Source of the DNA: an uncultured Ruminococcus sp.
GTDB taxonomy: Bacteria; Bacillota; Clostridia; Oscillospirales; Acutalibacteraceae
DNA length: 34,028 nt
Direction of reading: 5' to 3'
Assembly: GCA_902773065.1 (NCBI GenBank)
Contig: CACYDD010000087.1
Span: forward strand, 1-34,028
Shown here: piece after piece, positions 1 through 34,028 of the stretch
Numbering within the stretch: position 1 is the first letter of the stretch
Layout: each line of letters begins with the position of its first letter
Position numbers and translations under genes: made by a program
The notes under the pieces: model-generated
What the model was told of the DNA's origin: nothing
The model's input: only the letters and a program-made list of their open reading frames with translations
Databases searched by the model: none

Positions 1-37
1 TACGGCCAAAACCATTAATAGCAACTTTAACTGACAT
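1..37 (-). CDS. gap: glyceraldehyde-3-phosphate dehydrogenase, first 12 codons only (gene continues past the left edge)
   Basis: The reverse strand has ATG at 37..35 followed by MSVKVAINGFGR, the classic GAPDH N-terminus. AGGAGG (52..47) lies 9 nt upstream. Confidence 0.6.
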   Translation of the reverse strand, partial: MSVKVAINGFGR

Positions 38-70
38 TGGAAATTACCTCCTAATATTTTTGCTACTTAT

Positions 71-99
71 ATTTTATAGCATTTTAAAAGAAATTACAA
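71..99 (-). promoter_or_regulatory. sigma-A type promoter for gap (TTGTAA-N17-TAAAAT)
   Basis: On the reverse strand the -35 TTGTAA is at 99..94, the spacer is 17 nt, and the -10 TAAAAT is at 76..71. It sits about 35 nt upstream of the gap RBS. Confidence 0.45.
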
Positions 100-170
100 G
101 TGTTTGTATTAATTTTAACAAAATTTTTTTAAATTTTTTCCAAAACAGCCTTATTTTAGTGTTTTTCTGA

Positions 171-208
171 ATAAAAATCCGCACTCTGTACGAAAATACA
201 GGGTGCGG
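171..208 (-). terminator. rho-independent terminator of the 546-aa membrane protein gene
   Basis: A 12-bp stem pairs 179..190 with 197..208 (one mismatch) around a 6-nt loop. On the minus strand it is followed by ATTTTTAT (178..171) and starts 13 nt after the stop codon at 221. Confidence 0.6.
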
Positions 209-220
209 AATCAAATTTTT

Positions 221-1861
221 TCAACTGTCTTCGCTCATTTCGTCAAGCATACGGAAGATTTCTTCATAATCTGCGTCGCTTTTATCCGAAGCGAACGGAT
301 CTTCTTCTATAAAATCGGATACTTCATCAGTAACGGTTGTTTCTTCTTCATAAACTGTCTGAGGTTCATAGGAAGGCTGTGTTACATATGTATTGCTGGA
401 AATCACAGCTGATTCCTCTGCCGAAGAAGTTTTATCAGTGAGGGGAGAAGATACCGGTTGTGTGACTGACTCATAGGTCATGGGTGCAGGTTCAGCTTCT
501 GCGACTGATTCATAGGTCATAGGAGCAGGTTCTGTTTCTGCGAGTGATTCATAGGTCATAGGAGCAGGTTCAGCTTCTGCGACTGATTCATAGGTCATGG
601 GTGCAGGTTCTGTTTCTGCGAGTGATTCATAGGTCATGGGTGCAGGTTCTGTTTCCGGAAACGACTCATACCTCATAGGATCATATTGTGATTCATTATC
701 TGTTCCGGAGGTAATACGTTCCAGCTCACTGTCATCAATGGGAACAAGATTGAAATCGGCAACTGTTTCAGGAACATCTGTATTCAATACGGATGAATTT
801 TCATTTTTTTCCTTCATCAGATTTTGAAGATCAGTAAAATCATAATCTGTGTTGTTTTCCGCTTCATCTTCAAATTTTAGTTGACCCTTATAAATTTTTT
901 TCTTCTTGGGACGTTCTGTTTGTTGTCCGCGGGAACGGTCGGTTTTTTTAGCAGCAGGGGGTTCTTTTTTGTCACCGGTTGAAATAGAGCCGAGAAACTC
1001 AGGCTCTTCCAGATCTTCATCCTCCTCATATTCTGTAACGACTGCATTTTTTGCATTACTGGCAATAAATGCAATCACATAACCACAGAAAGCAAGGTCA
1101 ATAATACAGGTCAGGATTCTTGAAACAGTCGGCTCAACAACCAGAGTATCAATTCCTGTAGTTTCAGGGTCAACCGGATTGAACATTTTGATAATGATAT
1201 CCGATGTCGTGATCATGCTGCACATGAAATAGCAATAACCGTAAAGCGTGGTTCTTCTGACTGCTGTTTTCGGATTCAGTTCCGCAAAGAACATTGCCTG
1301 ATAGAACAGGAACAGCATCAAAAATGTTGTGGAAACAACATCAAACATCTCGGTTGCATGAATGGATACCTTGGAATATTCAATAAACAGAGAAATCAGT
1401 CTGCCGCAGCACCACAAGGGCAGTATCAGACTTGCAACAGGAAATTTTGTCATGCCGTTTTGTCCGGTAAAGGATATACAGGATTCATATATCATCACAA
1501 TGCCGCCTACAAGTCCTAAAAGGCATCCGAACAGACTTCCTGCCAGAGAATCTGATGATCCCAGCGAAAGCAATGAGATCACGCCGCTGCCGACCATGGC
1601 AACCGCTGCAATAAATCCGAAACCTGCCGCGGCTTTGCTTTTGGACGGTGAAGCCTCAATATCGATTTTTCTGTCTGTGATCAGAGTGATAAAGCCGATT
1701 GTAAACAAAAGCAGTAATGAAAGGATAAATACGGCACTGCAGATATCGGAATCAAGGAAGAAACCGTCTCCGTTGACATTGAAGCAAGTGTCACAGATCT
1801 TGGCAGCACCTCCGATAATGCCGAGAATGATCATCGGCAGCCAAAGCTTTTTGATTTTCAT
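221..1861 (-). CDS. polytopic membrane protein with a long acidic, repeat-containing cytoplasmic or extracellular tail (function unknown)
   Basis: This is a 546-aa ORF with AGGAG 8-9 nt upstream of the ATG at 1861. The N-terminal ~270 aa contain multiple hydrophobic helices. The C-terminal half is E/D/P/T-rich with 13-aa tandem repeats. Confidence 0.8.
   Translation of the reverse strand: MKIKKLWLPMIILGIIGGAAKICDTCFNVNGDGFFLDSDICSAVFILSLLLLFTIGFITLITDRKIDIEASPSKSKAAAGFGFIAAVAMVGSGVISLLSLGSSDSLAGSLFGCLLGLVGGIVMIYESCISFTGQNGMTKFPVASLILPLWCCGRLISLFIEYSKVSIHATEMFDVVSTTFLMLFLFYQAMFFAELNPKTAVRRTTLYGYCYFMCSMITTSDIIIKMFNPVDPETTGIDTLVVEPTVSRILTCIIDLAFCGYVIAFIASNAKNAVVTEYEEDEDLEEPEFLGSISTGDKKEPPAAKKTDRSRGQQTERPKKKKIYKGQLKFEDEAENNTDYDFTDLQNLMKEKNENSSVLNTDVPETVADFNLVPIDDSELERITSGTDNESQYDPMRYESFPETEPAPMTYESLAETEPAPMTYESVAEAEPAPMTYESLAETEPAPMTYESVAEAEPAPMTYESVTQPVSSPLTDKTSSAEESAVISSNTYVTQPSYEPQTVYEEETTVTDEVSDFIEEDPFASDKSDADYEEIFRMLDEMSEDS
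464..676 (-). repeat. in-frame 39-bp tandem repeat, about 5.4 copies (13-aa unit EPAPMTYES[LV]AE[TA])
   Basis: The core tcataggtcat recurs at 471, 510, 549, 588 and 627, with a degenerate copy at 666, giving an exact 39-nt period. Two sequence variants are mixed in a mosaic order. Confidence 0.9.
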
Positions 1862-1897
1862 AAAATTGTTCTCCTTTAAAAGCAGAATTGAGCAGAT

Positions 1898-3268
1898 TTA
1901 TTTGCTGCGCTGTGATAAGGGCAGATAATCCTTATTGTGTACCATAGAGCGGTAAGCAGGACGGATGATCCTTCCGCCGTAGGTAACTTCTTCTATTCTG
2001 TGAGCACACCAGCCGGCAATTCTTGATACAGCAAACAACGGCGTGAACATTTCTCCCGGAATACCAAGCATATCATAAACAAAGCCTGAATAGAAATCAA
2101 CATTGGCACAGATGATCTTGGCACTGCCCTTAATCTCCTTCATTACTTTCGGGGTGAGCTTTTCAACAGTTTTGTAAAGCTCAAATTCAGCGTTCATGTT
2201 CTTTTCATCAGCAATTTTTGCTGCTGTTCTTTTTAGAATGACTGCACGGGGATCGGAAAGCGTATAGACAGCATGACCGAAGCCGTAGATCAGACCAGAA
2301 CCGTCGCCCTTTTCCTTGCGGATAATGGCAGCAAGATGATGATAGATTTTCTCTTCATCATTCCAGTCATCAACATTCTGTTTCAGTTCATTCATCATGG
2401 AGCGTACTCTCAGGTTGGCACCGCCGTGACGCGGGCCTTTCAGTGAGCCGATCGCTGCAGCGATTGCTGAATAGGTATCTGTTCCCGAAGACGAAAGCAC
2501 TCTTGTTGAGAAGGTGGAGTTGTTACCGCCGCCGTGTTCTGCATGAAGGATCATGCAAAGGTCGAGAAGCTTGGCTTCTGAGTCAGTGAATTTTGTGTCA
2601 AAGCGGAGAGCACGGAGAATCGATTCACTTGTAGAGAGAGTCAGATCAATAGGGTGAAAGAACATACTCTGTTTATCAAAGGCTCTGCGCTTTACCTGAT
2701 AAGCATAGGTCATGATTGTCGGCAAAGAAGCCAGAAGCTGTATGGACTGGCGCATGGTGTTTTCAAGCGAAGTATCGTCGGGGTTGGGATCAAATGTATA
2801 AAGACCGAGAACCGAATGAGCCAGTTTGTTCATGATATCCTTTGAGGGAATTTTGAGAATCATATCCTCAGCAAAATTATGCGGAAGCTCACGGTAGTGA
2901 CCGAGGATATCCTTGAACCTGTCAAGATGTTCTTTGTCGGGCAGGCTGCCGAAAAGGAGCAACCATGCTGTTTCCTCAAATCCGAAACGATCCTCGTCAA
3001 CACAGGCATTAATGATATCATTGACATCATATCCACGGTAGGTAAGTTTTCCCTCATCGGGAATCCTGACACCGTCATCCATCAGAAAGCCGTGGACATT
3101 ACAGATGTTAGTAAGTCCTGCCATTACGCCTGTTCCGTCGGGGTTTCTCAGACCTCTTTTTACGCCATAAGTAAGGTAGTCTTCACTGTTGAACCCGTTA
3201 TGCTGACGGTACTCATCACAAAGCTCCGAAAGCTTATCATTGTAAAATATTTCCTTTGCAGACGTCAT
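1898..3268 (-). CDS. gltA: citrate synthase
   Basis: The 456-aa ORF carries the citrate synthase signature GFGHAVYTLSDPRA and the motifs HAEHGGGNNSTF and IPGEMFTPLFAVSRIAGW. GAGGG lies 7 nt upstream of the ATG. Confidence 0.9.
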   Translation of the reverse strand: MTSAKEIFYNDKLSELCDEYRQHNGFNSEDYLTYGVKRGLRNPDGTGVMAGLTNICNVHGFLMDDGVRIPDEGKLTYRGYDVNDIINACVDEDRFGFEETAWLLLFGSLPDKEHLDRFKDILGHYRELPHNFAEDMILKIPSKDIMNKLAHSVLGLYTFDPNPDDTSLENTMRQSIQLLASLPTIMTYAYQVKRRAFDKQSMFFHPIDLTLSTSESILRALRFDTKFTDSEAKLLDLCMILHAEHGGGNNSTFSTRVLSSSGTDTYSAIAAAIGSLKGPRHGGANLRVRSMMNELKQNVDDWNDEEKIYHHLAAIIRKEKGDGSGLIYGFGHAVYTLSDPRAVILKRTAAKIADEKNMNAEFELYKTVEKLTPKVMKEIKGSAKIICANVDFYSGFVYDMLGIPGEMFTPLFAVSRIAGWCAHRIEEVTYGGRIIRPAYRSMVHNKDYLPLSQRSK

Positions 3269-3383
3269 AAATAATCCCTCATTCCTTTTGTTTTACTGTT
3301 GTTACAATAACGAAATAATCAACTCGTCACCGTCATATAATAATACATCTTATATTTTAACTTTTTTTTTCCATTCTGTCAAG

Positions 3384-3471
3384 CCCTGCGCACCACGTGC
3401 GCAGGGAATTCGCGTAGCCGCTACCTACGGTCGCTACTTTTTTTAAAAGTCAAATTCTTTGCCGCGTTTCA
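3384..3471 (+). repeat. dispersed intergenic repeat, copy A (subfamily 1)
   Basis: A perfect 10-bp stem with a 3-nt loop (ccctgcgcac cac gtgcgcaggg, 3384..3406) is followed by AATTCGCG. About 45 nt later comes TTGCCGCGTTTCA (3459..3471). Copies at 19748..19831 and 25770..25833 have the same layout. Confidence 0.7.
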
Positions 3472-3551
3472 GATTATATAAAATTATAATCCATATACTT
3501 GACTCGCGGCATTGAATTTATGTAATGCATAAACCAGAACGCGAATCGTTC

Positions 3552-3623
3552 GGTGCGGTCACGCACCCTCCGCTGTCAATTTCCCGCTCAAGTTTATAGA
3601 AAACCATAATTTTATTGCCGCGC
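3552..3623 (+). repeat. dispersed intergenic repeat, copy C (subfamily 2)
   Basis: The hairpin ggtgcg gtca cgcacc (3552..3567) is followed by CTCCGCTGTCAATTTCCCGCTCAAGTTTATAGAAAACCATAATTTTATTGCCGCG. By eye the ~48-nt tail is about 90 percent identical to the reverse complement of 27295..27340. Confidence 0.7.
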
Positions 3624-3695
3624 CTCAGGATTGATACTTATGGTGTAGTATATATCTGCTAAAATAAATTTACATTAAAAAGGTTGAAGATATTT

Positions 3696-4793
3696 ATGAA
3701 AAAAAGACTATTGATTTCAATACTGTGTTTTTTGCTGATGGCAGGGTTGCCGCTTTTGTCGGCAGGCGGTCATATGGACGGAGAAGCTTTCACAGAGATG
3801 TTTGGAGCAGAAGAAACGGAAAGTGCAGAAACATCTGTGCAGAGCCAGACAACTAAAAAAGAAGAAAGTAAAGAAAATTCAAAGAGCGAAAGTAAGACAG
3901 AAAAATCACAGAATAGCGAAAATGATACCAAGCAAAAATCAGCTACCGATACATTTATCATTCTTGATACGGCAAGCGGAAAAACGGTTGAAGTGGGGGA
4001 CAGGGATTTTTGTATGGGTGCGCTTGCCTATGAAATGCCGCCTTCCTTTGAAAAAGAAGCCCTCAAAGCTCAGACGGTGGCACTTTATACCCATTTTTGC
4101 CGTATCAGGGAAAAACAGCGGAAAGAACCCGAAAAAGACCTGAAAGGGGCAGATTTTTCGGCAGACCTGAAAAAGGGAGAAATTTACCTCACAGATGAGG
4201 TTTTAAAAGAAAAGTGGGGGAGTCTGTATGATGAGAGCATAAAAAAAGTCCAAACAGCCGTTGATGAGGTATTCGGAGAAGTTCTGACAAGCGGCGGCGA
4301 GCTGATCGATGCCTGTTATCATGCGATTTCAAGCGGAACGACGGAAAATGCAGAGGATATTTTTGGATTTAAGTGTGATTATCTGAAAGCTGTCGCCAGC
4401 CCATGGGATACTGCCGCACCCGATTACATGACAAGTGCAGACTTTACCACAGCTGAATTCAAAGAAAAACTCAGCAGTTTCGGTATCAGCTTTTCGGGCA
4501 AAGCGGAGGATTATATCAAAAATATTTCCGCAACACCGTCAGGCTCTGTCAAAACGCTGAAAATATGTGGAAAAGAGCTGACAGGTTCGCAAGTGCGGCA
4601 GACGTTCGGCTTGCGGAGTGCTGCTTTTACCGTAAAATATGCAGGCGGAAAATTCACTTTTACTGTCAAAGGCTATGGTCATGGTGTCGGGCTCAGTCAG
4701 TACGGCGCACAGGGTATGGCTCAGCAAGGCTCAGACTACAAAGAAATCCTACAACACTACTACAGAGGGGTTCAATTAGGAATTAGGAGTTAG
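3696..4793 (+). CDS. spoIID: stage II sporulation protein D (SpoIID/LytB-domain lytic transglycosylase)
   Basis: The C-terminal motif GYGHGVGLSQYGAQGMAQQG is typical of SpoIID. An N-terminal signal/anchor follows the ATG at 3696 (MKKRLLISILCFLL). The track start at 3684 is a TTG directly abutting the AGG, so 3696 is preferred. Confidence 0.85.
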   Translation: MKKRLLISILCFLLMAGLPLLSAGGHMDGEAFTEMFGAEETESAETSVQSQTTKKEESKENSKSESKTEKSQNSENDTKQKSATDTFIILDTASGKTVEVGDRDFCMGALAYEMPPSFEKEALKAQTVALYTHFCRIREKQRKEPEKDLKGADFSADLKKGEIYLTDEVLKEKWGSLYDESIKKVQTAVDEVFGEVLTSGGELIDACYHAISSGTTENAEDIFGFKCDYLKAVASPWDTAAPDYMTSADFTTAEFKEKLSSFGISFSGKAEDYIKNISATPSGSVKTLKICGKELTGSQVRQTFGLRSAAFTVKYAGGKFTFTVKGYGHGVGLSQYGAQGMAQQGSDYKEILQHYYRGVQLGIRS

Positions 4794-4803
4794 GAATGAG
4801 GAA
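4776..4803 (+). repeat. heptanucleotide tandem array TTAGGAA TTAGGAG TTAGGAA TGAGGAA (overlaps the spoIID stop codon)
   Basis: There are four exact-period 7-nt units. The third unit supplies the spoIID TAG (4791..4793). TAGs at 4777 and 4784 fall in the other two frames. Confidence 0.85.
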
Positions 4804-4913
4804 TGGTTTTGTGAAAAAATCGATGCTTTACACAATGCAAACGGGCAATGAAGTTGATTGGAAAATTTTGATATGTTTGAAAAAATGAAAATAAATTTTG
4901 TGTAAAATAACAG

Positions 4914-4942
4914 TTTACTTTTCTAATAGAATTGCATATAAT
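4914..4942 (+). promoter_or_regulatory. sigma-A type promoter (TTTACT-N17-TATAAT) of the AT-rich islet
   Basis: The -35 TTTACT is at 4914..4919, the spacer is 17 nt, and the -10 TATAAT is at 4937..4942. It is the only good promoter between spoIID and the 186-aa gene. Confidence 0.45.
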
Positions 4943-4946
4943 ATAG

Positions 4947-5111
4947 ATACAAGATATGTTCTTGTATTCACCGATGAAGCAACCGCCTTGTTATAGTGGT
5001 AGGGTGGAGGTGCCTGAAGGGTTTATGGTGAACCTGTCTATAACTATGACTGAAGTCATAAAACCATTAATTTTTAAGTAATAAGGCACTTCGAGTTAGT
5101 CGGAGTGCCTT
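4947..5111 (+). promoter_or_regulatory. structured ~165-nt leader or small RNA ending in a terminator-like hairpin immediately before the RBS of the 186-aa gene
   Basis: Hairpins are atacaaga/tcttgtat (4947..4967), gttatag/ctataac (about 4990..5043), tatgac/gtcata (5045..5060), and a 12-bp stem (one G-U) pairing 5083..5094 with 5100..5111, followed by TATTCGT. The GAGGA RBS at 5119 leaves no room for a separate promoter. Confidence 0.35.
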
Positions 5112-5126
5112 TATTCGTGAGGAAAT

Positions 5127-5687
5127 ATGAAAACAATACAAGATTGTGCAAAATTATATGATACATTAATTGGAAACGAATATACACTTATTCTTGAGAA
5201 CGATATGCGAATTGTTTTTAATTTTGATAAAGGTAATTTCTTTCATTTAATAGGTTTACATAAATTGTCTGATGTCAATGAATTTTATATAGGTAACAGG
5301 AGAAAGTCAAAAAATCGGATATACAAAGAATTACTAAGCGGTATCATAGACGATAATAGATTAAGGTACAAAAAGGGTTATGATAAAATTATTACCAGGG
5401 TGGAAAATTTTGAGTATATCACAGATTTATTATGTTTTGATAAAAGTAATAAGTTGATTATAGATTTTGATATAAATCTTATTAACAGATTTGATTCTTT
5501 GCTAAGTGGTACGAAATATATTCTATACAAACAATTGAACAATGTCTATATTCATTTAACATTTGGACAAGGAAGAAAAATATATCCTGAAAGTTTTTTT
5601 GTGCATAACGGAAAAGATTATATTTCCGAACAGACATTAATTGAAATAAAAGATATTCAGATAAAACAACATATTGTGAAAATATAA
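5127..5687 (+). CDS. hypothetical protein, putative toxin; resembles PBECR-type (Barnase/EndoU/ColicinE5-D/RelE-like) nuclease domains (assignment from memory)
   Basis: This is a 186-aa ORF, markedly more AT-rich than its neighbours. The N-terminal block YDTLIGNEYTLILEN...FNFDKGNFFHLIGLHKL matches my recollection of the F-x-HL-x-GL-x-KL core of PBECR4-like proteins. It is followed by a tiny antitoxin-like ORF. Confidence 0.55.
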   Translation: MKTIQDCAKLYDTLIGNEYTLILENDMRIVFNFDKGNFFHLIGLHKLSDVNEFYIGNRRKSKNRIYKELLSGIIDDNRLRYKKGYDKIITRVENFEYITDLLCFDKSNKLIIDFDINLINRFDSLLSGTKYILYKQLNNVYIHLTFGQGRKIYPESFFVHNGKDYISEQTLIEIKDIQIKQHIVKI

Positions 5688-5722
5688 ATTTTGTATCATC
5701 ATTAAATACGGAGGGTATCACA

Positions 5723-5872
5723 ATGGAAAGAACATCAAACAGACCTCTTGCAATGAATGAGCTTACAAAAGAACAGCTTGATACAGAAATCGCAAAGGGG
5801 TTGGCTGATATAGAAAATGGCAGAGTCTATTCAGCAGAAGAAGTTCAGGAAGAATTACACGACTTATACTAA
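5723..5872 (+). CDS. 49-aa antitoxin-like small protein (not in the ORF track because it is under 60 aa)
   Basis: The ATG at 5723 has GGAGGG 7 nt upstream (5710..5715). The translation is MERTSNRPLAMNELTKEQLDTEIAKGLADIENGRVYSAEEVQEELHDLY. The G-x-x-D-I-x-x-G-R-V-Y-S-A-E-E-V segment resembles toxin-neutralising segments of ParD/RelB-type antitoxins (from memory). Confidence 0.5.
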   Translation: MERTSNRPLAMNELTKEQLDTEIAKGLADIENGRVYSAEEVQEELHDLY

Positions 5873-5919
5873 TATCGTATAAATAATAGACAAACGCAAA
5901 AATATCTGATATAATAAAA

Positions 5920-6420
5920 ATGGTGATGAACATGAAATATCAGATAACGGAAAAGCAAAAAGAAGAAATAGAACAGACACGCAAGAAAAACAAAAATAAG
6001 CAAATAGAAAGACGCTTGAAAGTATTATCGCTGAAGGCAGAAGGAGCCAGCTACAAAGAAATAATGGCTGCAACCGGATATAGTAAAGCAAATGTAGCAA
6101 AGATAGTTAAACTATATTTTGAAAAAGGCATAGAAAAAATTATAACAATTAAGTATGGAGGCAACCATCGTAATCTTAGTTACGAAGAAGAGGAACAGCT
6201 TCTGCAATTGTTTGTGAAGAAAGCTGAACAAGGACAAATCGTTGAAACCAAAGAAATAAAAGAAAAGTACGAACAAGCAGTAGGACATCCAATTGGAAGC
6301 GGACACATATACTATATTCTAAAAAGGCACGGTTGGCGAAAAATAATGCCGAGAAGCAGACATCCGAAAAAAGCAACACCGGAGGCGATTGAAGCCTCAA
6401 AAAAATTAAACGATTTGTAA
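5920..6420 (+). CDS. IS630-family transposase, N-terminal HTH part (orfA)
   Basis: The 166-aa ORF has helix-turn-helix-like segments (SYKEIMAATGYSKANVAKIVKLY) and a winged-helix part (HIYYILKRHGWRK). It stops at 6418..6420, just after an A7 run. Confidence 0.85.
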   Translation: MVMNMKYQITEKQKEEIEQTRKKNKNKQIERRLKVLSLKAEGASYKEIMAATGYSKANVAKIVKLYFEKGIEKIITIKYGGNHRNLSYEEEEQLLQLFVKKAEQGQIVETKEIKEKYEQAVGHPIGSGHIYYILKRHGWRKIMPRSRHPKKATPEAIEASKKLNDL

Positions 6421-6461
6421 AGGAAATACAAGAAATCAACAAAGATTCCACCGTTCGTTTA

Positions 6462-6965
6462 ATGTTTCAGGATGAGGCAGGATTCGGGCGTATCAACAAG
6501 CCTAAATACTGTTGGTGCAAAAAGGGATATCGTCCCTCTGTCCCATGTCATCATATAAGGGAATACAGATATGTTTATGGTGCAGTAGAACCACTCAGCG
6601 GAGAAAACTGCTTTCTTGTTATGCCTTATTGCAATACGGACTGTATGAATGTATTTCTTGCTCATCTTTCCAAATCCTATAAAGAGGATCAAATTGTGTT
6701 AGTATGCGATGGAGCTGCCTGGCATAAATCTAAAGGTTTAATTATTCCTGATAACATTCATATTATTTTTATCCCACCTTATACACCGGAAATGAATCCA
6801 ATTGAACAAATTTGGAAAGAAATACGAAAGATGGGTTTCAGAAATGAAGTATTCCAAACTCTCCAAAAGGTTATTGATCGCCTGTGTCAATCTATTCGTG
6901 CTTTATCTCATGATACTATTAAATCCATTACTGCAAGAGATTGGATTGTGTCTATTTTTAATTAG
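6462..6965 (+). CDS. IS630-family transposase, DDE catalytic part (orfB; frame is open from 6393)
   Basis: The DDE_3 hallmarks are present: FQDEAGFG, LVCDGAAWHKS and PPYTPEMNPIEQIWKEIR. This reading frame is open upstream to 6393, so it overlaps orfA by 28 nt in the -1 frame. Confidence 0.85.
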   Translation: MFQDEAGFGRINKPKYCWCKKGYRPSVPCHHIREYRYVYGAVEPLSGENCFLVMPYCNTDCMNVFLAHLSKSYKEDQIVLVCDGAAWHKSKGLIIPDNIHIIFIPPYTPEMNPIEQIWKEIRKMGFRNEVFQTLQKVIDRLCQSIRALSHDTIKSITARDWIVSIFN

Positions 6966-7006
6966 ATATTAGTATTAATAAAATAATATATTTTAAAAAC
7001 AAAATT

Positions 7007-7059
7007 CCCGACCCTCGCCGAATTGTATCGGTCAGGGTCGGGGATGTTTTTATTGTTTT
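7007..7059. terminator. rho-independent terminator (likely the original terminator of the toxin/antitoxin-like operon, now displaced by the IS)
   Basis: A 9-bp GC-rich stem pairs cccgaccct (7007..7015) with agggtcggg (7034..7042), and an inner ccga/tcgg pairing adds to it. A T-rich run follows at 7047..7059. An A-rich tract on the left side would allow bidirectional function. Confidence 0.6.
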
Positions 7060-7132
7060 GACTTGAATCAAAAAACAGACAGATATTCATCAAGCTGCTG
7101 TTCTTCCAATTCTGCTATAAAGTCAGTAAATA

Positions 7133-7335
7133 TCATAAGCTTTCCGGTATTTCCTCAACTTCCGATAAATCGGTATAATCTTCTTCTGATTCTGTAAAAC
7201 ATCTTCTCAAATAATCATTTCCCCATCTATTGAGACTCGTCCGCAACTACAGGAAACAAAGTCATGATAGGATGTTGATTCTATAATATCGCCGCAAGCA
7301 TTGCATTTGATACGATTTCTTATTATTTTCTGCAT
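7133..7335 (-). pseudogene. frameshifted small Cys-rich (CxxC...CxC) protein gene
   Basis: The minus-strand ATG at 7335 gives MQKIIRNRIKCNACGDIIESTSYHDFVSCSCGRVSIDG and then a stop at 7207. Adding one G to the GGGG run (about 7221..7224) would continue the frame as GNDYLRRCFTESEEDYTDLSEVEEIPESL, ending at 7133. Confidence 0.45.
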
Positions 7336-7393
7336 TTTTATCCTCACAAGCAAAAATTTATTAAATATGACTTACATTATGTATTACCTTTTC

Positions 7394-7678
7394 TCACATT
7401 CTGAACATGAAATAAACAAGAGCGAGTGCAGGAACTGCAATACAGAGGATTGAAAAGAAACGAATTTTTCTGTTAAATCGTTTCGCATTGCATACTCTGA
7501 TGATTTGAAGCAACAGTAAATTGCCCCAGAACAGCGAATGGAATACATTTATGCCTGCTTTGTCTGCATTGGCTTCGGGAAGACAGGATATAAAAATGAG
7601 AACACCTATGCAAACTGTAATTACTGAAAGAATAATGCTGACGATAGTTGTTATCGGGGCTATGGCTTTTCCTTTCAT
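7394..7678 (-). CDS. small membrane protein (paralog 2 of a tandem pair)
   Basis: The 94-aa ORF has three hydrophobic helices and AAGAGG upstream. It shares the motif LFWG[ND][LI]LLL[QE][IV]IRV with the adjacent 90-aa ORF. Confidence 0.7.
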   Translation of the reverse strand: MKGKAIAPITTIVSIILSVITVCIGVLIFISCLPEANADKAGINVFHSLFWGNLLLLQIIRVCNAKRFNRKIRFFSILCIAVPALALVYFMFRM

Positions 7679-7693
7679 TGTTCAGTACCTCTT

Positions 7694-7966
7694 TTACATT
7701 CCGAGAATTGTGAAAACAAGGGAGAGTGCAAGCAGGATAACGAGGACAATCGATAATATCTGGAATTTTCCGTTTGCCAGTTTCTCATAGAATACTCTGA
7801 TAACCTCAAGCAGAAGGATATCGCCCCAGAAAAGGCAGCTGAACAGGTGTTTGTCAACATTCGGAATGACAAGTCCGCAGATGAAAAATGCAACGCCGGC
7901 GGCGGTGACAATTCCCATCAGGACAAGGTTGACGATTTTTAGAGTTTTTGTTGATTTTTCATTCAT
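7694..7966 (-). CDS. small membrane protein (paralog 1 of a tandem pair)
   Basis: The 90-aa ORF has a start codon that overlaps the HAD gene stop (ATGA at 7966..7963). GGAGGT within the HAD 3' end serves as its RBS. Confidence 0.7.
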   Translation of the reverse strand: MNEKSTKTLKIVNLVLMGIVTAAGVAFFICGLVIPNVDKHLFSCLFWGDILLLEVIRVFYEKLANGKFQILSIVLVILLALSLVFTILGM

Positions 7967-8658
7967 GACTTAGTACCTCCTAAAATAATTTCTGTAATTT
8001 CCGACGGATTTCCGACAAAAATCGGTTTGCCGATGGTGTAATGTTCTTCCATTTCTTCCTTTGTGCCGTAGCCAAACAGACAGCCGATAAAATCAACGCC
8101 GACTTTTGCTGCACCGTCTGCATCAAATTTCGTATCGCCGATCATGACGATCCTGTCATTGTCTGATTCACGCAGTGAATCAATGACATAATTCATCACA
8201 TCCACTTTGTTATGACGTGGTTTCGGCTCATTCGGCGTTTCTCCTGTCAGAGAGGTAGAGCCGCCGACAACTTCAAAATAGCTGTCAAGTTTCAGCATGG
8301 CAATAATTCTGTCTGTGAATTTCTGATATTTCGTAGAAGCAACGCCAAGCTTTACGCCTGCCGCTTTTAAGCTGTCAAGAACCTCAAAAATCCCGTCATA
8401 GACTTTGTTTTTGTAAATGCCGCTTTTGATGAAATTCTTTTTATAGATTTCTACGCCTTCTTCGGCGGCATCATGGTCAAAGCCGCAGCGTTTCAGGCTT
8501 TCATACATAGGCGGTCCGATAAAGCTCTGAATCGTTTTTTCGTCGGGCAGCGGTCTGCCTGTTTCCTTGAAAACCAGCCGGACACAGTCAAGAATTCCCT
8601 CGCCCGACTCGCTCAATGTGCCGTCTAAGTCAAACAGCACAATATCATATTTTTTCAT
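7963..8658 (-). CDS. HAD-superfamily hydrolase (phosphoglycolate/pyrophosphatase-like, subfamily IA)
   Basis: HAD motif I is FDLDGTL, motif III is the Lys region STKYQ, and motif IV is GDTKFDADGA. Length is 231 aa. Confidence 0.85.
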   Translation of the reverse strand: MKKYDIVLFDLDGTLSESGEGILDCVRLVFKETGRPLPDEKTIQSFIGPPMYESLKRCGFDHDAAEEGVEIYKKNFIKSGIYKNKVYDGIFEVLDSLKAAGVKLGVASTKYQKFTDRIIAMLKLDSYFEVVGGSTSLTGETPNEPKPRHNKVDVMNYVIDSLRESDNDRIVMIGDTKFDADGAAKVGVDFIGCLFGYGTKEEMEEHYTIGKPIFVGNPSEITEIILGGTKS

Positions 8659-8802
8659 ATCCTTTTCCTTTCTTTTTTCTTGCTATAAATCCACAAAAAT
8701 GAAATATTGCATAAGTGTTGTAAGATATCTCCCCCTTTGAGTTTTATATCAAAGGCAACTTTAAAAACTTCACTTTAGCGTACCAACTCCGCCACGCCGC
8801 AA

Positions 8803-8837
8803 TTCACAACTCCTAATTCCTAATTCCTAACTCCTAA
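8803..8837 (-). repeat. heptanucleotide tandem array TTAGGAG TTAGGAA TTAGGAA TTAGGAG TTGTGAA, 3 nt after the tex stop codon
   Basis: The minus strand reads TAA GAG then five 7-nt units. It uses the same unit, and the same orientation relative to the upstream gene, as the array at 4776..4803. Confidence 0.85.
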
Positions 8838-8840
8838 CTC

Positions 8841-10979
8841 TTACTTCATGGTGAGGGAGATTCTGCCCTTTTCGGCATCAACGGCGAGAACTCTGACTTT
8901 GATGACATCGCCGACATTGAGGACATCGGAGGGGTGTTTGATTCGCTTCTCGCTGATTTGTGAGATGTGGACAAGTCCGTCCTGATGAACACCGATATCA
9001 ACAAATGCACCGAAATCTATGACATTTCTGACAGTGCCTTTGAGTTCCATGCCCTCTTTGAGGTCTTTGATATCAAGCACATCGGTACGCAGGAGCGGCG
9101 GAGGAAGCTCATCACGGGGGTCTCTGCCGGGCTTGGTAAGCTCTGTGATGATATCTTCAAGGGTAGGTCTGCCGATACCGAGTTTTTCGGCGGCATTGTC
9201 AAGACCGATGGCGGCGGCTTTCCGGTTCAGTTCGGAAAGACTGCCGTTTCTGATATCGTCGGTGGTATAGCCGCACAGCTCTAAAAGTTGTTTTGCGGCT
9301 GTATAGGATTCGGGGTGAACAGCGGTATTGTCAAGCGGATCAGCACTTTCGGGCACTCTTAAAAAGCCTGCACACTGTTCAAATGCTTTCGGTCCGAGTT
9401 TTGATACTTTTTTCAGTTCTGCACGGGATTTGAACGCACCATTTTCTTCTCGGTAGGCTACAATATTTCCCGAAACAGTTTTGCTGATGCCTGCCACTCT
9501 GGAAAGCAGGGCAGGGGAAGCAGTATTCAGGTCTGCGCCAACAGTGTTAACGCAGTCCTCAACAACACCGTCAAGGGCTTCACTGAGCCGTTTTTGCGGC
9601 ATATCATGCTGATACTGTCCCACACCGATCGCTTTCGGTTCGATTTTCACAAGCTCTGCAAGCGGATCCTGTAATCTTCTTGCGATAGACACTGCACTTC
9701 TGAGCGTCAGGTCAAGGTCGGGCATTTCAGCGGCGGCAAGCTTGGAAGCGGAATAAACCGATGCGCCTGCTTCGCTGACAACCATGTAGGAAACCTTATT
9801 GTCAATTTCAGAGATACATTCGGCAGTAAACATTTCTGTTTCTTTTGAAGCCGTGCCATTGCCGATGGCAATAATTTCTGCGTTGTATTTTTTGATCATG
9901 TTTTTGAGGGTGGTTTTGGATTTCTGAATCTGTGCCTGACTGTGTGTCGGGTAGATAACAGCTGTGTCAAGCACTCTGCCTGTCGGGTCAACAACAGCAA
10001 GCTTACAGCCTGTGCGGTAGCCGGGGTCAAGTCCTATTGCGGTATGACCTTTTACAGGCGGCTGCATGAGAAGATTTCTCAGATTCAGTGCAAACAGGGC
10101 AATCGCCTGCTCGTCAGCCTTTTCGGTCAGCTCGTTTCTGATCTCACGCTCCAGTGAGGGGAAGATCAGTCTTGCATAAGCATCCTCGCAGGCTGCCTTA
10201 ACTGTCTGTGAAAATTCATTATCGGATTTGACAAGAAGTCTGTTTACAATATTCAGGCATTTTTCGGGCGGAATATCGATCGTGACTTTCAGGAAATCCT
10301 CCCGTTCGCCCCTGTCAATAGCAAGCACTCTGTGACCTGCTATTTTTGAAACAGGCTCGCCAAAATCATAGTAAAGTCTGTAAACACTGTCTTTGTCGGG
10401 GTCAGCGGCTTTGGAGCGGAGAAATGCATTCAGGCGGATAATATTTTTCAGCCTTTTGCGGATCTCTGCATTGTCAGAAACATTTTCCGCAATGATATCC
10501 ATTGCACCCTGAATGGCATCCTCTTCTGTTTCAACACCCTTTTCGGGGTCAATATATTTCTGTGCTTCTGTGCTAAGATTTCCGTTTTCCTGTGCAAAAA
10601 TGAGGTCGGCAAGCGGTTCAAGACCCTTTTCCTTTGCAACAGAGGCTCTTGTTTTTCTTTTCGGGCGGTAGGGGCGGTAGATATCCTCGATTTCGGTAAG
10701 AACAGACGCTTTTTCTAAAGCGGCGGCAATTTCGTCATTCATTTTGCCAAGACCGTCGATCAGATTGTAAACTTCCTCACGGCGTTTATCCAGACCTCTT
10801 AAATATTCAAGACGTTCGCTGATGGAGCGAATCGTCTGGTCATCAAGTGTACCGTGCATTTCCTTGCGGTATCTTGCGATAAAGGGAATGGTATTTCCCT
10901 CATCAAGAAGATTGATGATATTCTGTGCATATTCTTCTTTGATCTTAAATTCCTCTACAAGTTTTGCTGCGTAATTCAT
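8841..10979 (-). CDS. tex: Tex-like RNA-binding transcription accessory protein (YqgF/HHH/S1 domains)
   Basis: The 712-aa ORF has the N-terminal motif TIPFIARYRKE and the central YqgF-like segment GLDPGYRTGCKLAVVD. The C-terminal S1 domain reads GMELKGTVRNVIDFGAFVDIGVHQDGLVHISQ. Confidence 0.9.
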   Translation of the reverse strand: MNYAAKLVEEFKIKEEYAQNIINLLDEGNTIPFIARYRKEMHGTLDDQTIRSISERLEYLRGLDKRREEVYNLIDGLGKMNDEIAAALEKASVLTEIEDIYRPYRPKRKTRASVAKEKGLEPLADLIFAQENGNLSTEAQKYIDPEKGVETEEDAIQGAMDIIAENVSDNAEIRKRLKNIIRLNAFLRSKAADPDKDSVYRLYYDFGEPVSKIAGHRVLAIDRGEREDFLKVTIDIPPEKCLNIVNRLLVKSDNEFSQTVKAACEDAYARLIFPSLEREIRNELTEKADEQAIALFALNLRNLLMQPPVKGHTAIGLDPGYRTGCKLAVVDPTGRVLDTAVIYPTHSQAQIQKSKTTLKNMIKKYNAEIIAIGNGTASKETEMFTAECISEIDNKVSYMVVSEAGASVYSASKLAAAEMPDLDLTLRSAVSIARRLQDPLAELVKIEPKAIGVGQYQHDMPQKRLSEALDGVVEDCVNTVGADLNTASPALLSRVAGISKTVSGNIVAYREENGAFKSRAELKKVSKLGPKAFEQCAGFLRVPESADPLDNTAVHPESYTAAKQLLELCGYTTDDIRNGSLSELNRKAAAIGLDNAAEKLGIGRPTLEDIITELTKPGRDPRDELPPPLLRTDVLDIKDLKEGMELKGTVRNVIDFGAFVDIGVHQDGLVHISQISEKRIKHPSDVLNVGDVIKVRVLAVDAEKGRISLTMK

Positions 10980-11038
10980 AAAATATGTCCTTTCCTTTAA
11001 ATATAAGATGAACGGTGTCAGATCTGTTAACTGACTGT

Positions 11039-11066
11039 ATACTAACCACTAATCACTAATCACTAA
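11039..11066 (-). repeat. heptanucleotide tandem array TTAGTGA TTAGTGA TTAGTGG TTAGTAT beginning in the stop codon of the 232-aa gene
   Basis: The minus strand reads TAT TAG TGA TTA GTG ATT AGT GGT TAG TAT. The first unit contains the TAG stop (11065..11063). TAG and TGA recur every 7 nt. Confidence 0.8.
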
Positions 11067-11761
11067 TAATCGAACGGGAAGGTTTCTTCCTTGCCGAGGG
11101 CTTGTACAGCGAGAAGATATTTGCCGCTTGTTTTGCCGTTTCTGACTTCATAGCTGCCGTTATTCACTGATGCAGTGGAAACACACTGAGCGATGATACC
11201 GTTTTGTTTATAAATATCCACATAATGGTAACCGGGGAGATGGTCGGGCGCAGGTTCAAAGATACCTGTTGTGACATATTCCACAGCGGTAAGTGTTTCA
11301 CCCCGGTTGATGGTAGCGTCCTTGATTATGTAAGCATTGTAGGTGGGAGAAACGATTTGTATGATGTTTATGACGAGAAGGAACATTCCGATAGTGGAAA
11401 TGAGTACTAAGGATATTTTACCGTTTTCCTGAACCTTGTATTTTTTGACTGTCTTGTTGCTTATGATCAGACCGATGATCATCATAGCAACAGGAAGTAA
11501 TATTACAAATCCGAAATAAGAAGTGCAGATCGTGTTGTCGATGATGATCTCAAACTTTAAAAGAGTGTGGGCTAAATTCATCAGCACAACGATACAGAGC
11601 AGCCACATCCCGATATCATAAATGCGTCTGCCTTTGACATAGTCTTTGTCCTTTTTCAGCTGTGTTTTCGAGTCCTGCAAGGGAGCAGAAGCAGTATCGG
11701 GGGCGGTTGTTTCAGGTTCTGCGGCGGTGTTGATCGTTTTGTTATTTTTTTCTTCTGACAC
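11063..11761 (-). CDS. membrane protein, function unknown
   Basis: The 232-aa ORF starts with GTG at 11761, with AAGGAGG 8 nt upstream. A polar N-terminus is followed by three predicted TM helices and a C-terminal soluble domain. Confidence 0.7.
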   Translation of the reverse strand: MSEEKNNKTINTAAEPETTAPDTASAPLQDSKTQLKKDKDYVKGRRIYDIGMWLLCIVVLMNLAHTLLKFEIIIDNTICTSYFGFVILLPVAMMIIGLIISNKTVKKYKVQENGKISLVLISTIGMFLLVINIIQIVSPTYNAYIIKDATINRGETLTAVEYVTTGIFEPAPDHLPGYHYVDIYKQNGIIAQCVSTASVNNGSYEVRNGKTSGKYLLAVQALGKEETFPFDY

Positions 11762-11777
11762 GGTGAATTCCTCCTTG

Positions 11778-12608
11778 TTAAGTGGTCATGCCCATAATCA
11801 GCTGTGCAGCATAGCAAAGTCCGAAAATAACAGGCTGGTGGGCAAGATAGATGATAAGTGCGTGGCGGCCGACAAAAGACAGCGGCGGTATATGGTTCTT
11901 ATAGGAAAATTTGGGGAATTTCTTCTTAGCCGCCAGCCGTCCGAAGAAGCAGCCTGCAAAGAACAGGAACAGCCACGGAAGAAGAGGGAAGAAATCGCTT
12001 GAAGTAAAATCATTGTTAATAAATCCGAGCGGATACAGAAAATCCGTCTGATACCATTCTGTCGGAAGTTCATACGACCACAGGAACGGTATGCCGATAC
12101 TGCCTGAGGTAACTGTCATGGTGAAAATAAACAGAGCCGCATTTAAAATTACGCCGATCCACATAGGGATCAGCTTCAGCAGTCTTGACAGGATACCGTA
12201 AAGCATCATACATATCGACAGCATATGCAAAATGCCAAAGCGTATGGTGTTTTGTTCCCCGACGACAAAAAATGTTACGAGTGAGACAATATAGGCAATA
12301 AAAAACAGTTTCGCACCCCGTTCAATATTGGAATGGCTGAGATTTGAGGCGATACCCGAAATGACAATAAAGATTCCTGCGAAGACCGGCTGTGCAGGTC
12401 TGAAAAAGTTAATCAATGAAATGCCCCAGTCCCAGCCGAAAAGATACCCGACTGAGAAAAAGGCATGATAAAATACCATGCATACAACCGCAAAGCCTCT
12501 CACCTCGTCAAGTAAATGAATACGGGCTTTTGCTTTGGGCTTTGCTTTTTGTTCACTGGCCGCTTCTGACATATTGGCGTCCTCCCTGCTGAAATAATAA
12601 GCTGACAT
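11778..12608 (-). CDS. DUF1624 / heparan-alpha-glucosaminide N-acetyltransferase-like polytopic membrane protein
   Basis: The segment RIHLLDEVRGFAVVCMVFYHAFF is typical of the family (from memory), and the protein has many TM helices. The alternative start at 12572 (MSEAAS) has an equally good RBS (GGGAGGA, 7-nt spacing). Confidence 0.75.
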   Translation of the reverse strand: MSAYYFSREDANMSEAASEQKAKPKAKARIHLLDEVRGFAVVCMVFYHAFFSVGYLFGWDWGISLINFFRPAQPVFAGIFIVISGIASNLSHSNIERGAKLFFIAYIVSLVTFFVVGEQNTIRFGILHMLSICMMLYGILSRLLKLIPMWIGVILNAALFIFTMTVTSGSIGIPFLWSYELPTEWYQTDFLYPLGFINNDFTSSDFFPLLPWLFLFFAGCFFGRLAAKKKFPKFSYKNHIPPLSFVGRHALIIYLAHQPVIFGLCYAAQLIMGMTT

Positions 12609-12681
12609 AATAGTTCCCTCTGTCTGCCTTGAATGTATTCTGACAATTTGAAATTTTGCACCTGATTCTGAATTTCCTTGT

Positions 12682-12709
12682 TTGAATCAACTTCATAATG
12701 TGCTATAAT
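12682..12709 (+). promoter_or_regulatory. sigma-A promoter with extended -10 (TTGAAT-N16-TGcTATAAT)
   Basis: The -35 is at 12682..12687 and the -10 TATAAT is at 12704..12709, preceded by TG at 12701..12702. Its position argues that the thioesterase starts at 12767 rather than the track start 12698. Confidence 0.5.
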
Positions 12710-12766
12710 AAATTATATCAGCAAATTATTTTAGAATCAAGAATATTTGGGAAAAGAGGTAAAAAA

Positions 12767-13159
12767 ATGAGTGAATTAATTTCAGGAATGACCAATAAGG
12801 TAACAGCAAAGGTGGATGAAGAGAAACTGGCGGTAAATGTCGGCAGCGGAACGCTGAGGGTACTGGCGACTCCAGCGGTAGCTGCGCTGATGGAAAAGGC
12901 AGCCTGTGAACTTGTTCAGCCGTATCTTCCGGAGGGGATCACCACTGTCGGAACGATGATCAGTATTGATCACATCAGTGCAACGCCCTTCGGTGCGGAA
13001 ATCACAGCAGAAGCGAAACTTGTTGATATCGCTGACAGAAAATTCACCTTTGAGCTTACCTCCTATGACAATGCAGGCGTGATTGCCAAAGGCAGACACG
13101 AACGCTTTTCCGTAAAAGCTGAGCGGTTTATGGAAAAGACGGAAAACAAGTTAAAATAA
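12767..13159 (+). CDS. hot-dog fold thioesterase (FlK/YbgC-like)
   Basis: AAGAGG lies 7 nt upstream of the ATG at 12767. The motif VGSGTLRVLATPAVAALMEKAA and a ~130-aa length fit small acyl-CoA thioesterases. Confidence 0.8.
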   Translation: MSELISGMTNKVTAKVDEEKLAVNVGSGTLRVLATPAVAALMEKAACELVQPYLPEGITTVGTMISIDHISATPFGAEITAEAKLVDIADRKFTFELTSYDNAGVIAKGRHERFSVKAERFMEKTENKLK

Positions 13160-13178
13160 AACATCTGAAAAAGTTAAC

Positions 13179-13217
13179 CCCCGAAACAGTTTTTTGACTG
13201 CTTCGGGGTTTTGTTTA
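13179..13217. terminator. bidirectional rho-independent terminator between convergent genes
   Basis: The stem pairs ccccgaaacagt with actgcttcgggg (12 bp, one mismatch). It is followed by TTTTGTTT on the + strand and TTAACTTTTT on the - strand. Confidence 0.65.
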
Positions 13218-14501
13218 AAACAGGGCGAGTTCAACGGAAACGCTGAATTCTTTATCATCACATTCAAAACTTACCTCTCCGTCGTATTGTCTGACAACTT
13301 TATCAAGTGAATACAAGCCTAAGCCGTGATGGTTCTTATCGGTTTTTGTTGTTTCGGGAATATGTCCGTTCAGTCTGACCTTTTGCACAACAGGGTTGGT
13401 AATTCTGATAAATACAAAACCGCTGCGGCAGATACAACTGACGGAAATAATTTTTTTGTCGGTTGTTTCGATTTTTTGACACGCTTCGATTGCGTTATCA
13501 ACCGTATTGCCGAATATTACACAAAGGTCTGTCGGTTTGATGGCATCGGAGGGCACTGCACCTTCAAAAGAAATACGGGTATTTATTTTGTCAGCTTGCT
13601 TTTGTTTGTCGGCCAGCAGTGCATCAACAATACCATTGCCTGTGTCAAACAAGGTAAGGGACGGACTGATATTCAGGTTTTGCTTTTCCAGCATTTTCAG
13701 TGCTTCGTCATTTTTTCCTTTGGAGATCAGCTTACTCAGCCCGATACACATATTCTTGTAATCATGACGGAATCGCCTCAGTTCAAAATTGGATTCAGAA
13801 AGCAGCGCATAGTGTTCGGATTGGGCATTTATCTGCCTTTCGTAATTTTCTGCCTGATTTTTAATATGTTTGTTTGTTACGGAATATAGGATCATGACAG
13901 GAAGGGCAAGGGACAAAAGTGTAATGATGATCAAAAACATAATTTTTATCGCTTGGATCTGATAGGAAGCGTTGCTGTGATCTAATGTATCTGTGACAAT
14001 TGCGACTGAAATGGCGCAGCACAGCAAAAGAGAAAGAACGAGCCTTTTCACGGTTTTTGAAGTGAATTTCAGAATTTGTCCGGTCTTGATACGCAGTTTT
14101 GTGAAGCAAATAATCATACATGCAATAAATGTCATGATATTGACCGAGAATTCAACCTTACTACGCTGTGACTCATTCAGTGTTAAGAATATCCCGGGAA
14201 CGGACTCCAGCATAATATTGAGCATAAACAGAAAACAATAAACAGACGCAATCGATAGTATCCTTACTTTTTTAATGCATAATTTTGCAGTAATGATTTC
14301 AATGAACTGGAAAATTCCCTGAATGGTGATCATGGTTTCCTGATCACAAAATATAGCAGCAATAATTACTGGAACAAAAATCAAAAAAGATACACCAATT
14401 TTTATTTTGCTGTATTCAGCATCCAACAGTTTTACTGACACAGTCAGCATACAGATATAATATAATACAGACTCAATAAATGAAATAGCAACAATACTCA
14501 T
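13215..14501 (-). CDS. AgrC/ComD-like (HPK10 family) sensor histidine kinase with GHKL ATPase domain
   Basis: The 428-aa ORF has about 6-7 N-terminal TM helices and an H-box region FRHDYKNM. The C-terminal ATPase motifs are NAIEAC and HGLGLYSLDKVV. Confidence 0.85.
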   Translation of the reverse strand: MSIVAISFIESVLYYICMLTVSVKLLDAEYSKIKIGVSFLIFVPVIIAAIFCDQETMITIQGIFQFIEIITAKLCIKKVRILSIASVYCFLFMLNIMLESVPGIFLTLNESQRSKVEFSVNIMTFIACMIICFTKLRIKTGQILKFTSKTVKRLVLSLLLCCAISVAIVTDTLDHSNASYQIQAIKIMFLIIITLLSLALPVMILYSVTNKHIKNQAENYERQINAQSEHYALLSESNFELRRFRHDYKNMCIGLSKLISKGKNDEALKMLEKQNLNISPSLTLFDTGNGIVDALLADKQKQADKINTRISFEGAVPSDAIKPTDLCVIFGNTVDNAIEACQKIETTDKKIISVSCICRSGFVFIRITNPVVQKVRLNGHIPETTKTDKNHHGLGLYSLDKVVRQYDGEVSFECDDKEFSVSVELALF

Positions 14502-14502
14502 G

Positions 14503-15210
14503 TTATACCTTTATATAATAATTTCTGACAAAGTCTTTGTAAATTTTTTTGAATTCAGCTGTATGTGTACGGCTGATGATTGCTTTTTCACCGTTGATCA
14601 GCTGAATTTCGTTTCCTTTAACGGAAGAAATGCAGTACATATTCACAACATAGGATCTATGGATGCGGTAAAAACAGTGTTTGGGCAATTCCTGCTGTAC
14701 TTTGGCAAGTGTTTTTGAACTTCTTATTACATTGTCTGTTGTTCTGATGATACAGTATTTTCCGTCACCTTCGAGATAGAGAATCTTTTCCGAACTGACA
14801 GTTTTACGCTCGCCGTCGTCAACGACCAGGATCGGACACAAAAGCTTTTGCTGCTGCAAATAATTGTCAAGTGCAGAATACAGCTTCACATCATCCAAAG
14901 GTTTGACGAAAAAGCGGAACGGCTGGACTTCAAATGATTCAAATACAAATTCCGGGTAGCTTGTGACAAAGATAATACTGCATATACAGTTTTTCATACG
15001 CAGCGATTTTGCCGTTTCCAGACCATCCGATCCCGGCATCTGATAATCAATAAAGACCATGTCAAATATCAGATCTGACTGCAAAAGGCTGCTGCCGCTT
15101 TCAAATTCATAAATATCGATCTGTATTCGTTTCTGTCTTTTATAGGCAATCAGTTTGTTTTTTAATTCGTCTCTGAATTCTTTCTCATCATCGCATATTG
15201 CAACCTGCAT
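14503..15210 (-). CDS. LytTR-family response regulator
   Basis: The receiver domain reads MQVAICDDE...FIDYQMPGSDG. The C-terminal LytTR domain reads ILYLEGDGKYCIIRT...FYRIHRSYVVN. The ATG at 15210 has GGGAG 8 nt upstream and is preferred over the track start 15252. Confidence 0.85.
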   Translation of the reverse strand: MQVAICDDEKEFRDELKNKLIAYKRQKRIQIDIYEFESGSSLLQSDLIFDMVFIDYQMPGSDGLETAKSLRMKNCICSIIFVTSYPEFVFESFEVQPFRFFVKPLDDVKLYSALDNYLQQQKLLCPILVVDDGERKTVSSEKILYLEGDGKYCIIRTTDNVIRSSKTLAKVQQELPKHCFYRIHRSYVVNMYCISSVKGNEIQLINGEKAIISRTHTAEFKKIYKDFVRNYYIKV

Positions 15211-15313
15211 TTTTACCGCTCCCTTCCGTTTTGATACCTGAAACTCCAACATATATATATAAACTCCTTTCTATGAATTATAAATGAATAAAAACAAGAA
15301 AGGAAGTTTTATT

Positions 15314-15361
15314 ATGGGTTATTATTTTCAGCATTGGCTCAGATGGATTTTTGGTTATTGA
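15314..15361 (+). CDS. candidate 15-aa aromatic mini-ORF (MGYYFQHWLRWIFGY); coding status unproven
   Basis: The ATG at 15314 has AAGGAAG 8 nt upstream (15299..15305) and the TGA is at 15359. A 12-bp hairpin follows 5 nt later. The ORF lies between the LytTR/HK operon and the XRE gene, on the strand opposite to both. Confidence 0.25.
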   Translation: MGYYFQHWLRWIFGY

Positions 15362-15366
15362 GTTAT

Positions 15367-15394
15367 AAGCGGTTTACCGAAAGGTAAATCGCTT
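15367..15394. terminator. stem-loop shared by the XRE gene 3' end and the mini-ORF
   Basis: The stem pairs aagcggtttacc with ggtaaatcgctt (12 bp, one G-U) around a GAAA loop. It is followed on the + strand by TATGCATTTTT and overlaps the XRE stop codon by 1 nt. Confidence 0.4.
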
Positions 15395-15726
15395 TATGCA
15401 TTTTTAAAATGTTCCTGGGCGCATGATAACAGACTGATCAGCAGATCGATCTTATCTTTAGGCCAGCTTCTGATAATTGCAGATACTTCGGAATTGACGG
15501 AATCGTCGGGTCTGATCACATTGTCTGAAATCAGTAAGGCAACATCTGTATCAAGAACACATGCCATTTCATCAAGACGGTGAAGAGAGGCTTTGGCAAT
15601 GCCGCGTTCCACCTGACTGACATAGCTTTCTGATACGCCTAATAATTCAGAAAAATCAGCTTGTGTCAGCCCTTTTCTTTTTCTGTAAAGACCAATTCTT
15701 CGGCCGATTGCTCTATAATCTATCAT
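15394..15726 (-). CDS. XRE-family helix-turn-helix transcriptional regulator
   Basis: The 110-aa ORF has the HTH_3 motif RKRKGLTQADFSELLGVSESYVSQVERG. Confidence 0.85.
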   Translation of the reverse strand: MIDYRAIGRRIGLYRKRKGLTQADFSELLGVSESYVSQVERGIAKASLHRLDEMACVLDTDVALLISDNVIRPDDSVNSEVSAIIRSWPKDKIDLLISLLSCAQEHFKNA

Positions 15727-15749
15727 TCATTATCACCTACGTTAAGTAT

Positions 15750-15765
15750 AACAGCAATAGCTGTT
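15750..15765. promoter_or_regulatory. inverted repeat AACAGC-AATA-GCTGTT, candidate XRE operator inside the XRE promoter spacer
   Basis: Perfect 6-bp arms lie between a minus-strand -35-like TTAAAA and a -10 TATACT. A second palindrome, AGTTAA-GTG-TTAACT, is at 15784..15798. Confidence 0.35.
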
Positions 15766-15809
15766 GTTTTTAAGAAACTGTTTAGTTAAGTGTTAACTTA
15801 TTACTGCGG

Positions 15810-15837
15810 AATAAGCCTTTTCGGGCTTATTTTTTTG
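15810..15837 (+). terminator. plus-strand rho-independent terminator with no annotated upstream plus-strand gene
   Basis: The stem pairs aataagcc with ggcttatt around a ~6-nt loop and is followed by a run of seven T (15831..15837). The minus-strand version lacks a U-tract. Confidence 0.5.
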
Positions 15838-15994
15838 TAAAAAAATGTCATTCGCTCCGTTTTTTTGACAGATAACTCCTATTTATATAGAAATTCGCAA
15901 AAATACTTATCTACAATAAAGCTTAAACAAAAATTGGTTTTTAATGACGAAAATTGTGAATTATTTTTGGAAAACTGTGAAAGGATGACAAAGC

Positions 15995-17173
15995 ATGAGG
16001 GAATTGAAACCGGTCTCGGTGAAATTTTCGTTGGGTTGTAATGAGAAAATCGTTTTTTCATCATTGATGAAAACAGGAAGAATGCGGAAACCGGACAGCG
16101 GATGTGTGTCAGATATTATTTTTCTGGATCTGTATGTTGATGAAACCGGAATGATCCGCATCCCTGATGCTTATGAAAAAGAATGGACCGACAATATCAG
16201 GAAAATGCAGGAGATCGCATTAAAATGGAAAACGGCTGTTCGTCCGCAGATAAAAAAACTGGCAGAAATATTGCAGGATCAGTCAGAGCTTATCATGAAA
16301 AATCTGAACGATGTTATTACCATAACGGACAGCGTGATTCACAGTTTGAAAAATGGCAGAGAAACAGGAGAACTGTATTTTAAATTCAGAAAAAAAATCA
16401 TGGAACTGCTTTGTATGCTCAATACGCGGACAGAGTTTCTGAATGATTTTCAGATTTTACTGAATGATTACAGTTACCACCTGACAGAAGTAAATAAACA
16501 ACTTGAATCACTTTCACTGAGATCAGCCAATATGAACGAAGAACAGAAGCAGCAGTTTGATAAGATCAAAAATGATTTAAAAAACTATCAAAAATGCAGA
16601 AAATCTGCGATAGCCGATGCCTGTGTCAATGGTGTGATACCTTCGGCAAGGATCGTCGGAGGAACAATGAAGGTGTCTTTTCCTAACAAAACAGACATAT
16701 TCATAGGGGCAGCGTGTTTTTTCGGGGGTACAATTTCGGAAGCAGGAATGGGGATATCCACATTTGAAGCGGTCAGTCTGAAAAATAAGATCAGTGCGGT
16801 GAAGAAAACACAGACAAATTCAGAGAATGAAACAATGGTGAAAGCAATCATTGAAACGCAGTTCGGGATTCTGTCAGAACTGACCCGGAATCTGACAAAA
16901 AAGGTAAGGGCAGTGTGCGACGACCGGACCGGAGTGCTGTCTGCTGTCAGAAATATAGAAAGTGATGTACAGTCTGCCGAGGGGCAGCTGCTTCCCGATG
17001 AGTGGGCGGTCATACGGCATGATCTGACCGTTGTACAAACAGTTATGAAAATATTGGATATAGCAGTGTCAGAATTGGAAGGAAATACAAATATCTGCAC
17101 AGGATATCATCTGACGGGATGCAGAACACAGAAGGAAATGATCGGAAAATTAAAAGCTTTTGCCGGGATCTGA
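15995..17173 (+). CDS. hypothetical helical protein with one central hydrophobic Gly/Ala-rich hairpin; possible ClyA/HBL-like alpha-pore-forming toxin fold (inference)
   Basis: The 392-aa ORF has AAAGGA 9 nt upstream. Long K/E/L/I-rich helical segments flank DIFIGAACFFGGTISEAGMGISTFEAV (about 16697..16768). ALKWKTAVRPQIKKL resembles the W-x3-[IV]-x-P-x-[IL] segment I recall from the HBL/Nhe family. No signal peptide is evident. Confidence 0.6.
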   Translation: MRELKPVSVKFSLGCNEKIVFSSLMKTGRMRKPDSGCVSDIIFLDLYVDETGMIRIPDAYEKEWTDNIRKMQEIALKWKTAVRPQIKKLAEILQDQSELIMKNLNDVITITDSVIHSLKNGRETGELYFKFRKKIMELLCMLNTRTEFLNDFQILLNDYSYHLTEVNKQLESLSLRSANMNEEQKQQFDKIKNDLKNYQKCRKSAIADACVNGVIPSARIVGGTMKVSFPNKTDIFIGAACFFGGTISEAGMGISTFEAVSLKNKISAVKKTQTNSENETMVKAIIETQFGILSELTRNLTKKVRAVCDDRTGVLSAVRNIESDVQSAEGQLLPDEWAVIRHDLTVVQTVMKILDIAVSELEGNTNICTGYHLTGCRTQKEMIGKLKAFAGI

Positions 17174-17276
17174 TATAATATATCAGAAATAACAATATTA
17201 AAATTACCAATAAAAAATTTCCACTTGGCGGTTCATTTTGTACGCATTGAAAGAAAGTGCGGAAATTGACTAAAAA

Positions 17277-17330
17277 AGTCATATTTTGAGGATGATATGA
17301 CTTGACGTATCAGAATAAAAAATGTAAAAT
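17277..17330 (+). promoter_or_regulatory. promoter TTGACG-N17-TAAAAT with an overlapping 8-bp inverted repeat (candidate operator)
   Basis: The -35 is at 17302..17307 and the -10 at 17325..17330. The inverted repeat AGTCATAT (17277..17284) / ATATGACT (17295..17302) has a 10-nt spacer, and its right arm touches the -35. Confidence 0.45.
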
Positions 17331-17385
17331 ACTGTTAGATAATGTAAGTCAACAAATTTTATATTGTTAAACGGAGATGTGTAAA

Positions 17386-18654
17386 ATGAATACATCAGTT
17401 TTTGAAAGCTATGAATCCGAAGTCCGCTCTTATTGCAGACATTTTCCGACTGTGTTTAAACAGTCCTCGGGTTCGTTTTTTATTGATGAGGAAGGAACAA
17501 AGTATATCGACTTTTTCTGTGGTGCAGGTGCAGCAAACTATGGTCACAATAACCCTGTCATCAAGAAAAAACTGATCGAATATCTTGAAAATGACGGTAT
17601 TATTCACGCACTGGATATGTATACCGTTGCCAAAAGAGAGTTTATCGAAACCTTTGAAGAAAAGGTCATGAAACCAAGAGGACTTGATTATAAGATCCAG
17701 TTCCCCGGTCCGACAGGTACTAATGCCAACGAAGCAGCCCTCAAGCTTGCAAGAAAAGTCAAAAAACGCACAAATGTGTTTGCACTTATGGGTGCTTTCC
17801 ACGGCATGACACTTGGTTCACTTGCTCTGACCACCGACAAGGCTTCAAGAAAGGGGGCAGGTGTTCCGCTTGATAATGTGACATTCATTCCTGCACCGTA
17901 TATGTTCCCCGAACTTGATACGGTGGAATATATGCAGAGAATGCTGGATGATGACCACAGCGGTATCGAAAAGCCTGCCGCACTGTTCATTGAAACGGTT
18001 CAGGCAGAGGGCGGTATCATGGTGTTTGAGGCACAGTGGCTGAAGCGTATCAGACAATTCTGCGATGACAATGATATTCTTCTGGTTGTGGATGATGTTC
18101 AGGTCGGCTGCTGCCGCAGCGGTACATTCTTCTCGTTTGAAAGAGCAGGGATTCAGCCCGATATCGTAACGATGTCAAAATCGATCGGCGGTTACGGACT
18201 GCCGCTTGCTGTGACTCTGATCAAACCTGAGCTTGATATCTGGACACCCGGCGAGCATAACGGCACATTCCGCGGAAATCAGATGGCGTTCGTTGCTGCG
18301 AAAGCAGGTCTTGACTTTATGCTTGAAAATAAGATCGAGGACGGCGTAAAGGCAAAGGGCGAAGTCGTAAAGAAGTATATTGAAGAGGAAATTCTTCCGC
18401 TTGACAGCCGCCTTGCAGTCAGAGGGATCGGACTGATCTGGGGAATTGATTTTGACAAAATTCCTGTCAAGGGTCTTGCTGACAAAGTAGAGATGAGATG
18501 CTTTGACAAGAAAATGATCATTGAAGGTGCAGGCAGAAACAACTGTGTTGTAAAGATCATGCCGCCGCTTACCATCTCCGAGGACGAGCTGAAATACGGT
18601 CTTGCCATCGTAAAAGAGGCTGTACAGGAAGTACTTGCAGAAGTATCGGATTAA
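17386..18654 (+). CDS. diaminobutyrate--2-oxoglutarate transaminase-like class III aminotransferase (EctB/Dat type)
   Basis: The N-terminus FESYESEVRSYCRHFPTVF...YIDFFCGAGAANYGHNNP matches EctB/Dat as I recall it. The PLP-lysine region is TMSKSIGG. GGAG lies 9 nt upstream of the ATG at 17386; the track start 17377 has no spacing to the RBS. Confidence 0.8.
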   Translation: MNTSVFESYESEVRSYCRHFPTVFKQSSGSFFIDEEGTKYIDFFCGAGAANYGHNNPVIKKKLIEYLENDGIIHALDMYTVAKREFIETFEEKVMKPRGLDYKIQFPGPTGTNANEAALKLARKVKKRTNVFALMGAFHGMTLGSLALTTDKASRKGAGVPLDNVTFIPAPYMFPELDTVEYMQRMLDDDHSGIEKPAALFIETVQAEGGIMVFEAQWLKRIRQFCDDNDILLVVDDVQVGCCRSGTFFSFERAGIQPDIVTMSKSIGGYGLPLAVTLIKPELDIWTPGEHNGTFRGNQMAFVAAKAGLDFMLENKIEDGVKAKGEVVKKYIEEEILPLDSRLAVRGIGLIWGIDFDKIPVKGLADKVEMRCFDKKMIIEGAGRNNCVVKIMPPLTISEDELKYGLAIVKEAVQEVLAEVSD

Positions 18655-18728
18655 GGAAGTAACGCTCAGGCGGCAGAATTCAGGGGCGGACATATGTTGC
18701 CTTCTGCCTGAAAGAATGGGGGACGTTT

Positions 18729-19748
18729 ATGAAAATCGGTTATCTGACGAGAGTGCTCAGCGGTGTGCGGTTTAAAAAGATGCAGTCTGCTATTAATGAA
18801 GTACATGATAAATCCGGAAAAAATAAAATTGCGACCTTTTTTGATATGATCGGCTGCGGTCTGAAATACGGCGCGGGCTACAATGACTATATCATTTTTG
18901 AGTTCTATAATATGAACGCAAAGCAAAGAAAAACATATCTTACCAGACTCAAAAACAAGAGGATGATTTCAGAGCTTAACGATGAGAAATATTCCTATAT
19001 TTTTGACGAAAAGAATGTTTTTGACAAGAAATTTGCTGCGTTTACCGGAAGAGAGATTCATGACCTTGCCGATATTGATTTTGACGGTTTCAAGAAATTT
19101 ATCGAGGGAAAGGAATATATTTTCGCAAAGCCGTATATCGGTGAAAGCGGAAAGGGAATCGAAAAGCTTCATATTCCTGATTTTGCTTCTGCCGAGGAGC
19201 TTTACAAATATGTGACCAACCCTGAAAAGAATTTCGGCGTGATTGAGGAAGTGATCGTTCAGCATCCTCAGGCAGCAAAGATCTATCCGTATTCGCTGAA
19301 TTGTCTCAGAATTGTCACGCTGGTCAATAACGGAACGCCGTATATTCTGTATGCGGTATTCAAAATGGGCAACAACGGAAAGTTTGTTGATAACCTTGAA
19401 AACGGCGGACTGGCTTGTCATTTTGACCTTGACAAGGGTGAGATCACAGGCTGTGGGCATACTTCGGCACTGGTGAATTACGATGCTCATCCTGCCACAG
19501 GCATTAAGTTTGAAGGCTACAAGCTGCCGTATATGAAGGAAGTCAAGGAGCTGGTGAAAAAGGCTGCTCTTGTGATTCCTGAACACCGTTATGTCGGCTG
19601 GGATGTCTGCCTGACACCGAACGGTCCTGCGATCGTTGAGGGAAATGATTTCCCTGCTTATGATTTTCCGCAGCTGCCTGACGAGGGCAAGGAAAGAATC
19701 GGACTCATTCCCAAAATTGAAAGCTGCGGTTTCAAAGTAAGAAAATAG
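18729..19748 (+). CDS. sugar-transfer-associated ATP-grasp ligase (ATPgrasp_ST-like; assignment from memory)
   Basis: The 339-aa ORF has GGGGGA 5 nt upstream. The N-terminal block FFDMIGCGLKYGAGYNDYIIFEFYNMNAKQRKTYLT and the C-terminal block GWDVCLTPNGPAIVEGN fit that ATP-grasp family. Confidence 0.7.
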   Translation: MKIGYLTRVLSGVRFKKMQSAINEVHDKSGKNKIATFFDMIGCGLKYGAGYNDYIIFEFYNMNAKQRKTYLTRLKNKRMISELNDEKYSYIFDEKNVFDKKFAAFTGREIHDLADIDFDGFKKFIEGKEYIFAKPYIGESGKGIEKLHIPDFASAEELYKYVTNPEKNFGVIEEVIVQHPQAAKIYPYSLNCLRIVTLVNNGTPYILYAVFKMGNNGKFVDNLENGGLACHFDLDKGEITGCGHTSALVNYDAHPATGIKFEGYKLPYMKEVKELVKKAALVIPEHRYVGWDVCLTPNGPAIVEGNDFPAYDFPQLPDEGKERIGLIPKIESCGFKVRK

Positions 19749-19831
19749 CGGAGTGCCTCCGCAGTCAATTCGCGCAGTCGCTACCCTTCGGTCGCTCTGA
19801 AAGGGAAAGATTAATTTATTGCCGCGTTTCA
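19748..19831 (+). repeat. dispersed intergenic repeat, copy B (subfamily 1), starting in the stop codon of the ATP-grasp gene
   Basis: The hairpin gcggag tgc ctccgc (19748..19762) is followed by AGTCAATTCGCG, and later by ATTGCCGCGTTTCA (19818..19831). The first 20 nt are identical to the reverse complement of 25814..25833. Confidence 0.7.
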
Positions 19832-19873
19832 TATTTTGTGTTTGAAATGTGGTATGCAGTTATAAAAAATCAT

Positions 19874-19921
19874 CCCCGATTGTATGATATGGAACAGTAT
19901 CTGCAATCGGGGTTTTGTTTT
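19874..19921. terminator. bidirectional terminator between the ATP-grasp operon and the EF-G paralog
   Basis: A 9-bp stem pairs ccccgattg (19874..19882) with caatcgggg (19904..19912). TTTTGTTTT follows on the + strand and GATTTTTT on the - strand. Confidence 0.6.
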
Positions 19922-19926
19922 ATTTT

Positions 19927-21978
19927 TTATTCAGATTCGCTGATGACCTTCTGGGCAATGTGCTGGGGGGCTTCTTCATATCGCTCAAATTTGAAAGTAA
20001 AATATCCTCTGCCTTGTGTTGCCTGACGGATAAAGGTGGAGAAATCACTCATTTCTGCCTGCGGTGCTTCCGCTTCAATTTCCTGCATATTGTCGTCTGC
20101 CTGATTCATGCCGAGAACTCGTCCCCTGCGTTTGGTGATCTCGCCCATGATATCGCCCATGTTGTCGCTCGGAACAACAGCTTTCAGTGTTCCTACCGGC
20201 TCTAACAGTACAGGATTTGCTTTTGGCATACCATCCTTATAAGCAAGTGAAGCGGCTGTCTTGAATGACATTTCTGAAGAATCTACCGGATGATAAGAGC
20301 CGTCATAAAGCGTTGCTTTGAGTCCTACCACAGGATAACCTGCAAGCGGTCCTTTTGTGATACTGTCACGCAGACCCTTTTCAACAGCAGGGAAGAAGCC
20401 TTTCGGCACAGCTCCGCCGACAACCTTTTCGTCAAATTCCATGCCTTCACTGTCACACGGTGAGAATTCGATCCATACATCACCGAACTGACCGTGACCG
20501 CCTGTCTGCTTTTTATATCTGCCCTGAACCTTTACGCTCTTGCGAATGGTTTCTCTGTAGGCTACCTTTGGCTTGGATAGAACAACATCAACGCCGTATT
20601 TTGCTTTCAGCTTGGAAACAATCACATCAAGGTGCTGTTCGCCCATGCCGCTGATAATCATTTCATGTGTTTCATGGTTGGTTTCAAATTTAATGGTCGG
20701 GTCTTCTTCACTCAGACGCAGAACTCCCTGTGCGACTTTATCTTCCTCGCCCTTTGTCTTAGGGGAAATTGCCATAGAAAGCGACGGTTCGGGATATTCC
20801 ACACCGTCCAGTACGACCTTCCTCAATGGGGAACAAAGTGTATCTCCTGTATTAGCGGAAAGTTTTGCTGCCGCTCCGATATCTCCTGCGGCAATATAGG
20901 CGGTTTCTTCCAGCTTTTTGCCCTTGGCAATCATTACCTTTGATACCTTTTCGGCATTGCCTGTTCTCATATTGATCAGCTGTGTATCCGCACTGATTTT
21001 TCCAGAAACAACCTTGAAATAGGAAAGCTTACCCACAAACGGGTCGGCGATGGTTTTGAATACGACTGCCGCTGCTGCCGCATCCTCATTGACGCTCAGC
21101 TCTACAGGCTCGCCGTCAAGGTCAACTGCAAGCTCTGCAGCCTTATCTGCTGCACCCGGAGCAAGCCAGATCAGACCGTTGAGAAGCTGTTCCACGCCAT
21201 AAGTAAGAAGTGCATCGCCGCAGAATACAGGGCTGATACTGCCGTTCTTAACACCCTGGCTGACACCAACAATGATCTCTTCGGGGGTGAATTCTTCGCC
21301 TGAAAAATATTTCTCGAACATTTCATCACTTGTTTCGGCAACCGCCTCACAAATCGCTGTTCTCAGACCTTCCAGTCTGTCACCCATATCAGGGATCGGA
21401 ACATTGGTGATTTTTCCGTCAACATATTTATACGCTTTATATTCCAGCAGGTTGACATAGCAGTCTGCCTGACCGTCCACAATATACGGAACAACAACAG
21501 GACACACCGAAGGACCGAAAGAGGTTTTCAGGCTCTCGAAAACTCTGTAGAATCTTGCACTTTCATCACAAAGACCGTTAACAAAGAAAATTTTTGTCAG
21601 ACCTCTTTTATCAGCCGCTTTGGCTGCTTTTTCCGTTCCGACACTGACACCGTTCTTTCCTGATACGGTGATCAGTATGGAATCTGCTGCTCGTGCTGCC
21701 TCGCAAAGACCGCCCTCAAAATCGAAAAGACCGGGAGAGTCGATGAGATTGATTTTTTTGTTTTTCCATTCGATCGGTGCAATACAAGTCTGAACGGAAG
21801 TTTTGCGTTTGATCTCCTCAGCATCAAAATCGCAGATAGTGTTTCCGTCACTTACTTTTCCGAGTCTGTCCGAACCGCCGCACAGAAAAAGCATTGCCTC
21901 TGCAAGAGAGGTTTTACCCGAGCCGCTGTGACCTGCGACAGCGATGTTGAGAATATTTTTTGCGTTGTACTGTTTCAT
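19927..21978 (-). CDS. elongation factor G-family GTPase (EF-G paralog)
   Basis: The 683-aa ORF has a translational GTPase domain (GHSGSGKTSLAEAML, DSPG, NGLCDE in place of NKxD), followed by EF-G domains II-V (for example MGEQHLDV and YHPVDSSEMSFKTAA). Confidence 0.85.
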   Translation of the reverse strand: MKQYNAKNILNIAVAGHSGSGKTSLAEAMLFLCGGSDRLGKVSDGNTICDFDAEEIKRKTSVQTCIAPIEWKNKKINLIDSPGLFDFEGGLCEAARAADSILITVSGKNGVSVGTEKAAKAADKRGLTKIFFVNGLCDESARFYRVFESLKTSFGPSVCPVVVPYIVDGQADCYVNLLEYKAYKYVDGKITNVPIPDMGDRLEGLRTAICEAVAETSDEMFEKYFSGEEFTPEEIIVGVSQGVKNGSISPVFCGDALLTYGVEQLLNGLIWLAPGAADKAAELAVDLDGEPVELSVNEDAAAAAVVFKTIADPFVGKLSYFKVVSGKISADTQLINMRTGNAEKVSKVMIAKGKKLEETAYIAAGDIGAAAKLSANTGDTLCSPLRKVVLDGVEYPEPSLSMAISPKTKGEEDKVAQGVLRLSEEDPTIKFETNHETHEMIISGMGEQHLDVIVSKLKAKYGVDVVLSKPKVAYRETIRKSVKVQGRYKKQTGGHGQFGDVWIEFSPCDSEGMEFDEKVVGGAVPKGFFPAVEKGLRDSITKGPLAGYPVVGLKATLYDGSYHPVDSSEMSFKTAASLAYKDGMPKANPVLLEPVGTLKAVVPSDNMGDIMGEITKRRGRVLGMNQADDNMQEIEAEAPQAEMSDFSTFIRQATQGRGYFTFKFERYEEAPQHIAQKVISESE

Positions 21979-22147
21979 GTAATTAAAGTCCTCCTTTGTA
22001 ATTATAATATAAAATTAATCTACTGTACTATTAATTTTTAATCACTGTAACCAATTATATACCATGAATACCATAATTACAATAGGAAAAACAAGATTAT
22101 TTATATATTTTTATTAAAAATTTTGATGATAAATAATATATTGAATA

Positions 22148-22176
22148 TTGACGAAGTTCTTCAAAAACGATAAAAT
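22148..22176 (+). promoter_or_regulatory. promoter TTGACG-N17-TAAAAT for the 428-aa gene
   Basis: The -35 is at 22148..22153 and the -10 at 22171..22176, about 30 nt upstream of the ATG at 22207. Confidence 0.5.
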
Positions 22177-22206
22177 AGAAGAAATAGATAATAAAGGAGC
22201 AGAAAA

Positions 22207-23493
22207 ATGTCTGAAATTCAAACAAATACAAATACAGAGATCGATTATGACAAAGAATCCGAAAAAATTCTGAAAGAATTTATCGATGAGCTGAATTCTG
22301 TTGATATCGGCAGCGGAGCATATCCGCAGTATGCCTCGACTGACCTGAAATATACAGCAGGACTGCAAAGCAAAAGACTGAACGAAAAAAATGCCGATAT
22401 CCGTTATCATTATATGACAGAATCTGCACCACATGGCAGTGCGGTCAAGTTGGATAAGGATACACGGTATATCACAAGAATGCCCTTTTACATAATGAAC
22501 AGTCAGACGGAGTATTCTGTTGGCGGCAGGGTGAAAAAGAAAGATAAGCTGCAAAAAACAATGTATGCCAATGTGATATGGCTGATCGATCAGAATAAGG
22601 ATGAATCCTATTGCTGCCCGAACTGCGGTGCGGTCAGTACTGTCAAAAAGCTTCTTGCCGGATGCCCTTACTGCAAAACCAGATTTATCATGTCCGATCT
22701 GTTTCCGAAAATCACCAACTACTATGACCGCAGGGCGAAGGAAACAATCAATTCAACGGTTCTTCCGTTTTCCATGCTCGGAATCCTGATCGTGCTGGTA
22801 GTGTACGGCTTTTACAGCTATGATACTTTAACAACCGTTTTTACATCTGATGATATGACACAAAAAATCATACAGGGTATTTTGCTTTTGGGATGTGCTG
22901 TGATCGGATTTCTTGCGGGATATATTCTGAAAGTTGTGGCGAACATCATATATGTTTTGTTATATACGATCGTTTTTCTTCCGAGTTTGTTCCGCCTGAT
23001 CAAAACAAAGCGGAAACTTCCGGAATTTATGCGGGGGTTTGAGAAGAATTTTACACTTGATCACTTTATCGGAAAGCTGATCTACCTGATCCGAACGATG
23101 GTGTATAGTGACAATTACGACAACTGCGCTGTTTATTGCGGTGAACCGACCGAGAACCGGTGTAAGGATATCATTGATATGACTTATTTCGGATTTGTGG
23201 ATGCAAAGGATTTCTATATCGAAAATGATTATGCCTATGTAAATATGGATGTCCGTATGTATACCATTAATTGCAAAGGACGTCATATTTCAAAAAAATC
23301 AGAAGTGTTCGATCTTCTGATCTACAAGAGTATTCATGCCGAAAATGATTACGGATTTTCGATTCACAAGATCGAATGTAAAAATTGCGGCTCCAGTTTT
23401 GATGCAACAAAAGAAAAATATTGTCCGTTCTGTAAGTCGGGATATAATCTTCCCGATTATGACTGGGTAATAAAGGAATTTAAAAGGAAATAA
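22207..23493 (+). CDS. membrane protein with two CxxC-x(n)-CxxC zinc-ribbon motifs, function unknown
   Basis: The 428-aa ORF has AAGGAG 8 nt upstream. It contains CPNCG...CPYCK, then about three TM helices, then a soluble domain ending in CKNCG...CPFCK. Confidence 0.75.
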   Translation: MSEIQTNTNTEIDYDKESEKILKEFIDELNSVDIGSGAYPQYASTDLKYTAGLQSKRLNEKNADIRYHYMTESAPHGSAVKLDKDTRYITRMPFYIMNSQTEYSVGGRVKKKDKLQKTMYANVIWLIDQNKDESYCCPNCGAVSTVKKLLAGCPYCKTRFIMSDLFPKITNYYDRRAKETINSTVLPFSMLGILIVLVVYGFYSYDTLTTVFTSDDMTQKIIQGILLLGCAVIGFLAGYILKVVANIIYVLLYTIVFLPSLFRLIKTKRKLPEFMRGFEKNFTLDHFIGKLIYLIRTMVYSDNYDNCAVYCGEPTENRCKDIIDMTYFGFVDAKDFYIENDYAYVNMDVRMYTINCKGRHISKKSEVFDLLIYKSIHAENDYGFSIHKIECKNCGSSFDATKEKYCPFCKSGYNLPDYDWVIKEFKRK

Positions 23494-23498
23494 AAATA

Positions 23499-23527
23499 TT
23501 GCAAAAAATATAAGAAGGTGTTAAAAT
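23499..23527 (+). promoter_or_regulatory. promoter TTGCAA-N17-TAAAAT for nnr
   Basis: The -35 is at 23499..23504 and the -10 at 23522..23527. Confidence 0.5.
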
Positions 23528-23565
23528 ATATTAGTATTATATAACTAACGGCGGAGGGGTTTTGA

Positions 23566-25089
23566 ATGATCATTGTTGAAAGCGGTGAAATCAAAAATAT
23601 GGAAAGGGCTGCCGTAAGACAGGGTGTGTCTCTTTCTCATCTGATGGAGCAGGCAGGTGCTGCGGTGGCAGAACTGTCTGCAAAAATCATTACGGAAAAA
23701 AAGCTGAAAAAGGTAACAGTTCTGTGCGGTAAAGGAAACAACGGCGGCGACGGTTTTGTCATTGCGAGGTTTTTGTCGCTGATGTGTGATGTTTCTGTTG
23801 TAGTTGCTGACGGATATCCTGTAACCGACCTTGCGAAGCTGAATTTGAATTTGATTCCTGATAAAGTAAAGGTACACATTTATTCGGAGAAATCTGACGA
23901 ATGTGTTTCTGATGTAATGGGAGCGGATATTATTATTGATGCAATTTATGGGATAGGTTTCAGAGATTCTCTTTCACCTGCCTGCGACGAAATAATCAAT
24001 ATAGCTAACCGTAACCTCAGTGCAGTAAGAATTGCGGTCGATGTTCCCAGCGGAGCAGTCTGCGATACAGGAGAAGTTCCCGATGAGTGTTTCAGAGCGG
24101 ATTATACGGTTACGTTTACGGCATTGAAGCCGCTTCATGTGCTTTATCCTGCTGCGGATTACTGCGGAGAGGTTTCTGTGAAAAAGGTAGGAATACCGAA
24201 AAATATCATTGATCAGTGTACCTATACGATGAAAACAACGGATGAGTTTGTGCAGACACATCCGCTGAAAGTGCCGGGAAAAGCGGCACACAAGGGCAGC
24301 AACGGTACATTACTGTCAGTTTGCGGCAGCTATGGCATGGCAGGGGCTGCTGTGCTTTCAGGTATGGCGGCTCTTCGCTGCGGAGCAGGGCTGCTGAGAC
24401 TTGCTCTTCCCGAATCGATTTATCCGATCGCTGCTGCAAAGCTGACCGAGGCGGTTTTTCTTCCGCTGTCTGAGTCTTCAGATGGTCTGATCAGTGTCAA
24501 TGCGTTTGATAAATTACAAATGGAGATACTGGAACGCTGCACAGCACTTCTGATCGGCTGCGGTCTGGGACAGAATGATGATATGCCCAGTCTTGTTTCT
24601 GCAATGCTGTCAACTTCCGACAAGCCGGTTATTTTAGATGCGGACGGCATAAATGCGGTTGCACCGAATATAGATATATTAAGGCAAACCAACGCACCTG
24701 TGATCCTTACACCGCATCCCGGAGAGATGGCAAGGCTTACAGGCACGGATATAACTAATGTTCAGAAAAACAGATATCAGATCGCTAAGAATTTTGCCGC
24801 TGAATATGGTGTTATAGTTGTACTCAAAGGTGCGAATACGATTATCGCTTTGCCGGACGGAAATGCTTATGTCAATCTGACAGGCAACAACGGCATGGCT
24901 AAGGGCGGTAGCGGTGACGTTCTGGCAGGAATGATCGGTGCATTTCTTGCTCAGGGAAATGATCCTGATACAGCGGCAATTAATGCGGTGTACTATCATG
25001 GTATTCTTGGTGACAGGTGCACGGAGAAATATTCCGCAAGAACCATGCTGCCAACTGATATGATTGAAGAGATCCGATACGTGCTGTGA
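23566..25089 (+). CDS. nnr: bifunctional NAD(P)H-hydrate repair enzyme (epimerase / ADP-dependent dehydratase)
   Basis: The YjeF_N motif is CGKGNNGGDGFV. The C-terminal carbohydrate-kinase-like domain carries HKGSNGTLL and GGSGDVLAGMIG. GGAGGGG lies 6 nt upstream. Confidence 0.9.
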   Translation: MIIVESGEIKNMERAAVRQGVSLSHLMEQAGAAVAELSAKIITEKKLKKVTVLCGKGNNGGDGFVIARFLSLMCDVSVVVADGYPVTDLAKLNLNLIPDKVKVHIYSEKSDECVSDVMGADIIIDAIYGIGFRDSLSPACDEIINIANRNLSAVRIAVDVPSGAVCDTGEVPDECFRADYTVTFTALKPLHVLYPAADYCGEVSVKKVGIPKNIIDQCTYTMKTTDEFVQTHPLKVPGKAAHKGSNGTLLSVCGSYGMAGAAVLSGMAALRCGAGLLRLALPESIYPIAAAKLTEAVFLPLSESSDGLISVNAFDKLQMEILERCTALLIGCGLGQNDDMPSLVSAMLSTSDKPVILDADGINAVAPNIDILRQTNAPVILTPHPGEMARLTGTDITNVQKNRYQIAKNFAAEYGVIVVLKGANTIIALPDGNAYVNLTGNNGMAKGGSGDVLAGMIGAFLAQGNDPDTAAINAVYYHGILGDRCTEKYSARTMLPTDMIEEIRYVL

Positions 25090-25124
25090 TTCTGAACCGT
25101 GAAGGTGATCGATTGAATAAGCTT

Positions 25125-25577
25125 ATGGCAGTGTTTGTGACAGGTCTTTCGCTTCTATGCTTTACATCCTGCGGCATGGAAGAACAGTCGGCGCCGCCGC
25201 TGACTGTTTCGGCGAAGAAAGACTGCGTTGTAAAATACGGCGGCGAGGAATACAAATGCAGTATAAAGTATATCAGCAGTTCGGTTGAAAGTATTACGGT
25301 GAAATCACCTGAAAATATTTCGGGGATGACATTCAGACATTCAGGCGGAAAATTTACGCTATCTTACGGAACGCTGATCTGCAAAAGCGAGGAGCTTCTT
25401 CTGCCTGAAAATTCTTTTCCGTACAAAACCTCGGCAGTGCTGAAAAAACTCAGGAAAAATAAGGACACCATTACACTTTCGCCTGATGAAAACGGGGGAT
25501 ACAGCTATAAAGACAAAGCCTCCGATTTTACGGTCAGAACCGATAAAAACGGAGTGCTGAAAGAAATTATTCTATAA
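25125..25577 (+). CDS. small lipoprotein, function unknown
   Basis: The sequence MAVFVTGLSLLCFTSCG has a lipobox (L-C-F-T-S-C). The track uses a GTG at 25086 that overlaps the nnr stop, and that start remains possible. Confidence 0.7.
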   Translation: MAVFVTGLSLLCFTSCGMEEQSAPPLTVSAKKDCVVKYGGEEYKCSIKYISSSVESITVKSPENISGMTFRHSGGKFTLSYGTLICKSEELLLPENSFPYKTSAVLKKLRKNKDTITLSPDENGGYSYKDKASDFTVRTDKNGVLKEIIL

Positions 25578-25582
25578 TCAAA

Positions 25583-25630
25583 AAAGCTGACAGCGGTGAT
25601 TTTTTCTTCGCGGTCAGCTTTTATGTTTTT
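25583..25630 (+). terminator. rho-independent terminator after the lipoprotein gene
   Basis: The stem pairs aaagctgac with gtcagcttt and is followed by TTATGTTTTTT. Confidence 0.6.
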
Positions 25631-25769
25631 TAACCATTAGTATATGAAATGGATAGATTTGAACCTTGTTTATTAATAAATAATGAAAAATGAATAGTAC
25701 AGAAATGCCCGAAAGGAACATTATTTTTTTATGATAGGTCAGATTAAACCAAAAGCATATTACGCGTTA

Positions 25770-25833
25770 CGCGGCAAAAAAATTTCGCATTTGACAAAAG
25801 TCAAACGCGAAACTGACTGCGGAGGCACTCCGC
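25770..25833 (-). repeat. dispersed intergenic repeat, copy E (subfamily 1), abutting the 3' end of tRNA-Val
   Basis: The minus strand reads GCGGAGTGCCTCCGC AGTCAGTTTCGCG ... TTTTTGCCGCG. The hairpin starts 1 nt after the tRNA CCA. Confidence 0.7.
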
Positions 25834-25834
25834 C

Positions 25835-25910
25835 TGGTGGGAACAACAGGGCTCGAACCTGTGACCCTCTGCTTGTAAGGCAGATGCTCTCCCAGCTGAG
25901 CTATGCTCCC
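25835..25910 (-). tRNA. tRNA-Val (anticodon UAC), CCA encoded
   Basis: The reverse complement is GGGAGCATAGCTCAGCTGGGAGAGCATCTGCCTTACAAGCAGAGGGTCACAGGTTCGAGCCCTGTTGTTCCCACCA. It folds into a cloverleaf with a 7-bp acceptor stem, the anticodon loop CTTACAA, and a GTTCGAG T-loop; total length is 76 nt. Confidence 0.92.
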
Positions 25911-25940
25911 ATATTCAATTCCTTTAGCGGAACGATTGTT

Positions 25941-25969
25941 ATTATAGCACATCAAAATACAAATTGCAA
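25941..25969 (-). promoter_or_regulatory. consensus promoter TTGCAA-N17-TATAAT for tRNA-Val
   Basis: On the minus strand the -35 is at 25969..25964 and the -10 at 25946..25941. This gives a leader of about 24 nt before the mature tRNA 5' end. Confidence 0.55.
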
Positions 25970-25987
25970 GTGTTTTTTGAAAAAAAT

Positions 25988-26512
25988 TTAAAATTTTCCA
26001 AAAAGTTTGGTTGAATTTTCTTTTGATATCATCGCAAAGATTTTTTTGTTGGTTTTATACACAATAACAGGGTCTCCCGGTTGGAGATAGGGAAAATCAC
26101 CTGAATTATGTGAATGGAAAGGAATACTTTTGCAATACTGCTTGCTGTGCGGAAGCCATACTGATACATACCATGTGTTTTTGCTGCTGTCACTATGGGA
26201 TTTGGATTTTCCGACAGCCTGACCGTAACAGATGCCGAAATCGTTTCGGAACAGATTGATAATTTCAGGAATCATCATCAACGCAGGAATCAGACATAAA
26301 AGATATGCGTAGATAATTGCTTGATAGAAAATGAGAATACCTAAAAGAACAGCTGTGAAAACTGACAGAAAAATCAATCCGCCGGCAGAGGATTCGTTTC
26401 TCAGCTTTTTGATTTCCGCATATTCTTCGGGTGTGGGGTCCTGAAACATAATTTCTTTCGCCTTTACCTGATAGCGGCTGAAATCAGTATTCATAATTTC
26501 CTCTTTATCCAT
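25988..26512 (-). CDS. membrane protein, function unknown
   Basis: The 174-aa ORF has GGAGGAG 6 nt upstream and two central TM helices. Confidence 0.7.
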   Translation of the reverse strand: MDKEEIMNTDFSRYQVKAKEIMFQDPTPEEYAEIKKLRNESSAGGLIFLSVFTAVLLGILIFYQAIIYAYLLCLIPALMMIPEIINLFRNDFGICYGQAVGKSKSHSDSSKNTWYVSVWLPHSKQYCKSIPFHSHNSGDFPYLQPGDPVIVYKTNKKIFAMISKENSTKLFGKF

Positions 26513-26664
26513 CTGGTTCTCCTCCGTAAATATTGATTGGGCTAATTATAACACGAGGAAACACAAAATGTATGAATTATTTATTAAACTTTTCATACAG
26601 GAATGGAATATTTTTCTTGTATTTGCTATAATACAATTATAATTGTATGAAAGGGCGGAATTTT

Positions 26665-27147
26665 ATGAAAAACGAGCTGACAACATTATGCTATATTGAA
26701 AAAGACGGGAAATATCTGATGCTTCACAGAAACAAGAAAAAGAATGACCCGAACCATGATTTGTGGCTCGGGATCGGAGGACATTTTGAAGAGGGGGAAA
26801 GTCCCGAAGAATGTGTTGTGCGTGAAGTGAAAGAGGAAAGCGGACTGACACTTACAGATTTCGCTTTGCGTGGTGTAATTACATTTTCGGATAATGATTG
26901 GTACGAATATATGTTTCTGTTTTCCGCAGACGGTTTCGAGGGGGAAATCACTGAATGTGATGAAGGCGAGCTTGTCTGGGTGGAAAAAGAGAAAGTACTT
27001 GGTGAACTTCCGATATGGGAAGGGGATAAAATATTTCTCGGACTGATGGAAAAAAGCGAACCGTTCTTTTCGTTGAAACTGAGATACGAAAACAGGATTC
27101 TGAAATATGCGCTTCTGAACAATACAGATTTAAAGCTGTCATGTTAA
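26665..27147 (+). CDS. NUDIX hydrolase (MutT / 8-oxo-dGTP diphosphatase-like)
   Basis: The Nudix box is GGHFEEGESPEECVVREVKEESGL. The ATG at 26665 has an upstream AAGGG, while the track start 26647 has no RBS. Confidence 0.85.
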   Translation: MKNELTTLCYIEKDGKYLMLHRNKKKNDPNHDLWLGIGGHFEEGESPEECVVREVKEESGLTLTDFALRGVITFSDNDWYEYMFLFSADGFEGEITECDEGELVWVEKEKVLGELPIWEGDKIFLGLMEKSEPFFSLKLRYENRILKYALLNNTDLKLSC

Positions 27148-27244
27148 TATATACTGTAAAGTGAGTTATTATTAAAGAAATTTGGATGGCAGGAATAAAT
27201 GTGCCTTAAGTAAGAAAGTGGTGACCGTAGAGATCGGATACATG

Positions 27245-27358
27245 AATTGACAGCGGAGGCACGTTAGTATAAAATAATTTTGGAAGTTTTATGGCGCGGC
27301 AAAAAATAATGGTTTTCTATGAAACTTGAGCGCGAAATAGTCCTGTGCGGTCACGCAC
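27245..27358 (-). repeat. dispersed intergenic repeat, copy D (subfamily 2, inverted orientation)
   Basis: The reverse complement contains the hairpin gtgcg tgac cgcac, then TTTCGCGCTCAAGTTTCATAGAAAACCATTATTTTTTGCCGCG, and further on CCTCCGCTGTCAATTC. These modules also occur in copy C at 3552..3623. Confidence 0.65.
27247..27275 (+). promoter_or_regulatory. candidate promoter P1 upstream of the fab operon (TTGACA-N17-TAAAAT)
   Basis: The -35 is at 27247..27252 and the -10 at 27270..27275. The -35 is supplied by the ATTGACAGCGGAGG repeat module. Confidence 0.4.
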
Positions 27359-27387
27359 TTGACAAATTGTGGGATTTGGTATAAAAT
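27359..27387 (+). promoter_or_regulatory. candidate promoter P2 upstream of the fab operon (TTGACA-N17-TAAAAT)
   Basis: The -35 is at 27359..27364 and the -10 at 27382..27387, about 108 nt upstream of the fabH ATG. Confidence 0.5.
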
Positions 27388-27495
27388 TAGAAAGATAGAA
27401 TAGATAGATATGATTTAGTAATTGTGCCTAAATATTTGTATCGTTACAGAGGAAATTTTTAATCATAATTTTAAGTTTTACGGAGGTCTGACAAA

Positions 27496-28458
27496 ATGAG
27501 TTTTACGATTCTGGGAACAGGTAAGGCAGTTCCTGAGTATGTGATGAAAAATGATGAGCTTTCAACAATGGTTGAAACTAATGACGAATGGATTCGTACA
27601 AGAACAGGTATAGAGGAACGCCATATCGCCAAAAGCGAAACAATTACTCAGCTTTGCGTTGAAGCAGCAAACAACGCACTTGAAAATGCAGGGGTAAAAC
27701 CTGAAGAACTTGACCTGATTATCTGCTCTACCATGAGGGGAGAAAATATCACTCCGTCTCAAGGCTGTATGATACAGAAAGAAATAGGTGCTTCTTGCCC
27801 TGCTTTTGATGTCAATGCGGCTTGCTCGGGCTTCATTTATGCCCTCGATATTGCGGCAGGCTATTTTGAAAGAAAAAGAGTTAAAAAAGCACTGATCGTT
27901 TCGATGGATAATCTGTCCAATATTACTGACTGGACAGACCGTTCCACCTGCGTACTTTTCGGTGACGGCGGTGCAGCAGCAGTTCTCGGAGAGGGCAATG
28001 ACCTCCTGTCAATTCACCTTACCGCTGTCGGCAATGACGATGCGATCAGAATACCGCACGGTACAAATTCTTCACCGTTCTATGAGCATGAGGAAGAAAA
28101 AGCTGTTCTGCATATGGCAGGCAACGAAGTATATAAATTTGCAACTGCTGCTATGGCAAACGGCATTAAAAAAGCTGTTGCGGATGCAGGTCTGGAACAG
28201 AGTGACGTTGACTGCGTTGTACCGCACCAGGCTAATATCAGAATCATCAATACTGCTGCGAAAAACCTTGACATTCCGAGAGAAAAATTCTTCTGCAATG
28301 TTCAGCATTACGGAAATACTTCCTCAGGAAGTGTACCGATCGCTCTTGACGAAGCAAACCGCTCAGGTGTACTGAAAAAAGGCGACATTGTGGCACTGTG
28401 TGCTTTTGGCGGAGGACTTACAACAGGCAGCTGCGTAATACGCTGGAACAAGGATTAA
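27496..28458 (+). CDS. fabH: 3-oxoacyl-ACP synthase III
   Basis: The catalytic Cys is in AACSGF, the His in PHQAN, and the Asn in YGNTSSGS. GGAGG lies 8 nt upstream. Confidence 0.92.
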   Translation: MSFTILGTGKAVPEYVMKNDELSTMVETNDEWIRTRTGIEERHIAKSETITQLCVEAANNALENAGVKPEELDLIICSTMRGENITPSQGCMIQKEIGASCPAFDVNAACSGFIYALDIAAGYFERKRVKKALIVSMDNLSNITDWTDRSTCVLFGDGGAAAVLGEGNDLLSIHLTAVGNDDAIRIPHGTNSSPFYEHEEEKAVLHMAGNEVYKFATAAMANGIKKAVADAGLEQSDVDCVVPHQANIRIINTAAKNLDIPREKFFCNVQHYGNTSSGSVPIALDEANRSGVLKKGDIVALCAFGGGLTTGSCVIRWNKD

Positions 28459-28479
28459 TGAGGAATTAGGAATGAGGAA
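28459..28479 (+). repeat. heptanucleotide tandem array TGAGGAA TTAGGAA TGAGGAA directly after the fabH stop codon
   Basis: The array starts at the nucleotide after the TAA (28456..28458). The 17-mer at 28466..28482 is identical to 4790..4806 (TTAGGAATGAGGAATGG). Confidence 0.8.
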
Positions 28480-28540
28480 TGGATGCTGATTCCAAACTTC
28501 ATTCGGGAATTCATTGACTACTGACATTGGAGGAAAAAAT

Positions 28541-29440
28541 ATGGGTAAAACAGTATTCGTCTTTTCGGGACAGGGTGCACAGTATCCCGGAATGGGAAAA
28601 TTACTTTACGAAACCTCAGCGGCTGCAAAGGCTGTATTTGATATGGCAGAAAGTATTCGCCCGGGAACGATCAGACAGTGCTTTGAGGGCACAAAAGAAG
28701 AACTGGCAATTACGATCAATACACAGCCCTGTGTTTTTACAGCTGATTTAGCCGCTGCAGCTGCGGTTGCAGAAAAAGGGATCAAACCTGATTTTGTAGC
28801 AGGATTTTCACTTGGCGAAATTGCAGCATTGGCTTTTTCGGGTATTCTTTCCTATGAAGAAGCGTTTAAACTGGTCTGCAAAAGGGCAGAATTTATGGAT
28901 AAGGCAGCAAATGCCGACAAGGGTGCAATGGCAGCGGTGCTGAAACTGACACCTGAGAAGGTTGAAGAAATCTGCAGAGGCTTTAACAGAGCCTATCCTG
29001 TCAATTATAACAGTCCGGCACAGACAGTCGTTGCGGCAGCAGAGGATGAAATTGATGCACTTTGTGCAAAAGTGAAAGAAGAAAAGGGCAAGGCGGTCAA
29101 GCTGGCAGTAAGCGGTGCGTTCCATTCTCCGTTTATGGCACAGGCTTCAGAGGAACTGGCAAAATATCTTGAAGATGTAGAACTGAAAGAGCCGACAGTG
29201 CCGGTTTACTCCAACTATACGGCAAAACCGTATGAGGGAGACTACAAAGCTTTGATCGCGGCTCAGGTGCAGAACCCTGTAAAATGGCAGACAACGGTTG
29301 AAAACCTTGTTGCAGAGGGCGCAGACAGATTTATCGAAGTGGGTGTCGGCAAAACACTGACAGGTCTGATCAAAAAAATCAATGCCGAAGTAACAGCGGT
29401 AAATATAGAAAATAAGGAGGGACTTGATTCTCTTAGCTGA
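28541..29440 (+). CDS. fabD: malonyl-CoA:ACP transacylase
   Basis: The motifs are FVFSGQGAQYPGMG, the GFSLGE active-site Ser, and GAFHSP. GGAGG lies 7 nt upstream of the ATG at 28541; the track start is an upstream TTG. Confidence 0.92.
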   Translation: MGKTVFVFSGQGAQYPGMGKLLYETSAAAKAVFDMAESIRPGTIRQCFEGTKEELAITINTQPCVFTADLAAAAAVAEKGIKPDFVAGFSLGEIAALAFSGILSYEEAFKLVCKRAEFMDKAANADKGAMAAVLKLTPEKVEEICRGFNRAYPVNYNSPAQTVVAAAEDEIDALCAKVKEEKGKAVKLAVSGAFHSPFMAQASEELAKYLEDVELKEPTVPVYSNYTAKPYEGDYKALIAAQVQNPVKWQTTVENLVAEGADRFIEVGVGKTLTGLIKKINAEVTAVNIENKEGLDSLS

Positions 29441-29457
29441 GTATCAGGGGAACAATT

Positions 29458-30204
29458 ATGTTTGAATTAACCGGTAAAACCGCAATTATAACAGGTGCAT
29501 CAAGAGGAATCGGCAAGGCGATTGCGCTGAAATATGCCGATCTTGGTGCGAATATTGCATTTCTGCATTTTGGTGACGGCGAAAATGCGGTGCAAACTGA
29601 AAAAGAACTTGCAGAAAAGGGCGTTAAGGTAAAGGCTTACGAATGTAATGTTGCTGATGCGGAAGCTTCTGCGAAAGTTGTTGAGGAAATTATTGCCGAA
29701 TTCGGTGAGGTTCATATCCTTGTCAACAATGCAGGTATTGTCAGAGATACGCTGATTCTTTCCATGAAGGAAGCGGATTTCGATGCGGTTATCAATGTCA
29801 ACCTTAAAGGCACATTCAATATGACAAAGGCGATTTATAAGCACTTTATGAAAAAGCGCAGAGGAAGAATCATCAACATTTCCTCTATTATTGGCATCAC
29901 AGGCAATGCAGGGCAGGCAAATTATGCTTCTGCAAAGGCAGGTATCATCGGTCTGACAAAATCTGTCGCAAAAGAACTTGGTTCAAGAAATGTCACAGCC
30001 AATGCGATCGCTCCGGGCTTCATCAAAACAGATATGACAGACGGTATGCCCGAAAAGGCGAGAGAAGCGGCTCTTGCAGCAATTCCGCTGAAACGTATGG
30101 GTACAGTGGAGGATATTGCTAATACAGCAGTATTCCTTGCAAGTGACGAGGCTTCCTACATTACCGGCGAAATCATCAAAGTTGACGGCGGAATGGCAAT
30201 ATAA
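29458..30204 (+). CDS. fabG: 3-oxoacyl-ACP reductase
   Basis: The SDR motifs are TGASRGIG, NNAG and YASAKAG. Confidence 0.92.
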   Translation: MFELTGKTAIITGASRGIGKAIALKYADLGANIAFLHFGDGENAVQTEKELAEKGVKVKAYECNVADAEASAKVVEEIIAEFGEVHILVNNAGIVRDTLILSMKEADFDAVINVNLKGTFNMTKAIYKHFMKKRRGRIINISSIIGITGNAGQANYASAKAGIIGLTKSVAKELGSRNVTANAIAPGFIKTDMTDGMPEKAREAALAAIPLKRMGTVEDIANTAVFLASDEASYITGEIIKVDGGMAI

Positions 30205-30222
30205 TGCATAATGCATAATGAA
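30202..30222 (+). repeat. heptanucleotide tandem array TAATGCA TAATGCA TAATGAA beginning with the fabG stop codon
   Basis: TAA occurs at 30202 (the fabG stop), 30209 and 30216, which covers all three frames. Confidence 0.75.
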
Positions 30223-30301
30223 TGTGGATTTGGGAAAATACCATGACAGATTGGTTTATCATAATAAATGACTTACTACTTTAAAGAAAGGAATTAAATA
30301 G

Positions 30302-31525
30302 ATGAAAAGAGTTGTTATTACGGGACTTGGCGCAATAACGCCGATCGGAAATGATGTTGATACAACATGGGAATCTATGAAAAATGGTGTTTGCGGTATC
30401 GATACCATTACAAAGTTTGATGTATCGACAACAAAGGCAAAAGTAGCCGCTGAGGTAAAGGATTTTGACCCGACAAAATATATAGACAAAAGAGAGTGCC
30501 GCAGAATGGATCTTTTCTGTCAGTATGCGCTTGCAGCAGCAACTCAGGCTGTTGAGGACAGCGGCATTGAGAGTAAGGTTGAGCCTGAAAGATTCGGCGT
30601 ATATGTCGGCTCGGGTGTGGGAGGTATTACGACTTTCTATGAGCAGAGTGTGAATCTTTATACGGACAAGAATGTTTCCCCGTTCTTTATCCCGATGATG
30701 ATCGGCAATATTGCAGCAGGCAATGTTGCAATCAGATTCAAGGCAAAAGGTCCGTGTCTGCCTGTTGTAACGGCTTGTTCTACATCTACCCATGCACTCG
30801 GAGAGGCTTTCCGTGCTGTGAAATACGGACAGGCGGATGCGATCATCGCAGGCGGCGCAGAAGCAACGATTACTCCGCTGGCTGTCAAGGGCTTTACAAG
30901 CTGTAAGGCACTGACACTTTCCGACGACCCGAAAAGAGCTTCCATTCCATTCGATAAGGAAAGATCAGGCTTTGTCATGGGGGAGGGTGCAGGTATTCTG
31001 ATTCTTGAAGAATATGAACACGCAAAAGCAAGAGGTGCAAAAATCTATGCAGAAATCGTAGGCTATGGCAATACCTGTGATGCACACCATATCACAGCTC
31101 CCGATCCCGAAGGCATAGGTGCGGCAAGATGCGTGAAATTAGCATTGGAAGAAGCCGGCTATCAGGGAACGGAAGAACTGTATATCAATGCACACGGTAC
31201 GTCAACAAGCCTGAATGATGCCGGTGAAACAAAGGCTTTCAAAGAGGTTCTCGGAGAAAGAGCATACAAGGCGCATATCAGCTCAACAAAATCTATGACA
31301 GGTCATATGCTCGGTGCAACCGGTGCGGTGGAAGCCATTGCTGCAACACTGGCACTGAAAGATGGTATCATTCCGCCGACAGTGAATTATCAGGTATCCG
31401 ATCCTGAATGTGATCTTGATTATACACCGAACAAGGCAGTACAGGTTCAGGCAGACCTCGCTCTTTCCACAACATTTGGTTTTGGCGGTCATAATGCCTG
31501 CATTGCAATTCGTACAGTAAAATAA
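30302..31525 (+). CDS. fabF: 3-oxoacyl-ACP synthase II
   Basis: The active-site Cys is in TACSTSTHA, and the His motifs are DAHHITAP and NAHGTST. KSMTGHMLGA is also present. Confidence 0.92.
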   Translation: MKRVVITGLGAITPIGNDVDTTWESMKNGVCGIDTITKFDVSTTKAKVAAEVKDFDPTKYIDKRECRRMDLFCQYALAAATQAVEDSGIESKVEPERFGVYVGSGVGGITTFYEQSVNLYTDKNVSPFFIPMMIGNIAAGNVAIRFKAKGPCLPVVTACSTSTHALGEAFRAVKYGQADAIIAGGAEATITPLAVKGFTSCKALTLSDDPKRASIPFDKERSGFVMGEGAGILILEEYEHAKARGAKIYAEIVGYGNTCDAHHITAPDPEGIGAARCVKLALEEAGYQGTEELYINAHGTSTSLNDAGETKAFKEVLGERAYKAHISSTKSMTGHMLGATGAVEAIAATLALKDGIIPPTVNYQVSDPECDLDYTPNKAVQVQADLALSTTFGFGGHNACIAIRTVK

Positions 31526-31567
31526 CCCAAATAAAACATTTACAAAATATACGAGGTGAAAAACCAA

Positions 31568-32032
31568 ATGTACAGTATTGAAGAGATCAAAGAGCTTCTC
31601 GCTGCGTTTGACAAATCAAAGGCAACAGCGATTGATATACAGACCGACAAAGGTGAACTTCTCAGTATACGTCAGAAAACAGCCAAGGAAACAGTTGTGG
31701 CTGCTGAGTATGCCGCAGCGGTGGAAACAAAGGCTGTACCGGCTCCGGTGAAAGAGGTTGTTACAGAAGAAACGGCTGCTCCTGCTCCGACAGCGGAGGG
31801 AACACCTGTAGAATCTCCGATGGTAGGTGTGTTCTATGCAGCACCGTCACCTGACAGTGACCCGTATGTTTCTGTCGGCAGCAGTGTTAACAAAGGTGAT
31901 GTACTGTGCTTGATTGAAGCAATGAAGCTGATGAATGAAGTTACAGCAGAAAAGAGCGGTATCATCACTGAGGTATGTGTGGAAAACGGACAGGTTGTTG
32001 AATACGGTCAGCCTTTGTTCAGAATTAAATAA
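31568..32032 (+). CDS. accB: acetyl-CoA carboxylase biotin carboxyl carrier protein
   Basis: It has an Ala/Pro-rich linker and the biotinylation motif [18 protein letters not shown] lies 9 nt upstream of the ATG at 31568. Confidence 0.9.
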
Positions 32033-32049
32033 CAAGCAGGTGGAAAGCA

Positions 32050-32478
32050 ATGAATAAAGAAGAAATTATGCAGGTGATCCCTCACAGAAATTCCATGCTT
32101 CTGATCGATGAAGCAACCAAAACAGGCGAAACAACCTGCGAGGGCAAAAAATACATCAAGGGCGACGAATGGTTTCTTGACGGTCATTTTCCCGGAAATC
32201 CCGTTGTTCCCGGCGTGATCCTCTGCGAAATGATGGCACAGGCAAGTGCTGTGATCATTTCGGAGGTTTCAGCGGCAAGTACTCCTTATTTTACGGGAAT
32301 TGAAAAAGCAAAATTCAGAAATAAGGTTCTGCCCGGCGATACTCTCGAAATCAAATGCGAACTGACCGGACAAAAGCGTAACTTTTACTTTATCAAAGGC
32401 AAGGGCTATGTCAACGGAAAGCTCAGTGTTTCTGCGGAATTCTCTTTTGCACTTGTACCAAGAGAAAGCGCGCAATAA
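32050..32478 (+). CDS. fabZ: 3-hydroxyacyl-ACP dehydratase
   Basis: The motifs are IPHRNSMLLIDE and LDGHFPGNPVVPGVILCEMMAQ. Confidence 0.92.
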   Translation: MNKEEIMQVIPHRNSMLLIDEATKTGETTCEGKKYIKGDEWFLDGHFPGNPVVPGVILCEMMAQASAVIISEVSAASTPYFTGIEKAKFRNKVLPGDTLEIKCELTGQKRNFYFIKGKGYVNGKLSVSAEFSFALVPRESAQ

Positions 32479-32510
32479 TTTTCCATTTTCCATTTTCAAT
32501 TATTAATTTG
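32476..32510 (+). repeat. 7-nt periodic array TAATTTT CCATTTT CCATTTT CAATTAT TAATTTG beginning with the fabZ stop codon
   Basis: Two units are exact and three are degenerate, all with a strict 7-nt period, in the fabZ-accC spacer. Confidence 0.6.
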
Positions 32511-32529
32511 AACGAGGGGGAGTGATCGA

Positions 32530-33894
32530 GTGTTTTCAAAAATACTGATTGCCAACCGTGGTGAGATCGCTGTAAGAATTATTCGTGCCTGCCGTGAGAT
32601 GGGTATTTCTACTGTTGCGGTATATTCGCAGGCGGATAAGGATGCACTACATGTCAGAATGGCAGACGAAAGCTATTGTATAGGAGGACCGCAGGTAGCG
32701 GACAGCTATCTGAATATGGCGGCAATTCTGGAAGTGGCGGTTGTGTCGGGGGCTCAGGCAGTACATCCCGGATATGGGCTTCTGTCCGAAAATTCAAAAT
32801 TTGTGGCACTCTGCAAAAAGTGCAATATTGAGTTTATCGGTCCGAGTGCAGAAATGATCGAAAGACTCGGCGATAAAGACGAAGCAAGAAGAACAATGAA
32901 GCTGGCAGGCGTTCCGATCACGCCCGGCAGCGATATTATAGATGATATCAATGAAGCAAGAGCAAAAGCACAGGAGATCGGATTTCCGCTGCTTGTCAAG
33001 GCAAGAAGCGGCGGCGGCGGAAGAGGTATCCGCCGTGTGGACAGCATTGAAGAATTTGACAATGCGTTTCTGTCTGCCAAAGCGGAGGCACAGAGTGCAT
33101 TCGGTGACGGTGCCGTCTATATGGAGAAATATCTGTCGCCTGTCAAACACGTTGAAATGCAGCTGCTTTGCGACAAGTACGGCAATGTGGTATGCCTTGG
33201 TGAACGTGAATGTTCTGTGCAGAGAAAAAATCAGAAGCTGATAGAGGAAAGTCCGTCACCTGCCATTACGCCTGATATCAGAAAAAAAATGATGGAGGCA
33301 GCAGCGAAGGCTGCCAAAGCAGTTGGCTATGAAAATGCAGGGACAGTAGAATTCCTGCTTGACAAGGACAGGAATTTCTATTTTATGGAAATGAATACCC
33401 GTTTGCAGGTGGAACACGCTGTGACTGAAATGGTGATCGGGATCGATATCGTTCAGTGGCAGATCAGAATTGCATCCGGTGCAAAGCTTACTGTTACACA
33501 GGATAAGGTGTTTATGCACGGAAATGCGATAGAATGCAGGATCAATGCGGAGGATGCCGAAAATAATTTCCGTCCGAGCTGCGGAAAGATCGGGTTCATA
33601 CATATCCCGGGCGGTCCGAATGTTCGTTTCGATACAGCAATTTATCAGGATTATAGCGTGCCGCCTTATTATGATTCGATGATCGGTAAGCTGATCGTGC
33701 AGGCACGTTCCCGTGAGCTTGCCATACGTAAGATGAAAATGGCACTCAGCGAGCTGACCGTCAACGGCATTAAGCACAACAGGGATCTGCATATTGATAT
33801 TTTATCCGACCCCGATTTTGTTTCGGGAGAATATACCACAAGCTTTATGGAAGAAAGACGGCAGCGTCTGGAAAGCGAAAACGGCGAGGATTAA
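32530..33894 (+). CDS. accC: acetyl-CoA carboxylase biotin carboxylase subunit
   Basis: A GTG start gives MFSKILIANRGEIAVRIIRAC. It has the ATP-grasp motifs and FMEMNTRLQVEHAVTE. Length is 454 aa. Confidence 0.93.
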   Translation: MFSKILIANRGEIAVRIIRACREMGISTVAVYSQADKDALHVRMADESYCIGGPQVADSYLNMAAILEVAVVSGAQAVHPGYGLLSENSKFVALCKKCNIEFIGPSAEMIERLGDKDEARRTMKLAGVPITPGSDIIDDINEARAKAQEIGFPLLVKARSGGGGRGIRRVDSIEEFDNAFLSAKAEAQSAFGDGAVYMEKYLSPVKHVEMQLLCDKYGNVVCLGERECSVQRKNQKLIEESPSPAITPDIRKKMMEAAAKAAKAVGYENAGTVEFLLDKDRNFYFMEMNTRLQVEHAVTEMVIGIDIVQWQIRIASGAKLTVTQDKVFMHGNAIECRINAEDAENNFRPSCGKIGFIHIPGGPNVRFDTAIYQDYSVPPYYDSMIGKLIVQARSRELAIRKMKMALSELTVNGIKHNRDLHIDILSDPDFVSGEYTTSFMEERRQRLESENGED

Positions 33895-33966
33895 TTCCGC
33901 CGTATCAGAAACCGCACATGACCGCATACGGCGGTCTGCCGATGCGGAGATAGGTTAGGTGCAGCA

Positions 33967-34028
33967 TTGAATACAGCAGATTTTTTTAACTTTTTAAAAC
34001 CGAAAAACGAGCTTGAAAATCAGGGGGA
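33967..34028 (+). CDS. accD: possible start of acetyl-CoA carboxylase carboxyltransferase beta subunit (runs off the right edge)
   Basis: The frame is open from a TTG at 33967 (LNTADFFNFLKPKNELENQG), with AGGTG 6-7 nt upstream. The call rests on the position after accC and an F-x-K-P-K-like AccD N-terminus. Only 20 codons are visible. Confidence 0.35.
   Translation, partial: MNTADFFNFLKPKNELENQG

Follow-up and report, generated by a model that had tools for sequence, protein, structure and literature searches.

We classify the dispersed intergenic repeats described here as a previously undescribed family of small mobile repeats, of the MITE/REP/BOX-like class, from one genus of rumen bacteria; they are probably a genus-specific family of non-autonomous mobile DNA elements, ~39-150 bp long and with asymmetric ends. 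The window that was analyzed, a stretch of 34,028 nucleotides from an uncultured Ruminococcus sp., contains six units and one fragment (Table 1). An initial annotation of this window had proposed five copies of a modular dispersed intergenic family, and both their positions and their motifs were confirmed by sequence and by a 14-mer repeat map of the whole genome, which within the window picks out exactly those intervals together with unrelated heptamer arrays. All five copies are real; the count nonetheless rises to six units plus a fragment, one inverted unit (A') having been missed. The description of the copies as strictly intergenic holds, though the first G of unit B is the last base of a TAG stop codon.

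Table 1. Repeat units and adjoining promoter sites in the window.
Feature	Position	Strand	Evidence and content
Native citrate-synthase promoter	3354..3382	-	TTGACA-17-TAAAAT; 11/12 matches
Unit A	3384..3471	+	hairpin, box 1, type II body, box 2, TTTCA
Unit A' (missed by the initial annotation)	~3502..3567	-	nhmmer matches, E = 2e-6
Unit C	3567..3624	+	nhmmer E = 1e-12; covariance model hit 3555-3641
Unit B	19748..19831	+	nhmmer; hairpin, AGTCAATTCGCG, type II body, box 2 19819-19826, TTTCA
Unit E	25770..25834	-	nhmmer; hairpin 25819-33, one more pair possible to 25818-34
Truncated 5' end of another unit	27244..27262	-	GTGCCTCCGCTGTCAATTC; abuts the tail of D
Composite promoter-like site	27247..27275	+	TTGACA-17-TAAAAT; 11/12 matches
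Unit D, full length	27263..27358	-	covariance model hit, E = 4e-15
Native fabH/fab-operon promoter	27359..27387	+	TTGACA-17-TAAAAT; -35 box directly abuts the hairpin of D

Beyond the window, iterated nhmmer models returned 196 units (65-nt model) to 209 units (95-nt model, 54 of them full-length) in the 2.43-Mb draft genome of 429 contigs, so that about 200 units occupy ~1% of the genome and the proposal of a modular dispersed family is supported genome-wide. Exact counts of the shared motifs were 54 for GCGGAGTGCCTCCGC, 42 for CCTCCGCTGTCAAT, 28 for GTGCGGTCACGCAC and 107 for TTGCCGCG, and a reversed-pattern control gave 0 matches; taken with the 14-mer map and the number of nhmmer units, these figures place the repetition far beyond chance. 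Repeated 14-mers, all repeat families pooled, are where 89 of 858 contig ends stop, and the family is a plausible contributor to MAG fragmentation in this rumen genus (Ruminococcus bromii-like Acutalibacteraceae); its copies could also act as strain markers for rumen metagenomes.

Among relatives, 19 of the 25 genus genomes carry the hairpin-plus-box pattern, the range being 0-71 copies per genome (71 in G000), and none of 16 further families of the order has it. Run against 70 further genera of the family, a covariance model built on the full element gave no convincing match; the strongest outside the genus were two marginal ones at E = 4.5e-4. By record name, the pattern occurs in rumen MAGs labeled "uncultured Ruminococcus sp." and Acutalibacteraceae, in a few MAGs from chicken and rabbit, and in Ruminococcus sp. 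JL13D9, the sole complete isolate genome with the motif, in which it takes the form of a solo hairpin plus TGTCAAT only; the copy-rich genomes of the genus are all draft MAGs. One of the interchangeable bodies described below, type I, is plentiful in just two genomes, G000 and its closest relative, G004 (51 hits). The repeat had originally been reported as matching no familiar class, and this stands: with Rfam, tRNA alone exceeded the gathering threshold in the window and positions 3300-3700 gave no match up to E = 1, the phage, plasmid and viral-contig collections searched gave no match to the family, and literature searches turned up no description of it. Carriage by phages or plasmids was ruled out on the same absence of matches in phage, plasmid and viral records.

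Each unit reads in the order 15-nt GC hairpin, box 1 (usually TGTCAATT(T)CGCG, or ACCCTATTTCGCG), AT-rich body, box 2 ((A/T)TTGCCGCG) and often a 3' tail, which has the form AAAGTCCCRGAAWWATTTTACACYAAC or a variant of it and ends TTTTACACYAAC. The body is one of several unrelated AT-rich sequences, and the tail, present in ~40% of units, comes in two types, CCATAAAGTCCCRGAAWWATTTTACACCAAC or TTCRAGTTRATATGCCAACTATAATTTTACACTAAG. Instead of the two subfamilies first suggested, we distinguish at least four body types (I-IV), two tail types (a, b, or none) and at least eight hairpin versions, GCGGAG, CCGGCG and GCRCAG among them, and since hairpin, body and tail types are combined in mixed fashion the family is truly modular. 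The same 5' module is set around unrelated bodies in G007 and G009; in G007 the tail is retained as well, and hairpin, TGTCAAT and tail there enclose an unrelated body of ~110 nt. A tail lies near the hairpin in only 2 of 115 loci from other genomes, so the hairpin-plus-box module and the tail may have separate histories. As to arrangement, 124 units are solitary and the rest are joined tail-to-tail (at a fixed 15-18 nt), head-to-head (~0 nt) or in tandem (mostly 22-39 nt). Terminal inverted repeats are absent: 16-nt terminal inverted matches average 5.4, against 6.3 in shuffled termini.

Recognition of the inverted unit A' resolves the stretch 3384-3624 into A(+), A'(-) and C(+). Unit A begins with the perfect 10-bp stem that had been noted at the outset (3384-3406, CAC loop), followed by box 1 AATTCGCG (3407-3414), box 2 TTGCCGCG (3459-3466) and TTTCA (3467-3471), and terminates in TTGCCGCGTTTCA; it is matched by eight genome copies that are 60 nt or longer, 91-96% identical in the best cases. 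Lying tail-to-tail with A, unit A' has its hairpin GGTGCGGTCACGCACC at 3552-3567 and both boxes in reverse complement (box 1 CGCGAATCG, 3540-3548; box 2 CGCGGCAT, 3505-3512). Unit C is 5'-truncated and begins at the 3' half of a hairpin, CCTCCGC (3567-3573), from which it continues through TGTCAA (3574-3579) and a type I body to box 2 (3615-3622). A gap of 1 nt separates the -35 box of the native citrate-synthase promoter (3377-3382) from the unit A hairpin, and the flank of this promoter, TGTCAA included, is kept in the sister species G004.

Unit B shares its body and a 13-mer with unit A, as originally observed, and precedes the bidirectional terminator of a convergent gene pair; its hairpin GCGGAGTGCCTCCGC spans 19748-19762, the first G being the final base of the upstream TAG. 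A TAG stop codon supplies the first G of this hairpin in two unrelated genes, one in the window (19746-19762) and one in JL13D9 (locus L014 at 5256, ...ATAGCGGAGTGCC...). The hairpin of unit E is directly 3' of a tRNA gene (25838-25910), and its body (25781-25814) consists of a 15-bp stem followed by a T run (TTTTT), which by these features is predicted to be the intrinsic terminator of that tRNA; the unit terminates in TTTGCCGCG, and a twin of it follows another tRNA on contig C410. The grouping of E with A and B thus survives in the hairpin and boxes only, 22 of 23 nt of hairpin plus box being in common with B, and fails in the body, which would be the tRNA's own terminator. A scan of the window sites A, A', C, D and E flagged none of the unit hairpins as terminator-like.

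At 27244-27358 two units meet. What had been taken for a single copy D at 27245..27358 is D proper, with hairpin GTGCGTGACCGCAC (27345-27358), box 1, type I body, box 2 and tail a, and, beyond the tail, the truncated 5' end of another unit, into the hairpin loop of which D appears to have inserted; a junction of this type is also present at contig C294, with a diverged version at C103. The similarity between C and D, estimated earlier at about 48 nt and about 90%, measures 47 nt at 91.5% identity, plus GTGCGGTCACGCAC and CCTCCGCTGTCAAT. The composite site of Table 1 is assembled from the opposite-strand reading of the fragment's TGTCAA and from the reverse-complemented tail of D, and on this match the junction is predicted to form a second fab promoter-like site upstream of fabH. 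The tail as a general inward-facing promoter was rejected, since a -35 partner at a suitable position accompanies just 3 of 60 tails. The native fabH promoter is kept in six other species of the genus, in which the upstream DNA is unrelated. Three different GC hairpins, GTGCGGTCACGCAC, CGGCGGCTTCGCCG and GTGCAGGGACTGCAC, directly abut the conserved fabH -35 box in three species (window 27345-27364, G004:C50 and G016:C134; loci L136 and L139); those of G004 and G016 have no recognizable unit body, which suggests that hairpins alone can be acquired beside TTGACA.

The hairpin itself is a 6-bp stem closed by a WGC loop, and the loop is constant while the stem sequence varies. A perfect 6-bp stem with a 3-nt loop is formed by 121 of 196 units, against 0.5% of shuffled sequences, and the fully complementary stems include at least eight different versions. 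Pairing in the helix reaches 92.8% on alignment A3, with both-side changes in three of six pairs; the hairpin covariation score is 0.237 compared with 0.079 for shuffled alignments, none of 500 shuffles scored as high, and the signal collapses once the 3' partners are slid. The early impression of a hairpin with variable sequence and maintained stem is thereby borne out: it is the shape of the hairpin, and not its sequence, that is under conservation.

The copies are mobile. In G000 a 99-nt insertion on contig C288 is flanked by a duplicated 7-bp TAAAAAA (...ATACA TAAAAAA [CCCG-GCGGATTGCCTCCGC...TTTTACACTAAC] TAAAAAA(A) GTACCC...), and the G004 orthologue has a single TAAAAAA and no element (...ATACA TAAAAAAA GTACCC...). 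Sites on C376 (GTTCAA) and C350 (TTCYTTCG) are likewise empty in G004, the latter also in G022 and G001, and in the reverse direction G004 elements are missing from G000; a handful of such empty sites were aligned at base level. Within the window, the three sites compared (A-C, B and D) have a different element or none in G004, at 85-92% DNA identity, unit B being absent from its position there. At least seven of eight flanking bases match in 9 of 31 full elements, compared with 2.8% for shuffled flank partners; duplications are visible in only ~30% of full copies and in clean copies are mostly 6-8 bp (range 0-9). Two minimal hairpin-plus-tail elements of 47 and 39 nt are flanked by duplications of GAAACGG and CATTAT, from which the hairpin and tail ends appear sufficient for insertion.

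Insertions are precise at the 3' end and variable at the 5' end: the C288 element has the extra 5' nucleotides CCCG, and one G004 insertion has seven (CTTTCTT, L190) and no duplication. Duplications of 5, 7 and 9 nt were seen in G007, where several insertions lie within other hairpins. A tandem pair in G004 sits in a native terminator hairpin (contig C64 of G000, GGCGGAGTGATTCTCCGCTTTT) with GAGTG after each copy, and tandem head-to-tail copies join at 5-nt microhomology. This native intrinsic terminator (G000 C64, ~225-340), split in G004:C223 (L201) by the two tandem insertions, has a stem identical to the commonest element hairpin, and the element hairpin may be derived from host terminators or imitate them.

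We could not connect the family with a mobilizing gene. The RAYT domain (Y1_Tnp, PF01797) has 0 matches in G000, G007 and G009, MAGs that are 84-90% complete and carry 71, 41 and 29 copies, and does have matches in G018 and G019, which carry none; it was rejected as mobilizer for want of correlation with copy number. Reverse transcriptase (RVT_1) was rejected on the same ground, with no gene in the copy-bearing G010, G022 and G016 and three matches in the zero-copy G018. A unit-flanked gene for an Rpn/YhgA-like PD-(D/E)XK protein ("Transposase_31") was found, but genus-wide counts of this family do not follow the element either. This gene family is represented at G000 C65:1594-2523, by eight more G000 matches (some partial or pseudogenes) and by 12 in G041; one copy is flanked by units, and one pseudogene begins beside a unit hairpin on contig C12. 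Unit-flanked genes are mostly ordinary (5 of 10 scanned, one of them Rpn-like). As for an autonomous copy, neither G000 nor the fetched loci had a transposase between any two ends spaced 0.4-4 kb, draft MAGs being assemblies in which insertion sequences are poorly recovered; the end pairs seen at this distance are chance pairs of separate elements.

The units are associated with promoters. With gene calls taken from simple ORF maps, a crude guide, 174 of the 196 units fall between genes, distributed over 53 divergent, 7 convergent and 69 tandem intergenic regions, and in the tandem regions 49 units are opposite to the genes and 20 point in the same direction. At a cut-off of at least 9.5 of 12 for sigma-70-type sites, 22 of 43 full elements have an outward-reading promoter within 70 nt of the hairpin end and four have one at the tail end, and inward-reading sites number one at each end, compared with a background of 6.3% for 70-mers drawn at random from intergenic DNA. 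The distance from the hairpin to the start of the -35 box is 1-26 nt. The 41 hairpin-side promoters are all unique in sequence, and those read by eye lead to a ribosome-binding site and ATG, which identifies them as native gene promoters and not parts of the element; those of fabH and citrate synthase are present in relatives without these copies. Orientation is also biased with respect to GC skew, 105:59 (64:36), more weakly than the promoter relation (~85:15), of which the skew is probably a consequence; replication-strand bias was accordingly rejected as the cause of orientation. The oriented placement on the promoter side could reflect targeting, or selection after random insertion. New DNA is placed directly upstream of core-gene promoters (the fab operon, citrate synthase and many others), and with the occasional new promoter-like sites and terminators it is a likely driver of expression differences between strains.

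In our preferred explanation, which we consider probable, these are non-autonomous elements that have multiplied separately within species and insert at new sites, with a duplication of mostly 6-8 bp in clean copies; they settle by preference in AT-rich DNA, within 1-26 nt on the upstream side of a -35 box and with the hairpin towards the promoter. They also land within GC hairpins, either resident copies or native terminators, and in this way build up the mosaic arrays at 3384-3624 and 27244-27358. The hairpin, in single-stranded or cruciform form, is the likely feature that an enzyme acting in trans would recognize. Most copies are presumably neutral passengers, of which a few may have been co-opted, E as a tRNA terminator and the D junction as a second fab promoter-like site. 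Against this explanation we count the duplications that vary from 0 to 9 nt, which are unusual for a DDE transposase, the lack of terminal inverted repeats, and the fact that neither an autonomous partner nor a transposase with matching ends was found. The stronger form of this proposal, in which a mechanism undescribed in bacteria recognizes both promoters (the -35/UP region or bound RNA polymerase) and hairpins, with fixed orientation, a precise 3' and a variable 5' end, and an enzyme that is RT-like or reliant on microhomology, we consider unlikely. If it is true, the promoter-targeting mechanism would be a bacterial counterpart of promoter-targeting retroelements and SINEs. The element breaks several mechanistic rules, with no inverted ends, a hairpin conserved in shape only, variable duplications and a fixed promoter-side orientation, and identification of its enzyme might open up a new route of transposition and yield a promoter-targeting tool.

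Eukaryotic SINEs resemble the family in their precise 3' end, variable 5' end, variable duplications, AT-rich targets and lack of inverted ends, and a SINE-like route, in which the element is transcribed, reverse-transcribed and inserted by target-primed reverse transcription with a host or intron RT, or else by a microhomology-based process, would suit the 5' truncation of unit C, the extra 5' nucleotides at C288 and L190, the duplications of 0-9 nt and the 5-nt microhomology at the head-to-tail tandem junction. We nevertheless judge it quite unlikely: RVT_1 genes do not follow copy number, there is no sign of an RNA intermediate or a partner reverse transcriptase, the tail is missing in about half of the units although such a mechanism would need an intact 3' end, and neither an internal promoter nor a poly-A-like 3' feature is present. 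To our knowledge, no SINE-like system exists in bacteria.

It is very unlikely that the units are not selfish DNA at all and instead represent functional promoter modules under selection, whether insulators, UP-like elements or sites for a CGCG-box regulator. They are placed and oriented with striking consistency relative to -35 boxes, unit E would serve as a terminator, and three different GC hairpins have come to lie at one conserved fabH -35 box; yet the distance to the -35 box varies over 1-26 nt, the bodies are interchangeable, copies are not kept at orthologous sites even at 85-92% DNA identity, some follow stop codons and tRNAs, and 6 of the 25 genomes of the genus have none.

The suggestion in the initial annotation of a REP/MITE-like element is right insofar as the units are mobile, with empty sites and duplications, and does not extend to a correlation with RAYT or to terminal inverted repeats. 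REP/BIME and REPIN-RAYT systems of Proteobacteria are alike in having short, structure-conserved GC hairpins, hundreds of intergenic copies, mosaic arrays of inverted pairs and a narrow lineage. Spread of the GC hairpins as REP sequences by a domesticated RAYT (IS200-like Y1) acting on single-stranded DNA could thus draw on the short GC-rich palindrome, the inverted pairs at fixed 15-18 nt spacing, the BIME-like mosaics and the weak orientation bias with respect to GC skew (105 to 59). It is made highly improbable by the distribution of Y1_Tnp, which does not follow copy number, so that the family is not REP/RAYT; by the flanking duplications, Y1 transposition making none; by a skew bias weaker than the promoter bias; and by the unit listings, in which no GTAG-type conserved 5' motif is visible. 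The duplication-free, 3'-end preference of REP sequences was likewise not found, the copies here avoiding convergent gene ends and lying upstream of promoters, and the element differs further in being long and asymmetric, with a distinct 3' tail, and in its Firmicutes host.

Weakest of all, and in our view exceedingly improbable, is a structured small RNA family or a set of cis-regulatory RNA leaders, the RNA-level function raised at the outset, to which the compensatory hairpin changes and the intergenic location would lend themselves. Against it, whole units folded no better than shuffled sequence in five of six cases (z -1.2 to +1.1; copy A, with its 10-bp stem, z = -3.0), so that only the hairpin folds and whole-unit RNA structure was dropped; a trial second helix is only 56% paired, Rfam gives no match to the units at the gathering threshold, nor up to E = 1 in 3300-3700, bodies are unrelated between species, and most units lie upstream of promoters, pointing away from the neighboring gene.

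Other families of small repeats offer partial parallels to the mobile elements proposed here. MITEs such as the Correia elements of Neisseria are small, non-coding and high-copy, are flanked by duplications, lie near promoters, occasionally supply promoter-like sites and have a variable interior between conserved ends. The present family shares with MITEs the duplications and the empty sites in relatives, but it is not a classical MITE since it has no terminal inverted repeats, and it differs from the Correia elements also in its duplications of 0-9 nt instead of a fixed TA and in that no parent insertion sequence was found. BOX elements of Streptococcus pneumoniae (boxA-boxB-boxC) have exchangeable boxes, a Firmicutes host, an intergenic promoter-proximal location and genus-level restriction. 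The likeness is architectural only, with no apparent sequence relation, and the family here is set apart by its terminal structure-conserved hairpin and its documented empty sites with duplications. PATEs derived from IS200/IS605 share an end hairpin, asymmetric ends and possible recognition as single-stranded DNA; they differ in making no target duplication, in requiring Y1 TnpA and in having hairpins at both ends.

The window also holds repeats of other kinds. Short tandem heptamer arrays (TTAGGAA, CACTAAT, GCATAAT, TTTCCAT) occur at gene ends, with their 14-mers repeated genome-wide, and are found here at 4774-4806, 8802-8846, 11041-11067, 28456-28482, 30200-30224 and 32472-32509. An IS630-family element occupies 5866-6975, with 27-nt inverted ends (5866-5892 and 6949-6975) and a transposase that is split between an ORF with the HTH domains (5920-6420) and one with DDE_3 (6462-6965). 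Finally, a 39-nt (13-codon) repeat is present in six tandem copies at 392-703, within a 546-aa ORF on the minus strand (221-1861).

What the first reader, a model, noticed from the sequence alone, without database searches (positions are those of the whole stretch)
4776..4803. Stop-codon-anchored heptanucleotide arrays: the TTAGGAR family occurs three times, always oriented with the upstream gene
Seen directly in the sequence: TTAGGAA TTAGGAG TTAGGAA TGAGGAA TGG at 4776..4806. The third unit provides the spoIID TAG stop at 4791, and the two preceding units put TAG into the other two frames. The same unit recurs on the minus strand 3 nt after the tex stop (8837..8803: TTAGGAG TTAGGAA TTAGGAA TTAGGAG TTGTGAA). 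It recurs again at the nucleotide after the fabH stop (28459..28479: TGAGGAA TTAGGAA TGAGGAA). The 17-mer TTAGGAATGAGGAATGG is identical at 4790..4806 and 28466..28482. In all three cases the array has the polarity of the gene it follows. Because 7 is not a multiple of 3, the embedded TAG/TGA rotates through reading frames, and each unit also carries a Shine-Dalgarno-like AGGAG/AGGAA core. Possible roles, all inference, are a three-frame translational backstop, a ribosome parking or standby site, an RNA-binding protein site, or a 3'-end processing signal. The only heptamer-repeat class I know of is the STRR repeats of heterocystous cyanobacteria. I am not aware of a described stop-codon-anchored class in Firmicutes.
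Basis: partly seen in the sequence, partly recalled or inferred. Interest (0 to 1): 0.72.

Follow-up and report, generated by a model that had tools for sequence, protein, structure and literature searches.

The report
Heptamer microsatellites anchored at stop codons
The TTAGGAR repeats are real, fast-changing 7-base microsatellites that grow out of the stop codon of the gene they follow, a placement rule that holds across many bacterial phyla and phages, was partly described in 2015 for other repeat units, and still has no known cause.

Summary
The window holds six period-7 arrays: three TTAGGAR, plus TTAGTGA, ATAATGC and ATTTTCC. Each starts at or within 3 nt of a co-oriented stop codon. Independent assemblies carry them, with whole-unit gain or loss between 99.8%-identical strains. 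A 93% relative lacks one array, and its sequence shows that array arose by amplifying the heptamer holding the stop codon. About 600 kb from related Clostridia contain no period-7 arrays, so this is a heptamer-rich lineage.

The rule is not specific to Firmicutes. Of 111 TTAGGAR arrays in Cyanobacteria, Bacteroidota, Firmicutes and other phyla, 58 abut a co-oriented stop and 2 an anti-oriented one. In viral contigs the counts are 78 and 15. Other units show the same polarity: the mRNA strand is G-rich and C-poor.

Best reading: slippage-driven heptanucleotide microsatellites that nucleate on the stop codon. The three-frame stops and Shine-Dalgarno-like cores are by-products. No dedicated function is shown, and the cause of the strand polarity is unknown. 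Rehm et al. 2015 already described stop-proximal, sense-strand heptamer repeats in Xanthomonas and Nostoc, so this is a new member of a known kind.

The parts
4776..4806 (+). TTAGGAA TTAGGAG TTAGGAA TGAGGAA TGG. Units 1-2 encode the last residues of the SpoIID-domain protein and unit 3 supplies its TAG stop (4791-4793).
   Evidence: identical in the independent assemblies L204 and L212
8803..8844 (-). (G)TAAGAG, a variant first unit holding the Tex TAA stop (8843-8841), followed by TTAGGAG TTAGGAA TTAGGAA TTAGGAG TTGTGAA. Distal units are degenerate.
   Evidence: Four units in the window and L002, three in L001, L003 and L205. The 93% relative L204 has TGAGAGT TAAGAGT TGAGAGT in the same register.
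28459..28482 (+). TGAGGAA TTAGGAA TGAGGAA TGG, starting at the base after the FabH TAA stop, inside the fabH-fabD spacer. The last unit pairs with a downstream inverted partial copy.
   Evidence: Four units in L216, and only a degenerate trace in L214. Fold z = -2.55.
11039..11066 (-). TTAGTGA TTAGTGA TTAGTGG TTAGTAT. The first unit supplies the TAG stop (11065-11063) of the 232-aa ORF 11063-11761.
   Evidence: Absent in L204, where the stop is followed directly by the conserved GTCAG...CTGAC hairpin.
30201..30221 (+). ATAATGC ATAATGC ATAATGA. The first unit holds the TAA stop (30202-30204) of the FabG-type reductase, in the fabG-fabF spacer.
   Evidence: Present with point substitutions in L214 and L216, and absent in the 88-89% relatives.
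32478..32512 (+). ATTTTCC ATTTTCC ATTTTCA ATTATTA ATTTGAA. It starts at the last base of the FabZ TAA stop and runs up to the accC ribosome-binding site. This unit has no stop triplet and is pyrimidine-rich.
   Evidence: Present in L214. The 88-89% relatives have only 5 nt between fabZ and accC.

Best explanation
The arrays are heptanucleotide microsatellites, that is, long simple-sequence repeats of the 5-11-nt class. They belong to an uncultured Clostridia lineage whose nearest named relative is an Acutalibacteraceae MAG, and whose genome is unusually rich in period-7 repeats.

Each array nucleates in place by tandem duplication of the heptamer that contains, or immediately follows, the stop codon of a gene. 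It then gains and loses whole units by slipped-strand mispairing. A 7-nt indel is lethal inside a reading frame. It is harmless once the first copy has supplied the stop, so arrays persist exactly at gene ends.

Only arrays whose mRNA-sense strand is G-rich and C-poor accumulate. This polarity is shown; its cause is not. I infer that a filter at the level of transcription or RNA is responsible.

The stop triplets in all three frames and the AGGAG/AGGAA cores are by-products of the nucleating sequence (stop codon plus purine-rich context). They do not indicate a designed signal. The arrays probably have no gene-specific regulatory role.
For: Shown:
- Six period-7 arrays lie on stop codons in 34 kb, with no arrays of period 6, 8 or 9. 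There are zero period-7 arrays in 598 kb of Tex-orthologue loci from related Clostridia, and none after any of the 77 Tex stops that could be read among those 80 loci.
- Whole units are gained or lost between strains that are 99.7-99.9% identical, and one contig breaks inside an array. L216 has 4 units at the FabH site and L214 has none.
- Birth in place: L204 has TAT TAG AG|GTCAG where the window has TAT TAG TGATTAGTGATTAGTGGTTAGTATACA|GTCAG. At the Tex site, arrays with different units in the two strains share a register that begins with the stop codon.
- Across phyla, the spacer between the real stop and the perfect core is usually a variant unit containing that stop. TAG accounts for 38% of stops at array-bearing gene ends and 20% elsewhere.
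- Stops supplied by unit 1, 2 or 3 number 35, 19 and 10 when the genome and viral sets are combined, not the 1:1:1 expected from random placement.
- Perfect-core copy numbers fall off geometrically: 78, 36, 15, 3.
- In protein-selected loci from the clade, 11 of 12 period-7 arrays abut a stop, whatever the unit.
- Polarity: 58 co-oriented against 2 anti-oriented in genomes, with a null of 6-14% per orientation; 78 against 15 in viral contigs. For 39 arrays with other units, the sense strand has G>C in 32 and G<C in 5. In ordinary post-stop sequence 333 genes have G>C and 241 have G<C (58% of those that differ).
- Literature: heptamers are the commonest long-SSR class and are attributed to polymerase slippage (Mrazek 2007, as cited in PMC4679880 and PMC4692102). 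The same placement rule was seen for GGGAATC and GGGGAYT repeats (PMC4692102).
Against: - A purely neutral model of slippage plus tolerance does not predict the very strong strand polarity. The reverse complement also carries stops in all three frames and could nucleate on TAA stops equally well.
- It also does not predict that unrelated loci and phyla share one dominant unit, nor the identical 17-mer at two window sites.
- The sequence after an array is less structured than ordinary post-stop sequence. So arrays are not simply filling a slot between a stop and a terminator hairpin.
- The rule also holds in phages, which would be compatible with an RNA-level function.
- No experiment or transcript data were available.
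Confidence: 0.6

Rival explanations
1. The arrays are a selected RNA element acting on translation at the gene end. They would serve as a three-frame stop or insulator that catches read-through or frameshifted ribosomes. Alternatively they would be a tract of Shine-Dalgarno-like sites that holds post-termination 30S subunits.
For: - Strict sense orientation and a start at the stop codon in genomes and phages.
- Outside cyanobacteria, 14 of 14 units carry a stop triplet on the sense strand, against 6 of 14 on the antisense strand.
- The arrays are predicted to be unpaired and therefore accessible.
- AGGAG/AGGAA cores are visible directly in the sequence.
Against: - The arrays are not conserved at orthologous sites, and their copy number varies within a species.
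- Arrays without stop triplets or Shine-Dalgarno cores obey the same placement rule: ATTTTCC here, and GGGAATC in Xanthomonas (PMC4692102).
- The next in-frame stop lies 21 nt downstream and is the weak codon TAG.
- Both orientations supply three-frame stops, so a backstop role does not explain the polarity.
- Bacteroidota show the rule just as strongly, 18 to 0. From general knowledge, they make little use of Shine-Dalgarno pairing.
- The genes involved are functionally unrelated.
Confidence: 0.15
2. The arrays are non-B DNA or R-loop-prone tracts. G-rich, purine-rich nascent RNA becomes free of ribosomes at the stop codon and re-anneals to the template. This would drive repeat instability there, and possibly RNA polymerase pausing or termination.
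For: - The sense strand is G>C and purine-rich for all unit families.
- The arrays begin exactly where translation ends.
- The rule holds in every phylum tested and in phages.
- Rehm et al. found that transcripts start or stop at G4-forming repeats more often than at control repeats (PMC4692102).
Against: - (UUAGGAG)x4 has no predicted G-quadruplex or other structure: 0.0 kcal/mol, against -8.4 for (GGGAAUC)x4.
- TTAGGAR contains only GG doublets.
- About a fifth of arrays are antisense and lie near start codons.
- ATTTTCC is pyrimidine-rich.
- The idea rests on inference, with no direct data.
Confidence: 0.12
3. The arrays are binding sites for a ring-shaped RNA-binding regulator of the HutP or TRAP type, which reads NAG triplets at fixed spacing. 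(UAG-N4)x3 is the HutP recognition pattern, from my knowledge of the B. subtilis hut system.
For: The TTAGGAR and TTAGTGA arrays present UAG or GAG every 7 nt, 3-4 times.
Against: - ATAATGC and ATTTTCC arrays lack UAG but obey the same placement rule.
- The same arrays occur in phyla and phages not known to have HutP.
- No terminator adjoins the arrays for such a protein to control.
- The genes are unrelated, and the sites are not conserved.
- No hutP-like gene was seen in the window. This was not searched systematically.
Confidence: 0.05
4. The arrays are an assembly or sequencing artefact.
For: One contig ends inside an array.
Against: - The same arrays appear in independent assemblies from several runs and two other studies.
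- They also occur in isolate and complete genomes of other phyla.
Confidence: 0.01

Closest known systems
Stop-proximal G-rich heptamer repeats of Xanthomonas (GGGAATC) and Nostoc (GGGGAYT), Rehm et al. 2015, PLoS One (PMC4692102)
   Same: - Tandem 7-nt units, typically about 4 copies, and mostly intergenic.
- Located within 50 bp of, or overlapping, the stop codon, with the G-rich strand being the sense strand.
- A minority class lies antisense just upstream of start codons.
- Rare between divergent genes.
- Copy number differs between close relatives.
- Associated genes are functionally random, and the function is unknown.
   Different: - The unit is TTAGGAR, along with TTAGTGA, ATAATGM and ATTTTCC.
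- No G-quadruplex can form.
- The units carry stop triplets, and the array usually begins with the stop codon itself.
- The hosts are Clostridia and many other phyla plus phages, a breadth not reported there.
Long simple-sequence repeats with 5-11-nt units (Mrazek, Guo and Shah 2007, PNAS; as summarised in PMC4679880)
   Same: - Heptamers are the dominant period.
- Abundance is lineage-specific.
- Location is non-coding.
- Origin is attributed to polymerase slippage.
   Different: That survey, as cited, did not report anchoring on stop codons or sense-strand polarity. Clostridia and Bacteroidales from gut and rumen metagenomes were not among its repeat-rich genomes.
TAACTGA direct repeats of marine Beggiatoaceae, Cyanobacteria and Bacteroidetes (MacGregor 2015, PMC4679880)
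   Same: - Short intergenic arrays (2-6 copies) of a heptamer containing stop triplets.
- One dominant unit per genome.
- A patchy distribution across phyla.
   Different: Those arrays lie a few nucleotides upstream of start codons, in forward orientation. The arrays here lie at stop codons, with a median of about 113 nt to the next start.
STRR repeats of heterocystous cyanobacteria (from my own knowledge: Mazel et al. 1990, units CCCCAGT, TTGGTCA and CAACAGT)
   Same: Tandem heptamers dispersed in intergenic DNA. TTAGGAR arrays are themselves abundant in Nostocales.
   Different: The units and the host phylum differ. The cyanobacterial loci sampled here hold many unit families, with weaker stop anchoring: 20 of 49 for TTAGGAR and 29 of 126 for other units.

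Membership tests
Heptanucleotide long simple-sequence repeats (microsatellite class) | Head-to-tail copies of a 5-11-nt unit, longer than chance allows | tested here: met
   TRF rows of period 7; 8 pattern matches against 0.19 expected
Heptanucleotide long simple-sequence repeats (microsatellite class) | Whole-unit copy-number variation between close strains (slippage) | tested here: met
   4 versus 3 units at the Tex site between 99.8%-identical contigs; 3 versus 4 units versus none at the FabH site
Heptanucleotide long simple-sequence repeats (microsatellite class) | Lineage-specific abundance with period 7 dominant | tested here: met
   12-18 arrays per 100 kb in the window against 0 in 598 kb of relatives; no arrays of period 6, 8 or 9
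Stop-proximal sense-strand heptamer repeats (Rehm et al. 2015) | Within 50 bp of, or overlapping, the stop codon, with the G-rich strand as the sense strand | tested here: met
   6 of 6 in the window; 58 versus 2; G>C in 32 versus 5
Stop-proximal sense-strand heptamer repeats (Rehm et al. 2015) | Under-represented between divergent genes | tested here: met
   3 of 99 classified arrays; 6 of 127 in viral contigs
Stop-proximal sense-strand heptamer repeats (Rehm et al. 2015) | G-quadruplex-forming unit (G3 or longer tracts) | tested here: not met
   (UUAGGAG)x4 has an MFE of 0.0 with G-quadruplexes allowed, against -8.4 for (GGGAAUC)x4
Stop-proximal sense-strand heptamer repeats (Rehm et al. 2015) | Preference for four units | tested here: inconclusive
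   Window arrays have 3-5 units. Perfect cores are geometrically distributed (78, 36, 15, 3), but the search required at least 3 units.
Cyanobacterial STRR | Canonical units (CCCCAGT, TTGGTCA, CAACAGT) in heterocystous cyanobacteria | tested here: not met
   The unit is TTAGGAR and the host is a Clostridia lineage
TAACTGA repeats (MacGregor 2015) | Forward orientation within a few nucleotides upstream of a start codon | tested here: not met
   The window arrays end 18-320 nt before the next start (for the array after SpoIID). Only the ATTTTCC array, which runs up to the accC ribosome-binding site, comes within about 20 nt of a start; the others are 55 nt or more away. The median distance across loci is about 113 nt.
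HutP-type antiterminator site | At least 3 UAG triplets separated by 4 nt | tested here: met
   The TTAGGAR and TTAGTGA arrays fit by sequence. The motif definition comes from my own knowledge.
HutP-type antiterminator site | Overlaps a terminator in the leader of a regulated operon, with a hutP gene present | tested here: not met
   No terminator-like site adjoins any array. The arrays follow unrelated genes. Presence of hutP in the whole genome could not be tested.
Phase-variation contingency SSR | A change in unit number switches a gene on or off (repeat inside the reading frame or promoter) | tested here: not met
   The arrays lie at or after the stop. The observed unit loss leaves the Tex protein identical.
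Any Rfam RNA family | Match at the gathering threshold | tested here: not met
   The only hit in the window is a tRNA

The most novel reading that the evidence does not exclude
In bacteria and their phages generally, heptamer microsatellites nucleate on stop codons and accumulate only with the G-rich strand as the mRNA sense strand. The proposed reason is that the first ribosome-free nucleotides of a transcript are a hotspot for a strand-specific instability coupled to transcription, such as R-loop formation or RNA polymerase uncoupling. On this reading the arrays would be a genomic footprint of where translation-transcription coupling ends. Alternatively, they could be a widespread and unrecognised 3'-UTR element read by the ribosome.
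Probability: 0.15. Interest if true: 0.75.

Novelty: new member of a known kind. Interest (0 to 1): 0.5.

Why it matters
- **Annotation:** these arrays define, and sometimes rewrite, the last codons and the stop of ordinary housekeeping genes. They also break metagenome assemblies, as one contig here shows.
- **Strain typing:** they are ready-made markers for uncultured gut and rumen Clostridia and Bacteroidales.
- **Biology:** the placement rule has extreme strand polarity (58 to 2), holds across phyla and in phages, and applies to units that cannot form G-quadruplexes. That removes the only explanation offered so far (G4 formation). It points to an unexplained link between the end of translation and repeat instability or 3'-UTR function. 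This can be tested in culturable array-rich organisms such as Nostoc and Xanthomonas.

Tried and rejected
- **Rfam, gathering thresholds:** only a tRNA.
- **Terminator scan:** no terminator-like site adjoins any array.
- **RNA folding:** arrays are unpaired and z-scores unremarkable, except in the FabH spacer.
- **G-quadruplex explanation:** rejected for these units.
- **Stop-to-hairpin slot idea:** it fits two window sites but fails in general, because sequence after arrays is less structured than ordinary post-stop sequence.
- **Internal growth polarity:** none found; both array edges are sharp.
- **Conservation at the Tex orthologous site:** none among the 77 readable Tex stops in 80 loci.
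- **tRNA control** (do arrays also follow non-coding genes?): only 12 tRNAs were found in 2.1 Mb, and 0 of 12 had arrays, so it is inconclusive.
- **Exact look-up of FabD:** not on record; an earlier attempt had wrong coordinates.
- **Cluster look-up for organism names:** returned none.
- **Literature search for the TTAGGAR repeat strings:** no relevant paper.
- **STRR placement literature:** not retrievable from the library.
- **Rho-loading (rut/anti-rut) explanation for the polarity:** set aside, because the polarity is equally strong in cyanobacteria (20 to 1), which from general knowledge lack Rho.
- **Shine-Dalgarno-based explanations:** set aside as general causes, because Bacteroidota show 18 to 0.
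Full report
**1. The observation**

- 4776-4803 (+) reads TTAGGAA TTAGGAG TTAGGAA TGAGGAA, then TGG. Its third unit supplies the TAG stop of ORF 3684-4793.
- 8837-8803 (-) reads TTAGGAG TTAGGAA TTAGGAA TTAGGAG TTGTGAA and starts 3 nt after the TAA stop of ORF 8841-10979.
- 28459-28479 (+) reads TGAGGAA TTAGGAA TGAGGAA and starts at the base after the stop of ORF 27496-28458.

The gene names hold: a SpoIID domain, Tex domains and FabH domains. The shared 17-mer occurs exactly twice. A two-unit degenerate pattern matches 8 times against 0.19 expected. Tandem Repeats Finder reports all three arrays.

On reading them, each also sits on a stop codon:
- TTAGTGA x4 at 11066-11039 (-), whose first unit is the TAG stop of a 232-aa ORF.
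- ATAATGC x3 at 30201-30221 (+), whose first unit holds the TAA stop of the FabG-type reductase.
- An ATTTTCC-type array at 32478-32512 (+), which starts at the last base of the FabZ stop.

So 6 of 32 probable genes end in a period-7 array. The window has no arrays of period 6, 8 or 9. Rfam finds nothing but a tRNA.

**2. The arrays are real, and they mutate like microsatellites**

Contigs from other sequencing runs that encode the identical Tex protein are 99.7-99.9% identical to the window. They carry the Tex array with either four units (the window, and L002, whose contig ends inside the array) or three units (L001, L003, L205). The difference is a clean 7-nt unit. The SpoIID array is identical in two assemblies from a different study.

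At the FabH site the window has three units. A relative whose FabF is 96% identical (L216) has four. The 97% relative (L214) has only a degenerate trace. The ATAATGC array is shared by all three with point substitutions. Relatives at 88-89% FabF identity have short, unrelated spacers with no arrays, and only 5 nt between fabZ and accC.

**3. The arrays are born on the stop codon**

L204, a strain 93% identical over the Tex region, is the key comparison.
- After the 232-aa ORF it reads TAT TAG AG|GTCAG..., with no array. The window reads TAT TAG TGATTAGTGATTAGTGGTTAGTATACA|GTCAG.... The window array is therefore an amplification of the heptamer that contains the stop, inserted between the stop and a conserved hairpin.
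- After Tex, L204 has TGAGAGT TAAGAGT TGAGAGT. The window has TAAGAGT TAGGAGT TAGGAAT TAGGAAT TAGGAGT TGTGAAT. The units differ, but the register is the same and in both it begins with the stop codon.

**4. This is a heptamer-rich lineage, not a conserved site**

Tex orthologues in 80 loci from metagenomes (57-71% amino-acid identity) were examined. None of the 77 whose Tex stop could be read has an array after it. Those 598 kb contain no period-7 array of three or more copies, against 12-18 per 100 kb in the window. In protein-selected loci from the window's own clade, 11 of 12 period-7 arrays abut a stop, whatever the unit: TKAGGAR, TTAGTGA, ATAATGM/TGAATAA, ATAAATT or ATTTTCC. The nearest named FabF relative (80% identity) is an Acutalibacteraceae MAG.

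**5. The rule is general**

These came from Nostocales and other Cyanobacteria, Bacteroidota, Clostridia and Negativicutes, Verrucomicrobiota, CPR bacteria and an actinomycete, and included isolates and complete genomes.

Of 111 arrays with enough flanking sequence, 58 start within -21 to +10 nt of the stop of a co-oriented ORF. Only 2 do so for an ORF on the opposite strand. Random placement in non-ORF space gives 6-14% per orientation. The result is significant separately in Firmicutes, Bacteroidota, Cyanobacteria and the remaining phyla. The control is fair, because the reverse complement (YTCCTAA) also carries a stop in all three frames.

With greedy gene calls:
- 40 arrays are sense arrays between co-directional genes. 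The median gap is 4 nt to the upstream stop and 113 nt to the next start.
- 34 lie between convergent genes. The median gap is 6 nt to the co-oriented stop and 126 nt to the other.
- 22 are antisense and tend to lie about 20 nt upstream of a start codon.
- 3 lie between divergent genes.

Viral contigs behave the same way: 78 of 127 are co-oriented and stop-adjacent, 15 are anti-oriented, and the null is 19%.

The junction sequences show that when the real stop precedes the perfect core, the short spacer is usually a variant unit holding that stop (TAAgag|, TGAggag|, TAAggag|). TAG is the stop in 38% of array-bearing gene ends and in 20% of the others. When the array itself supplies the stop, it is unit 1, 2 or 3 in 35, 19 and 10 cases, not 1:1:1.

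**6. A general strand polarity**

For 39 stop-adjacent arrays of other units, which were not used to select the loci, the sense strand has G>C in 32 and G<C in 5. It is purine-rich in 30 and purine-poor in 9. Outside cyanobacteria, all 14 units carry a stop triplet on the sense strand, against 6 of 14 on the antisense strand. In ordinary post-stop sequence from the same loci, 333 genes have G>C and 241 have G<C, which is 58% of those that differ.

**7. What the arrays are not**

- No terminator-like hairpin adjoins any window array.
- The arrays are predicted to be unpaired. The exception is the FabH spacer, where the last unit pairs with a downstream inverted partial copy.
- Across loci, the 45 nt after an array are less structured than ordinary post-stop sequence.
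- (UUAGGAG)x4 cannot form a G-quadruplex, whereas the Xanthomonas unit can.
- Perfect-core copy numbers fall off geometrically (78, 36, 15, 3...), and both array edges are sharp.
- A control asking whether arrays also follow tRNA genes had too few tRNAs to decide (0 of 12).

**8. What is already known**

Heptamers are the commonest class of long simple-sequence repeats in prokaryotes and are attributed to polymerase slippage (Mrazek 2007, as summarised in PMC4679880).

Rehm et al. 2015 (PMC4692102) described GGGAATC repeats in Xanthomonas and GGGGAYT repeats in Nostoc. [quoted passage not shown] They are rare between divergent genes, vary between close relatives and are associated with random genes. 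The authors linked a four-unit preference to G-quadruplex formation and found no function.

MacGregor 2015 (PMC4679880) described TAACTGA arrays just upstream of start codons. A Nostoc preprint reports modest reporter effects for arrays near start codons. I found nothing on TTAGGAR arrays, or on this rule in Clostridia, Bacteroidales or phages.

**9. Interpretation**

Shown:
- These are period-7 microsatellites.
- They mutate by whole units.
- They are lineage-specific.
- They nucleate on the stop-containing heptamer.
- They are placed under a polar, stop-anchored rule that holds across phyla and in phages and does not depend on G-quadruplex potential.

Inferred:
- They persist at gene ends because a 7-nt indel is only harmless once a stop has been read.
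- The three-frame stops and Shine-Dalgarno-like cores are inherited from the nucleating sequence and are not selected.
- The G-rich-sense polarity reflects a filter at the level of transcription or RNA, whose nature is unknown.

Rho loading cannot be the general cause, because the polarity is equally strong in cyanobacteria, which from general knowledge lack Rho. Shine-Dalgarno pairing cannot be either, because Bacteroidota show 18 to 0.

The main weakness of the neutral reading is that it does not by itself explain the polarity or the recurrence of one unit. This leaves real room for an RNA-level function or an R-loop-type mechanism.

**10. Verdict**

This is a new member (new units, new hosts, no G4 potential) of the known kind "stop-proximal heptameric simple-sequence repeats". 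The open question is why such repeats are anchored to stop codons with a fixed strand polarity.

Noticed in passing
window 5920-6965 (+): There are two adjacent ORFs with HTH_23/28/29/33 and DDE_3 domains, which looks like an IS630-type insertion sequence. It is present in the window and in several Logan contigs but absent from the otherwise collinear strain L204. In some strains the HTH ORF is 105 aa and in others 166 aa.
   Followed up: partly
window 464-680 (inside ORF 221-1861, minus strand): This is a tandem repeat of 39 nt (4.9 copies, 90% match), also scored as a 117-nt repeat. Both periods are multiples of three, so it is probably a coding repeat of 13 residues.
   Followed up: no
window about 5104 (23 nt upstream of ORF 5127-5687, a PBECR4-domain protein): Seven of the ten contigs returned for this protein, from different runs, begin exactly 23 nt upstream of the gene. 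This suggests a recurrent assembly breakpoint, and so strain heterogeneity or a repeat boundary, between the SpoIID array region and this gene.
   Followed up: no
L216 12183-12377 (fabZ-accC spacer); compare window 32479-32529: The 96% relative carries an insertion of about 150 nt in the spacer where the window has the ATTTTCC array. The 88-89% relatives have only 5 nt between fabZ and accC. Intergenic spacers of the fab operon have expanded repeatedly in this clade.
   Followed up: partly
window 28459-28530; L216 and L214 fabH-fabD spacers: A hairpin is kept in all three strains although its sequence differs: GGAATGAGG...CTTCATTC in the window, GGAATGAAG...CTTCATTCC in L216, and TTCGGAAT...ATTCCGAA in L214. 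In the window the 5' arm of the hairpin is the last array unit. The window fold has z = -2.55.
   Followed up: partly
L122 (Acutalibacteraceae MAG, 8.2-kb contig) and L013 (Selenomonadaceae MAG): These loci hold four to six separate period-7 arrays within 8 kb, with several unit variants (TTAGGAG, TGAGGAG, TAAGGAA, CTAGGAA, CTAGCTA). The density is far above that of the window.
   Followed up: no
L217 (ERZ28655160 scaffold_5465): Several fab and acc genes (fabD, fabZ, accC, accD) are split or shortened compared with the near-identical L216. This indicates either a low-quality assembly or a strain accumulating frameshifts.
   Followed up: no
window 25838-25910 (-): A single tRNA gene is the only Rfam hit in the window, at 69.6 bits.
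   Followed up: no

Follow-up and report, generated by a model that had tools for sequence, protein, structure and literature searches.

A drum RNA and intrinsic terminator upstream of a gene for a predicted PBECR4 RNase in an uncultured Ruminococcus, with an adjacent putative RelB/DinJ antitoxin remnant

What is the partner of a predicted RNase gene that has a structured leader in front of it and a tiny acidic open reading frame (ORF) behind it? This question is raised by contig CACYDD010000087.1 (assembly GCA_902773065.1) from an uncultured Ruminococcus sp. Positions 1 to 34,028 of its forward strand were analyzed and are called the window below. The original prediction for this locus held that a 186-aa PBECR-like toxin and a 49-aa antitoxin form a toxin-first pair. 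Both ORFs (5127..5687 and 5723..5872, forward strand) are present as claimed. They are separated by 35 nt, GGAGGG (5710-5715) precedes the ATG of the shorter ORF by 7 nt, and the 49-aa product is indeed acidic (12 D/E versus 5 K/R). Their proposed partnership fares differently, as described below. The features of the locus are as follows.

4914..4942, forward strand: sigma-70-type promoter-like site (TTTACT, 17-nt spacer, TATAAT; 10 of 12 matches to the consensus)
4949..4965, forward strand: 5' hairpin ACAAGAUAUGUUCUUGU at the predicted transcript start, from the minimum-free-energy fold
4969..5075, forward strand: divergent drum RNA (Rfam RF02958) with P1, P2, and pseudoknot, and with P3 and P4 read by eye
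5085..5115, forward strand: predicted intrinsic terminator, comprising GGCACUUCGA, loop GUUAG, and UCGGAGUGCC (hairpin 5085-5109), then UUUAUU
5119..5687, forward strand: RBS GAGGAAA (5119-5125) and gene for a 186-aa stand-alone PBECR4 protein (5127-5687), a predicted BECR-fold RNase
5710..5872, forward strand: SD GGAGGG (5710-5715) and 49-aa ORF (5723-5872), a putative RelB/DinJ-family antitoxin remnant
5866..6975, forward strand: IS630-family insertion sequence with terminal inverted repeats at 5866-5892 and 6949-6975
6995..7054, no strand assigned: bidirectional terminator-like hairpin with 27-nt arms and a minus-strand terminator prediction

The 186-aa protein and the PBECR4 family

As judged from its sequence, the 186-aa protein is a stand-alone PBECR4 and a predicted BECR-fold RNase. 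When its last 10 residues are omitted, the protein matches PF18813 (PBECR4) over residues 3-168 with 63 bits (E = 6e-17), above the gathering score of 27 bits that served as the membership cut-off. Pfam, NCBIfam, and PADLOC scans of the unshortened protein gave no match, and its 99%-identical copy matched no family either, which is probably an artifact of the scan and not a true negative. Among its aligned relatives, 23 of 24 also match PF18813. Five relatives that were scanned one by one score 57-78 bits, and relatives that are 80% and 69% identical to the window protein score 65.9 and 57.5 bits, respectively. The assignment to PBECR4 that was originally suggested by the FFHLIGLHKL block is therefore upheld.

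An alignment of 24 PBECR4 sequences reveals that H40, R91, K109, D115, E155, Y131, Y165, and Q169 are invariant. H40, which is the only invariant histidine, is located in the FFHLIGLHKL block. Candidates for the C-terminal Ser/Thr of the family active site are S167, at a position of the Y-I-S-x-Q block where most but not all of these sequences have Ser or Thr, and T145, which is likewise mostly, not fully, conserved. In the AF2 model (pLDDT 90.5, pTM 0.87), H40 sits in helix 37-42, and the helices are followed by strands at 109-112, 129-137, 140-148, 152-161, and 170-181, which is compatible with a BECR fold. Foldseek comparison of this confident model with the PDB identified no similar solved nuclease-toxin fold, and nothing significant was returned (best E = 0.066, TM 0.18). 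A sequence-profile search of the PDB likewise gave no match. In BFVD, a single unnamed viral protein (E = 7e-7) was matched, and polyvalent proteins were matched weakly.

The RNase activity and toxicity of PBECR4 are themselves predictions (Iyer et al. 2017, PMC5512222). The window protein shares with the PBECR4 domains described there the PF18813 match above cut-off, the invariant histidine in an N-terminal helix, modeled helices followed by a five-stranded sheet, and a solo version found in mobile or accessory contexts. In contrast to the domains embedded in phage polyvalent proteins, the window protein is chromosomal, stand-alone, and 186 aa in length. A search of a plasmid collection recovered a single PBECR4 relative, on an Enterococcus plasmid with IS elements on its flanks, and a search of a phage collection recovered none. 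Cultured organisms that carry a PBECR4 gene include [Clostridium] clostridioforme AGR2157 (L064) and Chakrabartyella piscis BP5G (L048).

The drum RNA and the leader of the PBECR4 gene

A structured leader was part of the original prediction, and one is present upstream of the PBECR4 gene (folding z = −3.4). It extends from the promoter-like site at 4914-4942 to the terminator hairpin at 5085-5109, which is followed by TTTATT in the DNA. An alignment of four homologous leaders shows no variation in the TATAAT box or in the sequence around it. The 5' hairpin is kept at three other loci (L007, L001, and L009), and its stem carries an A-U to G-C change.

Most of this leader is a divergent drum RNA. 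The Rfam model RF02958 matches positions 4969-5071 with 33 bits (E = 4e-4), which is below its gathering score of 43, and a model built in the present analysis (R1) matches the drum of the window with 54 bits (E = 2e-12). The P1 stem (CACC with GGUG), P2, and the pseudoknot (GUUAUAG with CUAUAAC) are all kept. P3 (AUGGU with ACCAU) and P4 (AUGAC with GUCAU) were read by eye and lie outside the covariation count. Across 71 distinct drum sequences, 93.3% of the cells are paired compared with 63% in shuffles, and none of 500 shuffles reaches the observed value. Double-sided changes occur in 21 of 22 drum pairs. The pseudoknot, which is absent from the model, is 89.5% paired in the 71 sequences.

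The window copy has the hallmarks of the drum motif, namely P1, P2, the P2-loop pseudoknot, the conserved GGAG, GGGUU, and AACC blocks, a 3' Rho-independent terminator, and an association with one protein family. It differs in that its score places it in a divergent subfamily, with compensatory changes in each counted helix. Another drum copy, on contig C419 of the same genome, scores 53.3 bits against RF02958. Tandem repeats were sought at positions 4805-5900 of the window, and none were found.

Comparison across loci demonstrates that PBECR4 is conserved together with the drum RNA and terminator upstream of it, not with the 49-aa ORF. Drum or drum-like RNAs detected with model R1 are located 30-180 nt upstream of PBECR4, on the same strand, at 68 of 85 loci, and 61 of those 68 have a terminator hairpin followed by a U-tract. 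With RF02958, a drum at the level of the gathering score is found upstream of PBECR4 at 14 of the 40 loci scanned. In contrast, a homolog of the 49-aa ORF is located downstream on the same strand at none of ∼84 independent PBECR4 loci, and no downstream gene or ORF family is conserved at PBECR4 loci. The genome that contains the window carries three drum-PBECR4 cassettes.

A sample of 300 genomes from the class was also searched. Seven of its 11 gathering-level drum RNAs immediately precede a PF18813 ORF, and a drum-like RNA lies upstream of 12 of its 21 PF18813 ORFs. About 40% of the PF18813 ORFs in this sample lack a detectable drum, and the remaining four of the 11 drum RNAs have no PBECR4 gene in the 2 kb downstream, nor does the rest of the genome contain one. 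The second drum copy at L007 is also a lone RNA with no PBECR4 gene. Since PF18813 ORFs occur without drum and drum RNAs occur without PBECR4, the pairing is frequent but not obligatory. Eight drum-less PF18813 loci were scanned for other known RNA families, and none were detected.

Weinberg et al. [quoted passage not shown] We identify PBECR4 as the protein associated with drum. Unlike in that description, the RNA in the present samples is almost always directly upstream of the gene and on the same strand. PBECR domains have been described with no RNA partner, whereas the PBECR4 gene of the window has a drum upstream. Among the papers searched, none names drum RNA and PBECR4 together.

The terminator hairpin has a predicted energy of −16.1 kcal/mol. 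Only 11 nt separate its U-tract from the PBECR4 ATG, and no second promoter-like site is found in between, which suggests that PBECR4 is made only by read-through. An alternative duplex, in which the 5' arm of the terminator pairs with drum nucleotides 5006-5014 (GGAGGUGCC), has a predicted energy of −14.9 kcal/mol and is a possible antiterminator. The best partner of the terminator arm inside the drum falls in this same region at 30 of 57 loci. Cognate arms give −7.55 kcal/mol compared with −6.79 kcal/mol for permuted arms (reached by 3 of 2000 permutations). This signal is strong in the clade of the window and weak outside of it.

The 49-aa ORF

Alignments indicate that the 49-aa ORF is a RelB/DinJ antitoxin gene that lacks both its ribbon-helix-helix domain and its ParE partner. 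It is not part of the drum-PBECR4 cassette. The family to which the ORF belongs comprises >1,200 RelB/DinJ antitoxins with a typical length of 101 aa, and the identity to 101-aa members is 52-61%. Family codons 1-6 are retained (MERTSN versus MARTSN), as are codons ∼56-101, which begin at RPLAMNELTKEQLD. The C-terminal toxin-binding segment (RPLAMNELTKEQLD...GRVYSAEEV...LY) aligns without gaps to the 101-aa members. Family residues ∼7-55, which correspond to the ribbon-helix-helix domain, are missing in a manner that points to an in-frame deletion. Thus, the original observation that the mini-protein has no DNA-binding domain is correct. The likeness of its G-x-x-D-I-x-x-G-R-V-Y-S-A-E-E-V segment to ParD/RelB antitoxins also holds, as this segment matches the C-terminal part of NF050811 (RelB_ParD_antitoxin; model positions 49-82 of 83) with 28.7 bits, below the cut-off of 60.

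Full-length relatives of the ORF precede a ParE toxin gene with a 4-nt overlap. Compared with such RelB/DinJ-ParE systems (PF04221 and PF05016; also TIGR02384 and NF050811), the 49-aa ORF has the same first six residues and the whole C-terminal segment, but its upstream neighbor, 35 nt away, is an unrelated gene, and IS630 adjoins its other end. In place of an overlapping ParE/RelE toxin gene, there is IS630, followed by a terminator.

The start of the 49-aa ORF is identical to the start of the gene at L008 at 15 of 18 nt. A 5'-truncated gene was also considered, with tblastn homology that extends 27 nt ahead of the ATG. This candidate was rejected in favor of an internal deletion because codons 1-6 match the family start, whereas the upstream stretch has only ∼43% DNA identity. 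Remnants of the relB type recur. A second relB C-terminal fragment, which has no start codon, is present elsewhere in the same genome (contig C339), and a RelB-like ORF at L093 that is convergent to PBECR4 lacks the N-terminal residues of the family.

Alternative readings and the history of the islet

Our best overall reading, which we consider somewhat better than an even proposition, is that the locus contains an RNA and predicted-RNase cassette with a type III-like layout and that the 49-aa ORF is an unrelated antitoxin remnant. In this cassette, one promoter would drive transcription through the 5' hairpin, the pseudoknotted drum RNA, the intrinsic terminator, and finally the RBS and ATG of PBECR4. 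The protein would be translated only from transcripts that read through the terminator, and drum RNA would be produced in excess over PBECR4. Pairing of the terminator 5' arm with the region of the drum that includes GGAG and the P1 3' strand may gate this read-through. The drum RNA probably binds and restrains PBECR4. The result would be a type III-like RNA antitoxin and toxin, or an abortive-infection module, in which a single-copy structured RNA takes the place of tandem repeats.

The window resembles type III systems (ToxIN, CptIN, TenpIN, and AbiQ/antiQ) in its order of promoter, noncoding RNA, terminator, and predicted-endoRNase gene, in the likely expression of this gene only by read-through, and in the pseudoknot of its RNA. 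However, the drum is a single copy of ∼107 nt, whereas known type III antitoxins are tandem repeat arrays that the toxin processes, and the protein is a predicted BECR-fold PBECR4 rather than a ToxN/Kid-like protein.

The most specific form of this proposal is that drum serves both as an attenuating leader (an antiterminator/terminator switch) and as the antitoxin for the predicted BECR-fold RNase PBECR4. We offer this dual role tentatively and place its chances below even. If true, it would establish type III-like toxin-antitoxin or abortive-infection systems of a new and widespread class in Clostridia and would provide a function for an RNA that has been a "sophisticated" orphan in bacteria since 2017. 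The fixed layout that joins this RNA to a predicted RNase turns two puzzles into one simple question: whether PBECR4 is toxic and whether drum rescues or regulates it.

Alternatively, the drum could be a purely cis-acting sensor, either a riboswitch or a leader that binds protein or tRNA, that sets PBECR4 expression and has no antitoxin role. The location of drum directly upstream on the same strand (68 of 85 loci), where the terminator separates this aptamer-like RNA from the RBS, would suit such a function. So would the complementarity of the terminator 5' arm to GGAG and the P1 3' strand at 30 of 57 loci (−14.9 versus −16.1 kcal/mol in the window), and the conserved unpaired nucleotides and pseudoknot, which are typical of ligand-binding RNAs. 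However, Weinberg et al. (PMC5737381) judge it an improbable riboswitch and find the gene of the associated protein in both orientations and on both sides of the RNA. Drum also occurs alone, with no PBECR4 gene, as in the second copy at L007 and in 4 of the 11 gathering-level copies of the class sample. Beyond the clade of the window, the antiterminator signal is weak, and metabolite riboswitches are not usually tied to a single protein family. We therefore consider a sensor without antitoxin function to be unlikely, although it deserves some weight.

More doubtful is the notion that the 49-aa protein still works as an orphan antitoxin, a decoy incapable of binding DNA that neutralizes a ParE-type toxin in trans and independently of PBECR4. 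Given its start codon, good SD, and intact frame in 20 contigs, the ORF may still be expressed, and its coding sequence was unchanged by the IS630 insertion. Its C-terminal region is 52-61% identical to that of full-length RelB/DinJ members, and it is 44% identical to the complete RelB of the same genome at C339, which is itself followed by ParE. On the other hand, the ORF is found in one strain only, the 35-nt gap contains no promoter for it, and the other relB C-terminal fragments appear dead or truncated (those at C339 and L093). The ParE on contig C339, or a ParE from an incoming plasmid (an anti-addiction role), are candidate targets for such an antitoxin.

We assign still less weight to a role for drum as a substrate, cofactor, or guide of PBECR4, either within a ribonucleoprotein or as the precursor of a signal, instead of as an inhibitor. 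The same association between drum and PBECR4 would be expected in this case, RNA-binding roles have been proposed for inactive PBECR domains (Iyer et al. 2017, PMC5512222), and Weinberg et al. 2017 (PMC5737381) suggest that the RNA carries out "a biochemically challenging task." No spacer-like variable region stands out, and terminator-limited stoichiometry, with more RNA than protein, is better suited to an inhibitor. Otherwise, nothing specific argues against this role.

Finally, the toxin-first type II pair of the original prediction, in which PBECR4 is neutralized by a 49-aa acidic antitoxin that has no DNA-binding domain, is very improbable. The ORFs are adjacent on the same strand with a good SD, shared a downstream terminator before IS630 inserted, and keep this arrangement in 20 contigs, and the mini-protein carries the toxin-binding half of a RelB/ParD antitoxin. 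However, the 20 contigs represent essentially one strain, none of ∼84 independent PBECR4 loci has the 49-aa ORF downstream on the same strand, the PBECR4 paralog on contig C51 of the same genome has no 49-aa-like ORF, the cognate toxin of the antitoxin family is ParE, the most similar PBECR4 loci share no homology with the window beyond the PBECR4 stop codon, and relB-type remnants recur. The lack of co-occurrence by itself largely refutes this pairing. For annotation, the locus is a caution that a neat pair of toxin and tiny acidic antitoxin can arise by accident from adjoining islet remnants.

The 49-aa ORF is located in an AT-rich accessory islet (GC content of 25-31%, compared with 40-46% in the flanks) that was later struck by IS630. 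Before this insertion, the islet was closed by the hairpin at 6995..7054. The element inserted at a TA within the last codon and stop of the 49-aa ORF and left the coding sequence unaltered. An earlier reconstruction of the preinsertion end as ...HDLIK was dropped for ...HDLY, which follows from a symmetric TA duplication and gives the same product. A search for the empty site in congeneric genomes was uninformative, as unrelated genes follow spoIID there. The IS630 transposase is split into two ORFs (5920-6420 and 6462-6965) with matches to transpos_IS630 and DDE_3, and a copy of the element in a congeneric genome that is 90% identical spans exactly 5866-6977.

Drum RNA leaders of PBECR4 genes

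The 330-nt region 5' of the PBECR4 gene can be aligned as DNA with the corresponding regions of relatives, although protein identity to those relatives is only 44-80%. Rfam places a drum RNA (RF02958) in this region at 4969-5071, with 33 bits and E = 4e-4, which is below the gathering score of 43. Drum RNAs in other PBECR4 loci score 45-93 bits, are always on the strand of the gene, and end ∼40-170 nt before the start codon. From the drum sequences of these other loci we built a covariance model, R1. We assembled 85 PBECR4 loci from numerous Clostridia: a genome-collection scan supplied 80, and the window and four metagenome contigs the other five. R1 detects a drum or drum-like RNA at the same upstream position in 68 of the 85, and in 61 of those 68 the RNA is separated from the start codon by an intrinsic terminator hairpin with its U-tract.

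Features of the leader, the two ORFs and the adjoining insertion sequence, in forward-strand coordinates of the window
4914-4942, promoter-like site
4949-4965, 5' hairpin
4969-5075, drum RNA
5085-5115, terminator
5119-5125, ribosome-binding site, followed by the ATG at 5127
5127-5687 (+), PBECR4, 186 aa
5723-5872 (+), mini-ORF, 49 aa
5866-5892 and 6949-6975, inverted repeats of IS630, which adjoins the mini-ORF stop codon

Drum is a conserved pseudoknotted structure. Over 71 different sequences, the share of paired cells is 93.3%; shuffles give 63%, and slid controls no more than 42%. Double-sided changes occur in 21 of 22 drum pairs. The pseudoknot of the P2 loop, which was left out of the model, is 89.5% paired. 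The window's drum keeps P1, P2, and the pseudoknot with compensatory bases of its own; segments able to pair as P3 and P4 were identified by visual inspection and do not enter the counts. The structured leader mentioned in the original prediction was found.

A sample of 300 genomes from the class yielded 11 drum RNAs at or above the gathering score. Of these, seven are immediately upstream of an ORF matching PF18813, the Pfam family of PBECR4, and four are solitary. When sensitive searches are included, a drum-like RNA precedes 12 of the 21 PF18813 ORFs in this sample, and eight have neither a drum-like RNA nor another known RNA family upstream. Internal stops interrupt four of these 21 ORFs, which all pass the family cut-off, and decay of the protein gene is therefore common.

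The window's own genome holds three cassettes: that of the window and one each on contigs C51 and C419. On C51 (locus L115, 1271-1977), a second drum-like RNA accompanies a PBECR4 paralog whose frame ends early (158 aa), with several stops across the family's C-terminal part. The cassette on C419 (locus L124, 1341-2775, minus strand) consists of a canonical drum RNA, with an Rfam score of 53 bits, and behind it an ORF of 443 aa. This ORF has an N-terminal PBECR4 domain (32.6 bits), and its C-terminal 200 residues form a low-complexity tail rich in K, S, and Q. Directly 3' of the PBECR4 gene of the window's closest relative (locus L007, 4096-4270) are a second promoter and drum-like copy, with no matching terminator or gene behind.

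Weinberg et al. (2017; PMC5737381) described the drum motif with its terminator, noted its "compelling association" with a nearby protein-coding gene, and viewed the RNA as neither a riboswitch nor a ribozyme. No mention of drum RNA together with PBECR4 was found in the literature searched.

A possible termination switch

No promoter-like site is present between the terminator and the ribosome-binding site of PBECR4, and the gene is therefore dependent on read-through. The 5' arm of the terminator is complementary to the conserved GGAG of drum together with a segment of the P1 3' strand, a relationship that is new in this analysis. This complementarity suggests that the folding of drum decides termination. 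In the window, the alternative duplex has a predicted energy of -14.9 kcal/mol versus -16.1 for the terminator. Among 57 non-redundant loci, there are 30 in which no other part of drum pairs better with the arm than the GGAG/P1 segment. Cognate arms pair better than permuted arms (-7.55 vs. -6.79 kcal/mol), a result attained by 3 of 2000 permutations, or by 19 of 2000 when near-duplicates are removed; pairing of cognate arms with control regions of drum is weaker (-5.3 and -4.3). Within the clade of the window the antiterminator signal is clear; outside it, the signal is modest.

By analogy with type III toxin-antitoxin systems, drum RNA would be produced in excess and would bind or restrain the predicted RNase PBECR4. 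Unlike the RNAs of those systems, drum is single-copy and lacks tandem repeats, and PBECR4 is not ToxN-like. It is also possible that drum is purely cis-regulatory, or that drum and PBECR4 serve together in a ribonucleoprotein role.

The 186-aa protein

As judged by its profile match, the 186-aa protein is a member of the PBECR4 family. Without its last 10 residues, it matches PF18813 at 63 bits (cut-off 27); for an 80%-identical relative the score is 65.9 bits, with the same cut-off, and 23 of 24 aligned relatives match (best E-value 5e-23). Given these scores, the empty family scans of the complete protein and of a 99%-identical database copy are attributed to an artefact of the search tool. 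The FFHLIGLHKL block on which the PBECR-like assignment was originally based is present. Invariant in the family alignment are H40 (in the FxHLxGL block), R91, K109, D115, Y131, E155, Y165, and Q169. An AlphaFold2 model is confident (pLDDT 90.5, pTM 0.87), with helices followed by a five-stranded sheet. H40 sits in a helix of this model, as does the histidine of PBECR domains (Iyer et al. 2017, PMC5512222). These domains are known only through computational work (Iyer et al. 2017), and the RNase function of PBECR4 is a prediction of the literature. Foldseek found no similar solved structure for the model (best E = 0.066); a search of BFVD returned one unnamed viral protein (E = 7e-7). A complete HMMER search of 1.84 billion representatives gave no more than 206 clusters at E ≤ 0.001, and most of these are stand-alone proteins ∼180 aa long.

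A relB remnant in an accessory islet

The two ORFs are located as originally described, separated by 35 nt, with GGAGGG 7 nt 5' of the second ATG. The product of the mini-ORF is acidic (12 D/E vs. 5 K/R) and contains the ParD/RelB-like segment originally described, and its match to the NCBIfam model RelB_ParD_antitoxin covers the C-terminal part alone (positions 49-82 of 83), below the cut-off. Identical copies in the same strain all have the PBECR4, mini-ORF, and IS630 arrangement. Apart from these, the search gave a single match, the 80-aa protein P0029, whose gene overlaps by 4 nt with a downstream ORF matching ParE_toxin at 39.9 bits. The family of P0029 has >1,200 proteins, typically of 101 aa and annotated as RelB/DinJ antitoxins, with ParE as operon partner.

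In the alignment with this family (52-61% identity), MERTSN of the mini-ORF corresponds to the family's MARTSN at residues 1-6 and runs straight into RPLAMNELTKEQLD...GRVYSAEEV...LY, equivalent to family residues ∼56 to the end. Because both the start and the C-terminal tail match, the mini-ORF is an in-frame deletion derivative from which the whole ribbon-helix-helix domain is gone; the native start, Shine-Dalgarno sequence, and toxin-binding tail are retained. At the DNA level, 15 of its first 18 nt agree with the gene start at locus L008. An alternative, collinear tblastn alignment extends 9 codons 5' of the ATG, with poorer agreement of the DNA. Both alignments leave the mini-ORF without a DNA-binding domain, as the original description held.

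By the criterion of conserved co-occurrence that came with it, the proposal that PBECR4 and the mini-ORF form a toxin-antitoxin pair is unsupported, because the two do not co-occur, no downstream partner is conserved, and homology between the window and the closest PBECR4 loci stops at the PBECR4 stop codon. Using tblastn with the mini-ORF and P0029, we found no downstream homolog on the same strand in the 85 loci, and clustering of all their downstream ORFs revealed no conserved partner. A convergent kinase gene follows the C51 paralog. There is also no toxin gene 3' of the mini-ORF, where IS630 and then a terminator are found.

The one notable tblastn match, at locus L093 (3153-3452, minus strand), is a convergent RelB/DinJ-like ORF ∼100 nt downstream of PBECR4 in which the N-terminal residues of the family are missing. 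It may be that relB remnants and drum-PBECR4 cassettes insert at common hot spots. A conserved 55-60-aa ORF (…FIISSFGNPNTTKTADDLILKM…) lies ∼90 nt 3' of PBECR4 in one clade only (loci L065, L066, L070, and L072). Domainless relB tails recur in the window's genome: on contig C339 (locus L145, 837-956 and 1072-1706), a fragment without a start codon, repeating the C-terminal 40 residues of relB, stands ahead of a complete operon of relB/dinJ (102 aa) and parE (109 aa).

The IS630 segment has a 90%-identical copy of exactly the same span in a congeneric genome. The element is inserted at a TA within the final codon and stop of the mini-ORF, leaving the product unaltered, and the terminator beyond it is bidirectional. 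The transposase (5920-6965) is split into ORFs of 166 and 167 aa, which could reflect a programmed frameshift or an indel. The segment from ∼4800 to 7060, between spoIID and a convergent operon, is an accessory islet, since it is AT-rich (25-31% GC vs. 40-46% in the flanks) and houses the cassette, the relB remnant, and IS630. A heptamer microsatellite (AATTAGG, 4.4 copies, 4774-4804) begins at the spoIID stop codon, and short matches to it are dispersed across many contigs of this and congeneric genomes.
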